Of a stretch of 56,298 nucleotides of DNA, positions 1 through 56,298 are shown one piece after another. A program made the translations under genes and the position numbers. Origin of the DNA: an uncultured Ruminococcus sp. (lineage in GTDB: Bacteria > Bacillota > Clostridia > RUG12999); contig CACZWD010000014.1 of assembly GCA_902784805.1 (NCBI GenBank), positions 1 through 56,298 of the forward strand. Direction: 5' to 3'. The notes beneath the pieces are model-generated. The model made no database searches and was not told where the DNA came from. It was given only the letters and a program-made list of their open reading frames with translations. The stretch's first letter is position 1, and each line of letters starts with the position of its first letter.

Positions 1-1133
1 GACGCTTTATCGACAAGCATCATCTTGCAAAAATTCGCTCCGGCGAGAGTAAGCCCGCAAAGCATGGCGACTCTTATTTCTTTCCATAAAATTTTTAAAA
101 TATCTTTCATTTCAATTTCATTTATAGAAAGACCACGAATCACAGTAACGGACGATTGTCCGCCGGCGTTTCCGCCCGTATCCATAAGCATAGGGATAAA
201 AGCGGTAAGCGCAACGCACGCCTGAAGCGCGTTTTCAAAACCGGTAATAATTTTCCCGGTAAATGTTGCCGAAATCATAAGGAGCAGCAGCCATGGTATG
301 CGCTTCTTAAACAAATCAACCGTTGAGGTTTTAAGATAAGGTTTGTCAGACGGCACAATAGCTGCCATCTTTTCAATATCCTCCGTTGTTTCGTCCTGAA
401 TGACATCAATAGCGTCATCGACAGTTACAATGCCGACAAGCCTGCCTTCGTTATCCACAACAGGAATAGCTAAAAAACCGTATTTATTAATTTTGTTCGC
501 AACATCTTCTTTGTCATCATGGGTATGAGAAAATATAATGTTTGTTTCCATTATATCCTCAATAACAGCGTCATTTGGCGAAAGAAGCAAGGTTTTAACA
601 GATACAAGCCCTATAAGCTGCCTGTTTTTTTCTGTTACATAGCAGGTGTAAATGGTTTCCTTATCAACACCCGTTCTTCGTATGCGCTCAATTGCTTCGC
701 CGACCGTCATATTTTTTTTGAGGTCAACATACTCAATTGTCATAATGCTTCCGGCGCTGTCTTTGGGATAGTTTAAAAGCTCATTGATTTTTTTACGTGT
801 TTCAGGGTCGCTGTGCATAAGAATACGCTTTACGACGTTTGCCGGCATTTCCTCGATAATATCTATTGTATCGTCAAGAAAAAGCTCGTCAAGAACCGCT
901 TCAAGCTCTCTATCATTAAATGCCCTGATAAGCACCTCTTGGCTTACGCTGTCCATTTCGACAAAAGTATCGGCCGCGTTCTCCTTCGAGAGAATACGAA
1001 AAAGAAGCAAAAGCTTCTCAGGCGGAACCTCATCCATAAGCGCGGCTATATCGACAGGCTCCAAAGAATTCAGTAAAATTTTAAGCTGCTGGTATTTTTT
1101 TTCTTCAAGCAGCTCCATAATCTGTTCAAGCAC
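1..1133 (-). CDS. mgtE: Magnesium transporter MgtE (C-terminal end cut by window edge)
   Basis: Absent from the ORF track because it runs off the left edge and uses a GTG start. My translation of the minus strand from GTG 1133-1131 (AAGGAGG at 1148-1142) reads VLEQIMELLEEKKYQQLK..., then a CBS-pair region, then MLMDTGGNAGGQSSVTVIRGL (about 150-190), which is the MgtE pore signature. Confidence 0.9.
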   Translation of the reverse strand, partial: MLEQIMELLEEKKYQQLKILLNSLEPVDIAALMDEVPPEKLLLLFRILSKENAADTFVEMDSVSQEVLIRAFNDRELEAVLDELFLDDTIDIIEEMPANVVKRILMHSDPETRKKINELLNYPKDSAGSIMTIEYVDLKKNMTVGEAIERIRRTGVDKETIYTCYVTEKNRQLIGLVSVKTLLLSPNDAVIEDIMETNIIFSHTHDDKEDVANKINKYGFLAIPVVDNEGRLVGIVTVDDAIDVIQDETTEDIEKMAAIVPSDKPYLKTSTVDLFKKRIPWLLLLMISATFTGKIITGFENALQACVALTAFIPMLMDTGGNAGGQSSVTVIRGLSINEIEMKDILKILWKEIRVAMLCGLTLAGANFCKMMLVDKA

Positions 1134-1300
1134 TTTTTATTCCTCCTTAAAAAAATTAAGTAGGAAGTACACAAAAACATATATTCAAACGGCGATGAAC
1201 GGACAAAAGTCCGTAAATAACGGCTCGCCCGCCTGGTTTTATGCCGCTGCTACTTCCTGCGTCCATTCATCTCACCTCTCTAAAATTTTTTTAATGCTTA
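1134..1300 (-). promoter_or_regulatory. Structured 5' leader of mgtE (class unassigned; not a clear M-box)
   Basis: About 165 nt lie between the promoter and the start codon. Nested helices: 1251-1258 pairs with 1162-1169 (AGGAAGTA/TACTTCCT), 1225-1229 with 1191-1195 (GGCGA/TCGCC), and there is a hairpin ACGGAC-TTTT-GTCCGT at 1199-1214. A U7 run (1155-1149) abuts the SD. Confidence 0.35.
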
Positions 1301-1307
1301 TAATTAT

Positions 1308-1336
1308 ATTTTATCATAAATTAAAAATTATGTCAA
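1308..1336 (-). promoter_or_regulatory. Sigma-A type promoter for the mgtE leader
   Basis: Minus strand reads TTGACA (1336-1331), a 17-nt spacer, then TAAAAT (1313-1308), with TGA directly upstream of the -10 (extended -10). Confidence 0.6.
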
Positions 1337-1424
1337 TAAAAAAAGAAATATTTAATCGCTTTTTAAAAAGTTTTTATCTCTTTAACAACACAGATTATCC
1401 GATAAGCTCACATAAGCTTATTTC

Positions 1425-2561
1425 CTATTTTTTCGATTTGCCTTTCAAAAAGCGAAACGCCTTTCCGAAACGGCTGTTTAACCCCCCGTATATTCTGAAC
1501 GGTTTCTCATGCTTAAACGCAAATTCAAGCGCGTAAAATTTTTTCTTTTTTGCATACGCAATAGGCAGACGCCAGCCCCACCAATCACAGCCGTTTAAAT
1601 CAAAATCATCTACCGCGCTTTTAAACGGCTCGGTGTTTATAAAGCTTATAAATTCGGCTTTTCTCTTTTTTCGCGAATTGGGATTATCCTTATGGAAAAA
1701 GTTGAGCCTCATAGCGTCCAGCACAAATGTCATAACTCTGTTGTTTTTATAGATTTTCTTTATTTCGTCATCATCATTATATAAAACCTCAATACATTTA
1801 TAATGATGCTTCAAAAGCGACATTATCATTTTTGTAAAGTCAGCGCTGTATCTTTGCGTTATTCCCTGCATATCCTTACGGTAGTAATACATTTTGTAAG
1901 GCAAATAAGCTATTTTTTCGGCACAAAAATACGCATATGTATTAAAAACGCTGTCCTGCGCCTTTTTCTGTCCCACAGGAAACTTTAAATCATTTTCAAT
2001 CAAAAACTCCCGTCTGTAAAGAGCCCCCCAAGCGGCGTGATAATATGCGTCCGACGTCATACCGTATTTTTCCGGTCTGAAAGGCTTAAGGCAAAGGCAC
2101 GACAAGCTTATTTCTCTGCCTGCCTCTTTCGGAAGCGGTGTAAGCTCCGTAACCCTGCATGGCTGTTCCCCGCCCTTTTCTCCGGAAAAAATCTCTCTGT
2201 TGTGAATAATTATATCATAATCCGTATCACAAAATGACAGCGCTGTCGCGATGGAATGTTCGGAAAGAATATCGTCTCCGTCGGCAAAAAATATCCATTT
2301 TCCTTTTGCTTCTTCTATTGTGCGGTTCCTCACTACACTGAGCCCGCCGTTTTTACTCATATTTATATATCTTATACGGCTGTCGGCTTCCGCGTATTCA
2401 TTACATATCTCACCCGAATTATCGGTTGAGCAGTCATTAATAAGCAAAAGCTCCGTTTCATCGGTAAGCTGCTTTTTAATATTTTTTATACATTCTCTCA
2501 AAAAATTTTCACGTACATTATAAACCGCTACGCCTATGCTGAGTTTAACCGGCACTTTCAA
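1425..2561 (-). CDS. Family-2 (GT-A) glycosyltransferase
   Basis: 378-aa ORF. LSIGVAVYNVRENFLRECIKNIKKQ...LLINDCSTDNSGEI...FFADGDDIL are GT2 motifs. TTG start with a GAAAGG RBS. Confidence 0.8.
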   Translation of the reverse strand: MKVPVKLSIGVAVYNVRENFLRECIKNIKKQLTDETELLLINDCSTDNSGEICNEYAEADSRIRYINMSKNGGLSVVRNRTIEEAKGKWIFFADGDDILSEHSIATALSFCDTDYDIIIHNREIFSGEKGGEQPCRVTELTPLPKEAGREISLSCLCLKPFRPEKYGMTSDAYYHAAWGALYRREFLIENDLKFPVGQKKAQDSVFNTYAYFCAEKIAYLPYKMYYYRKDMQGITQRYSADFTKMIMSLLKHHYKCIEVLYNDDDEIKKIYKNNRVMTFVLDAMRLNFFHKDNPNSRKKRKAEFISFINTEPFKSAVDDFDLNGCDWWGWRLPIAYAKKKKFYALEFAFKHEKPFRIYGGLNSRFGKAFRFLKGKSKK

Positions 2562-2584
2562 TCAAACCTTTCTTTTTCAGTATA

Positions 2585-3583
2585 TTACAATATATTTTTA
2601 AAAAACGGCATACGCCTTAAAACCCATGTTATACCAAACGACAATAAAAATACAACGACAAAGCAGCATGACAGCTTCAGATACGGCATATGGGAAAGCA
2701 AATCTATATTAAACAGCTTTATACCCACATTGAAGAAAATGGGATGAATGAGATATATTCCCCACGTTGAAGCGGCAATTTCATAAAGCAACTTGTTGCC
2801 TTTTATGTCAAGCTCGCTTATAACGACAAAAACAAACATTGCCGCAATACTCACAAGCGGATGCTTATTGTCAAACCTTCCTATTTTTGCATGCGTTACA
2901 ACCATTGTCACAAAAGAGATTATGCCGCATACAACTGTAAAATAATAAAACCATTTTTTTACTCCGCATTTACGTATCATTCCTCCGAAGCACACATAAA
3001 ACAAATATCCTCCAAGCGGAAAATCAACGCTGATATTAAGCGGCGACGCTTCGTTAATCTGAGGCAGAACAATTGTAAATACAAACAGCAGCGCTGTCAG
3101 TATGTATATGTTTCTCTCGCCGGTCTGCATAAAACTGTGTATAACCGGCATAACGAGATATATTCCAATTATCATGTAAACAAACCACATATGCGCCCAT
3201 AAATCACCGTTAATTACTCTTAAAAGAGAACGCCCCAAAACCGAAAGCGAAAATACCGGCATACCGTTTTTCATTGCTCCGTATGCTTCTTCAAGAAGCG
3301 CATAAAAAAGCCCTATTGTAAATAACACCGCTATATATTTTTTTACATGCTCAAAACAATACTTATATGTACATTCTTTTTTGTTGGATAAGCAATACCC
3401 CGTTATCATAAGAAATATCGGCACAACCCAGCCCAACAGAATTTCAAGCGCGTTGAGATTTATACGCAGCGACATGGGAAGCTCGCCGCTATAATTTACT
3501 ACCGGCGCGGTAATTGCATGCAGCATTACCACCGCAACCGCTCCCATTACTCTTAATAAATCAATACTGTGTTTTCTGTTCAT
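2585..3583 (-). CDS. Acyltransferase-3 family membrane O-acyltransferase
   Basis: 332-aa polytopic membrane ORF. The N-terminal HSIDLLRVMGAVAVVMLHA motif is typical of OatA/WecH-like acyltransferases. AAAGGAG RBS. Confidence 0.75.
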   Translation of the reverse strand: MNRKHSIDLLRVMGAVAVVMLHAITAPVVNYSGELPMSLRINLNALEILLGWVVPIFLMITGYCLSNKKECTYKYCFEHVKKYIAVLFTIGLFYALLEEAYGAMKNGMPVFSLSVLGRSLLRVINGDLWAHMWFVYMIIGIYLVMPVIHSFMQTGERNIYILTALLFVFTIVLPQINEASPLNISVDFPLGGYLFYVCFGGMIRKCGVKKWFYYFTVVCGIISFVTMVVTHAKIGRFDNKHPLVSIAAMFVFVVISELDIKGNKLLYEIAASTWGIYLIHPIFFNVGIKLFNIDLLSHMPYLKLSCCFVVVFLLSFGITWVLRRMPFFKNIL

Positions 3584-3595
3584 AAAAAGACTCCT

Positions 3596-4789
3596 TTAGC
3601 TCAAAATCAATTTTAATATTTCTCCGTATGTTCTTTCACAATGGTTATCGGAAAAATCGTCAAAATTATTATTTCTTCTTTCGGCATACTTTTCTTCCAC
3701 CGTCATACCGTTTTTAATTTCATGCTCAATAAAATCTATTATCCCGTCCTTTTCAGAGCATACCGGTCCGAAGCCGTCGTCATCGAAGCTGAAATAACCT
3801 CTGTCATATTGCTCGCTGAAGAAAAGCTCCCTGTCAAACATAAAATAGCAAAGCGGTTTTTTCATATATGCAAAATCGAAAAATATGCTTGAATAATCCG
3901 TTACAAGCATTGCGGATTCCATTAAAAGCTCCTGAACATCCGCGTCTTTTATACCCTTTATCTTTATTCTGTCACTTTTTCCGCGAAACAAATAAGTAAA
4001 CTTTTGAAGCTCATAGTGCAAATATAAAACAAGCTCGTAATCGTTTTCTTCAAGAAGCTTTAACAGCCTTTCATCGGTTATAAGCCCGCTGAAGCTTTTA
4101 TAATACTCGCTTTCTTTAAAGCCTGCTTCATCCAGAGTGCGCAGATAATATCTCCACGTCGGCATAACAAGTATCTGCCGTTTTACCGTATGCGCTTTTA
4201 AAAGCGCGTCATATCTGCACAGTCCTACACGCCGCAGCACACTTTCCGGATAATGGAAGTCCTTCACTATGGATTCGTATTCATTAACTGTACTGCATAT
4301 AAACAAATCAAGACGCACCTTGTCATAGTGCAGTTCGCGTATATCGTCTTTTATTATGCCGTGCTGTAAAAAAATCTTTTTCCCTTTTACAATATTAAAC
4401 TTTCTGTCTAAAATCGCAAACCTGTAAGAGTCGGGCGCATATCCCATAATATGAGTGCTGATTTTTGCCTTTGCACACACAAACGCAAGATAATGCTTAA
4501 AGCTTCCCGGCTGAATGGTCTTACCGAGTACGGCAATTTTATTATAATCGGGCGCCGCTTTATCTATAACGTAAACACAGTTGATTTCCTTATGATTTAA
4601 ACAAAGATACTTAAAAAAATGATATCCGTTATCACGCGCATCGGCGCCGCGTTCCGCAACAAGCCACAAATCCTTATAAAAAGCCCTGTTATTTACAAAC
4701 ACAGAAATAACCGCTGCAAAAAAATACAGAAAAATGCATTTCAAATACCCTAAAATATTCAGAAATTTATTTTTAAGCTTGCTTAACAC
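3596..4789 (-). CDS. CDP-glycerol glycerophosphotransferase (TagB/TagF family)
   Basis: 397-aa ORF with an N-terminal anchor helix, then TagF-family blocks (LQHGIIKDD, LVMPTWR, MLVTDYSSIFFDFAYMKKPLCYF). GTG start. Confidence 0.8.
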   Translation of the reverse strand: MLSKLKNKFLNILGYLKCIFLYFFAAVISVFVNNRAFYKDLWLVAERGADARDNGYHFFKYLCLNHKEINCVYVIDKAAPDYNKIAVLGKTIQPGSFKHYLAFVCAKAKISTHIMGYAPDSYRFAILDRKFNIVKGKKIFLQHGIIKDDIRELHYDKVRLDLFICSTVNEYESIVKDFHYPESVLRRVGLCRYDALLKAHTVKRQILVMPTWRYYLRTLDEAGFKESEYYKSFSGLITDERLLKLLEENDYELVLYLHYELQKFTYLFRGKSDRIKIKGIKDADVQELLMESAMLVTDYSSIFFDFAYMKKPLCYFMFDRELFFSEQYDRGYFSFDDDGFGPVCSEKDGIIDFIEHEIKNGMTVEEKYAERRNNNFDDFSDNHCERTYGEILKLILS

Positions 4790-4813
4790 TTCAGTAAAAC
4801 TCCTTCCGCGTAT

Positions 4814-5683
4814 TTATTCAACCATAATCATCTCGCATTTATTTTCTTTATTGAGCCATAATTTCAAATACGGTCTTTCTTCTGCCATTGCCTTTTCTAT
4901 CATCTCATCAAGACCGATAATATGATAAGTTTTTCCCCCGTTTTTCTCTTCTGCCGCAACAAAAACAGCTGTATCCGAAATAAAGTATGTACGCGGTATA
5001 TTTTCTATTTTTCCGCCGTCTTTACCTGTCGCCGTTTCCTTTTTAACAGCCACCTCGCCCTTACTCATCCCTTTGCATTTTGCATATACATCATAGCTGT
5101 CAAGCCTTCTGCCCGCTATCATACCGTTTATTTCCACCGCATTATCCGGCAAAAGATGCGGCGCATACCTCCATATGCACACCATTCCGCCAAACACAGT
5201 AAAAAGAACAACAGAAAGCGATAAAACATACGAAACCGTATTTTTCCGTTTGCCGCCCAAAATATAAAAATACACAAACGCTCCGATGGCAGCGCCCAGG
5301 GTATTCATTATAACATCGTCAATATCTGTATAACCTGCCGATAACAGATACTGCACGGTTTCAATAAATAACGATATTAAAAAGCCTGTCAGAATCACTT
5401 TTAAAAAATTCAATTTTTTAAAAATTACCGGCAAAAAAATCCCAAGCGGAAAAAATATCGCTATATTGCCCACATAATTGAGAACCACGGATTTTAACGT
5501 TTTGAACCCCGCTTTATATTCACGTAATGCACCAAGCGGCAAAAAATGAGATGTCTCCTCTTCAAGCCTTATACCGTCCCTTATAAAAACAAGCCTTACT
5601 AATATCGCGGCATAAAAAATCGCAATAAGCAAAAAAACCGCTCTGAAAATTTTTTCCGTTTTGTTTTTACTCAAAGGCTGCAC
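4814..5683 (-). CDS. VanZ-like membrane protein with soluble C-terminal extension
   Basis: 289-aa ORF. VanZ core (GNIAIFFPLGIFLP ... ETVQYLLSAGYTDIDDVIMNTLGAAIG) plus an extra domain of about 110 aa. An alternative TTG start at 5674 would form a TTGA overlap with the upstream stop. Confidence 0.7.
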   Translation of the reverse strand: MQPLSKNKTEKIFRAVFLLIAIFYAAILVRLVFIRDGIRLEEETSHFLPLGALREYKAGFKTLKSVVLNYVGNIAIFFPLGIFLPVIFKKLNFLKVILTGFLISLFIETVQYLLSAGYTDIDDVIMNTLGAAIGAFVYFYILGGKRKNTVSYVLSLSVVLFTVFGGMVCIWRYAPHLLPDNAVEINGMIAGRRLDSYDVYAKCKGMSKGEVAVKKETATGKDGGKIENIPRTYFISDTAVFVAAEEKNGGKTYHIIGLDEMIEKAMAEERPYLKLWLNKENKCEMIMVE

Positions 5684-6756
5684 TCCCCTTCGTCAAGAAA
5701 TTCATCTATTTTTGCGATATAAGCTTCTTCTTCACGAATAACTCTTAAAAGAAAATCCTCGCAGCTCTTTTCAAACTGTTCCTTATCAAAGCTCATTAAA
5801 TACTCATATATTTTATCGGTTATTTTTTTCTCGTCCTCCGGCAGACTTATTCCGAGACCGTATTTTTCTATAAGCTCCCCCGAAAAAGTATCCGAATTTC
5901 CGAACATTGGTTTTTTGCGAATCATTCCGTCGTAGAATTTGTTTGCCATGGCGGGATAATTAACAAAGCTGTAAGGATAATTGTAGCAAATCATATCAAA
6001 GGTATCGACAATATCCATTTTTTCCGTCTCTTTATATCCGCCGTACACCGTGACGTTATCGTATTTTTCCGCATAGTCTCTGAGCTGCTGCTCACAGTCT
6101 CCGCTCCCGTGAATATGAAACTCAAAGCGCTTATCGTTTCCGAAAGCGTCAATGAAATTTTTAAGATATTCATATTCCCTGAGATATCCTATATAACCTA
6201 TTATAAGCTTTTCCGCATTAACTCTTCCCGAGCAGTGTGTTTTGCGGCTGCCGTAATATCCCTTCTGAAAATTATGAGCAATAATAAGCTCCTTTTTATC
6301 GGTAAGGTATTTTTTAAAGCCGTATGATGAAATGCAGGTTGCGTAAGAATTCAAAATCACTCTGTTTACAAAGCGTTTGTATAAGGTAATATATTCATAT
6401 GACGTATCGCGGTAATCAAAAAAATATTTGTTCCTGTATTTCCTTCCGAGCAGAACATCAAAAATAACAAACGCCGTCTGCGTCGTAAGAACAATGAGCT
6501 TATCGTATTTCCGTTCCTTTATGATTTTTTTTGCAAAATTTCTGAATTTAAAGAAGGGCAGTATTTTTGAGGCAAGTCCGCTGTATCTTCCCGTAGGAAC
6601 GAAATAAGTATGATATTTGTCACTTTTCTCGCTGACTGCTCCGTACCTGTTCCATTCAACAACCTCATAAGGAATATTTTTCTTTTCCATAGCTTCGATA
6701 TATTTTTTTGTAAACGGTGAAAGTGCAACGGGAACCGCTATTATTATACCTACCAT
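5671..6756 (-). CDS. Putative GT-B fold capsule/EPS glycosyltransferase
   Basis: 361-aa soluble ORF. The C-terminal half (FEFHIHGSGDCEQQLRDYAEKYDNVTVYGGY) resembles GT4-like enzymes. The family call is tentative. Confidence 0.5.
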   Translation of the reverse strand: MVGIIIAVPVALSPFTKKYIEAMEKKNIPYEVVEWNRYGAVSEKSDKYHTYFVPTGRYSGLASKILPFFKFRNFAKKIIKERKYDKLIVLTTQTAFVIFDVLLGRKYRNKYFFDYRDTSYEYITLYKRFVNRVILNSYATCISSYGFKKYLTDKKELIIAHNFQKGYYGSRKTHCSGRVNAEKLIIGYIGYLREYEYLKNFIDAFGNDKRFEFHIHGSGDCEQQLRDYAEKYDNVTVYGGYKETEKMDIVDTFDMICYNYPYSFVNYPAMANKFYDGMIRKKPMFGNSDTFSGELIEKYGLGISLPEDEKKITDKIYEYLMSFDKEQFEKSCEDFLLRVIREEEAYIAKIDEFLDEGECSL

Positions 6757-6799
6757 ATATGACCATACCTTTCCGATTTTTAAAATTTTTCTTTAGAAA

Positions 6800-7957
6800 T
6801 CACAATAATATTTTTTCAAACTCTTTAAGAGCGCTTTCATTTGAAATTTTTATTTTCTTTGCTTTTTCGGAAATCATTTCCGAATTTTCAAGCAGCTTTT
6901 CCAAATCTTTTTCTATTGCTTCATCTGTATTTTCACACACGAAACCTACTCCCTGTGCCTCTATAAGCTCGCGCGCCGATGTCGTATCGGTTGTAAACAC
7001 AGGCAGACCGAAAAAAGCCGCTTCGCCATATACCATAGGTGCCGCTTCGTCATATGACGGTACAAGAAGCAAGTCAGATTTTTTAAAATAAGGGTATGGA
7101 TTATCAAGCATTTTTAAAAATTTTACCGAATCCTCAAGCCCATACCTTTCACACTCATAAAAAGCCTTTTCAAGAAGCGGTCCTCCGCCCGCTATCCTCC
7201 AGACAAATTTCATACCTTTTTCTTTAAGCTCCGCAAAAATAGGAAACATTCTGAAAATTCCTTTTTCTTCGCTTATTCTTGCCGCCGTAAATATATTTAC
7301 TACCCCTTCGGTATATTCGGCTTCGTATTCCGTGCTCCGCTTTTCCATATTGTCAAAATCATAGCAGTTATGTACAGAAAATGTTTTATACTTATACTCT
7401 CCGCAAACCTCGTCAAACACATTTTTACATGAATCCGAAACGCAAGCAATTCTGTCAAACTTTTCATAATATTTTTTATTATATCGGTTATTCCCAAAAT
7501 AATGTTTAAAATCACAATGTATAAAACTAATTTTCTTTTTCGCTTTTACCGAGTTAATAACAAACTCATTGCAGCCGCCGTAAAACATCTTGTAAGCAGA
7601 ATTTTGCATAAATGATATAGCGGCATCATATTCGGTTTTTAACCGCTGCATCCGCGAAAGAAAACCAAATGAAAAACCGATGCCAAATAATTTTGTAAGA
7701 ATAACCCACAAAGAGCGCCATAATGTAGTAAAAACCCCTTTGTTTTTTGCTTCTGTTTGGGACATACCCATAATTCTTGTAAATCTGTTGCCGCAAATAA
7801 TTTTCACATTATCCGGAATATCTTTTTTCAGCTCTCCTTCCGGATAAAAAACAAAAAGCGTTATTTCATGCTTTTTTTCTATTTCTTTAAGCAGATTCAC
7901 AAGAGATTTCTGAATCCCTCCTATATGTAAATTATTGCTCACAAACAATAATTTCAT
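6800..7957 (-). CDS. Family-4 (GT-B) glycosyltransferase
   Basis: 385-aa ORF. N-terminal LFVSNNLHIGGIQKSLVNL and C-terminal LVPSYDEAAPMVYGEAAFFGLPVFTTD (E-x7-E-like) motifs. AAAGGAG RBS. Confidence 0.8.
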   Translation of the reverse strand: MKLLFVSNNLHIGGIQKSLVNLLKEIEKKHEITLFVFYPEGELKKDIPDNVKIICGNRFTRIMGMSQTEAKNKGVFTTLWRSLWVILTKLFGIGFSFGFLSRMQRLKTEYDAAISFMQNSAYKMFYGGCNEFVINSVKAKKKISFIHCDFKHYFGNNRYNKKYYEKFDRIACVSDSCKNVFDEVCGEYKYKTFSVHNCYDFDNMEKRSTEYEAEYTEGVVNIFTAARISEEKGIFRMFPIFAELKEKGMKFVWRIAGGGPLLEKAFYECERYGLEDSVKFLKMLDNPYPYFKKSDLLLVPSYDEAAPMVYGEAAFFGLPVFTTDTTSARELIEAQGVGFVCENTDEAIEKDLEKLLENSEMISEKAKKIKISNESALKEFEKILL

Positions 7958-8001
7958 ATACTTACAACTCCTTTTAAAACAGCAATTTATTCAGTTTCCT
8001 A

Positions 8002-9522
8002 TCAAAATAACTTTTTTCTAATCATAGACATCATTTTTTCTCTGAAATAAACAAATTCGGGTTTTTCCCAAAATATAACACTGTTTACTCCAAACGCAAA
8101 CGAAACCGCGCATATACCTCTTACAACAAAGTTAAAATATGGGTTTTGTATACCTAATTTGCTTACAAGAAATCCCATAAAAAGACATTCCGCCGCGGTA
8201 AGAGCAAAATAAAAATAAGTTGAAAACAATATTCTGGCAAAATTTTTCTCTAAAATCTTTTTGTAAAATAAAATAATTTTCAGATTATATTGTATAACAT
8301 AAGTACATATTGTACCGATAAGTATGCCCGCAATGCCCATTATTTTTCCGAGTATAAAAGAAACAACAAGATTTATTGTAGAGCCCGCGATAGCGATATA
8401 CTTATCGGTTTTAAAAAGTCCGGAAGCCTGCACCATATTCCACACGGGAATTTTAACCGTGGCAAAATAAAACATGGTTATACATATATATACGACATAT
8501 CTTTCCAAAAGCAAATTTTTGCCGAATGCCAGAGTAATAAACGGGTCAATCAGGCAGGTAAGACAAATACAGCAAAACGCCGCCAAAAAAAACATAATAA
8601 AAACAAGCTTTTTCAGAACATCTTCTATACGCTCACTTGTTTCGGTAGCAATAAGGTTTCCTATACTGCCCGTCATCGCATAGGAAAACTGATTCATTAC
8701 GCTGTTAAGCGTATTTAAAATAATCGTGTAATTTGAGTAAAGCCCCGTAACAATAGTCCCTACAAGCGCCGATATAAGTATATTATCCGTTGAGTTCGTA
8801 ATTGTTGCGGACATTTTGCCGATAAAAATATTTTTAACATCTTTAAAAATAGACTGTCTGTACTCCTTTTGAAGCATGAGCTTATTGTTTCTAACATGCG
8901 GGTACAGCTCATCAACTTTACGCGCAATCATAACATTGTTCACGATAGCGGCAACAATAAGAAAAACAAGATAATACGAAAGCTCTTTTGTAATTTTAAG
9001 AATTATTATTCCGCCTATAATCGTTATAATTTTAAAAACAAGGTCAAATATTGAAATAATATACTGCTTCTGGTCTGCCGATAAAAGCGACCTTTTATAC
9101 GCAAAAAAGTATGACGTTACCGTTTGCATTAAAAACAAAAAGTATATCAGCCGCACGTATCCGTTTGTATACGAAACATCATGCACAATATATTTCATAA
9201 ACGGCATAAGAAGGAGACCGACAACAAGTATCGTAAACGCGATAATGCGGTAAACCGCCCGATAAAAATTCATAAGTCTTGTTATCGTTTCGTTGTCACC
9301 GTTTGCCAAAGGTTTATACATATGGAAAACAATTGCCGCGCTGACACCCATTTCCGCAAGTGACAACACCGCGACAACGTTTGTTAAAAGTCCGTTTAAG
9401 CCTACGCCTTCAATTCCTATGGTATCTATCATAACGCGCCTTGCAAAAAGACCTAACACACATATAATAAACTGCTGAAAAATTCCCCACATGGAGTTTC
9501 TTATTATAGCTTCCGCTCGCAT
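8002..9522 (-). CDS. wzx: Wzx-type oligosaccharide flippase (MOP superfamily)
   Basis: 506-aa ORF, highly hydrophobic with multiple TM helices, with a polysaccharide-biosynthesis-protein pattern and a location inside the EPS locus. Confidence 0.75.
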   Translation of the reverse strand: MRAEAIIRNSMWGIFQQFIICVLGLFARRVMIDTIGIEGVGLNGLLTNVVAVLSLAEMGVSAAIVFHMYKPLANGDNETITRLMNFYRAVYRIIAFTILVVGLLLMPFMKYIVHDVSYTNGYVRLIYFLFLMQTVTSYFFAYKRSLLSADQKQYIISIFDLVFKIITIIGGIIILKITKELSYYLVFLIVAAIVNNVMIARKVDELYPHVRNNKLMLQKEYRQSIFKDVKNIFIGKMSATITNSTDNILISALVGTIVTGLYSNYTIILNTLNSVMNQFSYAMTGSIGNLIATETSERIEDVLKKLVFIMFFLAAFCCICLTCLIDPFITLAFGKNLLLERYVVYICITMFYFATVKIPVWNMVQASGLFKTDKYIAIAGSTINLVVSFILGKIMGIAGILIGTICTYVIQYNLKIILFYKKILEKNFARILFSTYFYFALTAAECLFMGFLVSKLGIQNPYFNFVVRGICAVSFAFGVNSVIFWEKPEFVYFREKMMSMIRKKLF

Positions 9523-9588
9523 AAATGCTCCAATCTTAATTTTTTAAAAATATTTTTTAATTAAAACCCGCAAAGAACAAAAATACAT

Positions 9589-11025
9589 TTACGCCAAGCT
9601 TTCCGCTTTCGTTTTATCATCACTTTTTTGCTCATTGTCATCGGCGTCATCATTATCATCATTCTCTTTACTGTACAAAGCGTATTTTTTCATTATTTCA
9701 TATACAATAGCGGCAACACACGACATACCAAAACCGCCGATAATGGCAATAAGCTTCAAAACGGAACCGCTCATATTCTCAAAATAACTTACTCCGCTTA
9801 ATTTTTTTATATGAAACGCCGGTATATACTCATTATAATCGGAAATATTTATATTTGCCTTTTTATATAATTCCTCAAGGCTGACAAGCACCGCTTCTAT
9901 TTCATCTTTTACTTCCGCTTCATATTCCTCATAATTTATATCGGGACTTTTTTCTAACTTAAATTTATCTATAATACTTTGACAATATTCCATATCAATT
10001 TTTTTGTTGTTTGCAGAAATACTGTCGTTTGCATAGCCTGTTATAAGATTATCATAAGTTGTCTGTTCGTCAACGGCATTACTGTCATCATGTTCGACGC
10101 CCTGCATAATCGAAACCGAGTCGGGATTTTCTCCGCCGTTTTCTTCATCCGGATTAAAAAGATTCAAATTCGCGTTTAAATAGGAATCCATTCTGTCCTT
10201 GGCAACCTCCGCTTTATAAGCGGAATTTGCCATATCGCGCATATTGCTTTCAAGACGCTCTCTATACCTGTCTATAAGGATTGCCTCATCTTTGGTAACC
10301 TGACCTTCAAAAATTTTTGAAAAAATTTTGGGCATTGAATATTCGTTGATTCGCTCAAAATCTTTAAGTAAATCACTAAACGTAAGTCCGGTGGTGGGTG
10401 AACGGTATCCCATACTGTCTTTTGAATAGCTTGAAAGCGCGGTTATAGTCTGTTTCAGATTATCCTCAATCTGCTCCGCCTGCTCAATGTAATCAAAATT
10501 CTTTTTATTTACATTATAATCAACCTCGTTAAGCGTTGCAAGATAAAGATAGGTTTCCGAATAGTATTTAAAATAATTTGCTACAAGGCTTGATAAAATA
10601 TCCCTTGTGGACTCAAAAGACGAATTTCCTTTATAAGTAATCATAAAGGTTTTCGGAAAAAAACTATATTCCTCACCGAGCTTTTCCTTCGCGCTTTTAA
10701 GGTTTTCCACCGTTTTTGGAGTTATTGCCGAAACAGTAATGTTCTCTCTTACGGACTCGATTTTTTTATTCTTGTAGCCCAAATCATTAAGCACATTGAG
10801 AATAACCCTGGGTGATTTTATTTCGTTTACGTCAAAGGTTTTTCCGTCAAGGGTTTTTCCCTGACTTATACAAGCGTCATCATACTGAATTATAACCTTC
10901 GAGCTGTACGTCTGGCTTCTGTCAACATATACGGTTGCCATAAAGAAAGCTGCTATTGTTACAATAACAATAAATATTTTCCATTTATATAAATATTTAA
11001 ATAAATCCCATACCGAAATACTCAT
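9589..11025 (-). CDS. Wzz/YveK-like chain-length-determinant protein (paralogue 2)
   Basis: The ORF-track start at 11121 overlaps the upstream gene by 95 nt, whereas the ATG at 11025 abuts the upstream TAG (11029-11027). Features: SISVWDLFKYLYKWKIFIVIVTIAAFF...YSSKVIIQY, a long coiled extracytoplasmic domain, a C-terminal TM helix and an acidic tail. Confidence 0.55.
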   Translation of the reverse strand: MSISVWDLFKYLYKWKIFIVIVTIAAFFMATVYVDRSQTYSSKVIIQYDDACISQGKTLDGKTFDVNEIKSPRVILNVLNDLGYKNKKIESVRENITVSAITPKTVENLKSAKEKLGEEYSFFPKTFMITYKGNSSFESTRDILSSLVANYFKYYSETYLYLATLNEVDYNVNKKNFDYIEQAEQIEDNLKQTITALSSYSKDSMGYRSPTTGLTFSDLLKDFERINEYSMPKIFSKIFEGQVTKDEAILIDRYRERLESNMRDMANSAYKAEVAKDRMDSYLNANLNLFNPDEENGGENPDSVSIMQGVEHDDSNAVDEQTTYDNLITGYANDSISANNKKIDMEYCQSIIDKFKLEKSPDINYEEYEAEVKDEIEAVLVSLEELYKKANINISDYNEYIPAFHIKKLSGVSYFENMSGSVLKLIAIIGGFGMSCVAAIVYEIMKKYALYSKENDDNDDADDNEQKSDDKTKAESLA

Positions 11026-11026
11026 A

Positions 11027-12379
11027 CTATTCACCCCGTTTCTTTTTAACAAGCTCAATTGATGAAAAGGCTTCTTCAAAAACCTGCAGCTTTTTAAGAA
11101 CAAGCTTTTCAAAAAACTCAATAAATATCATAATTGCAAAAGCAAACAAAAATCCGAGAATTATAAATTTAATGATAACATTTCCCCCGCTGCGGTCCCG
11201 CAGATAAACTTTAAAATAGTTGCTCGTTTTATGCTCTAAGTACTCGTTATCGGTTTTTAAAACCTCAGCAGAAAGGATTTCAAGGTCATTTGACAAACTG
11301 CTTATCATTTCATCCGTTATCTGTTTTTTATCCTCGCCCGTAGTCTCAAAATTTGAAAACTTTTCTTTTAAGCTTCTGTAATCTTCAAGCACATCAAGAG
11401 TTCTTGCCGCTTCTATTCCGTCATCATATGACCTTTTTGTAAGCTCGTCAATTCCTGTTGTTGTACGGCTCATATAATATGTTTGCTTTGTGTTGATAGA
11501 CGGAATAAATGCAACGGCGGCAATTCCGGGCGCATATTCACCGAGAGCGGCTTTTGAAATATCCGAAGCGTTATGCATTTTTTCATATTTTGTTTCGTTT
11601 TCCGATATCTGATAATCAAGCTCTTTAACATATTCGCTGTTACTTTTTGAAATGCCGTTCTGTACAATATACGAATAAAACTTTTCAAGGTTTATATTGC
11701 GGAAGCTTTCAAGCTTTTTTGCCGCCATACCGAGATTTACTCCATCTTCCGAATAAAAAGTATTATTCTCGTTCTGGTGCGTTTTTAAATAGCTCAACAT
11801 TACATCAATTTTATCTTTAAAAACCTGATGGATTTCCATATAATCCATATGCTCAAAATCGTAATCGTCCGCTTTATATATGAGAACATCGTTCTTTTCG
11901 GAATATTTTTCAGCGAAATATTCGGTATAAGCCTTTTCAAGACTTTCCATAAAAAGAGCCGCCTCGTTTTTTGAAAACTTACTCTTCTGAGTATAATACG
12001 CGTAAAAGGTCGTGGGCATATAAACAATATTTTCTTCATTCTGTACGGCAGCAACGATGTCGTCAAGCGGCTGTCCCGTTAATCTTGTGGTAATAAAAAC
12101 CCTTGAACGAAGAAACTCCGTATCAATATCCTTATCTTTAAGGTTTTTCTTTGCCTTTTCGATAACCTCGGGAGATTTAAGCTCCGATATTTCAAATATA
12201 CTGCCATCGGGATTAAGCCCTTTTTCCGCACCCGGATAGTTAAACTCTATAACCATACTCTTTTGCTTGCTTATTATAAGTACATCGTACATTATTCCCG
12301 CAAAACCAAACAGAACAACTACTAAAAGTATAAACACCATGTATTTCATTTTTAAAATATGTTTCAAAAAACTTATCAT
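11027..12379 (-). CDS. Wzz-like membrane protein (paralogue 1)
   Basis: 450-aa ORF with the same N-TM / long coiled domain / C-TM architecture. It shares the block DG..F...E(I/L)KSP.VI with the downstream paralogue. Confidence 0.45.
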   Translation of the reverse strand: MISFLKHILKMKYMVFILLVVVLFGFAGIMYDVLIISKQKSMVIEFNYPGAEKGLNPDGSIFEISELKSPEVIEKAKKNLKDKDIDTEFLRSRVFITTRLTGQPLDDIVAAVQNEENIVYMPTTFYAYYTQKSKFSKNEAALFMESLEKAYTEYFAEKYSEKNDVLIYKADDYDFEHMDYMEIHQVFKDKIDVMLSYLKTHQNENNTFYSEDGVNLGMAAKKLESFRNINLEKFYSYIVQNGISKSNSEYVKELDYQISENETKYEKMHNASDISKAALGEYAPGIAAVAFIPSINTKQTYYMSRTTTGIDELTKRSYDDGIEAARTLDVLEDYRSLKEKFSNFETTGEDKKQITDEMISSLSNDLEILSAEVLKTDNEYLEHKTSNYFKVYLRDRSGGNVIIKFIILGFLFAFAIMIFIEFFEKLVLKKLQVFEEAFSSIELVKKKRGE

Positions 12380-13576
12380 TTAGGCTTCTTCCTTTCCCAT
12401 GATTTTTTTAAGTATATCTTCAGGCAATTGTCCTTTAAATGACATTGCGCACATCATCATAATATTAAGATAGGGTTTAAAAACATAAAAGGTTAACGAC
12501 ATCGAAAATGCCATGAGCGCAAAAAATGCGCATGAATAAACCTTGTCTGTCCCTAACGGCCGTATAAGACACGCAAACATAACAACCATGAAAAGTAATA
12601 TTCCTATAAGCCCCTGGTCGCTGAATATCTGAATAAACGTATTATGCGCAACGGTGTTCTTAAATGTTTTATCGGGTGCTTTAAGAAGTATATCAAAAGA
12701 GGACAGGACTCCCGAGCCTCTTATAACCCGCTCCGGCTTTTCAAGCGTATGCTTTACAAGATATTCCCATATTTCAAACCTGCCGGTTGCCTTATCCTCC
12801 GCAACTCTTTCAACACTGTAACGCTCTTTCACCGACTCGGGAAGAAGCGGAAAAACCGCAAAGACTATAATTCCCGCAAGCAAAACGGCTGAAATGCAAA
12901 TCGCAATTCTTCCCTTTATGCTCTTTATGCCGATTACGATATACGCAAAAGCCCCGGCAACAACGCCTATAAGCCCGCCTCTCGAACCTGTTTTTAAAAC
13001 GGAATATATTATAAGTAAAATCGTAACAAAATACGCCGGCATAAACCTACGCTTTTCGACAATCCTTTTAACGCTTATAATAATCGGCATTATAAAATAT
13101 GCGCAGAACTGATTCTGGTCCTCCTCAAAACCGAAAATTTTTATAACGGCACGTTCCTCGGTCTCACTTAAAACCTCTTTGCTTGTAAAAGCGGCAACAA
13201 TACAAATAATACCGACTGCAAGCCATATATTTTCTATCATTTCTTTTTCACGGTTATTGTAAATTCTTATGCTTATAAGTATAAAAGCAAAAAAACCAAG
13301 CAGCATATCCTTTGTTACTGTCAAGGTAATTTCTTCTCTGTACATTGCGAGCTGTAAAACCGTGTACATCACGTATAAAAAATATGTAAAATGAACATAG
13401 TTGAGAGACAATCTGCTTTTTCCAAGCAACAGCCTTACGGAAAGTACGGCGGCAACAGGCATGGTAACAAGTTTCAGCATTGAGCCGAAGGGCGTGATTA
13501 TAACCGTAAGCGGCAAACATACAAAGTACATACATGCCATAATACAGTCAAGACTTATTTTGTTTTCTGTTTCCAC
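12380..13576 (-). CDS. wzy: Wzy-type polymerase / O-antigen ligase family protein
   Basis: 398-aa polytopic ORF with the LKTGSRGGLIGVVAGAFAYI block typical of Wzy_C. GTG start. Its TAA abuts the next gene's ATG. Confidence 0.7.
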   Translation of the reverse strand: METENKISLDCIMACMYFVCLPLTVIITPFGSMLKLVTMPVAAVLSVRLLLGKSRLSLNYVHFTYFLYVMYTVLQLAMYREEITLTVTKDMLLGFFAFILISIRIYNNREKEMIENIWLAVGIICIVAAFTSKEVLSETEERAVIKIFGFEEDQNQFCAYFIMPIIISVKRIVEKRRFMPAYFVTILLIIYSVLKTGSRGGLIGVVAGAFAYIVIGIKSIKGRIAICISAVLLAGIIVFAVFPLLPESVKERYSVERVAEDKATGRFEIWEYLVKHTLEKPERVIRGSGVLSSFDILLKAPDKTFKNTVAHNTFIQIFSDQGLIGILLFMVVMFACLIRPLGTDKVYSCAFFALMAFSMSLTFYVFKPYLNIMMMCAMSFKGQLPEDILKKIMGKEEA

Positions 13577-13610
13577 CGCTTAAATCACCACTCTTTTTAT
13601 CGTAATACGG

Positions 13611-14432
13611 CTACTTTTCGCTCACAACAACACGCTTTATTTTATCAAAAGTAAGAAATAACGGTCTTAAATAAACCCTTATCCTTGTCATTACGGTATC
13701 CATATCCCACCGTTTAAGATATTTTGCCGTTTCGGCGGCAAAAATATAGTTGCATTTATATTTTTGCAGGATTGACGCGCCTTTGCCCGTAAGTCCCTGA
13801 CCGGACTGATAATAGTTATAAAGAATATCCGGTAAAATCGTAATTTTCTGCGCTTTGGTATAAACTTCAAGCGAAAAAAGCACGTCCTCCGCAACCTTCA
13901 TATCTTCACGAAACTCCCGCCCTTTTATAAGAGTGCTGCGATATATACCGCTGCACAGATTGTTAAGCCTTATGCCTTCTATAAAATACGGGTAAATTTT
14001 CTTTTTAAAATCCTTTTTTTCAACTACATCATAAGCGTCAAACTGATTATGCCTGCGCCTTATTCTGCCGTCCGGATAAACGAGCCTGAGTCTGAATTTA
14101 ACTATATCCGCTTCCGTTTTCTCAATCACGGAGGTGAGTACGTCTATCGCTCCCTCCGGCAAATAATCGTCCGCGTCAAGAAACATAACATAATCGCCCT
14201 GTATCATAGGGATTCCCTTGTTTCTCGCGGCGGATACTCCGCTGTTGGTATCGCACGTTTTAACTCTTATACAGTCTTTATATTTTTCAATAATTTTTGC
14301 CGTACCGTCCGTTGAGCCGTCGTTTATAACAATTATGTCAAGCTCCGCACCCTTCTGCGAAACAGCTGAGTCAAGGCATCTTTCAATAAATTTTTCACCG
14401 TTATACACCGGTATGATGATAGATATTTTCAT
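13611..14432 (-). CDS. Family-2 glycosyltransferase
   Basis: I chose the internal ATG at 14432 (GGGGGA RBS 5 nt upstream), which gives MKISIIIPVYNGEKFIERCLDS...INDGSTDGT...FLDADDYL. It overlaps the upstream gene by 32 nt. Confidence 0.8.
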   Translation of the reverse strand: MKISIIIPVYNGEKFIERCLDSAVSQKGAELDIIVINDGSTDGTAKIIEKYKDCIRVKTCDTNSGVSAARNKGIPMIQGDYVMFLDADDYLPEGAIDVLTSVIEKTEADIVKFRLRLVYPDGRIRRRHNQFDAYDVVEKKDFKKKIYPYFIEGIRLNNLCSGIYRSTLIKGREFREDMKVAEDVLFSLEVYTKAQKITILPDILYNYYQSGQGLTGKGASILQKYKCNYIFAAETAKYLKRWDMDTVMTRIRVYLRPLFLTFDKIKRVVVSEK

Positions 14433-15849
14433 CTTTATCCCCCATATGACGAAGAGTTTCTTCGCGGCGTTTTTTTTCGTTTTCTTCCGATGACATAATT
14501 TTATCATACTCCTCGTCAATGCCTTCCGCCGCCGACTTTATAAACATTATCTGAACCGTAAGAAGCATTATCTTTATATCGGTAAGAATCGAATAATTGA
14601 CAATATAAATTATATCCATTAAAATTCTGTCGGACATTCTCGTATTGTATTTGCCATAGACGTGCGCATATCCCGTAAGCCCTGCCTTAACGCAAAAACG
14701 CATATCATAATTTTTTACGGTTTCCGAAAAATAATCCGCAAAAACAGGTCTTTCCGGTCTCGGTCCGACAATTGACATATGCCCCATCAAAATATTGTAA
14801 AGCTGCGGAAGCTCATCAAGCCTTGTTGCCCTAAGCACCTTTCCGACTTTTGTAATTCTGGGGTCGTCCTCCGTGGCGAACTGCGCTCCGTTCTTTTCCG
14901 CGTCCTGCACCATTGTACGGAATTTATATATAGTAAACACTTTTTTGTGAATTGTATAACGCTCCTGTTTATAAATAACCGGCCCGTCCGAATCAAGCTT
15001 TATGGCAACCGCACATATTAAAGCTATCGGTAAAGATACGATTCCCAAAATAACGGAAATAACAATATCAAAGCCCCGCTTCACAAAGCGCTGGAGTCTG
15101 CTCATATAAACGCCCTTTTTTTCTATAACAGGCGTATCGTCAAGCTGATAAATTCTGCCGTGAAGCGTTGAAACACCGTCAAGGTCGGCAAGAATGCTTA
15201 TATCCTTTCCGAGAACAAACGCCTTATGCATTATACGATTTGAGATTTCTTCTGAAATTGCCGGAGAAATAAAAACAGAATCAAAATTTTTCAGCTTTTC
15301 TTCTATCAGAGTGTCTATCTCGGCAGAGTTGTCTTCGTCAATCATATAGTAAACAGCGTCTCGCCCTTTATCCGAAGCGTATTTAAGCTTACGTGCGAGT
15401 CTGCTTGTATTACGCATATTTTCTATAATAAGAAAGCTTCTTTTTTCGCCGAATTTTCTGATAAGAGACGCCGCAAGCGTTCTCCAACAAACAAGCAAAA
15501 CCCAAGTTAAACCAAACTCTGCAAGCCACGCGCTTACCGTAAGCAGCTCCCATTTCAAAAAAACCGAAACAAAAAACGTGCATATAAATGATGCCGTAAC
15601 GGAAAGTACCGCCGATATTCCCGCGGCAAATACCTCCTCCGTCATTGACGCGTATTGGTCATACATAATAAAGAAGAAAACAAGAAACACTACAAACGCA
15701 ATTATATGCCTGTTTTCAAACCCTGCACGCCCGAATTTATTTTCCAATATAAATTTTACAAACAATAAGCTTTGAACGGACAAAAGCATATCAACAATAA
15801 ATAAAACCGAAACAATAACCGTATTTTTTAACCCTTTAATAACAATCAC
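14401..15849 (-). CDS. Initiating polyprenyl-phosphate sugar phosphotransferase (WbaP/CpsE family)
   Basis: 482-aa ORF with N-terminal TM helices and the C-terminal bacterial sugar-transferase domain (FVKRGFDIVIS...KFRTM...DPRITKVGKVLRATRLDELPQLYNIL.GHMSIVGPRPERP). Confidence 0.85.
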   Translation of the reverse strand: MIVIKGLKNTVIVSVLFIVDMLLSVQSLLFVKFILENKFGRAGFENRHIIAFVVFLVFFFIMYDQYASMTEEVFAAGISAVLSVTASFICTFFVSVFLKWELLTVSAWLAEFGLTWVLLVCWRTLAASLIRKFGEKRSFLIIENMRNTSRLARKLKYASDKGRDAVYYMIDEDNSAEIDTLIEEKLKNFDSVFISPAISEEISNRIMHKAFVLGKDISILADLDGVSTLHGRIYQLDDTPVIEKKGVYMSRLQRFVKRGFDIVISVILGIVSLPIALICAVAIKLDSDGPVIYKQERYTIHKKVFTIYKFRTMVQDAEKNGAQFATEDDPRITKVGKVLRATRLDELPQLYNILMGHMSIVGPRPERPVFADYFSETVKNYDMRFCVKAGLTGYAHVYGKYNTRMSDRILMDIIYIVNYSILTDIKIMLLTVQIMFIKSAAEGIDEEYDKIMSSEENEKKRREETLRHMGDKDENIYHHTGV

Positions 15850-15893
15850 CCTTTTTACACTTAAATTACTTTAAAAAGAAAAGGCTGTTTTTA

Positions 15894-16433
15894 TTAATTC
15901 TTATCGCCGTATTTTTTCTTATACATCATTTGATCCGCCAAATTAAACATGTCGTGTGCCGAAACATCACTTATTTGTTCCGCATACGAATAACCTACCG
16001 ACACACCTATTCCGTGTTTTTCACACTCTTTTTCAAAATCATCAATATAAATCTGGGCTTTCTCTTCAGCCTCGCCCTTTATAAACGCCACAAACTCATC
16101 TCCACCTATTCTGAAACAATTATCCTGTACACTATTTCCAAAAACATTCATAATACACTTTGCGGCGTCAATAAGTAGCTTATCACCTGCCGAATGTCCT
16201 TCCTCATTGTTTTTGGCACGAAGATTATTAACATCAAACAAAAACATCAAAACCTTGCAGTTTTCTCTCTGAAGCTTCGCGCTGTATGTATTATAGGCAA
16301 GGCGATTACCGAGAGTGGTAAGCGCGTCTTTTTCCGCAATCAGCCTGAGCTTTTCCATAAGCTCTGTGTTTTTTGTACGCAGATTGTTATACGCATAACC
16401 CATTGAATTCATTTCCGTTAAAAATATAGGCAT
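15894..16433 (-). CDS. GGDEF-domain diguanylate cyclase fragment (output half of a split gene)
   Basis: 179-aa ORF. DALTTLGNRLAY...GHSAGDKLL...FRIGGDEFVAF shows an intact GGDEF motif. There is no RxxD I-site and no SD upstream of its ATG. Confidence 0.8.
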   Translation of the reverse strand: MPIFLTEMNSMGYAYNNLRTKNTELMEKLRLIAEKDALTTLGNRLAYNTYSAKLQRENCKVLMFLFDVNNLRAKNNEEGHSAGDKLLIDAAKCIMNVFGNSVQDNCFRIGGDEFVAFIKGEAEEKAQIYIDDFEKECEKHGIGVSVGYSYAEQISDVSAHDMFNLADQMMYKKKYGDKN

Positions 16434-16435
16434 AC

Positions 16436-17230
16436 TTATTGGCAGATCTTTTTTAATGTTTTTTGAAGCCTCAACAATTGGACTGACAACAAAAAATACT
16501 GAAACATCATCGTCATAAACACAAGTAAAAAAACCAGCACAATAATAACTGTCTGAATTCTTGAATAATTATCTACTTTTTTTGTAAGCATAAAATATTT
16601 TTTTTCCGAAACGTCCAGCGTTTTACTTAAAAATTCGTTTACTCCCGACCTTATTTTCTTTTTTGACTCCAAATATATGTCATCAAAAAGCATTTTCCTC
16701 GCTTTAAGCTTTGCCTCCTCGGGAGAAAGCGCCACATCCTCCTCCGTAAGCTCCACGTCTTTGACTTCCTTATACGGTATATCCTCCGGCGGCAACTCAT
16801 AACCGTAGACGGCAAGCTTCATGGAGTAATATTCTCTTTCCATAAGCTTATTTGATTCTTCCATCGATTTTTCAATTATATTCTGCTCTTTTTCCGAAGG
16901 CAGGATTTTTTTAAGCTCTTTAATTGCCGTGTCTCTGTGCTTTGAAACCTTTGCTTCCTCAAAATACCCGTACATATATTCCATTTTTACCGTTTCCGCA
17001 AAAAGTCTTACTTGCTCGGTCAGAATATCCGAACCAAGTGTAAGTTGGTTTGCTATATAGGTATATTTCATATGTAATTTTGAAAGCTCTATGCTCTGAT
17101 TATTATATCTGTACATCCGAACTGTGTTTACTGTCATTATAATACAAAGCAAAATTATAATTGACATAATAAAAATAATAATGCTTCTTAATTGCATTTT
17201 ATTTCCGTTTACAGAAAAATGCTCATTCAT
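16436..17230 (-). CDS. Two-TM extracytoplasmic sensor module (input half of the split diguanylate cyclase)
   Basis: 264-aa ORF arranged as TM1, an extracytoplasmic helical domain of about 190 aa, then TM2. It stops 15 aa after TM2 and 2 nt before the GGDEF ORF, which is in the -1 frame. Confidence 0.6.
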   Translation of the reverse strand: MNEHFSVNGNKMQLRSIIIFIMSIIILLCIIMTVNTVRMYRYNNQSIELSKLHMKYTYIANQLTLGSDILTEQVRLFAETVKMEYMYGYFEEAKVSKHRDTAIKELKKILPSEKEQNIIEKSMEESNKLMEREYYSMKLAVYGYELPPEDIPYKEVKDVELTEEDVALSPEEAKLKARKMLFDDIYLESKKKIRSGVNEFLSKTLDVSEKKYFMLTKKVDNYSRIQTVIIVLVFLLVFMTMMFQYFLLSVQLLRLQKTLKKICQ

Positions 17231-17275
17231 TTTTATAAATTTCCTCCTGTTCGTGCGTTCAAAGTATTACTTTTG

Positions 17276-18334
17276 TCACCAAAGCAGGCTTTCCATTTTC
17301 TTTTTAACTCTTTTAAAGCTGCTTATCAAATCATCCGAAAAAGAGCCGCATTTCCCACTAACAATCATATCAAACGCTTCGTCGGGCGGAACCGATCTTT
17401 TATATATTCTTTTTGTTACAAGAGCGTCATACACATCAGCAAGCGATACAACCTGTGCCGCTATCGGAATTTCATCGCCCTTAAGCCCCATAGGATAGCC
17501 TTTGCCATCATATCTTTCATGATGATAAAGAATTATATCTCTGCATATATCGGCATACTCGTTGCCCCAGATTTCTCTTGCGCCTTCAATAAGCTCGCTG
17601 CCTTTTACGGTGTGAGCTTTCATCTGATTATATTCTTCCTTGGTAAGTCTTCCTGGTTTTAAAAGGATTTTATCGGGTATATTTATTTTGCCGATATCGT
17701 GTATGGCGCTTGCCGATACAATTTGCTTAACCTTTTTTGTGGTAAGCTTATATTTCGGGCAATTTTTCATTATATCTTCAGCAATAATTTTGGTAAAGCC
17801 CTTTACTCTGCGTATATGTTTGCCGCTTTCAAGATTACGAGATTCAACAACATTGCCTAAAAGCTCAATAATATTGCTGTCCGTTTCGCTAAGGCGCTTA
17901 TTTTTTAATTGAATTTCTTTTTTCTGTTTCGCGATGCGGGCTTCGGCTTTTCTTTTATGCTTAAAAAGCTCTATAACCGTGCGCACTCTATGCCTCACAA
18001 TGGTTTCGTTAAAAGGCATCAAAAGATAATCCGTTACACCTTTTCTAAAGCACTTTTTAAGTGCCTCAGCATCATTTCCCTTGCTTATAACAAGAACCGG
18101 AACCTTCTTTTTCAGCTCAAGCTTTCTAAGAATATCTATTAAACTTTTACCGTCAACTATCATAAGCTCAAAACATATTATAATAACCGCTAATTTTTTA
18201 CCTTTCTCTCTAATAATCTTAAGTATACTTTCATCGTCGGTTGCGGTAATGGTATTATATGAATCTTCAAGTATTCTATCAAGCATATCACAATCTTGTC
18301 TGACAGTATCCGCTATTAAAATTTCATCTTTCAT
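17276..18334 (-). CDS. HD-GYP c-di-GMP phosphodiesterase with degenerate N-terminal receiver domain
   Basis: 352-aa ORF. HDIGKINIP ... HHERYDGKGYPMGLKG are HD-GYP motifs. The N-terminal CheY-like fold has Cys in place of the phospho-Asp. Confidence 0.85.
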   Translation of the reverse strand: MKDEILIADTVRQDCDMLDRILEDSYNTITATDDESILKIIREKGKKLAVIIICFELMIVDGKSLIDILRKLELKKKVPVLVISKGNDAEALKKCFRKGVTDYLLMPFNETIVRHRVRTVIELFKHKRKAEARIAKQKKEIQLKNKRLSETDSNIIELLGNVVESRNLESGKHIRRVKGFTKIIAEDIMKNCPKYKLTTKKVKQIVSASAIHDIGKINIPDKILLKPGRLTKEEYNQMKAHTVKGSELIEGAREIWGNEYADICRDIILYHHERYDGKGYPMGLKGDEIPIAAQVVSLADVYDALVTKRIYKRSVPPDEAFDMIVSGKCGSFSDDLISSFKRVKKKMESLLW

Positions 18335-18416
18335 AAAATTTCGCTGCCTCTTTTCAACGCCACGACATTGCTCTTTTACATATTTTAATCTTCAATTTGT
18401 ACATTACGCCAAAGAT

Positions 18417-18445
18417 ATTATACTCTACAAAAGACTTTTTGTCAA
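18417..18445 (-). promoter_or_regulatory. Consensus sigma-A promoter upstream of the HD-GYP gene
   Basis: Minus strand reads TTGACA (18445-18440), a 17-nt spacer, then TATAAT (18422-18417). Confidence 0.65.
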
Positions 18446-18492
18446 GAATTTTGATATAGTTTCGTATAAAACGTCGGATATTTTATTACCAA

Positions 18493-18532
18493 AAATGTTA
18501 TTTTTTGTCTTTTTCCACAAAAAACAACATTT
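18493..18532. repeat. 16-bp A/T-rich inverted repeat (15/16) between divergent promoters
   Basis: AAATGTTATTTTTTGT (18493-18508), an 8-nt loop, then ACAAAAAACAACATTT (18517-18532), with one mismatch. Confidence 0.7.
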
Positions 18533-18586
18533 CTTATATTATTAATATATTATTCCCGCAATAATATTAAAAATTTTTCTTATGCC

Positions 18587-18615
18587 TTGACCGCGCGGTC
18601 TTTTTGTGGTAAAAT
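18587..18615 (+). promoter_or_regulatory. Sigma-A promoter for the methyltransferase-ecf operon
   Basis: TTGACC (18587-18592), a 17-nt spacer, then TAAAAT (18610-18615), preceded by TGG (extended -10). Confidence 0.6.
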
Positions 18616-18731
18616 AATATAGATAAAAGGGACTCAAACCCTGCACGGTTTTAAAAGGCAAGTTTATGTTAGTACTGTGTCAAACTTTTAAATTTTGCGT
18701 TAAAGAAAAAATATTGGGTGGAATAGTTAAA

Positions 18732-19601
18732 ATGTGGCTTTCTGATAAATGGACGGATTTTGAAATTATTGACGCCGGCGGCGGTGAAAAATTGGAACGC
18801 TGGGGAAATATTATCCTTTGCAGACCTGACCCGCAGGTTATCTGGAACGAAAAAACAAAGCCTTTTCTCTTTAAAAAAGCCGACGCGCGTTATATAAGAA
18901 GCAGCGAAGGCGGAGGGCATTGGCAATTTAACAAAAAGCTCCCCGAAAGCTGGCAGATAAAATACGGTGATATGCGCTTTACCATAAAACCTACAGGCTT
19001 TAAGCACACGGGGCTTTTCCCCGAACAAGCCGCAAATTGGGATTTTATAATAAACAAAATACGTAAAGCCGGCCGTCCCGTAAAGGTGCTTAACCTTTTT
19101 GCCTATACGGGAGGCGCAACCGTTGCCGCCGCATACGCGGGTGCCGAAGAAGTCGTACACGTTGACGCTTCAAAGGGTATGACGGCTCAGGCAAAGGAAA
19201 ACGTTGCCGCAAGCGGTCTGAGTGAAAAATATGTGCGCTTTATTGTTGATGATGTATTAAAATTCACACACCGCGAAGCACGCAGAGGCAGAAAATACGA
19301 CGCTGTTATAATGGACCCCCCTTCATACGGCAGAGGTCCCGGCGGTGAAGTCTGGAAGTTTGAGGATGAGCTTTTCGGACTCATAAATGCCTGTATGAAA
19401 ATTTTATCGGATAAGCCGCTGTTTTTTATAATCAATTCCTACACGACGGGAATATCGCCGACAGTCGTTTCAAATATTCTAACCCTGACACTGAAAAAAA
19501 AGTGGGGCGGCGCTGCCGTGTCCGATGAAATCGGGCTTCCGATAACCTCGTCCGGGCTTATACTCCCCTGCGGAGCAACCTCACGGTGGGTAGCCGATTA
19601 A
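18732..19601 (+). CDS. Class I SAM-dependent (rRNA-type, RlmI/RlmK-like) methyltransferase
   Basis: The ORF in the track is 18666..19601. I prefer the ATG at 18732 (GGTGGA RBS), giving MWLSDKWTDFEIIDAGGGEKLERWG.... It has the SAM-binding LNLFAYTGGATVAAA and DPPSYGRG motifs. Confidence 0.7.
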   Translation: MWLSDKWTDFEIIDAGGGEKLERWGNIILCRPDPQVIWNEKTKPFLFKKADARYIRSSEGGGHWQFNKKLPESWQIKYGDMRFTIKPTGFKHTGLFPEQAANWDFIINKIRKAGRPVKVLNLFAYTGGATVAAAYAGAEEVVHVDASKGMTAQAKENVAASGLSEKYVRFIVDDVLKFTHREARRGRKYDAVIMDPPSYGRGPGGEVWKFEDELFGLINACMKILSDKPLFFIINSYTTGISPTVVSNILTLTLKKKWGGAAVSDEIGLPITSSGLILPCGATSRWVAD

Positions 19602-19620
19602 ATTCACGGAGGAACCGTAA

Positions 19621-20454
19621 TTGATAGAAATAAATAATCTTACATTTACTTACGATACATGCCGGGAGCCCGCTCTTGACGGTATCAATCTCACAATAAA
19701 AGAAGGAGAGTTCGTTGCCGTTCTCGGTCACAACGGCAGCGGAAAATCAACCCTCGCAAAGCATTTAAACGCCATCCTTTTGCCTTCGGGCGGCACTGTT
19801 TACGCCGACGGCATAAACACGGCGGATATTAAGCGGCTTGCGGAGCTTCGCAGGCTTGTCGGTATGGTTTTTCAAAATCCCGATAATCAGATCGTTGCCT
19901 CCGTTGTTGAGGAGGATGTGGCATTCGGACCGGAAAATCTCGGTATGCCTTCCGAAAAAATCCGTGAGCGTGTTGATTACGCTCTTAAAACCGTCGGAAT
20001 GTACGAAATGCGGAATATGGCGCCCTATAATCTTTCCGGCGGGCAAAAGCAGCGTGTGGCGATTGCCGGAATAATTGCGATGCAGCCCAGATATATTGTG
20101 TTTGACGAGCCGACGGCTATGCTTGATCCAAAAGGCAGGCAGGAGGTTATGCAGGCTATAAAGGCTCTTAACAGCGAGCAGGGTATAACAACGGTTATAA
20201 TAACGCACTATATGGACGAAGCCGCCGAAGCGGAACGAATTGTCGTAATAGACCATGGCAAGGTGATTATTGACGATACGCCGCGTATGGCATTCGCGAA
20301 TGTTGCTCTTTTAAAAAAACTTGGTTTAGATGTTCCTCAGGTTACGGAGCTGATGTTCAGGCTCCGCGGCGAAGGAATCGCTCTTGAATACAATAAGCTT
20401 ACGGTTGACGAATGTGCGGAGGAGCTTAAAAAAGCTCTTAAAAAACAAGTCTGA
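19621..20454 (+). CDS. ecfA1: ECF transporter ATPase EcfA1
   Basis: 277-aa ABC ATPase (GHNGSGKST, LSGGQKQR, IVFDEPT) that is first of the ecfA-ecfA-ecfT triad. TTG start after GGAGGAA. Confidence 0.9.
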   Translation: MIEINNLTFTYDTCREPALDGINLTIKEGEFVAVLGHNGSGKSTLAKHLNAILLPSGGTVYADGINTADIKRLAELRRLVGMVFQNPDNQIVASVVEEDVAFGPENLGMPSEKIRERVDYALKTVGMYEMRNMAPYNLSGGQKQRVAIAGIIAMQPRYIVFDEPTAMLDPKGRQEVMQAIKALNSEQGITTVIITHYMDEAAEAERIVVIDHGKVIIDDTPRMAFANVALLKKLGLDVPQVTELMFRLRGEGIALEYNKLTVDECAEELKKALKKQV

Positions 20455-20475
20455 TACGGAAAGGCACAATATAAA

Positions 20476-21351
20476 ATGGATATTAAAACAGAAAATCTTT
20501 CACACATATATATGCCGGGCTCACCTATATCTCACGTGGCGCTTGATAACATTAATCTCGAAATCAAAAACGGCAGCTTTGTCGGGCTTATAGGGCATAC
20601 AGGCAGCGGAAAATCGACTCTTATTCAGCATTTTAACGGGCTTTTAAAGCCTACAAGCGGCAAAGTGCTTCTGGGAGGCAAAGATATAAACGAAAGCCGT
20701 GAAACCTTGAAGCAGCTTCGTTTTAAGGTCGGGCTTGTTTTTCAATATCCCGAATATCAGCTTTTTGACGAAACAGTCGAAGCGGATATTGCTTACGGTC
20801 CAAAAAATATGGAGCTTACGGAAGCCGAAATAAAAGAACGTGTTTTTGAAGCAATAAACTATGTTTCGCTTGATGAAGCACTTCTTAAAAAATCTCCTTT
20901 TGAGCTTTCGGGCGGGCAAAGGCGCCGTGCGGCAATAGCCGGCATACTTGCTCTGCGTCCCGAAGTTTTGATTCTTGATGAGCCGACGGCAGGGCTTGAC
21001 CCGAAGGGCAGAGACGATATTCTCTCGAATATATCACGGCTTCAAAAGGAGCGCGGAATAACTGTCATTCTTGTATCTCACAGTATGGAAGATGTCGCGA
21101 AGGTCTGTGAAAGCGTAATTGTAATGAACAAAGGTACCGTCGCTATGCAAGGCAGTGTCCGGGACGTTTTCAGGGAAAGCGAAACGCTGAAAAAGCTTCA
21201 GCTTAACGTACCGCAGATAACACAGCTTGTATTGAAGCTCCGCCGGGAGGGTTATAATCTTCCAGATGATATTTACACAACAGATAAGGCTTTTGAAGAG
21301 TTTTTAAAGCTGATAAAAAAATCGCCAAATCAGAAAGGTTCGGTCGGATAA
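20476..21351 (+). CDS. ecfA2: ECF transporter ATPase EcfA2
   Basis: 291-aa ABC ATPase (GHTGSGKST, LSGGQRRR, LILDEPT). Confidence 0.9.
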   Translation: MDIKTENLSHIYMPGSPISHVALDNINLEIKNGSFVGLIGHTGSGKSTLIQHFNGLLKPTSGKVLLGGKDINESRETLKQLRFKVGLVFQYPEYQLFDETVEADIAYGPKNMELTEAEIKERVFEAINYVSLDEALLKKSPFELSGGQRRRAAIAGILALRPEVLILDEPTAGLDPKGRDDILSNISRLQKERGITVILVSHSMEDVAKVCESVIVMNKGTVAMQGSVRDVFRESETLKKLQLNVPQITQLVLKLRREGYNLPDDIYTTDKAFEEFLKLIKKSPNQKGSVG

Positions 21352-21352
21352 A

Positions 21353-22165
21353 ATGATAACGGATATAACCCTCGGTCAGTACATACCGGGAAACTCAATA
21401 CTTCACAGGCTCGACCCGAGAACAAAAATACTGCTTACCTTTGCTTTTATTGCCGTTGTTTTTATTACAGAAAACATTATCGGCTATGTTCTTATCGGCT
21501 TTTTGCTCGCGCTTCTTATAAAAATGTCGGGCATACCTTTTAAATTTATTTTAAAAAGCTTAAAGCCTATATATTTTTTTGTAATATTTACAGCGCTCTT
21601 AAACCTTTTTATGACAGGCGGAAAATATATTGTTTCATTCGGAATATTCCATATAAGCCGTGAAGGGATAATTTTGGCGGCGACAATGGCTTTGAGGCTT
21701 ATTTTCCTTGTGGCGGGAACTTCACTTTTAACCTATACGACCTCCCCCATAGTGCTTACCGACGGCATAGAAGCTCTTTTAAAGCCGCTTGAAAAAATAA
21801 AATTTCCCGCCCATGAGCTTGCCATGATGATGACAATCGCTCTGCGTTTTATACCTACCATAATCGAAGAAACCGACAAAATAATGAAAGCGCAGTCGGC
21901 AAGAGGAGCGGATTTTGATACCGGCGGTTTAATTAAAAAAGCGAAAGCTATGATTCCGCTTTTGATTCCGCTTTTTATAAGCTCTTTCAGAAGGGCGGAC
22001 GAGCTTGCCCTTGCTATGGAGTGCAGAGGATACCACGGCGGCGAAGGAAGGACAAAGCTTAAAGAACTGAGGTTTAAAAAATTAGATTTAACCGCGTTTT
22101 TGGTTTTTACTTTGCTTGCCGCATTATGTATTTTTGTTGGTAAATTTAACCTTTTTTATATTTAG
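21353..22165 (+). CDS. ecfT: ECF transporter transmembrane component EcfT
   Basis: 270-aa membrane ORF (HRLDPRTKIL..., ARGADF, conserved Arg-rich coupling helices) that follows the two ecfA genes. Confidence 0.9.
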   Translation: MITDITLGQYIPGNSILHRLDPRTKILLTFAFIAVVFITENIIGYVLIGFLLALLIKMSGIPFKFILKSLKPIYFFVIFTALLNLFMTGGKYIVSFGIFHISREGIILAATMALRLIFLVAGTSLLTYTTSPIVLTDGIEALLKPLEKIKFPAHELAMMMTIALRFIPTIIEETDKIMKAQSARGADFDTGGLIKKAKAMIPLLIPLFISSFRRADELALAMECRGYHGGEGRTKLKELRFKKLDLTAFLVFTLLAALCIFVGKFNLFYI

Positions 22166-22197
22166 ATTTTTTGCGCCGAAAGGTATGGTAACCCGAT

Positions 22198-22881
22198 ATG
22201 AGAAACATAAAACTACATCTGATGTACGACGGCACAGCCTATCACGGCTGGCAGATGCAAAAAAATGTCATAACCGTTCAGCAGGTTGTCGAAGAAGGTC
22301 TCAGCAAGATTTTCGGCGGAAACCGTGTTGTTGTGCACGGCTGCAGCCGCACAGACGCCGGTGTACACGCAAGAGATTATGTTTGCAGCTTTTTCACCGA
22401 AGCGAAAATTCCTGCCGAAAAAATCCCTTTTGCGCTGAATACCTGTATGCCGCCCGATGTACGCGCTACCTTTGCGGAGGATATGCCCGAAACCTTTCAC
22501 GCGCAGTTCAGCGCAAAATCGAAAATATATTCATACACGGTTTTAAAAATCGACATTGAAAAAATCCGTTACGCGGCAGCGTTGCTGGAAGGAAAGCACG
22601 ATTTCAGAACGTTTATGTCAATTGACGCGACGCAGACCGTTTTTGTAAAAAATATGTACAGCATAAACGTAAGCAGGGAAGGCGATTTAATAACCTTCGC
22701 GCTTCATGCGGACGGCTACCTTTACAATATGGTACGAATAATTTGCGGCACACTTGTTTTTATGGGCTCGGGAGTATTAAACTACCTTGATATGCCTCAG
22801 GTGCTTGCCTCTCTTGACCGCAGACGGGCGGGTATGACCGCCCCGCCGCAGGGACTTGTACTTGAAAAAGTGTTCTATTAA
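22198..22881 (+). CDS. truA: tRNA pseudouridine(38-40) synthase TruA (short form, internal segment missing)
   Basis: 227 aa. MRNIKLHLMYDGTAYHGWQMQ...GCSRTDAGVHA (catalytic Asp) ...GYLYNMVRII. It is about 18 aa shorter than usual, between FHAQFSAKSKIYSY and IEKIRYAAALLEGKHDF. Confidence 0.85.
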   Translation: MRNIKLHLMYDGTAYHGWQMQKNVITVQQVVEEGLSKIFGGNRVVVHGCSRTDAGVHARDYVCSFFTEAKIPAEKIPFALNTCMPPDVRATFAEDMPETFHAQFSAKSKIYSYTVLKIDIEKIRYAAALLEGKHDFRTFMSIDATQTVFVKNMYSINVSREGDLITFALHADGYLYNMVRIICGTLVFMGSGVLNYLDMPQVLASLDRRRAGMTAPPQGLVLEKVFY

Positions 22882-22916
22882 AGGGAAGAAATTAATCCTT
22901 TACCATAAAAAAACCA

Positions 22917-22946
22917 TTGAATTTATGCATATTTTTATTGTATAAT
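22917..22946 (+). promoter_or_regulatory. Sigma-A promoter for lon
   Basis: TTGAAT (22917-22922), an 18-nt spacer, then TATAAT (22941-22946). No CIRCE or CtsR box seen. Confidence 0.55.
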
Positions 22947-22990
22947 GAATTTAACCCGATATTTACCGTAAAATTTAAGGAGGAATCCAA

Positions 22991-25411
22991 ATGATAAAAC
23001 AGAAAAAAACAACTCTGCCTATGATTCCGCTTCGTGGGCTTGTAGTTCTGCCATATATGATTTTGCATTTTGATGTGGGAAGGCAAAAATCAATAAAAGC
23101 CCTTGAAGAAGCGCTTGCGACAAATCAGCTTATTTTTTTGGTAACTCAAATTAATGAAAATGTTAAAGAACCCGATATGTCACAGCTTTACAAAACAGGA
23201 ACAATCGCAAAGGTTTCGCAGATACTCCGTATGCCGGGAAACGTAATACGTGTTCTTGTTGAAGGTATAAGCCGTGCGCAGCTTTGCTCTGTAACGGGAA
23301 CGGATTATTCGGTTGCCGAAATAATTGAATATATGCCGAAAACACTCGATAAAATAGATATAAATACCGAAGCGCTTATCAGAAACGTCCGTGACGTGTG
23401 CGAAAAATATTTTGAAGTTGAAAACAAAGTTTCTCCGGAATCGATTGCCGCTGTTATATCCACTGCCGCGGCTGCCGATGACCCCGGTCGTATGTGCGAC
23501 ATAATAACCGGAAATATTGATCTGCCCATAGCGGACAAGCAAATGATACTTGAAAGCATCGAACCCGAGGAACGCCTTGAAAACCTTGTTTTTATACTTT
23601 CACGTGAGCTTGAGCTTTTAAAGCTTTCAAGCAGAATTGACGAGAAAGTCAAAAAGAACATGGATAAAAACCAACATGACTACTATCTTCGTGAACAGCT
23701 GCAGGTTATTCAGGAAGAGCTTGGCGATAAGGACGGAATAGGCGCGGAGGTCAGAGAATACCGTGAAAAATTTGCCGCGCTCGAACTTCCCGAAGAAGCC
23801 GCGAAAAAAGTTGAAAAAGAGCTTGACAGACTTTTGAAAACGCCTCCCGGCACAGGCGAAGGAACGGTAATAAGAAACTATCTTGATTGGATTGCGGACC
23901 TTCCGTGGAATATAAGCACGGAAGATAATATGGATATTAAAAATGCCGAAAAAATTCTCGAAAGAGACCATTACGGTCTTGAAAAGGTTAAACAGCGTAT
24001 AATTGAATATCTTGCCGTCAGAAAGCTTTCGGGAGGAATAAAAGCTCCCATAATATGCCTTGTCGGACCTCCGGGCGTGGGAAAAACGTCAATAGCGCGT
24101 TCCGTTGCTGAAGCAATGAACAAAAAATACGTCAGGATTTCACTCGGCGGTGTCCGTGACGAAGCGGAAATAAGAGGTCACAGAAGAACCTACCTCGGCT
24201 CAATGCCCGGCAGAATAATATACGCCCTCAAACAAGCCGGAAGCAATAATCCTCTTATGCTTTTCGATGAAATAGATAAGCTTTCAAGCGATATTCACGG
24301 CGATCCTTCATCGGCTATGCTTGAAGTCCTGGACGGTGAGCAAAACAGCACCTTCAGAGATAACTATATTGAGCTTCCGTTTGACCTCAGCAAGGTTACT
24401 TTTATCACAACGGCAAACAGGCTTGATACAATTCCGGGTCCGCTTCTTGACAGAATGGAGGTTATTGAGCTTCCAAGCTATATTGAGGACGAAAAATATA
24501 ACATAGCAAAACGCCATCTTATTCCGAAGCAGCTTAAAATGTACGGTCTTAAAGCGGGAACAGTTAAGTTTACGGACGATGCCGTTCATGATATTATAAA
24601 CTACTATACCCGTGAAGCCGGCGTGAGAAATCTTGAAAGAGAAATCGGCAGCATATGCCGCAAAGCGGCAGCAAAAATAGTGTCGGAAGGCAAAAAAAGC
24701 GTAAAAATAACATCTAAAAATCTTGAAAGCTTTCTCGGCTCACACCGTTTCGGTTACGACCTTATGAAAAAAGAACCCGCAGTCGGAATATCTACGGGGC
24801 TTGCATGGACTCAGGTCGGCGGAGATACTCTTGATATTGAAGTCAATGTTATGGAAGGCAGCGGAAATGTTGAGCTTACGGGGCACCTCGGCGATGTTAT
24901 GAAGGAATCCGCGAAAGCCGCGATAAGCTATATAAGAACAAAAACAGACGAATACGGCATAGATGCGGATTTTTACAAAAACTGTGATATTCATATTCAT
25001 GTTCCCGAAGGCGCAACGCCAAAGGACGGGCCTTCCGCCGGCATTACAATTGCCACGGCGCTTGTTTCGGCGCTTTCCGGGCAGCCCGTAAGAAGCGATG
25101 TTGCAATGACAGGTGAAATTACCCTGCGCGGCAGAGTTTTGCCGATAGGCGGTCTGCGTGAAAAATCGCTTGCGGCGTACCGCAGCGGAATACGAACAAT
25201 TATAATTCCGCAGGATAATTTAAAGGATACCGAAGAAATCCCAGAAAATATCAGAAAAGATATTACCTTTATCCCCGCCTTTTCCATGCAGCAGGTATTA
25301 AACACAGCACTTTGCAAGCTGCCTGTTTATTCGGATATTACAAAAAAGAGTGACGATACGGTTCCAAACGCGTCCGTACATCAAAATGTGGAAATAACAA
25401 ACCGTATTTAG
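22991..25411 (+). CDS. lon: ATP-dependent Lon protease (LonA)
   Basis: 806 aa with a LON N-domain, AAA+ module (GPPGVGKTS) and protease domain (PKDGPSAGITIATAL). AAGGAGG RBS. Confidence 0.95.
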   Translation: MIKQKKTTLPMIPLRGLVVLPYMILHFDVGRQKSIKALEEALATNQLIFLVTQINENVKEPDMSQLYKTGTIAKVSQILRMPGNVIRVLVEGISRAQLCSVTGTDYSVAEIIEYMPKTLDKIDINTEALIRNVRDVCEKYFEVENKVSPESIAAVISTAAAADDPGRMCDIITGNIDLPIADKQMILESIEPEERLENLVFILSRELELLKLSSRIDEKVKKNMDKNQHDYYLREQLQVIQEELGDKDGIGAEVREYREKFAALELPEEAAKKVEKELDRLLKTPPGTGEGTVIRNYLDWIADLPWNISTEDNMDIKNAEKILERDHYGLEKVKQRIIEYLAVRKLSGGIKAPIICLVGPPGVGKTSIARSVAEAMNKKYVRISLGGVRDEAEIRGHRRTYLGSMPGRIIYALKQAGSNNPLMLFDEIDKLSSDIHGDPSSAMLEVLDGEQNSTFRDNYIELPFDLSKVTFITTANRLDTIPGPLLDRMEVIELPSYIEDEKYNIAKRHLIPKQLKMYGLKAGTVKFTDDAVHDIINYYTREAGVRNLEREIGSICRKAAAKIVSEGKKSVKITSKNLESFLGSHRFGYDLMKKEPAVGISTGLAWTQVGGDTLDIEVNVMEGSGNVELTGHLGDVMKESAKAAISYIRTKTDEYGIDADFYKNCDIHIHVPEGATPKDGPSAGITIATALVSALSGQPVRSDVAMTGEITLRGRVLPIGGLREKSLAAYRSGIRTIIIPQDNLKDTEEIPENIRKDITFIPAFSMQQVLNTALCKLPVYSDITKKSDDTVPNASVHQNVEITNRI

Positions 25412-25423
25412 AAAGGAAAGCTT

Positions 25424-26029
25424 ATGAATCTGAATAATCTGTCAATTGAGGTTTCGGCAGTCAGCCCGAAGCAATACCCGACCGGAAACCGCCCCGAAAT
25501 TGCTTTCGCGGGCAGGTCTAATGTTGGTAAGTCATCCTTTCTCAACAAAATGGTCGGCAGAAAAAGTCTTGCGAGAACCAGCGGCAAGCCCGGCAAAACC
25601 GCACAGATAAATTTTTTTAATATTGACGGGCAGGTGTTTTTTGTTGACCTTCCCGGCTATGGCTACGCCGCCGTTTCAAAAGCGGAACAACAGCGCTGGG
25701 GAGCAATGATGGACACATATCTTAACATGAGAAAACAGTTAAGACAGGTGGTTTTACTTGTTGACAGCCGCCACAAGCCCTCAAAAGACGATATTCAGAT
25801 GGCTGAATGGATAAGATACCGCTTCGGCTACCTTATAATTGTCGCTACAAAAATCGATAAGCTTTCGGCAAAACAGCTTGAAGGTAATTTACAGCTCATT
25901 GCCGATACTCTTAAGTTTACGGAAGATGATATTCTTCTCCCCTTTTCGGCGGAAACAGGCAGCGGAAAAGAGGATTGCTGGGAGGTCGTATGTGACACTC
26001 TGGAGGTTGAAATGCCTCAGCTAAGATGA
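25424..26029 (+). CDS. engB: Ribosome-biogenesis GTPase EngB/YsxC
   Basis: 201 aa. GRSNVGKSSFLN, DLPGYGYA, TKIDK. Conserved lon-engB linkage. Confidence 0.9.
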   Translation: MNLNNLSIEVSAVSPKQYPTGNRPEIAFAGRSNVGKSSFLNKMVGRKSLARTSGKPGKTAQINFFNIDGQVFFVDLPGYGYAAVSKAEQQRWGAMMDTYLNMRKQLRQVVLLVDSRHKPSKDDIQMAEWIRYRFGYLIIVATKIDKLSAKQLEGNLQLIADTLKFTEDDILLPFSAETGSGKEDCWEVVCDTLEVEMPQLR

Positions 26030-26053
26030 TTTTTTATTTTATTATAATATTAT

Positions 26054-26092
26054 AAAACGAAGGAACGATGCTGAAAATCGTTCCTTCGTTTT
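26054..26092. terminator. Bidirectional rho-independent terminator (engB / metA convergent)
   Basis: A 12-bp stem, CGAAGGAACGAT (26058-26069) with ATCGTTCCTTCG (26077-26088), flanked by AAAA and TTTT. Confidence 0.8.
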
Positions 26093-26095
26093 ATA

Positions 26096-27013
26096 TCAGG
26101 TTATATCCTCAATGTTATACGGTGTAGTCTGATAAACAAAATAGTTAAGCCAGTTTGAATAAAGCAAATTCGCGTGACTGCGCCAAGTCATAAGAGGCTC
26201 TTTGGTATCGTCATTGTCCGGAAAATAATTTTTCGGCATATCTATACAGAGCCCCATTTCCTTATCCCTTAAATACTCTTTTTTAAGAGTATCGGCGTCA
26301 TATTCGGAATGACCGGTAACAAAAATCTGCCTGCCAAGCTCGGTTGACACAACATATACTCCCGCTTCATCGGACGAAGCAAGGATTTTAAGCTCGCTGT
26401 GCGCCTCAATATCGCTTCTTTCAACCGTTGTGTGCCGTGAATGAGGCACCATAAATTCATCATCAAAGCCGCGGAACAATATAGACTGCTTATAATCCGC
26501 CCTGTGTTTAAAAACTCCGAAAAGCTTTTCGGGAAGCTTTTTTTTCTCTATTCCGTAATGGTAATAAAGCCCCGCCTGCGCGCCCCAGCATATATGAAAT
26601 GTGCTTGTGACATGCTTTTTGCTCCATTCCATTATTTCACAAAGCTCATCCCAATACTCAACTTCTTCAAATTCAAGGTTTTCAACGGGCGCTCCCGTTA
26701 TTATCATACCGTCAAACTTCAAATGCTTTATATCGTCAAAGGTTTTGTAGAAGCTCAGCATATGGTCGCTCGGTGTATGAGAGGCTTTGTGCGACGCCGT
26801 CTGCAAAAACTCAAGCTCCACCTGAAGCGGGGAGTTTCCGAGAAGCCTCGCGAGCTGAGTTTCGGTTGTGATTTTTGTCGGCATAAGATTTAATATCAAA
26901 ATTTTAAGCGGACGTATATCCTGTGTAATCGCGCGCGTTTCGGTAATTACAAAAATATTTTCTTCATGCAGCGTTTTGGTTGCAGGAAGCTTATTTGGGA
27001 TTTTTATTGGCAT
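26096..27013 (-). CDS. metA: Homoserine O-acyltransferase MetA
   Basis: 305 aa. [11 protein letters not shown]...[12 protein letters not shown]...HICWGAQAG, the classical MetA family. Its ATG overlaps the metY stop (TAATG). Confidence 0.9.
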
Positions 27014-28173
27014 TATACCGCCTCCAAAGCCTGTTTAATATCGTTTATGATATCATCCGCGTTTTCAATGCCTACAGACATTCTTACAAGGTCGGGCGTG
27101 ATTCCCGCCGCTATAAGCTGTTCGTCCGTAAGCTGACGGTGAGTTGTACTTGCAGGGTGAAGCACAGAGGTTCTCGCATCCGCAACATGCACAACAATTG
27201 CCGCAAGCTTTAAGCTGTCCATAAACTTAACTGCTGCCTGCCTACCGCCTTTTACTCCAAACGAAATTACGCCGCTCGCGCCTTTTTTAAGATATTTCCT
27301 CGCAAGCTCATAATCGGGAGAAGATTCAAGCAGCGGATAATTCACCCAGCTTACACCTTCATGGGATTCAAGAAATCTCGCGACCTTCAAAGCATTCTCG
27401 CAGTGCCGTTCCATTCTGAGATGAAGTGTTTCGAGAGAGGTATTTATCATAAACGCCGATATTGCGGTCGGAATTGCGCCGAAATCACGCATAAGCTGAA
27501 CTCTTGCTTTTGTAATATATGCCGCTTTGCCGAAATCCTTTGTATAAACTACGCCGTGATAAGATTCATCTACAATATCCGCTCCGTATTCAAACGGTCT
27601 GCAAAGCACCGGTGTCGCAAAGGTATTGTCAACAACAAGAGGCAGCCCGTGCTTATGCGCAAGCTTTGCGTAACGTTCTATATCAAGCACGTTAAGCGCC
27701 GGATTCGCGATTGTTTCACCGAAAACAAGCCTTGTGTTTTCGTCAATATATTTTTCGGCTTCCTCATCGGACATATCGGGAGTGATAAATCTTACTTCAA
27801 CGCCCATACGTTTCATTGTTACGGCAAAAAGGTTGATTGTACCGCCGTAAATGGACGAAAGGCTTACAATATTCTGCCCGCTTGACGTAATATTTAATAC
27901 TGCCATAAGATTTGCCGCCTGACCGGAGGACGTAAACATAGCGCCGACGCCGCCTTCAAGCTCCGCAATTTTCTTTTCAAGTATGTCAAGACTCGGATTT
28001 GAAATTCTCGAATACATATGTCCCGGTACTTTAAGGTCAAAAAGCTTGCCCAAATGGTCGGCTGATTCGTATTTATATGTTGTGCTCTGATATATGGGCA
28101 TAACCCTCGGTTCACCGTTACCCGGCTCATATGCGCCCTGAACACACTTTGTTTCTATTTTATATTCTGACAA
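27013..28173 (-). CDS. metY: O-acetylhomoserine sulfhydrylase-like protein (MetY family) with in-frame loss of the PLP-lysine segment
   Basis: Cys/Met-metabolism PLP-enzyme family throughout ([37 protein letters not shown]). The likely start is TTG 28173 (GGAGGG 7 nt upstream). The sequence reads GADIV|DESYHG where about 40 aa, including the HS.TK lysine, are expected. Confidence 0.8.
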
Positions 28174-28204
28174 AATAAATCCCTCCATGTATTGTAATAT
28201 ATTA

Positions 28205-28233
28205 ATTTTAGCACAAAAACTGCTTTGTGTCAA
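28205..28233 (-). promoter_or_regulatory. Sigma-A promoter for metY-metA
   Basis: Minus strand reads TTGACA (28233-28228), a 17-nt spacer, then TAAAAT (28210-28205). Confidence 0.6.
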
Positions 28234-28302
28234 CATTTTACGGCTATTATAAAGAAATATTTTTGAAAAATTAATAAATATATTTAAAATGTTCTTTTTT
28301 TG

Positions 28303-28331
28303 TTGAAATAAAAAAAAATATGTGATATACT
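28303..28331 (+). promoter_or_regulatory. Sigma-A promoter for the histidine-phosphatase gene
   Basis: TTGAAA (28303-28308), a 17-nt spacer, then TATACT (28326-28331). Confidence 0.5.
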
Positions 28332-28362
28332 ATATACAGCTATTTTTTTGGAGGAGTTCGAA

Positions 28363-29091
28363 ATGATTTTGTTTTATGTACGCCACGGCGACCCTATATA
28401 TAACCCAAACTCTCTTACGCCTCTCGGCACACGTCAGGCTGAGGCTGTAGCAAAAAGGCTTGCTCTCTACGGCATTGATGAAATTTATTCATCACCCTCG
28501 GAAAGAGCCCTGCTTACGGCAAAGCCTACGGCAGAAATCACAAAAAAAGAGATTACCCGGCTTGACTTTTGCGATGAAAAATACGCTTATGAGGATTTTG
28601 CCGTACTGAACGAAACCGGAAGGCATTCGTGGGCTTTTCAAAACATAGCTTTCAAAAGGCTGTTTAACGACAATAAGGTTCTTTCACTCGGTGACAAATG
28701 GTATGAATATAAGGAATTTGAACAATATAACTTTGAACACGGTGTAAAAAGAGTCAATAAGGGCGTGGACGAATTTTTGCTGTCTCTCGGCTATGAGCAT
28801 AACCGCGAAAAACATTTTTATATTCCTGTAAATCCGAGCGAAAAAAGAGTCGCGCTTTTTGCGCATCACGGCTTCGGACTTTGCTTTTTATCAAGCTTGC
28901 TTGATATACCTTATCCCCTTATATCAACTCATTTTGATATAGGTCATACGGGAGTAACCGCCATTTTTTTCGGCATTGAAGACGGAATATGCATACCTTC
29001 AGTCCTTACTCTTTCAAACGATTCTCACTTATTCAGGGAAGGGCTTCCTACATATCACAATACACATATTAAAAAAAATATCAGGTTTTAA
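28363..29091 (+). CDS. Histidine phosphatase (phosphoglycerate-mutase-like) family protein
   Basis: MILFYVRHGDPIY (RHG catalytic motif) ...FAHHGFG. I prefer the ATG at 28363 with GGAGGAG 6 nt upstream over the track start at 28348. Confidence 0.75.
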   Translation: MILFYVRHGDPIYNPNSLTPLGTRQAEAVAKRLALYGIDEIYSSPSERALLTAKPTAEITKKEITRLDFCDEKYAYEDFAVLNETGRHSWAFQNIAFKRLFNDNKVLSLGDKWYEYKEFEQYNFEHGVKRVNKGVDEFLLSLGYEHNREKHFYIPVNPSEKRVALFAHHGFGLCFLSSLLDIPYPLISTHFDIGHTGVTAIFFGIEDGICIPSVLTLSNDSHLFREGLPTYHNTHIKKNIRF

Positions 29092-29103
29092 AGGATTTTC
29101 ACT

Positions 29104-29571
29104 ATGAAAAAAATGATTTTGGTCGGCAGAAGCGAAAGCGGCAAAACCACGCTTTCGCAGGCTTTTCCGGGTAACGGAAAAGAATACCGCAAAACGCAAT
29201 ACATAAATTTTAATGATTATATAATAGATACGCCGGGTGAGTACGCGCAGGAAAACAGCCTTGCAAGAGCGCTTGCCCTATACTCGTATGAGGCTGAAAT
29301 TGTCGGTATGGTGCTGAGCGCGACGGAGCAATATTCGCTTTATCCGCCGTGCTGCGCGGCAACAACAAACCGTGAGGTTATCGGTATTGTCACACAAATT
29401 GACAGAAAAGACGCGCAGCCCGAAAAAGCCGAAAACTGGCTTCGCCTTGCAGGCTGTAAAACAGTTTTTAAAGTTTCTTCCGTTACGGGAGAGGGTATGG
29501 ACAAGCTGCTTAATTATTTAAAAGAAGGTGAACCGGATGAAAATTCTTGTGATAAACGGTCCGAATCTTAA
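29104..29571 (+). CDS. EutP/PduV-family small GTPase (orphan)
   Basis: 155 aa. MKKMILVGRSESGKTTL...YRKTQ...IDTPGEY...IGIVTQIDR...VSSVTGEGMDKLLNYL matches the EutP/PduV pattern. Its tail overlaps aroQ by 35 nt. Confidence 0.75.
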   Translation: MKKMILVGRSESGKTTLSQAFPGNGKEYRKTQYINFNDYIIDTPGEYAQENSLARALALYSYEAEIVGMVLSATEQYSLYPPCCAATTNREVIGIVTQIDRKDAQPEKAENWLRLAGCKTVFKVSSVTGEGMDKLLNYLKEGEPDENSCDKRSES

Positions 29572-29986
29572 TATGCTCGGAAAACGCAACCCAAAAATAT
29601 ACGGAACAAAAACGCTTGCGGATATTGAAAATGAAATTGCCTCATACGCCAAGAAAAAGGGTATAGATACCGAGTTTTTTCAGTCCGCCTGTGAGGGTGA
29701 AATCGTAAACAAGCTTAACGGGGCATACGGAAGCGCGGACGGTATAATAATAAACGCAGGGGCATATACACACTATTCCTACGCAATTCGTGACGCGCTT
29801 GAAATTCTTGATGTTCCGAAAATAGAGGTGCATCTTTCGGATATTCACGCAAGAGAAACATTCAGAAATATCTCGGTTATTGAGGAAGTCTGCACTCTTC
29901 AGATAGCAGGTTTCGGCGATAAGGGTTATGTTATGGCGGTTGATGAAATAATTAAAATTTTATCGGAGGAAAACAGTAAAAGATGA
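29537..29986 (+). CDS. aroQ: Type II 3-dehydroquinate dehydratase
   Basis: MKILVINGPNLNMLGKRNPKIYG...INAGAYTHYSYAIRDA...EVHLSDIHARE. Start at ATG 29537 (GAAGGTG RBS). Confidence 0.9.
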   Translation: MKILVINGPNLNMLGKRNPKIYGTKTLADIENEIASYAKKKGIDTEFFQSACEGEIVNKLNGAYGSADGIIINAGAYTHYSYAIRDALEILDVPKIEVHLSDIHARETFRNISVIEEVCTLQIAGFGDKGYVMAVDEIIKILSEENSKR

Positions 29987-31041
29987 AGGATATTACAGAG
30001 CAGCTCCAAAAATTCGGGCTTGACGCAATGCTTTTTTCATATATGAACAATATTTTTTATCTCTGTGGCTTCAAAGGAACGGCGGGACAGCTTTTTGTTA
30101 CCAGAGACGACGCTTTTCTGATAACGGATTTCAGGTATCTGTCGCAGGCAAAAGAACAAACAGAGGATGTCACGATTATTGACATCGCAAACGGTGAGAA
30201 AGCTGTTTTTGACAAGCTTATAAAAGAGTATAATATAAAAAAAACAGGCTTTGAACAAAGCTATATAACATATGAAAAATTTTTACAGCTTAAAAAAATT
30301 TTTGAAGGCACAAAGCTTTTCGGTGTTAAAGGAACAGTCGAAGAAATGCGCATTGTAAAAACCGGTGACGAGCTAAAGCTTTTAAGCCGTGCCTGTGAAA
30401 TTGCCGATACAGCATTTGAAACGGTTTTTCCGCGCATAAAAGAAGGCGTAACAGAGCTTGAAATTGCCGCTATGCTTGAATATGAAATGAAACGGCAGGG
30501 TGCTTCCGGCGCGTCTTTTGAAACAATTGTCGCTTCGGGCAAGCGCTCGTCAATGCCCCACGGAACCGCAAGCACAAAGCCCCTTAAATCGGGCGAATTT
30601 GTTGTTATGGATTTCGGCTGTGTATTCGGAGGATATTGCAGTGACATAACAAGAACTGTTGCCGTAGGAGATATAAGCGACAAAATGCGTGACATATATA
30701 CGAAGGTACAAACCGTACAGGAGGAAATGCTTCCTCTTGTGAAACCCGGCGCGGCATGTAAAGCGATTGACGCGGAATCGAGAAAAATGTTTAAAACCTG
30801 GGGTATAGATAAATATTTCGGTCATTCCCTGGGACACGGCGTTGGGCTCGACATTCATGAGCTGCCGAATTTAAGCCCGAAATCGCCTTATACGCTTGAA
30901 GAAAATATGATTGTTACAGTGGAGCCGGGAATATATATTGAAGGGGAATTCGGCGTGCGAATTGAGGATACCGTGAAAGTCGGGGTTAAAGGCGCCGAAA
31001 GACTGACAAAATCCGATAAAAATTTAAGAATATGCAGATAG
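29983..31041 (+). CDS. Xaa-Pro aminopeptidase (M24B)
   Basis: 352 aa with a creatinase-like N-domain and M24 metal ligands (DFGCVFGGYCSDITRT, HSLGHGVGLDIHE, VEPGIY, RIED). ATGA overlap with aroQ. Confidence 0.85.
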   Translation: MKDITEQLQKFGLDAMLFSYMNNIFYLCGFKGTAGQLFVTRDDAFLITDFRYLSQAKEQTEDVTIIDIANGEKAVFDKLIKEYNIKKTGFEQSYITYEKFLQLKKIFEGTKLFGVKGTVEEMRIVKTGDELKLLSRACEIADTAFETVFPRIKEGVTELEIAAMLEYEMKRQGASGASFETIVASGKRSSMPHGTASTKPLKSGEFVVMDFGCVFGGYCSDITRTVAVGDISDKMRDIYTKVQTVQEEMLPLVKPGAACKAIDAESRKMFKTWGIDKYFGHSLGHGVGLDIHELPNLSPKSPYTLEENMIVTVEPGIYIEGEFGVRIEDTVKVGVKGAERLTKSDKNLRICR

Positions 31042-31061
31042 AGAGGCATCACGCCGTATTC

Positions 31062-31976
31062 TTAAATTTTTATAATCAGGAGATTTGCCCAGCCCAACAA
31101 AAAGCCCAGCAATGCTCCCAAATAAACAATAGCGCTTAACTCTTTTTTCATAAGCTCCAAAATAATGTTTTCCAATTCTACCACATTGAAGGATGCTATT
31201 TTATCCTCAACAATTTTTTCTATGTTTATTTCGCGCAGCACAGACTCAAGATTTTCTTCGATTATCCTTTGATATGTTGACAAAACAAAACTGATAAATA
31301 AGGGAATTTTTTCTTCATATTTCTCAATAATACCGCAAACCTTACATTCTTTTACTCTTTCAATTTCATTATCTATAAGGTTGCTGATTATTTCTTTTGA
31401 ATTATCGGCAACAGTCTGATTTATTACTTCACCTATTGACTTTGCTGTCCGGTTAACTAAATTATCATCAAATATGCCTGATAAAACGCCGAATGTGAAA
31501 TTATCTATTTTTTCTTTGATTTTATATATTACGCTTTTTGATATACTTTCTCCAAACCCGGAGCTTGTAAGTTTGGTATGAATCAGTTCGGTAATATCAT
31601 CTCTGATAACCGATATAATCTTTTCGGTCATATCATAAGTTGTATATTTTAATAGTACATCCTCGACGGTTTCCTCATTTGTTCTGTTATCATCTATAAT
31701 TTTTTCAAGTCCGTGTTTTATCTTTTCCATCATTTCTTCTGATGTAAATGCCTTTTTCAGCGTTTCGACATCCAAAAAACGATTGCTGATGGTTTTTCCT
31801 ATAGCTTTTGCCACACGCTCTCTTTCCTTTGGAATAAGTCCCGGAGTAAAAGGTAATTTTATTTTCCCCAAATAAATCGGTTTTCTCGGATGAAAAAGCA
31901 TCTTTATAGCTATATCGTTAGTTATAAATCCGATTACCCCGCCTACAAGCGGCGGAATAAAAATTTGTAAGTTCAT
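31062..31976 (-). CDS. DUF445-family membrane-associated protein
   Basis: 304 aa. N-terminal PPLVGGVIGFITNDIAIKMLFHPRKP and a C-terminal TM helix are typical of DUF445 (YheB-like). Confidence 0.55.
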   Translation of the reverse strand: MNLQIFIPPLVGGVIGFITNDIAIKMLFHPRKPIYLGKIKLPFTPGLIPKERERVAKAIGKTISNRFLDVETLKKAFTSEEMMEKIKHGLEKIIDDNRTNEETVEDVLLKYTTYDMTEKIISVIRDDITELIHTKLTSSGFGESISKSVIYKIKEKIDNFTFGVLSGIFDDNLVNRTAKSIGEVINQTVADNSKEIISNLIDNEIERVKECKVCGIIEKYEEKIPLFISFVLSTYQRIIEENLESVLREINIEKIVEDKIASFNVVELENIILELMKKELSAIVYLGALLGFLLGWANLLIIKI

Positions 31977-32152
31977 GGTTTTTATCGCTCCGTATTATAT
32001 TTAATCATTAATCATATATAAAAAATCGGCTTTAATTTTATCAAAAAAAACAAGATTTGTCAACATATTTTAAAAAAATTCAGACCTGTCCGAAACAATG
32101 AAAAATACGTAAGGATTTTTGTTAAAAAAATTCAAAAAAATGTAAAAAGTAC

Positions 32153-32181
32153 TTGAAATTCAGGTCTATATAGTGTATAAT
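32153..32181 (+). promoter_or_regulatory. Sigma-A promoter for efp
   Basis: TTGAAA (32153-32158), a 17-nt spacer, then TATAAT (32176-32181). Confidence 0.6.
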
Positions 32182-32237
32182 ATATATGTATATATTGTAT
32201 AAAATGGATAAAAATATGAAAGGAATGGTCATAAACT

Positions 32238-32795
32238 ATGATTTCAGCAGGAGATTTCCGCAACGGCGTAACCTTTGAATATGAAGGCAACGTGTATCAG
32301 ATTATTCAGTTTCAGCACGTTAAACCCGGCAAAGGCGCAGCTTTTGTGAGAACAAAAATTAAAAATGTAATAACGGGCGGTGTTGTTGAAAAAACCTTCA
32401 ATCCGACGGATAAAATGCCGAAAGCGCATATTGACCGCCGCGATATGCAGTATCTTTACAATGATGGCGAGCTTTATTATTTTATGGATCAGGAAACCTT
32501 TGAACAGCTTCCGCTTACAGCGGATATTCTTGAAGGCGCGCTTCCGTTTCTTAAAGATGAAATGGTTGTTAAAGTGCTTTCGTATAAGGGTAAGGTTTTC
32601 GGCGTAGAGCCTCCGAACTTTGTTGAGCTTATGATTACCGAAACGGAACCCGGCTTTAAAGGCGATACCGCTACGGGTGCAACAAAACCCGCAACGCTTG
32701 AAACAGGATATGTACTTAACGTACCTCTTTTTGTTGATGAAGGCACCGTTATCAGAGTCGATACAAGAACAGGCGAATATATGGAAAGAGCGTAA
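32238..32795 (+). CDS. efp: Elongation factor P
   Basis: 185 aa. [43 protein letters not shown]. Confidence 0.95.
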
Positions 32796-32815
32796 ATCGC
32801 GTAAAGGAGGCAGTT

Positions 32816-33196
32816 ATGGCTTACTTAAACGAAAGAGTTTCATATCTTAAAGGTATGACTGACGGGCTTAATATGGATAATACAACTCCGGAGAGCAAGC
32901 TTATAAAAGCCATGCTTGACGTTATGCAGGAAATGGCAGATGAAATTGAGGTTATGACAGGTGCCTTTGACGACATTGCCGAAGACCTCGCGGACCTTAT
33001 GGATTATTGCTATAATGAGGATTTTGAATATGATGACTGTATAGAGGTAGAGTGTGATTCGTGCGGTGAAACTGTTGAAATTACCGATGAGATGATAGAT
33101 GAAAACGGTAAGGTTTCCTGCCCTAACTGCGGTAAGCCTATTAATATAGAGAATTTATGCGACTTTGATTATGACGATTATGACGATGAGGAATAA
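32816..33196 (+). CDS. Small acidic zinc-ribbon protein (CD1247-N-terminal-domain-like)
   Basis: 126 aa. It has CDSCGE...CPNCGK (a CxxC-N22-CxxC ribbon) and a very acidic D/E/Y-rich tail. AAGGAGG RBS. Confidence 0.5.
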   Translation: MAYLNERVSYLKGMTDGLNMDNTTPESKLIKAMLDVMQEMADEIEVMTGAFDDIAEDLADLMDYCYNEDFEYDDCIEVECDSCGETVEITDEMIDENGKVSCPNCGKPINIENLCDFDYDDYDDEE

Positions 33197-33285
33197 TGTT
33201 TCATAATATTAAATCAATTTTGAAGGACGGGGTTATGATACTTCGTCCTTTAGTTTGATATACGCAAAAATAGGAGGAGATATAA

Positions 33286-33855
33286 ATGCTCGTTATTTTC
33301 GGTCTTGGCAATCCCGGCAAAAAATATGAATATACAAGGCATAACGCCGGTTTTTGTACCGTTGATTATATTGCCTCAAAACATGGCATAAAAATAAATA
33401 AGATAGGTTTTAACTCGCTTTACGGTGAGGGCAATGTCTATGGTGAAAAGCTCCTTATGGTTAAACCGCAGACTTTTATGAATATAAGCGGCAAGGCCGT
33501 GCTTGCGGTGAAATCGTTTTACAAGCTTGAAAACAGCGATATGCTGGTGATTTACGATGATATAAGTATGCCTGCGGGACAGCTCCGTGTTCGCCTTAAA
33601 GGAAGCGCCGGCGGACATAACGGAATAAAAGATATAATACTGAGTATAAATTCCGATGAATTTCCGAGAATAAAAATGGGAGTCGGCGCACCCATATATG
33701 AAGGCGAAGATGTTGCCGATTATGTTCTCGGCAGATTTACGGATAATGACATTGCCGTAATGTCAAAGGCGGCTGAAAAAATCGAGGAAAACTTAGAGCT
33801 TATCGTAAAGCGTGACTACGGCGCGCTTATGTCAAAGCTGAATATGAGAATTTAA
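33286..33855 (+). CDS. pth: Peptidyl-tRNA hydrolase
   Basis: 189 aa. LVIFGLGNPGKKYEYTRHNAGF...GSAGGHNGIKDI. Confidence 0.95.
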   Translation: MLVIFGLGNPGKKYEYTRHNAGFCTVDYIASKHGIKINKIGFNSLYGEGNVYGEKLLMVKPQTFMNISGKAVLAVKSFYKLENSDMLVIYDDISMPAGQLRVRLKGSAGGHNGIKDIILSINSDEFPRIKMGVGAPIYEGEDVADYVLGRFTDNDIAVMSKAAEKIEENLELIVKRDYGALMSKLNMRI

Positions 33856-33871
33856 TTTTCGGGGAAATGAA

Positions 33872-36800
33872 ATGAGCAGATTTAGTGAAGTTATTGAAAA
33901 CAAAGCCGAATATAAAAACATTGTTGATTATTTCAAGCGCGGCCTTGAAACCGTTACCGTAACCGGGCTGCCGGACGGCGCGAAAGCGCATTTTTTGTCA
34001 TGCTTTGTAAATGATACAGGCAAAAATCTTATATATATTGCGCCCACCGAAACAGATGCAAAAGCCGCGGCGGAGGATTTTAGATTTTTTGCGGGAGAAA
34101 GTGCCGAGGTCGCCTTTTTCCCTCAGAAGGAATATGTTTTCCATAATATCGACGCTATGAACAGTGATGTGACTTATGAACGAATAAACTGCCTGCATAT
34201 TCTGAAATACTCAGATAAACCTGTTATAATTACCGCTTCGGCTGCGGCTGCGGCTCAATATACAATGCCGCCTGAAATTTATGATGAAATTGTAATAAAA
34301 GCCGGAGATTTTATAAATCAGAATGAGCTTTTAAAAAAGCTCGTTTTTATGGGCTATCTGCGCGCGGAAAGCGTTGAAGGCGCGGGACAATTCAGTATAA
34401 GAGGCGGAATTGTCGATATTTTTTCACCGAGCGAGCTTTATCCTGTAAGGCTTGAATTTTGGGACGACGAGATTGATACGCTTCGTTCGTTTGACCCTCA
34501 ATCGCAAATTTCGGTCAAATCTGTTCCCGAGGCGCATATAACGCCATGCAGAGAGCTTGTATATAGTAAAGAAACTGCTGAAAAAGTAATTAAAAAAATA
34601 AGTGCCTCCCCCACCGAAGCTTTGCAAAAGGACGCGGAAAGCTTTGCATCAAAGCATTATTTTTCGGCAGCGGATAAATATATGCCGTATATATACGGTA
34701 AACCGCATACGATTACCGATTATTTTTATGATGGTATCTGCGTTTTCGATAATCCGCAAACCGTAAATGCGAAAATAAAAAACCTTTATGAACAAATGGC
34801 GGAAGAAACGTCAAACCTTGCCGAAAAAGGTCTGATTAAGTTTCCGAAGGGCGCGGAATACGTTAGAAATTTTGCGTATATTTCAAACCATGGCAGGTTT
34901 AAAATAGCCCTTGAACCGATTACCGCGCACAATAACCTTTTATCGTCAAACGCTTCGGTTAATTTTAACGCCCGCGCGGCGCAGCAATATACGGGAAAAA
35001 CAGAACTTATAATAGAAGATATTGATTTCTGGCACAGCGGCGGTTACGGAATCAATATAATTGTCGGCAGCAAAACAAAAGCGGAAGCGTTTGGGGAAAC
35101 GCTTAAAGAAAGGGGCAAGCTTCCCGTTATAAAGGCAAGCGGTGAACCGGCGCTTAAAGGTGAGATAGCAATATCGGTCGGTACTCTGAAAAACGGTTTT
35201 GAGTACCCTGCCGAAAAATTCGCGATTATCTGCGATAAAGAGCTTTTCGGCGGCGAGCGGGTTCATAAAAAAACAAGACAAATGCCCGGAACAAGAATAA
35301 AATCTTACAATGACCTTGAGGTCGGTGATTACGTTGTTCATCATATTCACGGCATTGGAAGGTATCTTGGGCTTCACCGAATGGAGGTTGACGGAATTAA
35401 AAAAGACTATCTCAAAATACTGTACCGTGAAGGAGATATTTTATATATTCCGGCAGCGTCACTACATCTTATAAACAAATATATCGCTTCCGAAGGCGGC
35501 AGCGTAAAGCTTAATAAAATGGGCGGCGCGGAATTTTCGAGAGTTAAAGGAAGAGTACAAAAATCCGTTGAAGAAATGGCGGCAAAGCTTGTTAAAATTT
35601 ACGCGGCAAGGTTAAACGCTAAAGGGCACGCTTTTGCGTCGGATACGGATTGGCAGAAAAATTTTGAGGATGACTTCCCCTATGAGGAAACGGAGGACCA
35701 GCTTAAATGTATAGAAGAAGTCAAACGTGATATGGAAAGTGAAAAGCCTATGGACAGGCTTTTATGCGGCGATGTGGGCTTCGGCAAAACCGAGGTTGCG
35801 CTTCGTGCCGCCTTTAAAGCTGTGGTTGACGGCAAACAGGTTGCGTATCTTGTTCCTACGACCGTTCTGGCAAAGCAGCATTACAACACTTTTTCGGGAA
35901 GAATGGCGAGATACCCCATAAATGTTGAAATGCTCAGCCGTTTTAAATCCGCCGCGCAGCAAAAAAAGATTATTAAGAGTTTAAAAGACGGCAGTACAGA
36001 TGTTGTTATAGGCACTCACAGACTTTTGCAGAAAGATGTATGCTATAAGGATTTGGGGCTTCTTATTGTTGACGAGGAGCAGCGTTTCGGAGTTGCCGAC
36101 AAGGAAAAAATAAAAGAGCTTAAAAACACGATAGATGTGCTTACGCTTTCCGCAACACCTATACCGAGAACCATGCATATGGCTATGATAGGCATAAGAG
36201 ATATGAGTGTTATAAACGAGCCGCCCGAAGACCGCAGACCGGTACAGACGTTTGTTATGGAATATGACAGAGAGGTTATTAAAGAAGCGATTTTAAAGGA
36301 GCTTGACCGCGGCGGGCAGGTATATTATGTATATAACCGTATTGAAGGAATTGAAAGGGCCGCAGCGGAAATACAGGCAATGGCGCCGGATGCGAAAATT
36401 GTTGTGGGACACGGAAGAATGAACGAAAGAGAGCTTGAGAGCATTATGCTTTCGGTTATGGACGGTGAAGCGGACATACTTGTTTGCACCACAATTATCG
36501 AAACAGGACTTGATATACCGAATGTCAACACCATCATAGTTGAAAACGCTGACAGAATGGGGCTTTCACAGCTATATCAGCTCCGCGGCAGAGTCGGCAG
36601 AAGCTACCGCACGTCATATGCGTATTTCACCTACAAAAAAAACAAAGAGATAAACGAGACAGCAGAGAAAAGGCTTAAATCAATAAGAGAATTTACAGAA
36701 TTCGGTTCGGGATTTAAAATAGCTCTGCGTGACCTTGCCATAAGAGGCGCGGGAAATGTTCTCGGACCGCAGCAGCACGGTGCTATGGACGCCGTAGGCT

Positions 36801-37318
36801 ATGATATGTATTGCAAGCTGCTCGGTAATGCGGTTGCGCAGGCAAAGGGAGAAAAAACAAAAGAAGAAATTGTTACAACGGTTGACCTTAAAACCGACGC
36901 GTTTATTCCCGAAAGCTATATAGAAAGTGAAAATACCAGAATAGAAATGTATAAACGTATTTCAGGCATAGAGTCGGAAGACGATTTATCTGAGGTTATA
37001 AGCGAGCTTATCGACCGTTTTTCGGAACCTCCAAAATGCGTAATCAACCTTATGAATATTGCGCTTATAGGAAAATATGCCTCGCGCTGCGGCATAAGTG
37101 AAATTGCGCAAAACGGTGATTTTATAAACTTTTACACCGACTGTTCAACGGAAAAGAAAAAATATACAGTCAGGCAGTTTTGTTTAAAACATAAGCAAAG
37201 CCTTATGTTTATTGAAGATAAAAAACCTCATATCATTATGAGAATAACAAACGAAAAAAAACTTTTTGACAATATTAAATTTATGTTACAGGACTTTAAT
37301 ATATTGCAAAACAGCTGA
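33872..37318 (+). CDS. mfd: Transcription-repair coupling factor
   Basis: 1148 aa with a UvrB-like N-terminus, an RNAP-interacting domain (YVVHHIHGIGRY) and superfamily-2 helicase motifs (GDVGFGKTEVA, DEEQRFG). Conserved pth-mfd linkage. Confidence 0.95.
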   Translation: MSRFSEVIENKAEYKNIVDYFKRGLETVTVTGLPDGAKAHFLSCFVNDTGKNLIYIAPTETDAKAAAEDFRFFAGESAEVAFFPQKEYVFHNIDAMNSDVTYERINCLHILKYSDKPVIITASAAAAAQYTMPPEIYDEIVIKAGDFINQNELLKKLVFMGYLRAESVEGAGQFSIRGGIVDIFSPSELYPVRLEFWDDEIDTLRSFDPQSQISVKSVPEAHITPCRELVYSKETAEKVIKKISASPTEALQKDAESFASKHYFSAADKYMPYIYGKPHTITDYFYDGICVFDNPQTVNAKIKNLYEQMAEETSNLAEKGLIKFPKGAEYVRNFAYISNHGRFKIALEPITAHNNLLSSNASVNFNARAAQQYTGKTELIIEDIDFWHSGGYGINIIVGSKTKAEAFGETLKERGKLPVIKASGEPALKGEIAISVGTLKNGFEYPAEKFAIICDKELFGGERVHKKTRQMPGTRIKSYNDLEVGDYVVHHIHGIGRYLGLHRMEVDGIKKDYLKILYREGDILYIPAASLHLINKYIASEGGSVKLNKMGGAEFSRVKGRVQKSVEEMAAKLVKIYAARLNAKGHAFASDTDWQKNFEDDFPYEETEDQLKCIEEVKRDMESEKPMDRLLCGDVGFGKTEVALRAAFKAVVDGKQVAYLVPTTVLAKQHYNTFSGRMARYPINVEMLSRFKSAAQQKKIIKSLKDGSTDVVIGTHRLLQKDVCYKDLGLLIVDEEQRFGVADKEKIKELKNTIDVLTLSATPIPRTMHMAMIGIRDMSVINEPPEDRRPVQTFVMEYDREVIKEAILKELDRGGQVYYVYNRIEGIERAAAEIQAMAPDAKIVVGHGRMNERELESIMLSVMDGEADILVCTTIIETGLDIPNVNTIIVENADRMGLSQLYQLRGRVGRSYRTSYAYFTYKKNKEINETAEKRLKSIREFTEFGSGFKIALRDLAIRGAGNVLGPQQHGAMDAVGYDMYCKLLGNAVAQAKGEKTKEEIVTTVDLKTDAFIPESYIESENTRIEMYKRISGIESEDDLSEVISELIDRFSEPPKCVINLMNIALIGKYASRCGISEIAQNGDFINFYTDCSTEKKKYTVRQFCLKHKQSLMFIEDKKPHIIMRITNEKKLFDNIKFMLQDFNILQNS

Positions 37319-37364
37319 ATATGATGTATAATATTATTGGCAGATTATATTTAAACTGAAGGGA

Positions 37365-38429
37365 ATGATAAAAATGATAAAAAAATATTTTGCGGTAATT
37401 TTAGCGTTGGTTCTTGCTTTATCGGTATTATCGGGCTGCGGCGAGCAGATAAAGAAAGATGAAAAAGTTGTTGTCAGCGTAAACGGCGAGGATATTACCG
37501 AAGGTGAATTTATGTATTACCTTCTTATCGCTAAAAATACCATTATATCGGCAGGTGACGGTGAAGATAACGAGGAATATTGGAAAACAACCGAAATCGA
37601 AGGCAAAAACGCCGGCGAGGTCGCAAGAGAAACGGCTCTTAAAAATGCCGTGGAGCTTACCGTTATGGCACAAAAAGCGACAGAAATGGGCGTTGATAAC
37701 AGCGACCACGTGCGCCGTGAAAAAAGGCAGAATTTTATAAAACAAAGCTTTGGCGGAAGTGAAAACGATTATATTTCACGTATTACGGAGCTTGGGCTTA
37801 CTGACGAAAATGTTACAAAGGTTGTAATAAAGGATTATCTTGCCGGCGAGCTCAGCAGCAAAGTTGATATTGACGAACCGAGCGATGAGCAAATCCGTGA
37901 ATATTACGATAAAAACTATTACAGGGCAAAACATATACTCATAGCGTTTTCAAACTATGAGTCGGATAATTCCGACGGTCATGCCGAAGCTCTTAAAAAA
38001 GCCGAAGAAGTAAAGGCTTTAATTGACGGCGGCGCGGATTTTGAAAGTCTGATTGCCGAATATAATGAAGATACCGCAATAAACGATTCTTCAATGGGCT
38101 ATGTCTTCACGAAAGACGTTATGGTTAAAGCTTTTGAGGACGCGACAAAAGCGCTTTCGGTCGGTGAAATAAGCGATATTGTTGAAACCGACTACGGCTA
38201 CCATATAATAAAACGTCTTGATGCCGCCGCGGTTTATGATGAGTTTTTAAGCTCAAAATCAAGGCTTGACCAAAAAGGTGAAAAAACGGGAAAAGATGAA
38301 ATTATATCATTTACAAAACAGGAACAGCTTAAAGTTATGGTAGAACAATGGAAGGACGAATCCGAAATCAAAACGAATGATGATGTTCTTAAAGCAATTC
38401 CTCTGACAACAAAGGAAGATAAAAAATAA
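37365..38429 (+). CDS. prsA: PrsA/SurA-like parvulin peptidyl-prolyl isomerase lipoprotein
   Basis: 354 aa with a signal peptide and lipobox (LSVLSGCG) and a parvulin domain (YRAKHILIAF...GYVFTKDVMVKAFEDA...DYGYHIIKR). Confidence 0.8.
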   Translation: MIKMIKKYFAVILALVLALSVLSGCGEQIKKDEKVVVSVNGEDITEGEFMYYLLIAKNTIISAGDGEDNEEYWKTTEIEGKNAGEVARETALKNAVELTVMAQKATEMGVDNSDHVRREKRQNFIKQSFGGSENDYISRITELGLTDENVTKVVIKDYLAGELSSKVDIDEPSDEQIREYYDKNYYRAKHILIAFSNYESDNSDGHAEALKKAEEVKALIDGGADFESLIAEYNEDTAINDSSMGYVFTKDVMVKAFEDATKALSVGEISDIVETDYGYHIIKRLDAAAVYDEFLSSKSRLDQKGEKTGKDEIISFTKQEQLKVMVEQWKDESEIKTNDDVLKAIPLTTKEDKK

Positions 38430-38459
38430 AAAAATTTTACAGAAAGGATATGATAAAAT

Positions 38460-39974
38460 ATGAAAAAAATTTTTACATTGATGCTTTTGTTTGTTCTTTG
38501 TATGACTATGGGCGTATATGCGAAGGACATAAATCTTGACTTTTTGGATGATGCGGTTTTAAATTCCTCTTATACAGGAAATATGACAATAACTATAGAT
38601 AAACCGCTTGAAGTAATTACCGTACTTGAAAAAGGCGGTTATCTTAACAGTGTCAACAAGTTTATTGATTTACGCGCGCTTTTGGAAGGCCTTGCAGACT
38701 CTGACATTAAGCTTAACTGTAAAATAAACGCAAATAAAGATTTAACAAAAATTAGAACTGCCGTTGAATATGATGTGTTTGTGCCAACAGTTGTTAATCC
38801 TAATCTCAAAATGCATATAACTGCCAGAAATGGTATATGGATGGATTATGACATTTCTGGCGCTGAACCAAAGCTTGATATGATAATGAGATATCCCATA
38901 TTTAACAAATATCTGCATGTAACTGAACAAGATTCTATGGGAAAATCTATGATTGAAAGCTTTATGAGTATATATGGCGGAGAGCAAAATTTTTTAGATA
39001 CCGTAAAAGAATTTATGATTAAATATGCAGATATTACATTCAGCGGCAATACATATACTGTTAAGCTTGATAATGCCTCAGTATGTCATGTGCTTAAAGA
39101 TTATTTTGAATATTTTTCGGAAAATATGAAGAAAAATACCGAACAAACAATGACTGAGTATTCGGAATATTTTGATGATAATTATGATTTCGACGATTAT
39201 TCACCATATGATAATATGATGTCGGAAGTAGAAAACTTCTTTGAAAAAACTACCATTATAGGTGAAGAAGGCATAACAACAAAATATGTGAAAGGTTTTG
39301 GCGGAAAGCTTAAATCCGAGGAATCTATTATTCCGATTGATATAAACTTATATAAGTTGCTTGAAGCAGCAGACGCAGAAATCCCGGTCGGACTTACCGA
39401 GAAAAACAGCAGTATTGCCTTTACAATAAAAACGACCGCGGACTACACGAATGTCGGAACAACAAAAAAAATTGATTTTCCGCAGCTGACAGAAGATAAT
39501 TCATTTACCTTTGATGATTTAAATCCGTTTGGCTATGATGATTATGACGGTTATTATGATGATTATAAACGAACAAATTTTGACGGTTGGGTAAATGTCC
39601 AGTCAGACAGCGTTATTAAAGACGGAGATGTTCTTTATGTGCCTTTCCGTGAAGCAATTGAAAACGCCTGCTCGTATGAGCTTTATGACGAAGGCGACGA
39701 AGATAATCCGTATTACACAATAAGCTATGTTGACGGCTGGGTGAGCTTTAATTCAAGACTTTCGGATTTTGGTGTTCTGGAATTTAAAGTCGGCAGAAAC
39801 GACTACTATTATAAGGACGGAACATATAATTTCGGCGCGCCCAAGCTAATTAATGACAGAGTATGGGTTGACGCGAAGCTTTTTGAAAGCGTATTCGGCT
39901 GGAAAATTGAGGATATAACCTGGGATTATATCACAAATATTTTAAATGTCAGCTTTTCAAGCTATAATTATTAA
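38460..39974 (+). CDS. Secreted hypothetical protein with C-terminal copper-amine-oxidase-N-like 'stalk' domain
   Basis: 504 aa with a signal peptide (MKKIFTLMLLFVLCMTMGVYA) and D/Y-rich linkers. The C-terminal VLYVPFREAIE...RVWVDAKLFESVFGW resembles the Cu_amine_oxidN1 fold. Function unknown. Confidence 0.4.
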   Translation: MKKIFTLMLLFVLCMTMGVYAKDINLDFLDDAVLNSSYTGNMTITIDKPLEVITVLEKGGYLNSVNKFIDLRALLEGLADSDIKLNCKINANKDLTKIRTAVEYDVFVPTVVNPNLKMHITARNGIWMDYDISGAEPKLDMIMRYPIFNKYLHVTEQDSMGKSMIESFMSIYGGEQNFLDTVKEFMIKYADITFSGNTYTVKLDNASVCHVLKDYFEYFSENMKKNTEQTMTEYSEYFDDNYDFDDYSPYDNMMSEVENFFEKTTIIGEEGITTKYVKGFGGKLKSEESIIPIDINLYKLLEAADAEIPVGLTEKNSSIAFTIKTTADYTNVGTTKKIDFPQLTEDNSFTFDDLNPFGYDDYDGYYDDYKRTNFDGWVNVQSDSVIKDGDVLYVPFREAIENACSYELYDEGDEDNPYYTISYVDGWVSFNSRLSDFGVLEFKVGRNDYYYKDGTYNFGAPKLINDRVWVDAKLFESVFGWKIEDITWDYITNILNVSFSSYNY

Positions 39975-39986
39975 TTGCTTATAAAA

Positions 39987-40018
39987 CTGCGCCGCAAGTT
40001 TTTTGCGGCGCAGTTTTT
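39987..40018 (+). terminator. Rho-independent terminator
   Basis: CTGCGCCGCAA (39987-39997) pairs with TTGCGGCGCAG (40003-40013), followed by TTTTT. Confidence 0.85.
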
Positions 40019-40106
40019 ACGTTTGCGCTTTTTAAAAGAGAATATGAATAATAATACTGTCGTTTATTATTTTTATACATAAACTGTTTTTATTTAGAGG
40101 TGTGCT

Positions 40107-40337
40107 ATGAATAAATATTTTAAAGCTGATATTGGCAAAAGAATACAAGATATCCGGCAAAAAAAGAATATGACGCAAGAAGAATTTTCGGAAAAGGCAG
40201 GCATTATGAACGCACAGCAGGTGAGTAATATTGAACGAGGCGTTTCGGGTATTTCTCTTGAACGTTTTGCGGAAATTTGCAAGGTTCTTGATGCCTTTGC
40301 GGACTATCTTTTATTTGGACAATCTTTTAAAAATTAG
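40107..40337 (+). CDS. XRE-family HTH transcriptional regulator (ends at an in-frame TAG; frame stays open to 40457)
   Basis: 76 aa. IGKRIQDIRQKKNMTQEEFSEKAGIMNAQQVSNIERGVSGISLERFAEICKVL is an HTH_3 domain. A further 39 sense codons follow the TAG. Confidence 0.75.
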   Translation: MNKYFKADIGKRIQDIRQKKNMTQEEFSEKAGIMNAQQVSNIERGVSGISLERFAEICKVLDAFADYLLFGQSFKN

Positions 40338-40464
40338 GAAAGGACAATTCAGAAATATTTAGAAAGTATGACGCCTGATGAAGCGAAAGCCCTTGTTGAA
40401 ATTGTAGAGATATATGCAAAATCCTGCAAGAGAGACAAAAAAATTGACGGTCGTTAATATACAA

Positions 40465-40496
40465 AGCGGAACAGGCAAAAGCCTGTTCCGCTTTTA
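40465..40496. terminator. Rho-independent terminator shared by convergent XRE and relQ genes
   Basis: AGCGGAACAGGC (40465-40476), loop AAAA, then GCCTGTTCCGCT (40481-40492), followed by TTTT. Confidence 0.8.
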
Positions 40497-40514
40497 AAAC
40501 CGTTTATCCGATTA

Positions 40515-41222
40515 TCAGACAATATCTTTTCCATTCCCCGTTTCGGTCATTTTAACAACCTTATCGTGGATTTCCTCCATACGTTTGTCAAGCCCCGCGC
40601 CTATCTCGGCGCAAAGAAGAAGCTCGCTGTTTATTTCATCGGTTATTGTCACGTTTTTCTTATATCTTATTTTATGTTCAAGGCTTGCCCACCAATCCAT
40701 AGAAATTGTCCGGAATTGGACTTCCACTTTCATAAGCTTTTTCTTATCGTGAAGAAAAATGGGTGTTTCCACAATAAGATGCAAACTTCGATAACCGTTA
40801 GGTTTTGGAGTGTTTATGTAATCCTTTTTTTCTATAACGGTAATATCGTCCTGCCCCGCAAGAGCGTCGGCAAGCATAAAAATATCCGAAGGAAAACCAC
40901 AAACAACACGTATGCCGGCAATGTCATAAATGTTTTTTTCAATATTTTCAACGGTTGGCTCAATGTCTCTGCGGTGAAGCTTATTCATAATGCTTTCGGG
41001 TGTTTTAAGCCTTGTTTTAATCGCCTCAATAGGATTTCTGTCATATTGAAGCGAAAACTCCTCGTTAAGCACATTAAACTTTGTGGAAACCTCAAGCATT
41101 GCGCATCGATAATATGCCATAAGCTCCTTAAACGGAAGCGTTTGTTCTTCTATAAACTCGGCAAAATGCTCATAAAGATTTTTTTCAAGCGCGTTTTTTA
41201 TTTCTTCATTAAAAATCTGCAT
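40515..41222 (-). CDS. relQ: Small alarmone synthetase (RelQ/RelP-type GTP pyrophosphokinase)
   Basis: 235 aa. YRCAMLEVSTKF...IKTRLKTPESIMNKL...DIAGIRVVC...KPNGYRSLHLIV...VEVQFRTISMDWWASLEHKIRYK. Confidence 0.9.
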   Translation of the reverse strand: MQIFNEEIKNALEKNLYEHFAEFIEEQTLPFKELMAYYRCAMLEVSTKFNVLNEEFSLQYDRNPIEAIKTRLKTPESIMNKLHRRDIEPTVENIEKNIYDIAGIRVVCGFPSDIFMLADALAGQDDITVIEKKDYINTPKPNGYRSLHLIVETPIFLHDKKKLMKVEVQFRTISMDWWASLEHKIRYKKNVTITDEINSELLLCAEIGAGLDKRMEEIHDKVVKMTETGNGKDIV

Positions 41223-41249
41223 ATTAATCTCCTATTGAAACGATAAAGC

Positions 41250-41768
41250 TCAATTATTCGGCAGATAGGTAACGTACATAACGCCCCTTGTGGCTTCAGA
41301 ATTATTGTAATATGAGAGCTTTATATCACTTCCCGCGCTTTTCCATGCGGTTACAAGAGTATTTTCATCATTTTTATCGGCAGCGTCCTCAAGATAAGGC
41401 GCGCCGTAAACATCTGTCATCAAACTCTTCATGTTATTATATGATTTATCAGTAAGCTTCGTGGTTTTAAGCCTATATTCTATTTTGTAAAGCTTATCCT
41501 CACCGTTAAAATAATAAAGCAAATCAACATTATTATACGTATTTACCCCAAGCTCTACAATAGGCTGCGTAACGTCCGTATCATAATAGCGCAAAAAATT
41601 TTCATCATAGCCAACAAACTCTGCCTGTTCGTTTTTTCTTATTTCGGTTCTTGTCATACCCCATTTTATGTCACGGAGACCTGTTGCTGTCATATCTTTT
41701 TTACCGCAAGAGCAAAAAACAAATGCAGGCAGCAGCAATAAAACCGAAATCAAGATACTTTTTTTCAT
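41250..41768 (-). CDS. Hypothetical lipoprotein
   Basis: 172 aa with a signal peptide and a Cys-containing lipobox-like end (LLLPAFVFCSCG). I recognise no family. Confidence 0.5.
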   Translation of the reverse strand: MKKSILISVLLLLPAFVFCSCGKKDMTATGLRDIKWGMTRTEIRKNEQAEFVGYDENFLRYYDTDVTQPIVELGVNTYNNVDLLYYFNGEDKLYKIEYRLKTTKLTDKSYNNMKSLMTDVYGAPYLEDAADKNDENTLVTAWKSAGSDIKLSYYNNSEATRGVMYVTYLPNN

Positions 41769-41989
41769 ATTGCAATATCCATCCTTTTAAAAAGATAAAA
41801 CTATATAATCATAAATCTACTTTACATATATATTATTATACAATATAAAAGACAATATTTCAAGAGCTTTTTTTAATTTCTGTAAAAAAAATGAAACATT
41901 GTTGAAATCTTTCAGAGTTTTTATCTTTTAAAAATTAAAATGTTAATAAAATATGGAAAATCAAGCAATATAACCTAAGCACAAATGTT

Positions 41990-42140
41990 CTTCGCCTCTA
42001 TAGGCGGCGGGTTCCATTTCAGAATTTTAGTGGGGGTTAATCCCCCACCGAAACCCTGAGGAACTAACGCTCCCTGCGCTCACTTGCAATCTATTCGGAG
42101 TTCTGCTCCTTGCAAGCAAAGCAGGAGCGTTGCTCCGACT
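41990..42140. other. GC-rich structured non-coding island A
   Basis: About 54% G+C by hand count, in flanks that are very AT-rich. Hairpin GTGGGGG-TTAAT-CCCCCAC (42030-42048). Nested 44-nt hairpin at 42095-42138 (TCGGAG...CTCCGA enclosing GCTCCTTGC-AAGCAAA-GCAGGAGC). Confidence 0.5.
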
Positions 42141-42436
42141 TAAATTATGGAAAACCATATGGAAAATGTGGAAACAACAAAAAAACGAAAAAAGACGCTC
42201 TGATTTTATATTTATAGATGTTGAAAAATCAGACAAGCTTGTTGACATTTTACAGTTTGTAAACTTGTTGTAATATTTTTGTAAAATTAGTTTCACAAAA
42301 AAACAAAAAAAAGTTTGTTAAAAATGCACAATTTTATATAGAAGGATATAAGTAGATTATGGCGAATATATAATATATTATAGTATTTTGCTAAAAAATG
42401 AGGCAAAAGCTTTCACAGAAAGGCGTGATTGTAAAA

Positions 42437-44422
42437 ATGAAAACATACGATAGGCAAAACATAAGAAACATTTGTCTTATAGGTAAAAACAAAGCAGGAA
42501 AAACTTCGGTTGCGGAAGCTCTCCTTTTTGCGGCAGGAAAAACTTCCAGGCTTGGAAAAGTAGATTCCGGAAACAGCGTCTGCGATTTTGATACCGAAGA
42601 AACAAAACGAAAAATGTCGGTCAGGCTTGCAATTGCCTCTTTTGAATATAACGGTAACAAAATGAATATTATCGATGCCCCGGGGTACTATGATTTTTTG
42701 GCTGATAGAATAAGCGCTATGGAGCTTGCTGACAGCGCTCTTGTGGTTATAAGCGGCAAATCAGGGCTTGGCGCGAGCGGTTCGGTCGCTGTTGAAAAAG
42801 TTCGTGAAAAAGATCTCCCGCTTATGTTTTTTGTTAATAAGATGGATCATGAAAATGCCGATTTTAATAATGTTGTTGATGAACTGAAAAATAAATACGG
42901 CAGCGGTGCCGTTCCGGTAATGCTCCCCATAAGAGAAGGCGGCAAGCTTATGGGCTTTGTCGATGTTGCCGAAAGCAAAGCATATCGTTTTGAAAACGGC
43001 GGCAAAAATGAAATTGATGTTCCCGAAAATATGTATGCGGAACTTCAAAACACAAAAGCGGAGCTTTGTGAGGCAATTGCTGAAGCGGACGAAACACTTC
43101 TCGAAAAGTTTTTCTCTGACAGTCCGTTTACAAAAGAAGATTTTAAAATCGGTATCGCAAAAGCAATAGCTGCCAAAACACTTATGCCGATTGCTTGCGG
43201 AAGTGCTCTTGAAAATGTCGGCGTAGATAACCTTCTTGAAAGATTGCCTGAATATATGCCCGCGCCTGCCGAAGCAGATAATGCGGCACCGTTTAAAGCT
43301 CAGGTTTTCAAAACTGTTATTGACCCGTTTGTTGGAAAACTTACAATTATGAAAATTCTTTCGGGTACAATCAAAGAAAACTCAACGGTATATAATGCAA
43401 ATAAAGATGAAAATGAGAAAATAGGTCAAGTTCTCGTTCTTTGCGGAAAGGATAAAGAGGAAATCCCATCTGCTGTTGCCGGAGATATTTTTGCGGCGGC
43501 GAAGCTTTCTGTCACAGGTACGGGAGATACGTTATGCGTCGCAAAAGATGAAGCACTTCCCGAAATTGTTTTTCCAAAGCCAAATTATCATTTAGCAGTT
43601 ATCCCCAAAAACAGAGGCGATGAAGATAAAATCAGTGCAGGACTTTCAAAACTTGCCGATGAAGATATGACATTTAAATTCAGAAATAATCCCGAAACAC
43701 ATCAGCTTGTTATTTCAGGTATGGGCGACCAACAGCTTGATGTTATGATAAGCCGTCTGAAAGCTATGGGAACAGAGGTAAATCTTGAAAAGCCAAAGGT
43801 TTCCTACCGTGAAACAATAACACGACCTTTAACCGCCGAGGGTAAATATAAAAAACAATCGGGCGGTCACGGTCAGTACGGTCATGTCATTATTGATTTT
43901 TCACCTTGTAACAGTGAAGAGCTTGTTTTTGAGGAGCAAATTTTCGGAGGAAGCGTACCAAAAAATTTCCACCCTGCTGTTGAAAAAGGTATAAAGGAAA
44001 TGATGGAACAGGGCATACGCGCGGGTTATAAAGTTGTTGGTATTAAAGCTGTACTTAAAGATGGCTCCTATCATGAGGTCGATTCGTCTGAAATGTCCTT
44101 TAAAATGGCGGCTCACGTTGCCTTTAAAGAACTTGAAAAAGCAGGGCCCGTGCTTCTTGAACCGATAGGTCATCTTGAAGTTCTGGTTCCCGATGAATTT
44201 ACGGGAGATATAATGGGCGATATTACCAAGCGCCGGGGAAGAGTTATCGGCATGGAAACCGGCAAAATAACTGCCGAAGTGCCTGAAGCGAATATGGACT
44301 CATACGCTATTGACCTGCGTGCCATTACAAGAGGACAGGGCGAGTTTACGTTTGAGTTTTCAGGTTATGAGCAAGTACCGGAATCTGTTGCCGAACAGGT
44401 TATAAAAAGCGCGAAAGACTAA
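42437..44422 (+). CDS. EF-G-like translational GTPase paralogue with non-canonical switch motifs
   Basis: The track ORF starts at 42398. Homology to EF-G N-termini favours ATG 42437 (MKTYDRQNIRNICLIGKNKAGKTS). All five EF-G domains are recognisable. G3 reads DAPGYYDF where EF-G has DTPGHVDF; NKMD is present. Confidence 0.8.
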   Translation: MKTYDRQNIRNICLIGKNKAGKTSVAEALLFAAGKTSRLGKVDSGNSVCDFDTEETKRKMSVRLAIASFEYNGNKMNIIDAPGYYDFLADRISAMELADSALVVISGKSGLGASGSVAVEKVREKDLPLMFFVNKMDHENADFNNVVDELKNKYGSGAVPVMLPIREGGKLMGFVDVAESKAYRFENGGKNEIDVPENMYAELQNTKAELCEAIAEADETLLEKFFSDSPFTKEDFKIGIAKAIAAKTLMPIACGSALENVGVDNLLERLPEYMPAPAEADNAAPFKAQVFKTVIDPFVGKLTIMKILSGTIKENSTVYNANKDENEKIGQVLVLCGKDKEEIPSAVAGDIFAAAKLSVTGTGDTLCVAKDEALPEIVFPKPNYHLAVIPKNRGDEDKISAGLSKLADEDMTFKFRNNPETHQLVISGMGDQQLDVMISRLKAMGTEVNLEKPKVSYRETITRPLTAEGKYKKQSGGHGQYGHVIIDFSPCNSEELVFEEQIFGGSVPKNFHPAVEKGIKEMMEQGIRAGYKVVGIKAVLKDGSYHEVDSSEMSFKMAAHVAFKELEKAGPVLLEPIGHLEVLVPDEFTGDIMGDITKRRGRVIGMETGKITAEVPEANMDSYAIDLRAITRGQGEFTFEFSGYEQVPESVAEQVIKSAKD

Positions 44423-44441
44423 ATTGAAAGGAATGACAAAT

Positions 44442-45059
44442 ATGCCGGGAAATATTATTACAATCGGCAGACAGTTTGGCAGTGGCGGAAGAAGTATCGC
44501 AAAGCACCTTGCCGAACGGCTTGGCATAAAATATTACGATAAAGAACTTATAACGATGTCGGCAAAAGAAAGTGGTATCAGCCCGGAAATATTTGAAAAG
44601 GTTGATGAAGCGGCAGCTAACAGTCTTCTATATTCCATGGTTATAGGTATGTATGGCGCGACAAGCCGTATGACTGATTACAGTGAACTTTCAATAAATG
44701 ACAAGATTTTTAAAATTCAGACAGAAATCATTAAAAAACTTGCCGACGAAGGTCCTTGTGTGATTGTGGGAAGGTGTGCGGATTATATTTTAAGAGAACG
44801 TACCGATTTGCTTAACGTGTTTATTTACAGCGATACCGAAAAAAGAATTGAACGTGCTGTAAATGAATACGGAATACAATCAAAAAATATTAAAGAGTTT
44901 ATTTTAAAGAGCGATAAAAAACGTTCAAACTACTATAATTTTTATACAGGCAAACGCTGGGGTGCTTCATGTAATTATCATCTTTGCCTCGACAGTGGAG
45001 TTTTCGGAATAGACGGAAGCGTTGAAATTATAGAGAAAGCACTAAATTGTATAAAATAA
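44442..45059 (+). CDS. Cytidylate-kinase-like (Cytidylate_kin2) family P-loop protein
   Basis: GNIITIGRQFGSGGRSIAKHLAERLGIKYYDKELI is the hallmark of this uncharacterised family. I prefer the ATG at 44442 (AAAGGAA RBS) over the TTG at 44424. Confidence 0.7.
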   Translation: MPGNIITIGRQFGSGGRSIAKHLAERLGIKYYDKELITMSAKESGISPEIFEKVDEAAANSLLYSMVIGMYGATSRMTDYSELSINDKIFKIQTEIIKKLADEGPCVIVGRCADYILRERTDLLNVFIYSDTEKRIERAVNEYGIQSKNIKEFILKSDKKRSNYYNFYTGKRWGASCNYHLCLDSGVFGIDGSVEIIEKALNCIK

Positions 45060-45067
45060 ATGAAAAT

Positions 45068-45105
45068 AAAAATCGGCAAGGTTCGTAAGAACCTTGCCGA
45101 TTTTT
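45068..45105. terminator. Bidirectional rho-independent terminator
   Basis: ATCGGCAAGGTT (45072-45083) pairs with AACCTTGCCGAT (45090-45101), with A-run and T-run flanks. Confidence 0.85.
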
Positions 45106-45106
45106 G

Positions 45107-45272
45107 AAAAAGCCGAACGTTTCAGATGCAATCGCGCCGCAGGCGCAAATCGCAAAAAGGTGGTAGCGAAACGGAGGCGTTATGCCTGCGTTTACAAGGG
45201 CATAGCCGCAGCAAGCGTGCCTTTTTGCGAAAGAGGAGGAACGACGGCGCGTGTGACTGATTTTTTGTGCAA
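45107..45272. other. GC-rich structured non-coding island B (between convergent terminators, 3' of tRNA-Gly)
   Basis: About 57% G+C by hand count. Perfect 11-bp inverted repeat TCGCAAAAAGG (45150-45160) / CCTTTTTGCGA (45220-45230) around an inner TATGCC/GGCATA helix. GCGCC-GCA-GGCGC hairpin at 45134-45146. No credible ORF. Confidence 0.5.
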
Positions 45273-45305
45273 CAAAAAATCGGAACGGAGCAAAGTCCGT
45301 TCCGA
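45273..45305 (-). terminator. Rho-independent terminator after tRNA-Gly
   Basis: Minus strand reads TCGGAACGGA-CTTTGC-TCCGTTCCGA followed by TTTTTTG. Confidence 0.8.
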
Positions 45306-45307
45306 CG

Positions 45308-45382
45308 TGGAGCGGAAGACGAGATTCGAACTCGCGACGTTCACCTTGGCAAGGTGACGCTCTACCACTGAGCCACTCCCGC
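45308..45382 (-). tRNA. tRNA-Gly (anticodon GCC), CCA encoded
   Basis: Hand-folded cloverleaf: GCGGGAG / GCTC-AGTGGTA-GAGC / TCACC-TTGCCAA-GGTGA / ACGTC / GCGAG-TTCGAAT-CTCGT / CTTCCGC-T-CCA. Total 75 nt. Confidence 0.95.
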
Positions 45383-45414
45383 ATTTTGTCATTATGTATA
45401 TTTTAACATATTTT

Positions 45415-46809
45415 TCACTCGTTGTCAAGGCTTTCCGGTAATTTTTTCACATCTTTTTCTTCACGAAAAACATGCCTCACAGTAAACAGCATTGTAACAA
45501 AGCACGCAAGCCCTCCCAAAATGTTGGAAATCGGCTCCGCGACAAAAACACCGGTTGCGCCAAGCCCCAAAACGTGAGGAAGAATAAACGTCAGCGGTAT
45601 AACTATTATAACCTTACGCAAAAGCGAAAAAAACACAGCGTGCTTTGAAAGCCCCATTCCGACAAAAACCGATTGACCGGCACTTTGAAGCGACAGAAAT
45701 GCCAGACCAAAATAATATATACGGGTTGCTGACTTGCCGAGACGCAAAAGCTCGGCATCAGAATTGAATATACGTATAAACGTTTCGGGGAAAAGCGTTA
45801 AAATAAGTTGGCAAAAACCCATATAAATGATACTTGATATACTTATAAAAACAATAGCTTTTGTTATACGCGAATATTTTTTTGCCCCGTAATTATAACC
45901 GATAACAGGCTGCGCGGCATTTGAAAGCCCTTGTGACGGAAGCAAAATAACATCACGAAGCGAGTTTAGTACGGTCATAATTCCAACATATATATCACCA
46001 CCCGCAGCTTTTAAAGTCGAATTATAGGTTATCTGCACAAGCCCTGTCGAACCTGCCATAATAAAACCTGCCATACCGACACTTACAATATCTTTAAGAA
46101 TTTTAAAATTTATCCTCATATTTTTTTTATGAAGATGTAAAAGCGTTTTTTTACCGCATAAAAAACGCATAACCCATATACAGGAAGCAACTTGTGAAAT
46201 GACTGTCGCTATTGCGGCTCCTTGCACATTTAAATGAAATAAAAAAATAAAAATAGGGTCAAGTATAATATTTAAAACAGCTCCTATAAGCGTTGTAAAC
46301 ATACCAATGCCGGCAAAACCCTGAGAATTAATAAAACCGTTCATGCCTGCCGCTATCATAGCAAAAGGAGTACCTATAAGATAAATTTTCAAATATCCGG
46401 CCGCATAAGGATATGTGCTATCACTCGCACCGAAAAGATAAAACATCGGCTTCATAAAGGTATAGCCGACAGCCATAAGTATCAGGGCAGTAAAAATAAG
46501 CATTGTAAAAGTATTACCTATAATAAGCTCCGCTTTTTTATCGTCTTTTCGCCCACGCTCAATTGAGCAAAGAGGGGCGCCTCCCATACCAAAAAGGTTT
46601 GTAAACGCAAGAATAAGCGTAACTATAGGGAAAGTAAGACCAAGACCGGTCAGCGCGTCGGTTGAAGTGCCAGGCAAATGCCCGATATAAATTCTGTCAA
46701 CAACATTGTACATAACCTGCACAAGCTGCGCAAATATCATAGGAACGGCAAGAGAAAGAATAAGGGTATATACATTGCCCTTGGAAAAATCGTTCTTATT
46801 TTCACGCAT
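45415..46809 (-). CDS. MATE-family efflux transporter
   Basis: About 464-aa ORF with 12 TM helices. The N-terminal LSLAVPMIFAQLVQVMYNVVDRIYIGHL pattern is typical of MATE (NorM/DinF-like). I prefer the ATG at 46809 (AAAGGAG RBS) over the GTG at 46830. Confidence 0.85.
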   Translation of the reverse strand: MRENKNDFSKGNVYTLILSLAVPMIFAQLVQVMYNVVDRIYIGHLPGTSTDALTGLGLTFPIVTLILAFTNLFGMGGAPLCSIERGRKDDKKAELIIGNTFTMLIFTALILMAVGYTFMKPMFYLFGASDSTYPYAAGYLKIYLIGTPFAMIAAGMNGFINSQGFAGIGMFTTLIGAVLNIILDPIFIFLFHLNVQGAAIATVISQVASCIWVMRFLCGKKTLLHLHKKNMRINFKILKDIVSVGMAGFIMAGSTGLVQITYNSTLKAAGGDIYVGIMTVLNSLRDVILLPSQGLSNAAQPVIGYNYGAKKYSRITKAIVFISISSIIYMGFCQLILTLFPETFIRIFNSDAELLRLGKSATRIYYFGLAFLSLQSAGQSVFVGMGLSKHAVFFSLLRKVIIVIPLTFILPHVLGLGATGVFVAEPISNILGGLACFVTMLFTVRHVFREEKDVKKLPESLDNE

Positions 46810-46836
46810 TTCTCTGCCACTCCTTTCCACCTAAAT

Positions 46837-46865
46837 ATTTTATCACATATGATTTTTTTTGTCAA
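46837..46865 (-). promoter_or_regulatory. Sigma-A promoter for the MATE gene
   Basis: Minus strand reads TTGACA (46865-46860), a 17-nt spacer, then TAAAAT (46842-46837), with TGA giving an extended -10. Confidence 0.6.
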
Positions 46866-46894
46866 TTAAAATAATTATAAATTTTATACAAAAT

Positions 46895-46923
46895 TAAAAA
46901 AGCCTGTACAACAAATACAGGCT
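46895..46923 (-). terminator. Rho-independent terminator after the CNNM/TlyC gene
   Basis: Minus strand reads AGCCTGTA-TTTGTTG-TACAGGCT followed by TTTTTT. It lies about 85 nt after the stop codon. Confidence 0.7.
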
Positions 46924-47011
46924 CAAACCTCTACCGTACTTATTATTTGTTACTTAGGCGAGAGTTAAAGGACGAAATATACCTTAGTTTCTCAGCCTCT
47001 GCTGCCCGAAG

Positions 47012-48325
47012 CTACTCCTCTCCTGCCTCGTCGGGGCAATTTTGTTCGGGAACCGTTATTTTGATTTTTTCAATGCGTTTTTCATCTACATTCAAAACTT
47101 CAAATTCATAACCCTTAAAGCTTATTTTATCGCCTTTTTCGGGGATTCTGTCAAGCTCTCCCATTACAAAGCCCGCCATTTTTTCATAGTCCATTTCCTC
47201 ACGTTCGTCACGGGTAAGCTTTAAGCCGATTTTTTCAAGAGTTTCTTCAAAATCCGCTGCGCCATCTACTTCAAAGGTTTTTTCGTCAACACGCTTTGTA
47301 TCCTCATCTTCATCGTCAAATTCGTCCTGAATATTTCCGAATACAAATTCTATAAGGTCCTCCATTGTAACAATACCTGCCGTGCCGCCGTATTCATCAA
47401 TTACAATTGCCATATGTGTTTTTTCGTTTTGAAGCTCTTTTAAAAGGTCATTGGCTTTTTTTGACTGAGGCACAAAATAAGGCTCGTTTATAATATCTTT
47501 AAGGCTGAAATTTTCAGGCTCACCTTTATCAATATAAGGAATAAGCGCTTTTATGTGAAGCACTCCCACAATATTGTCAAGCGTTCCGTCATAAACGGGA
47601 ATCCTCGAAAAATGCTCATCTCCGGCATACCTTATAACCTCTTTAAAATCTGCCGTTATTGGCATAGCGACAACATCTGTACGGTGAGTCATAATTTTTT
47701 GAGCCGTAGTATCACCGAATTCAATGATGTTATTTATCATATCTCCCTCGTCCTCGTCAATTACGCCGATTTCCTCGCCTTCATCAACAATAGACAGAAT
47801 ACCTTCCTCGGTAACTTCACCCACGCTTGTTTTCGGATCAACCCCGAAAAGCTTAACCACAAATGAAGTAACAAGCTCTAAAATAAGGTTAAGCGGCAGC
47901 ATTATTATGTAAATGAACCGCATAAAATTATATGCACCTGCAGCGTAACGCTCGTAGTGAGCTGCCGCAATTTTCCTGGGGATAAGCTCACCGATAAGCA
48001 AAATAATACAGGAAGTAATAAATATAACTATCATATATGATACAGCAGGGCAGCCGGCAAAAAAACCAAGAAGCTTTTGTGAAGGCTTTGAAAAAACAGC
48101 AAAAGCCGTTATTACCGCGGCAAGCAAAACCAGAAGCTCCCTTACGGCAGCAATATACCTTTCGGACATATCAAGAAGCTTTTTTAATATCGGCGCGCAC
48201 TTTTTACCTTCGGCTTCCATATCCTCAAGCCGTTTATCGTTGAGTGAAAGCAAAGCGATATCTGTCGCATGAACAAACGCGTATAGTACAAGAAGCAATA
48301 AACTACCTGCCAGCAAAGGGTCCAT
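47012..48325 (-). CDS. CNNM/TlyC-family (DUF21-CBS-CorC_HlyC) putative divalent-cation efflux protein
   Basis: 437 aa with an N-terminal 4-TM DUF21, a CBS pair (IMTHRTDVVAM...RIPVY) and a CorC C-terminal domain (FEVLNVDEKRIEKIKI). Confidence 0.85.
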   Translation of the reverse strand: MDPLLAGSLLLLVLYAFVHATDIALLSLNDKRLEDMEAEGKKCAPILKKLLDMSERYIAAVRELLVLLAAVITAFAVFSKPSQKLLGFFAGCPAVSYMIVIFITSCIILLIGELIPRKIAAAHYERYAAGAYNFMRFIYIIMLPLNLILELVTSFVVKLFGVDPKTSVGEVTEEGILSIVDEGEEIGVIDEDEGDMINNIIEFGDTTAQKIMTHRTDVVAMPITADFKEVIRYAGDEHFSRIPVYDGTLDNIVGVLHIKALIPYIDKGEPENFSLKDIINEPYFVPQSKKANDLLKELQNEKTHMAIVIDEYGGTAGIVTMEDLIEFVFGNIQDEFDDEDEDTKRVDEKTFEVDGAADFEETLEKIGLKLTRDEREEMDYEKMAGFVMGELDRIPEKGDKISFKGYEFEVLNVDEKRIEKIKITVPEQNCPDEAGEE

Positions 48326-48362
48326 TTAAAAAAACCACATCCTTTTATCTGTTGTTTAATAC

Positions 48363-48391
48363 ATTATACACTTTTTTGGGCAATATGTCAA
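48363..48391 (-). promoter_or_regulatory. Consensus sigma-A promoter for the CNNM/TlyC gene (overlaps rseP stop)
   Basis: Minus strand reads TTGACA (48391-48386), a 17-nt spacer, then TATAAT (48368-48363). Confidence 0.6.
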
Positions 48392-49410
48392 GTTTTACCG
48401 ATTAAAGAGCCTATATCGCCGATTGTAACAAGAAACATAAGTCCAAGCAAAAGTATAAGCCCTATCATATGAACCATTCCTTCTTTTTTCGGGTCAATCG
48501 GTTTGCCTCGAAGCAATTCAACAAACATAAAGAACACTCTGCCGCCGTCAAGCGCGGGTATGGGAAGCAGATTAAAAATACCTATATTTACCGTAAGCAT
48601 CGCGAAAAGACTCGCGAATGACGCAAACCCTTGTTTCGCCGCTTCGCTCATAACGCTCACCGTTCCGACAGGACCGGAAACGGAGCTTAAAGGAACGGAG
48701 CCCTTTATAAGCATTAAAAGGGAATAGAAGATTATTTTTATTATGAAAAAGGTTTCGTAAAGTCCGCATTTCAAAATCTTAAAAATATTCATTTTCTCGG
48801 TCGCCATTTTTATGCCGATTACATATACGCCATTTTCATCTTCAATCGGCGTAATCGAAAAATTTTTCTTTTCGCCCTCGCGCTTCACGGTTATATTGAC
48901 AGGATTATTTGAACCCTTGGTATTTATAAGAAACTTAAAATCTTTATAATACCATACTCTTCCGCCGTTTACCGAAGTTATCTCGTCCCCCGGCATAATA
49001 TTACCATATGCAGGAGTGTTTTCATAAACTGTATCGACCGTCATAACGGGCATTTCTGGCAGAGCAGAATATAGCAAAGTATATACCAAAAAACCAAGAA
49101 GTATGTTAAGCGCGGCTCCCGCCGATACAATTATCATACGCTGCCATACAGGCTTATTGCAAAGAGCGCTTTCGCTGTTCGATTTTTCATCTTCACCTTC
49201 AAGTCGCACAAAACCTCCGAGTGGCAAAAGTCTTACGGAATACTGCGTTTCTCCCTTTTTCTTTTTAAAGATTTCCGGTCCGAAACCTATTGAAAATTCC
49301 GGCACCCCAACTTTAAAAAGCTTTGCCGTTATGAAATGTCCGAACTCGTGTATAGTTATTATCAATAAAAAAGATAATATTGCAAGAGCTATCATAAAAA
49401 CATCAATCAT
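48388..49410 (-). CDS. rseP: RIP site-2 metalloprotease RseP
   Basis: HEFGHFITAK zinc motif, one PDZ domain and NLLPIPALDGG. The ATG at 49410 forms an ATGA overlap with the dxr stop, so I prefer it to the track start at 49440. Confidence 0.9.
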   Translation of the reverse strand: MIDVFMIALAILSFLLIITIHEFGHFITAKLFKVGVPEFSIGFGPEIFKKKKGETQYSVRLLPLGGFVRLEGEDEKSNSESALCNKPVWQRMIIVSAGAALNILLGFLVYTLLYSALPEMPVMTVDTVYENTPAYGNIMPGDEITSVNGGRVWYYKDFKFLINTKGSNNPVNITVKREGEKKNFSITPIEDENGVYVIGIKMATEKMNIFKILKCGLYETFFIIKIIFYSLLMLIKGSVPLSSVSGPVGTVSVMSEAAKQGFASFASLFAMLTVNIGIFNLLPIPALDGGRVFFMFVELLRGKPIDPKKEGMVHMIGLILLLGLMFLVTIGDIGSLIGKT

Positions 49411-50546
49411 AAACAATCCTCCGCTGCTTCTCTTGCCCACATATCCGCTTTAAGAATATCGTCAAGAGAAGGATTCTGCACCGCGCTGTGTTTTGACATC
49501 ACATTATTTATAAGCTCCGGAATTTCTCCGAAACATATTTTTTCGTTTAAAAACTTTGAAACTGCGATTTCGTTCGCGCCGTTCAAAACCGCCGGCATTG
49601 TTCCGCCGACTTCTTGCGCGTAAAAAGCAAGACTAAGACACGGGAACGCCTCTGTATCCGGTTTTTTAAAGGTCAGACTTGAAATATCAAAAAAGTTTGC
49701 TTCTTTTGTTCCGCAGTACCGCCTTTCCGGATATGTAAGCGCGTAAGATATAGGCAGTTTCATATCCGGCAGGGAAAGCTGCGCAATCACGGAATTATCA
49801 TCATACTCTACCATTGAATGTATAATGCTTTCCGGGTGAACTACAACTTCTATTCTATCAAGCGGTATATTAAAAAGGTGACTTGCCTCAATTACTTCAA
49901 GACCTTTGTTCATAAGCGTACTGCTGTCTATGGTTACCTTTGCGCCCATATTCCAATTCGGGTGTTTTAACGCCTGCGCGGGTGTCATATTATAAATTTC
50001 ATTACGTTTTTTTCCGAGAAAAGGTCCTCCCGAAGCGGTTAAAAGAATTTTTTTAAGACTCCGGCTGTCACCGTTACAGCTTTGAAAAATAGCACTATGT
50101 TCGCTGTCAACAGGCAAAATTTTAACACCTTTTTGCTTCGCGAGAGGCATAACAAGACACCCGCCCGCAACAAGCGTTTCTTTGTTCGCCAGGGCAATGT
50201 CTTTGCCTGCTTTAATTGCCTCCATTGTCGGCAAAAGCCCCGATATGCCCACAACTGCCGTAACTACTGTATCTACATTATTATGCACGGCGCAGGAAAT
50301 TATACCATCTTTGCCGCATAAAATTTTTGTTGAAGTATCGGCAACTTTTATTTTAAGCTCTTTCGCCTTATCCTCAAGCATTACGGCGGCAAGCTTCGGC
50401 TTATATTTCCGTATTTGTTCCTCCGCAAGCTTGATATTTGAATATACGCTGATAGTTTCAACTTCGGCGCAGCCGTTTTCATCAATTACCTCAAGCGTCT
50501 GCGTTCCGATTGAGCCTGTTGAACCAAGCAAAGCAATTTTTTTCAT
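49407..50546 (-). CDS. dxr: 1-deoxy-D-xylulose-5-phosphate reductoisomerase
   Basis: 379 aa. KKIALLGSTGSIGTQTL...LANKE...DSEHSAIFQ...HPNWNMG. Confidence 0.95.
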   Translation of the reverse strand: MKKIALLGSTGSIGTQTLEVIDENGCAEVETISVYSNIKLAEEQIRKYKPKLAAVMLEDKAKELKIKVADTSTKILCGKDGIISCAVHNNVDTVVTAVVGISGLLPTMEAIKAGKDIALANKETLVAGGCLVMPLAKQKGVKILPVDSEHSAIFQSCNGDSRSLKKILLTASGGPFLGKKRNEIYNMTPAQALKHPNWNMGAKVTIDSSTLMNKGLEVIEASHLFNIPLDRIEVVVHPESIIHSMVEYDDNSVIAQLSLPDMKLPISYALTYPERRYCGTKEANFFDISSLTFKKPDTEAFPCLSLAFYAQEVGGTMPAVLNGANEIAVSKFLNEKICFGEIPELINNVMSKHSAVQNPSLDDILKADMWAREAAEDCL

Positions 50547-50574
50547 ATTTATAAAGCCTTCCTTAATTTTTTAT

Positions 50575-50613
50575 TGATAAAAGGGGTATAACGTTTATAT
50601 AGTTATACCCCTT
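50575..50613 (-). terminator. Intra-operon hairpin / possible attenuating terminator between cdsA and dxr
   Basis: Minus strand reads AAGGGGTATAAC-TATATAAAC-GTTATACCCCTT followed by TTATC. Confidence 0.5.
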
Positions 50614-50623
50614 ATAAGCATAA

Positions 50624-51424
50624 TTACTTAATTATAAATACCGGTAAAACAAGATTCAGATAATAAAATACCGGCGCGGTAAAAAGCACGCTGTCAATAC
50701 GGTCAAGGATACCGCCGTGTCCGGGGATAAGATTACCGTAATCCTTAATTCCGACTTCACGTTTTATTACGGAAGCCGCAAGGTCGCCAAGCTCCGAGCA
50801 TACGGCAAGCACGATTCCGGTAACAAAAAGATTAAAAATATTTACCCCGTAATGCATACACCTCAAACCGATAAAAGCGTAAACCGCAAAAGCCGCAATT
50901 GTTACTAAAACGCCTCCGACGGCACCCTCAACGGTTTTTTTCGGGCTTATTTCCGTCAGCTTATGCTTACCTGAAAGCATACCGATAAAATACGCGCCGA
51001 TGTCTGTGAAAAAGGCACCGATAAATATAGCAAAAACAAGAAATTTTCCGCCGCCACCGATACGCGTAAGGTAAATATATTTTAAAAGTCCGAATATATA
51101 GATTGCTCCGAAAAACGCTTTTGCCACGTCTTTAAAGCTGATTTTTTTATAAAGAAAAACCGGCAGTATAAGCGACGCAATAAGCCCAAACGTTAAAAGC
51201 AACCGTGTACATGCTTCCGGTAAAAAAAGCAAGCCCATACCAATTACAAAACTTAACAGCTTAACAGAAATTTTTCCTTTACCGAAATTCGCGGAACAAA
51301 ATTCATAAAGCGCAACCGAAGAAACCACGGCAACTGCAAACAAAATACCGTTCTGCGGCACAAATAAAAGAATCGCCACAAGCCCTGCCGCAAGCACTGC
51401 GCCGGAAATTATCCTTGTAATCAT
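50624..51424 (-). CDS. cdsA: Phosphatidate cytidylyltransferase
   Basis: 266-aa membrane ORF with the C-terminal signature SVIKREVGIKDYGNLIPGHGGILDRIDS. Confidence 0.9.
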   Translation of the reverse strand: MITRIISGAVLAAGLVAILLFVPQNGILFAVAVVSSVALYEFCSANFGKGKISVKLLSFVIGMGLLFLPEACTRLLLTFGLIASLILPVFLYKKISFKDVAKAFFGAIYIFGLLKYIYLTRIGGGGKFLVFAIFIGAFFTDIGAYFIGMLSGKHKLTEISPKKTVEGAVGGVLVTIAAFAVYAFIGLRCMHYGVNIFNLFVTGIVLAVCSELGDLAASVIKREVGIKDYGNLIPGHGGILDRIDSVLFTAPVFYYLNLVLPVFIIK

Positions 51425-51438
51425 ATAGGTCTCCTTTT

Positions 51439-52215
51439 TTATACTCCGCCGAAGCGTCTGTTACGTTTTTGGTAAGCGGCTATTGCCATACGCATATGCT
51501 TTGGAGTAAAATCGGGCCAGCAGGTGTTTGAAAACCAAAATTCGCTGTACGCGCATTGCCAAAGAAGGAAATTGCTGAGACGCATTTCACCGCTCGGACG
51601 TATAATCAAATCCACTTCGGGATTATCGCCGGTGTACATAAGCGAGGAAAAGTATTTTTCGTCAATATCCTTTTCGGATTTTTTGCCTTCTTTTACATCA
51701 AGCGCCGCAGCCCTTGCCGCGCGGATTATCTCATCCCGCCCGCCGTAGTTAAGGGCAATATTAAGCGTCGGTCCGGTACGGTCTCCGGTATATTTTTCAA
51801 CCTCAAGAATTTTCTCATTGAGCTTATCGCTAAGTCTGCTCCTGTCACCGATAACTCTTATACGGCAATCCTTCCCGCCGAGAAGCTTTTCCATATTTGA
51901 AAGATATTCGTAAATAAGCTCCATTATAGCGTCAATTTCAGCCTTGTCACGCTTCCAGTTTTCGGTTGAAAACGCATATACAGTCAAAAACTTAACCCCT
52001 ATTTCGCCGCAATAGTTTGTTATATCTTCAAGTGTCTTTGCGCCGGCGCGATGACCGTCACTGCGTTTAAGCCCTCGCTTTTTTGCCCATCTCCCGTTAC
52101 CGTCCATAATTATACCGATATGCTTCGGCACTCTGTCCATATCAATTTTCACATCGGGCGTAAAGATTTCAACAAGCTTTTTATACAGAGCTCCAAGGCT
52201 TTCTTTCAGCTTCAA
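51439..52215 (-). CDS. uppS: Undecaprenyl-diphosphate synthase (isoprenyl transferase)
   Basis: HIGIIMDGNGRWAKKRG...AFSTENWKR...DLIIRPSGEMRLSNFLLWQ. TTG start. Confidence 0.95.
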   Translation of the reverse strand: MKLKESLGALYKKLVEIFTPDVKIDMDRVPKHIGIIMDGNGRWAKKRGLKRSDGHRAGAKTLEDITNYCGEIGVKFLTVYAFSTENWKRDKAEIDAIMELIYEYLSNMEKLLGGKDCRIRVIGDRSRLSDKLNEKILEVEKYTGDRTGPTLNIALNYGGRDEIIRAARAAALDVKEGKKSEKDIDEKYFSSLMYTGDNPEVDLIIRPSGEMRLSNFLLWQCAYSEFWFSNTCWPDFTPKHMRMAIAAYQKRNRRFGGV

Positions 52216-52235
52216 GCGGATTTCACTCCTTTGTT

Positions 52236-52802
52236 TTAAAGAGACATAAGGTCATTTTCTTTATCTGCAAGCTTACTGTCTATAAGCTTTACATATTTAT
52301 CGGTAATATCCTGCAAATCTTTTTCTGCCGATTTAAGGTCGTCTTCGGTAATTTCTGAATTTTTTTTCATATTTTTAAAATGCTCCATAGAGTCACGTCT
52401 TATATTTCTCACCGCAACTTTGGCGTTTTCCGCAAGCTTATGAATTTGTTTTACAAGCTCTTTTCGGCGTTCCTCTGTAAGCGGAGGAAAATTAAGCCTT
52501 ATTATTTTTCCGTCATTATTTGGCGTAATACCAAGGTCAGACGCAAGGATAGCCCTCTCTATTTCTTTTGTAAGAGAAGCGTCCCACGGCTGAATTGCAA
52601 GCGTTCTCGCGTCCGGAACAGAAACACTCGCGACAGCGTTAATCTGTGACGGCGTTCCGTAATACTCAACCTTAATCTGGTCAAGAACAGCCGGATTTGC
52701 TCTGCCCGCTCTGACAGAATTAAATTCGCTTTCAAGGGCATCGACGGATTTTTCCATTTTGTCTGTTATTTTACTGTAAATATCCTTAAACTGCGCGTTC
52801 AT
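52236..52802 (-). CDS. frr: Ribosome recycling factor
   Basis: 188 aa. ...FNSVRAGRANPAVLD...NDGKIIRLNFPPLTEERRKELVK. Confidence 0.95.
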   Translation of the reverse strand: MNAQFKDIYSKITDKMEKSVDALESEFNSVRAGRANPAVLDQIKVEYYGTPSQINAVASVSVPDARTLAIQPWDASLTKEIERAILASDLGITPNNDGKIIRLNFPPLTEERRKELVKQIHKLAENAKVAVRNIRRDSMEHFKNMKKNSEITEDDLKSAEKDLQDITDKYVKLIDSKLADKENDLMSL

Positions 52803-52828
52803 ACTATAACTTCCTTTCTATTCTATTA

Positions 52829-53533
52829 TCAATATACAAGTGTTCCTATTTGCTCGCCCATTACGGCTTTATATATATTTTCGGGGTCATCAAGTCCGAA
52901 AACCTGTATGGGAATATTATTATCCATACAAAGAGAGGTTGCCGTCGAATCCATAACGCCGAGTCTTCCCGCAAGCACTTCGGCATATGTTATTTTATCA
53001 TATTTTTTCGCATTCGGATTTTTGTTCGGGTCGCTATCGTAAACGCCGTCAACATTTTTCGCGAGAAGTATTATATCTGCTCCGATTTCCGCAGCTCTGA
53101 GCGCTGCCGTTGTATCCGTCGAGAAAAACGGATTTCCGATTCCGCAGCCGAAAATTACAACCTTGTTTTTTGATAAATGCGATTCTGCCTTACCTCTTAT
53201 ATACGGCTCTGCGATTTGGCGCATTTCAATAGCGGTCTGCACACGCGTAACCACTCCGTTGTTTTCAAGAGAAGATTGCATCGCAAGCGCGTTTATTACC
53301 GTCGCAAGCATGCCCATATGGTCTGCGCGGGTCCTGTCCATATTTTTACCCGAACGACCTCTCCAGAAATTGCCTCCGCCAACAACAATGGCAACCTGAA
53401 CGCCGGCGTCAACACATTTTTTAATAACCTTCGCGACAGAATTTAAAGTGTCCTCGTCAAGCCCAAATCCTTTTTCTCCGGCGAGAGCTTCGCCGCTAAT
53501 CTTTATCAAAACGCGCTTATATCTTGGTGCCAT
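52829..53533 (-). CDS. pyrH: UMP kinase
   Basis: 234 aa. [13 protein letters not shown]...[10 protein letters not shown]...[11 protein letters not shown]. Confidence 0.95.
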
Positions 53534-53574
53534 ATGAAAATCACATTCCTTTCAAAAAAATTAGGCATATTGCA

Positions 53575-53633
53575 GAAAAACAAAAAATACTAAGAGCATA
53601 ATTTTTTTGTGCCGGTAGCATTTTTTGTTTTTC
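53575..53633. repeat. Perfect 14-bp A/T-rich inverted repeat in the tsf-pyrH spacer
   Basis: GAAAAACAAAAAAT (53575-53588), a 31-nt loop, then ATTTTTTGTTTTTC (53620-53633). Confidence 0.8.
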
Positions 53634-53656
53634 TAAAGGTTTCTATTTATTTTTTA

Positions 53657-54562
53657 TTATTTACCTGCCATTTTGGCTACTTCATCGGCAAAATCGTCCT
53701 CTTTCTTTTCAAGACCTTCGCCCTTTTCAAACCTTACATAATCTTTAACGGTAATTGTGCCGCCCATTTCTTTACCCTTCGCGGCAAGCATTTTTGAAAC
53801 GGACATATCCGGGTCTTTGACAAATTCCTGGTCAACAAGGCAGTTTTCTTTGTAATATTTACTTATCCTGCCCATAACCATTTTATCAACAATCGCTTCG
53901 GGCTTGCCCTCATTAAGAGCCTGAACTTTTAAAATTTCCTTTTCTTTTTCAATAACATCCGCCGGAACAGCGTCTTTATCAAGATAAGCGGGAGCCGCAG
54001 CCGCAATCTGAAGCGCTACGTCCTTTGCGGTTTCCGCAAAAGCGGGGTTATCCGCAACATCTGTATCAAACAATGCCACAACGCCAATTCGTCCGCCGCC
54101 GTGAATATAAGTAACAACAGTTCCTTCAAATCTCGCGAAACGACGAATATTCATATTTTCGCCGATTGTAAGAATTTTATCTCTGAGTGCTTCCTCTACA
54201 TTCATACCCGTATCATAAGGCTTTGTTTTAAGATCCTCAACATCTGCCGGGTTTGTATCAGCAACAATTTTCGCGATGTTTTTAACAAAAGACTGAAAAT
54301 CCGCGTTTTTCGCAACAAAATCTGTTTCACTGTTTACTTCAACAAGAGAAGCAATTTTTCCGTCTTCCGAAACATACGCTTCAACAAGACCTTCCGAAGC
54401 AATCCTGCCTGCTTTCTTCGCTGCTTTCGCAAGACCTTTTTCTCTCAAAAGCTCAACAGCCTTTTCCATATCTCCATCTGCTTCACTAAGGGCTTTTTTA
54501 CAATCCATCATTCCGCAGTTTGTCATTTCTCTAAGCTCTTTAACAGCTTGTGCGGTTATCAT
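53657..54562 (-). CDS. tsf: Elongation factor Ts
   Basis: 301 aa. ITAQAVKELREMTNCGMMDCKKAL... Confidence 0.95.
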   Translation of the reverse strand: MITAQAVKELREMTNCGMMDCKKALSEADGDMEKAVELLREKGLAKAAKKAGRIASEGLVEAYVSEDGKIASLVEVNSETDFVAKNADFQSFVKNIAKIVADTNPADVEDLKTKPYDTGMNVEEALRDKILTIGENMNIRRFARFEGTVVTYIHGGGRIGVVALFDTDVADNPAFAETAKDVALQIAAAAPAYLDKDAVPADVIEKEKEILKVQALNEGKPEAIVDKMVMGRISKYYKENCLVDQEFVKDPDMSVSKMLAAKGKEMGGTITVKDYVRFEKGEGLEKKEDDFADEVAKMAGK

Positions 54563-54596
54563 ATATTATTCCTCCTTAAAAGTTTAAGAAAATAAA

Positions 54597-55331
54597 TTAA
54601 GCTTCTTCCTCAGTTTCTTCGTTATCTTCGGCTTCAACCGGAGCGTCAACGCCCTGTCTGCCTTCAATAACAGCGTCAGCCATAGCGCCCGCAATAAGCT
54701 TAACGGCGCGGATAGCGTCATCGTTACCGGGAATAACATAATCAACTTCATCGGGGTCGCAGTTTGTATCAACTATTGCAACAACCGGAATGTTTAACTT
54801 ATGAGCTTCGGCAATAGCTATTTTTTCTTTTCTCGGGTCAACCACAAAAAGAGCGCCCGGTATGCCTTGAAGATTTCTGATACCGCCAAGGAATTTATCA
54901 AGCTTTTCTTTTTCTATACGAAGTTTGCTTACTTCCTTTTTGGGAAGAAGGTCAAATGTGCCGTCTTCTTCCATTTTTTCAATCTGGTCCATTCTTGCTA
55001 TACGCTTTTTGATGGTTTTAAAGTTTGTAAGCATACCGCCGAGCCAACGGTTATTTACATAGTACATTCCTACTCTTTCGGCTTCTTCCTTAATGGAATC
55101 CTGAGCCTGTTTTTTTGTACCTACAAAAAGAATGTCCTTTCCTTCTGCCGCGATTTCTCTTACAAAATTGTAAGCCTCATCAACCTTTTTAACTGTTTTC
55201 TGAAGGTCAATAATGTAGATACCGTTTCTTTCCGTGAAGATGTATTCCTTCATTTTCGGGTTCCATCTTCTTGTCTGGTGACCGAAATGTACACCGGCCT
55301 CCAGAAGCTGTTTCATTGATATTGCTCCCAT
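54597..55331 (-). CDS. rpsB: 30S ribosomal protein S2
   Basis: I chose the ATG at 55331 (AAGAGGTG RBS), giving [27 protein letters not shown]. The track start at 55418 adds a non-homologous 29 aa. Confidence 0.95.
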
Positions 55332-55518
55332 TTTTACGCACCTCTTTCGGTTAATTTTCCTCCACCGCCGCCGTATTTTTCCTAAAGCCGTGAGCAAAGG
55401 CACCTGGGAAAAGCGCACAGTGTGTGTATTTTAATACTAAATTTTTTCAAAATTTCTTTAAACAGTCAAAAATTTTTTAAATTTGCCTTGCAACACTTTA
55501 ATATAATAAGTGCCGCTA

Positions 55519-56298
55519 TTAATAAAAATCTGTTGTAAATCTTGGTTTTAAATTAAGTTTGGCGTTTGCCACATACAAAAAATCACTTATCGAAATCAGC
55601 TTTTCAGTAAATGAAACATTATTTGAGGATATAATATCATCACAAATGCCTTTTGAAAAAAGTCTTAGTTCGGGAAAATACGTAAGAAATTTTTTCAAAG
55701 ACACTATTCGTCCCATTGAATTATAAGCGTTACGTGCTATATTTCCGGAAATGTTCTTAAGCGGAAAATCCGGCGGCAAAACCGCCTTAAACGGTAGCTT
55801 AAACATACTCAAAAGCCCCTTTATCGCCTCATTTTCTCCGACGGCTTCCGAACAGTTAATAAGGTTTCCTTCGGTTATGTAAACCACATAGCCCAAAACA
55901 TCACCTTTTTTATTTGCTGCCGTCATACACTCGCAGCCTTCTTCCATATATTCGCTCATTTTAATTTCAAAATAATCTTTTCTTACTGAAACTCCGCTGT
56001 ACCTTGACGCAAATCGTTCATAACAAGCTTTAAGCCTTTCAGCCTCAGACGAAATATCAGCCTTTTCAATTTTAAACGGCATTTCAGTTTTTTCTGTCAC
56101 TTTACCACAGCTTATAATAACCGATTGTGTTAGCGACACGGCACCTATGCACCCATAATAGGCGGGATTTGCCGGAGTAAGCGATATAAGCGGCACGTCA
56201 AGAACATACAAATGATTAAGGTAAAATTCAAAAAGCCTTTTCATTAGCCCTTTGCCACGATATTCAGGCAGCGTTGCGACACCCGAAACAAGTATATT
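55519..56298 (-). CDS. GNAT acetyltransferase with C-terminal SCP2-like domain (Eis-like); N-terminus outside window
   Basis: The frame stays open from 56244 to the window edge. My translation NILVSGVATLPEYRGKGLMKRLFEFYL contains the GNAT motif-A region. Confidence 0.55.
   Translation of the reverse strand, partial: NILVSGVATLPEYRGKGLMKRLFEFYLNHLYVLDVPLISLTPANPAYYGCIGAVSLTQSVIISCGKVTEKTEMPFKIEKADISSEAERLKACYERFASRYSGVSVRKDYFEIKMSEYMEEGCECMTAANKKGDVLGYVVYITEGNLINCSEAVGENEAIKGLLSMFKLPFKAVLPPDFPLKNISGNIARNAYNSMGRIVSLKKFLTYFPELRLFSKGICDDIISSNNVSFTEKLISISDFLYVANAKLNLKPRFTTDFY

Follow-up and report, generated by a model that had tools for sequence, protein, structure and literature searches.

In an uncultured Ruminococcus sp., a gene for a transmembrane sensor joined to a GGDEF domain is read in the assembled sequence as two adjacent open reading frames (ORFs), and comparison with its homologues indicates that it is broken by an ordinary homopolymer frameshift and not by programmed ribosomal frameshifting. 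The gene lies on the minus strand of a stretch of 56,298 nt (contig CACZWD010000014.1), hereafter the window, and its frame is lost in a run of six Ts at positions 16491-16496, 37-43 nt upstream of the slippery heptamer A_AAA_AAG at which the original prediction had placed the split.

Organization of the Interrupted Gene

The sensor ORF (17230..16436, minus strand) encodes 264 aa with two transmembrane (TM) segments, starts at an ATG preceded by a strong Shine-Dalgarno sequence (AGGAGG) and ends at TAA 16438-16436. The GGDEF ORF (16433..15894, minus strand, 179 aa) begins 2 nt past this stop, at an ATG (16433-16431) without Shine-Dalgarno sequence, the upstream letters being CATTAAAAAAGATCTGCCAATAAGT. 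Read on the minus strand, the letters across the junction are ACA TTA AAA AAG ATC TGC CAA TAA GT ATG CCT. Re-reading of this strand has borne out the coordinates, strands and junction letters given by the original prediction, together with the one-nucleotide frame difference between the two ORFs and the missing Shine-Dalgarno sequence that it had pointed out. Its view that the two ORFs together make up a single canonical TM-sensor-GGDEF protein of ~445 aa is likewise upheld, by fused homologues that span both. The -1 frame, in which the GGDEF domain is read, is open for 44 codons 5' of the ATG, to position 16568, and a shift would hence be possible anywhere within a 133-nt overlap. Four homopolymers are found where both frames are open, namely T7 (16533-16527), T6 (16496-16491) and two A6 runs (16464-16459 and 16454-16449). 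The features of the gene, all on the minus strand, are as follows.

16493..17230, minus strand: native N-terminal part, residues 1-246, with TM1, a sensor domain of ~190 aa and TM2 ending ...MTMMFQYF
16491..16496, minus strand: T6 homopolymer, the true frame-break site as indicated by DNA and protein homology
16436..16492, minus strand: out-of-frame tail of the 264-aa ORF, LLSVQLLRLQKTLKKICQ plus TAA, as delimited by homologue alignment
16448..16454, minus strand: A_AAA_AAG heptamer in the 0 frame; in the native frame AAA AAA G(AT), Lys-Lys-Asp
15894..16490, minus strand: native C-terminal part in the -1 frame, with juxtamembrane VVSPIVEASKNIKKDLPISMPIFLTEMN, stalk helix, GGDEF domain and stop

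In the protein alignment, the out-of-frame tail has no counterpart in any homologue, and the ATG at 16433-16431, far from being an evolved start, encodes the internal Met that is conserved in a PIxMP motif. An annotation should accordingly treat both ORFs as a single frameshifted (pseudo)gene whose lesion lies at 16491-16496.

If repaired, the gene product would be a diguanylate cyclase, for which c-di-GMP synthesis is predicted. The 179-aa ORF matches the Pfam GGDEF family (PF00990, E=1.9e-17, 64 bits vs a cutoff of 23.8), the C-terminal part matches TIGR00254 (53.6 bits vs 37.4) and the GGDEF profile matches 48 solved GGDEF structures. The RIGGDEF motif is intact, with G376, G377, D378, E379 and F380 invariant in the homologue alignment, and direct reading finds SVQD in place of the RxxD of the I-site. 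Residues 1-250 gave no significant Pfam or NCBIfam match, and Pfam did not reveal a HAMP domain. The best NCBIfam match, DgcN/YfiN, covers the linker and GGDEF part only and scores 75 bits vs an equivalog cutoff of 325. In the collections searched, members of the cyclase family came solely from uncultured gut and rumen Clostridia.

Location of the Frame Break

Homologue searches returned 1209 proteins, of which 120 were listed; for the 29 closest, the alignment spans the junction. Among the 120 listed, all but the window's own 264-aa ORF are single proteins of 391-520 aa, and a split gene was found in none of 80 species-representative loci of related genomes. The fused homologues of ~445 aa (more than 100) leave the sensor frame after ...MTMMFQYF for the GGDEF frame (FVVSPIVEASKNIKKDLPISMP); the 29 closest agree with the sensor frame as far as FQYF and from there with the GGDEF frame, as F(V/I)VxPI(V/I)xASKNIKKxxPIxMP, and the LLSVQLLRLQKTLKK frame is matched by none of them.

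DNA comparisons lead to the same site. The T6 run is one T below the ancestral T7 of TAT TTT TTT GTT (Tyr-Phe-Phe-Val): at this point the window reads CAGTATTTTT-TGTTGTC and the orthologue locus L001 reads CAGTATTTTTTTGTTATC, and one T is the sole internal indel relative to the orthologue genes of L001 and L002 (~80% nucleotide identity). The corresponding residues in six orthologue loci are Y-F-F-V or F-F-Y-V, specified with TTT TTT, the codons at the site being TAT/TAC TTT TTT GTN. The T run is the TTT TTT of the conserved Phe-Phe after TAT/TAC, and the tract is no longer than coding requires. Its length is T7 in L001, L083 and L002 (shifted position) and T6 in L084-L086, always in frame; the shifted T6 state is conserved in no relative, be it in the six orthologue loci or in the 80 loci. 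The lesion falls mid-gene, at codon 245-247 of ~445.

Apart from this one base, the gene is well preserved. Downstream of the break, 45/45 invariant columns and 59/59 columns of at least 90% conservation are retained, and dN/dS is 0.14-0.17 (vs 0.154 between intact orthologues), which argues against a long-term loss of translation. Neither dN/dS nor the conserved columns revealed relaxed selection or decay 3' of the break, and alignment with L001 and L002 revealed no further stops or indels in the gene. With the gene otherwise undecayed, the lesion should either have arisen very recently, be reversible or stem from an error of assembly.

The C-terminal half of the gene shows the higher divergence. 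That this might reflect recombination with its junction at the T run was considered and rejected as a cause of the indel, similarity changing gradually around 16400-16300 and not at 16496.

The A_AAA_AAG Heptamer

According to the original prediction, the gene is split exactly at A_AAA_AAG, and a programmed -1 frameshift of the dnaX type might determine how much sensor stub is made relative to full-length cyclase. Several observations favor this proposal: A_AAA_AAG occupies the 0 frame (16454-16448), the two ORFs are united by a -1 shift at it, with the -1 frame open to 15894, a GAGG lies 14 nt upstream and this motif is among the most shift-prone E. coli heptamers when stimulated (PMC4066793). 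Orthologue alignment nevertheless effectively refutes the programmed shift, to which we attach next to no probability. Protein and DNA homology switch frame at the T6 run, upstream of the heptamer, and the 12 differing residues between the two match homologues solely in the -1 frame. Were the ribosome to shift at the heptamer, these 12 conserved juxtamembrane residues would be scrambled, the invariant P251 and I259 and the near-invariant A255 among them, and the peptide ...LQKTLKKDLPISMPIF... would result; the trans-frame peptide foreseen by the original prediction, ...LQKTLKK-DLPIS... (...TLKKDLPISMPIF...), is not supported, as it replaces the same residues.

The alignment further shows TAA, ATG and heptamer alike to be incidental, being conserved Lys-Lys-Asp-Leu-Pro-Ile-Ser-Met codons seen one base out of register. 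L001 carries an identical ATTAAAAAAGAT, in frame as I-K-K-D, and the position reads AAAAAT/AAAAAC in L002 and L083. The TAA (16438-16436) is the conserved CCA ATA AGT (Pro-Ile-Ser) out of register, and the GAGG belongs to conserved Glu-Ala codons (GTT GAG GCT). The orthologue alignment that had been proposed as a check thus returns fused relatives and a heptamer that varies among L001, L002 and L083. As for stimulatory elements, no structure was found in the 68 nt 3' of the heptamer (-7.5 kcal/mol, z = +0.47, 133/200 shuffles folding as well), in agreement with the missing hairpin already remarked upon, and unstimulated heptamers reach just 2-10 times the ~0.055% background in E. coli (PMC4066793). 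The motif is moreover common: A_AAA_AAG occurs in frame 17 times per 50.7 kb of coding sequence in the window (39.5% GC), including a second time within the same ORF (16664-16658), and in-frame X_XXY_YYZ heptamers (Y = A or T) number 171 in this coding sequence, ~one per 300 nt.

Slipped-strand variation of the A6 tract, the second explanation put forward, is not supported either, the deletion being located in the T run at 16496-16491 instead. The correction has a wider bearing: a slippery heptamer adjacent to a stop codon can mimic a recoding signal after an upstream frameshift in Lys-rich codons, and at such densities of X_XXY_YYZ false recoding signals arise easily in AT-rich genomes.

Possible Slippage at the Lesion or Functional Division

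Another heptamer is found at the lesion itself, where T6 and G16490 form an in-frame T_TTT_TTG (16496-16490). A real T6 might be partly compensated, as a 'savior indel', by -1 ribosomal slippage on T_TTT_TTG or by transcriptional slippage on the T run, which would supply small amounts of a nearly native enzyme of full length (...FQYF-L/F-VVSPIV...). The heptamer coincides with the lesion and has X_XXY_YYZ phase, a -1 slip on it leads back to the native frame at the cost of no more than one Phe-to-Leu change, compensation of this kind is documented in other genes (PMC5009743) and 61% of E. coli heptamers exceed background even when unstimulated (PMC4066793). We nonetheless regard such compensation as very improbable. 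There is no Shine-Dalgarno-like element upstream of the T heptamer (GTGTTTATGACGATGATGTTTCAGT), the 70 nt 3' of it are less structured than shuffled sequences (z = +1.55), in-frame TTTTTTG is common (16 in the coding sequence of the window) and no relative conserves the shifted T6 state. Appreciable slippage of RNA polymerase is known from runs of ~9 nt or more, and T6 is shorter. The efficiency to be expected of the ribosome is well below 1% (PMC4066793).

The division could also be functional, the sensor stub being made together with a free 179-aa stalk-GGDEF protein through termination-reinitiation at ATG 16433, thereby uncoupling the cyclase from its sensor. The stop-to-start gap of 2 nt is compatible with translational coupling, and the GGDEF domain and its RIGGDEF motif are intact. 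This arrangement is, however, extremely improbable: ATG 16433 is devoid of a Shine-Dalgarno sequence and corresponds to the internal PIxMP Met of the fused homologues, the two-gene arrangement is found in no listed homologue and in 0/80 loci, and the 179-aa product is absent as a called protein from a collection of 15 billion sequences.

Real Deletion or Consensus Error

What remains to be weighed is the origin of the missing T, and here the third explanation of the original prediction, that the gene has recently become a pseudogene or that its homopolymer was mis-called, stays live. The better-supported origin, to which we incline without great assurance, is a genuine and very recent slipped-strand deletion of one T, resulting in a null or 'OFF' allele, with reversion from T6 to T7 as a possibility. 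Indeed, poly(A/T) tracts in Firmicutes genes, such as that of Listeria inlA, mutate ~1000 times as fast as point mutations arise (PMC2831843).

The missing T may instead, though with less probability, reflect a mistake in the sequencing or assembly consensus of a metagenome-derived contig, the real gene being intact and encoding 445 aa. The lesion lies inside a homopolymer, all relatives are intact, and the 59/59 conserved positions and normal dN/dS fit this possibility as well, an artefact being equally expected to show no secondary decay; moreover, the relatives are metagenome assemblies and MAGs, and the window is probably of the same kind. Against an error stands the rest of the window, in which no other split or frameshifted gene was found among ~49 genes despite 97 A/T runs of at least 7 nt and 275 of at least 6 nt, so that the assembly does not display a homopolymer-error profile. 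The window has 37 other T7 runs, and a T7 run is also short for short-read indel errors.

Five further pairs of adjacent ORFs (29104/29528, 48388/49407, 42398/44424, 21353/22198 and 9589/11027) were considered as candidate split genes and set aside, being complete separate genes or offering no evidence of splitting. Regarding independent copies, an exact look-up of the 264-aa protein for a second same-species copy gave no record, and single-protein scans of genome representatives and of JGI metagenomes returned no relative; the cluster of the 264-aa protein consists of the window's own protein, with one NCBI and one ENA record that are most likely mirrored.

Consequences and Gene Neighborhood

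A genuine deletion would have changed TAT TTT TTT GTT into TAT TTT TT- GTT at the cytoplasmic end of TM2. From T6 on, the native frame is lost and 18 nonsense residues are followed by the stop at TAA 16438-16436; translation of the sequence as written shows the predicted product to be a sensor stub that lacks an output domain. Further downstream, the -1 frame encodes the stalk and the GGDEF domain, and its native codons past the break run ...AAC ATT AAA AAA GAT CTG CCA ATA AGT ATG CCT... (N-I-K-K-D-L-P-I-S-M-P). Taken as it stands, the allele is expected to leave this enzyme without signal-controlled c-di-GMP synthesis, and a gain of one base (T6 to T7) could restore the frame, as this class of mutation would allow.

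The neighboring features, on the same strand, are as follows.

17276..18334, minus strand: upstream gene with response-regulator receiver and HD-GYP-type HD domains, a putative c-di-GMP phosphodiesterase (Pfam Response_reg, HD_5, HD)
14401..15849, minus strand: downstream gene for a priming sugar transferase (Bac_transf, 482 aa), from Pfam and synteny
18417..18445, minus strand: candidate operon promoter upstream of the HD-GYP gene, TTGACA-17-TATAAT, a perfect sigma-70-like site by consensus match only

Synteny places an HD-GYP gene next to the cyclase also at the orthologue locus L083. The Bac_transf gene is the first of a polysaccharide locus, and orthologue loci show the order GGDEF, Bac_transf, GT2 and Wzy_C. 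No terminator-like site was found on the minus strand between the HD-GYP, cyclase and sugar-transferase genes, and the HD-GYP, cyclase and polysaccharide genes apparently form an operon. A c-di-GMP riboswitch linking the cyclase to the polysaccharide locus was looked for in Rfam, which gave no match besides one tRNA.

If the deletion is real, the strain would have no sensor-coupled cyclase between its HD-GYP phosphodiesterase gene and its polysaccharide locus, and altered c-di-GMP control of this locus is predicted; it would be an ordinary strain-level loss-of-function event. It is improbable, though conceivable, that T6 represents the reversible OFF phase of a poly-T switch in the operon's only cyclase, with T6<->T7 changes toggling exopolysaccharide in subpopulations and T_TTT_TTG providing a trickle of enzyme. 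By the standards of classical contingency loci, T6/T7 is a short tract. Among the papers returned by a literature search, none gave a direct precedent for homopolymer phase variation of diguanylate cyclase genes.

Comparison With Known Systems

In E. coli dnaX, A_AAA_AAG is accompanied by an upstream Shine-Dalgarno-like element and a downstream hairpin, and the shift leads to early termination, giving the gamma subunit. The Ruminococcus gene resembles it by the same heptamer in the 0 frame, an open -1 frame and a GAGG 14 nt upstream. It differs in that no hairpin follows, homology switches elsewhere and the arrangement is not conserved in orthologues; moreover, the dnaX shift ends translation early, whereas a shift here would fuse an output domain. 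The G7 run of herpesvirus thymidine kinase (PMC5009743) is comparable insofar as a homopolymer indel leaves a shift-prone run from which a trace of full-length product is conceivable; for the cyclase, in contrast, there is no sign of a full-length product being made or selected for.

Listeria monocytogenes inlA (PMC2831843) differs in having its poly(A) tract at the 5' end of the gene and not in its middle, and both its ON and OFF alleles and its measured switching rate are known, whereas the cyclase is represented by one allele and by assembly sequence alone. In both genes, the loss of one base in a short A/T run truncates an otherwise intact gene, and the regain of one base could in principle revert it. 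Finally, with respect to the YfiN/TpbB/DgcN type of cyclase, the score is far under the equivalog cutoff, the sensor domain belongs to no curated family, and both a Pfam HAMP domain and an RxxD I-site are missing; the repaired protein would nevertheless share with this type the same succession of TM segment, extracytoplasmic domain, TM segment, juxtamembrane linker and GGDEF domain.

Structure of the split gene

The minus-strand cyclase gene is divided between two open reading frames (ORFs), and their overlap contains four homopolymers.

Features of the split cyclase gene
17230..16436, minus strand: sensor ORF, 264 aa, stop TAA at 16438-16436
ATG 16433-16431, end 15894, minus strand: GGDEF ORF, 179 aa, one frame apart from the sensor ORF
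16454-16448, minus strand: A_AAA_AAG heptamer, in phase with the sensor ORF
16533-16527, minus strand: T7 homopolymer, within the two-frame overlap
16496-16491, minus strand: T6 homopolymer, within the two-frame overlap
16464-16459, minus strand: A6 homopolymer, within the two-frame overlap
16454-16449, minus strand: A6 homopolymer, within the two-frame overlap

The sensor ORF, whose ATG is preceded by AGGAGG, has hydrophobic stretches at residues ~15-35 and ~223-246 flanking a ~190-aa domain with no significant Pfam family match, while the 179-aa ORF encodes a GGDEF domain (PF00990, E = 1.9e-17) with nothing SD-like in the sequence upstream of its ATG. The original prediction had described these ORF ends, the one-frame offset, the phase of the heptamer and the GGDEF ATG lacking an SD accurately. 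The GGDEF frame is open for 44 codons 5' of its ATG, to 16568, and both frames are open across the 133-nt overlap 16568..16436 (ending ...VFFVVSPIVEASKNIKKDLPISMPIF in the GGDEF frame and ...FQYFLLSVQLLRLQKTLKKICQ, then the stop, in the sensor frame), so that any 1-nt event within this overlap would explain the split equally well.

Location of the break

Searching with the two ORFs conceptually joined into one protein retrieved 1209 homologues, the best 120 of which are single proteins of 391-520 aa, except the window's own 264-aa ORF; the closest among the matches listed have 445 aa (73% identical) and 446 aa (72% identical). When the 29 closest were aligned across the junction, they tracked the sensor frame of the window through ...MTMMFQYF and the GGDEF frame thereafter (close homologues P0001, FQYFFVIRPIVKASKNIKKDMPISMPVFLAEM; P0002, FKFFYVVNPIIEASKNIKNGLPINMPVFLTEM; P0003, FLYFFVVHPIVEASKKIKNNLPIKMPAFLSEM), and none of them contained a sequence similar to LLSVQLLRLQKTLKK. 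The gene shares ~80% DNA identity with its two closest orthologues, L001 and L002, from which it differs internally by a sole indel of one base in the T run (window, CAGTATTTTT-TGTTGTC; L001, CAGTATTTTTTTGTTATC; L002, AAGTTTTTTTATGTTGTT), and the site codons in six orthologue loci are TAT or TAC, then TTT TTT GTN. Since the protein frame switch, the single-T indel and the orthologue codons all fall there, these comparisons place the lesion at 16496-16491, where an ancestral T7 run has lost one T; this site is 37-43 nt 5' of the A heptamer at which the gene had been proposed to break.

Origin of the apparent recoding signal

In the true frame, the junction reads AAC ATT AAA AAA GAT CTG CCA ATA AGT ATG CCT, i.e., N-I-K-K-D-L-P-I-S-M-P, a conserved juxtamembrane motif with invariant I259 and P268 and almost invariant I265 and M267 (alignment A1 of homologues). 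One base off register, the same stretch becomes ...A AAA AAG ATC TGC CAA TAA GT ATG, and the heptamer described as slippery, the TAA stop and the ATG two bases on are hence conserved codons read out of register. The closest orthologue, L001, has identical ATTAAAAAAGAT and CCAATAAGCATGCC, read in frame, and the ATG at 16433-16431 is a conserved internal Met, not an evolved start codon. With 17 in-frame copies of A_AAA_AAG in the 50.7 kb of coding sequence of the window, two of them within the sensor ORF, the motif is common in this AT-rich genome; in-frame X_XXY_YYZ with Y = A or T occurs 171 times in the same coding sequence. The second copy in the sensor ORF lies at 16658-16664 on the minus strand (TCA AAA AAG AAA).

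Evidence on programmed FRAMESHIFTING

Programmed -1 frameshifting, the first explanation offered, would set the ratio of truncated to full-length protein. There is no structure downstream of the A heptamer (68 nt folding at -7.5 kcal/mol, z = +0.47 vs shuffles), nor is there one downstream of the T run (70 nt at -3.8 kcal/mol, z = +1.55, worse than shuffled). The GAGG that precedes the A heptamer by 14 nt corresponds to conserved Glu-Ala codons, and no SD-like element was found 5' of the T run. All listed protein homologues are fused, and the split arrangement is absent from 80 species-representative genomic loci of uncultured rumen and gut Clostridia, 75 of which give one continuous match of at least 380 aa and the other five matches inside open frames of 458-484 aa; L001 reads AAAAAAG in frame. 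Shifting to -1 at the A heptamer would give a protein of 445 aa in which 12 residues are scrambled, among them the invariant P251 and I259 and the near-invariant A255. In E. coli, unstimulated heptamers reach 2-10x a background of ~0.055% (PMC4066793). We regard a dnaX-type -1 frameshift at A_AAA_AAG as refuted. At the lesion itself, T_TTT_TTG (16496-16490) is in frame, and slipping by -1 at precisely this point would bring back a near-native protein; such partial rescue, of the reported "savior indel" type (PMC5009743), is however a formal possibility only, having neither stimulators nor conservation.

Age and reality of the lesion

On the 3' side of the break, all 45 positions invariant in 20 homologues and all 59 conserved at >=90% are kept. 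Upstream, 3 of 55 positions conserved at >=90% deviate: G81V (16988-16990, minus strand; Gly invariant in the 20 closest homologues), D58Y and I146L. These fall within the range of intact control sequences, in which 1-5 of ~97 such positions deviate, although G81V itself could affect sensing. For the downstream half, dN/dS is 0.170 vs L001 and 0.143 vs L002, compared with 0.154 between these intact genes, giving ~0.155 for the window branch (three-point estimate from pairwise distances). Nor does the gene carry any additional stop or indel. On this evidence, translation of the cyclase half was not interrupted for long in evolutionary terms, and the pattern fits a genuine deletion of very recent date, a tract length that varies reversibly, or a consensus error.

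We consider a real mutation more likely than not. A consensus or assembly artefact, with the T missing from the sequence only, is possible but less likely: no break was seen in the remaining ~48 genes despite 97 A/T runs of at least 7 nt in the window, which argues against a generally error-prone assembly. Genome-representative, JGI metagenome and exact-protein searches found no second contig of the same species; the 264-aa ORF is on two records (one NCBI, one ENA), most likely one record mirrored. The proposal of a pseudogene or mis-sequencing is live, at the T run and not the A6 tract, whereas phase variation of the A6 tract is not supported; on the whole, the original observation was partly confirmed, and its interpretation survives in the former option only.

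Across 13611-17230 (minus strand), similarity to L001 and L002 is mosaic. Identity to L002 is 99% over ~15841-15541, in the 5' part of the sugar-transferase gene, while the GGDEF core (16231-15931) is only 67-68% identical to the orthologues, L001 vs L002 being 81-84%. Given a dN/dS of ~0.15, recombination between related lineages seems a better account of this than decay.

Genomic context and consequences

Features around the cyclase gene
17276..18334, minus strand: receiver / HD-GYP gene, 5' neighbour of the cyclase gene
14401..15849, minus strand: Bac_transf priming transferase, first gene of the polysaccharide locus
18417-18445, minus strand: sigma-70 promoter match TTGACA-17-TATAAT, 12/12 consensus, ~80 nt 5' of the HD-GYP gene

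GT2 and Wzy-type genes come next after Bac_transf, by synteny with L002 and a further orthologue locus (L084), and the HD-GYP neighbour is conserved at another (L083). Given the promoter match and the lack of any minus-strand terminator-like site between the HD-GYP, cyclase and sugar-transferase genes, it is plausible that they form one operon. If T6 is real, a 264-aa membrane stub (246 native and 18 nonsense residues) would be made and no sensor-coupled cyclase, stalk-GGDEF arising only via inefficient reinitiation. No c-di-GMP riboswitch was found in the 56-kb window (Rfam), so that the cyclase-polysaccharide link rests on conserved gene order.

Elsewhere, the sole Rfam or ARAGORN match in the window is a tRNA-Gly(GCC) (45308-45382, minus strand). 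In the polysaccharide locus, 9589-11121 and 11027-12379 (minus strand) encode 510- and 450-aa ORFs without Pfam match, and L002 carries unannotated ORFs of similar size at the corresponding position. At 40515-41222 (minus strand), a 235-aa ORF with a RelA_SpoT synthetase domain only, overlapping a 226-aa opposite-strand ORF, looks like a small alarmone synthetase.

Protein family and relation to known systems

By sequence, the protein is a two-TM sensor GGDEF cyclase from a family that is abundant yet new to curation. Its GGDEF domain scores above curated cutoffs, matches solved cyclase structures and has an intact RIGGDEF motif; by direct reading, the RxxD I-site is absent (SVQD). The extracytoplasmic sensor domain (residues ~36-222; native sensor part 17230-16493) shows strong conservation and has many invariant residues, e.g. 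in the motifs LGSDILTEQVRLFAET and REYYSMKL (A1). Found in >1200 proteins from Clostridia of rumen and gut, and without a match among the sequence families of Pfam, NCBIfam or PDB, it represents an uncharacterised putative ligand-binding domain family.

YfiN/DgcN is alike in architecture, but the score (75 bits) is far under the equivalog cutoff of 325. The lesion mechanism is most readily read as a homopolymer slipped-strand frameshift, as in the poly(A) tract of Listeria inlA, the best-studied Firmicute analogue (PMC2831843), membership of the "phase-variable locus" class being not established since conserved Phe-Phe codons fully account for the tract. The event comes down to an ordinary homopolymer frameshift or else a consensus error, and the gene is of a common type.
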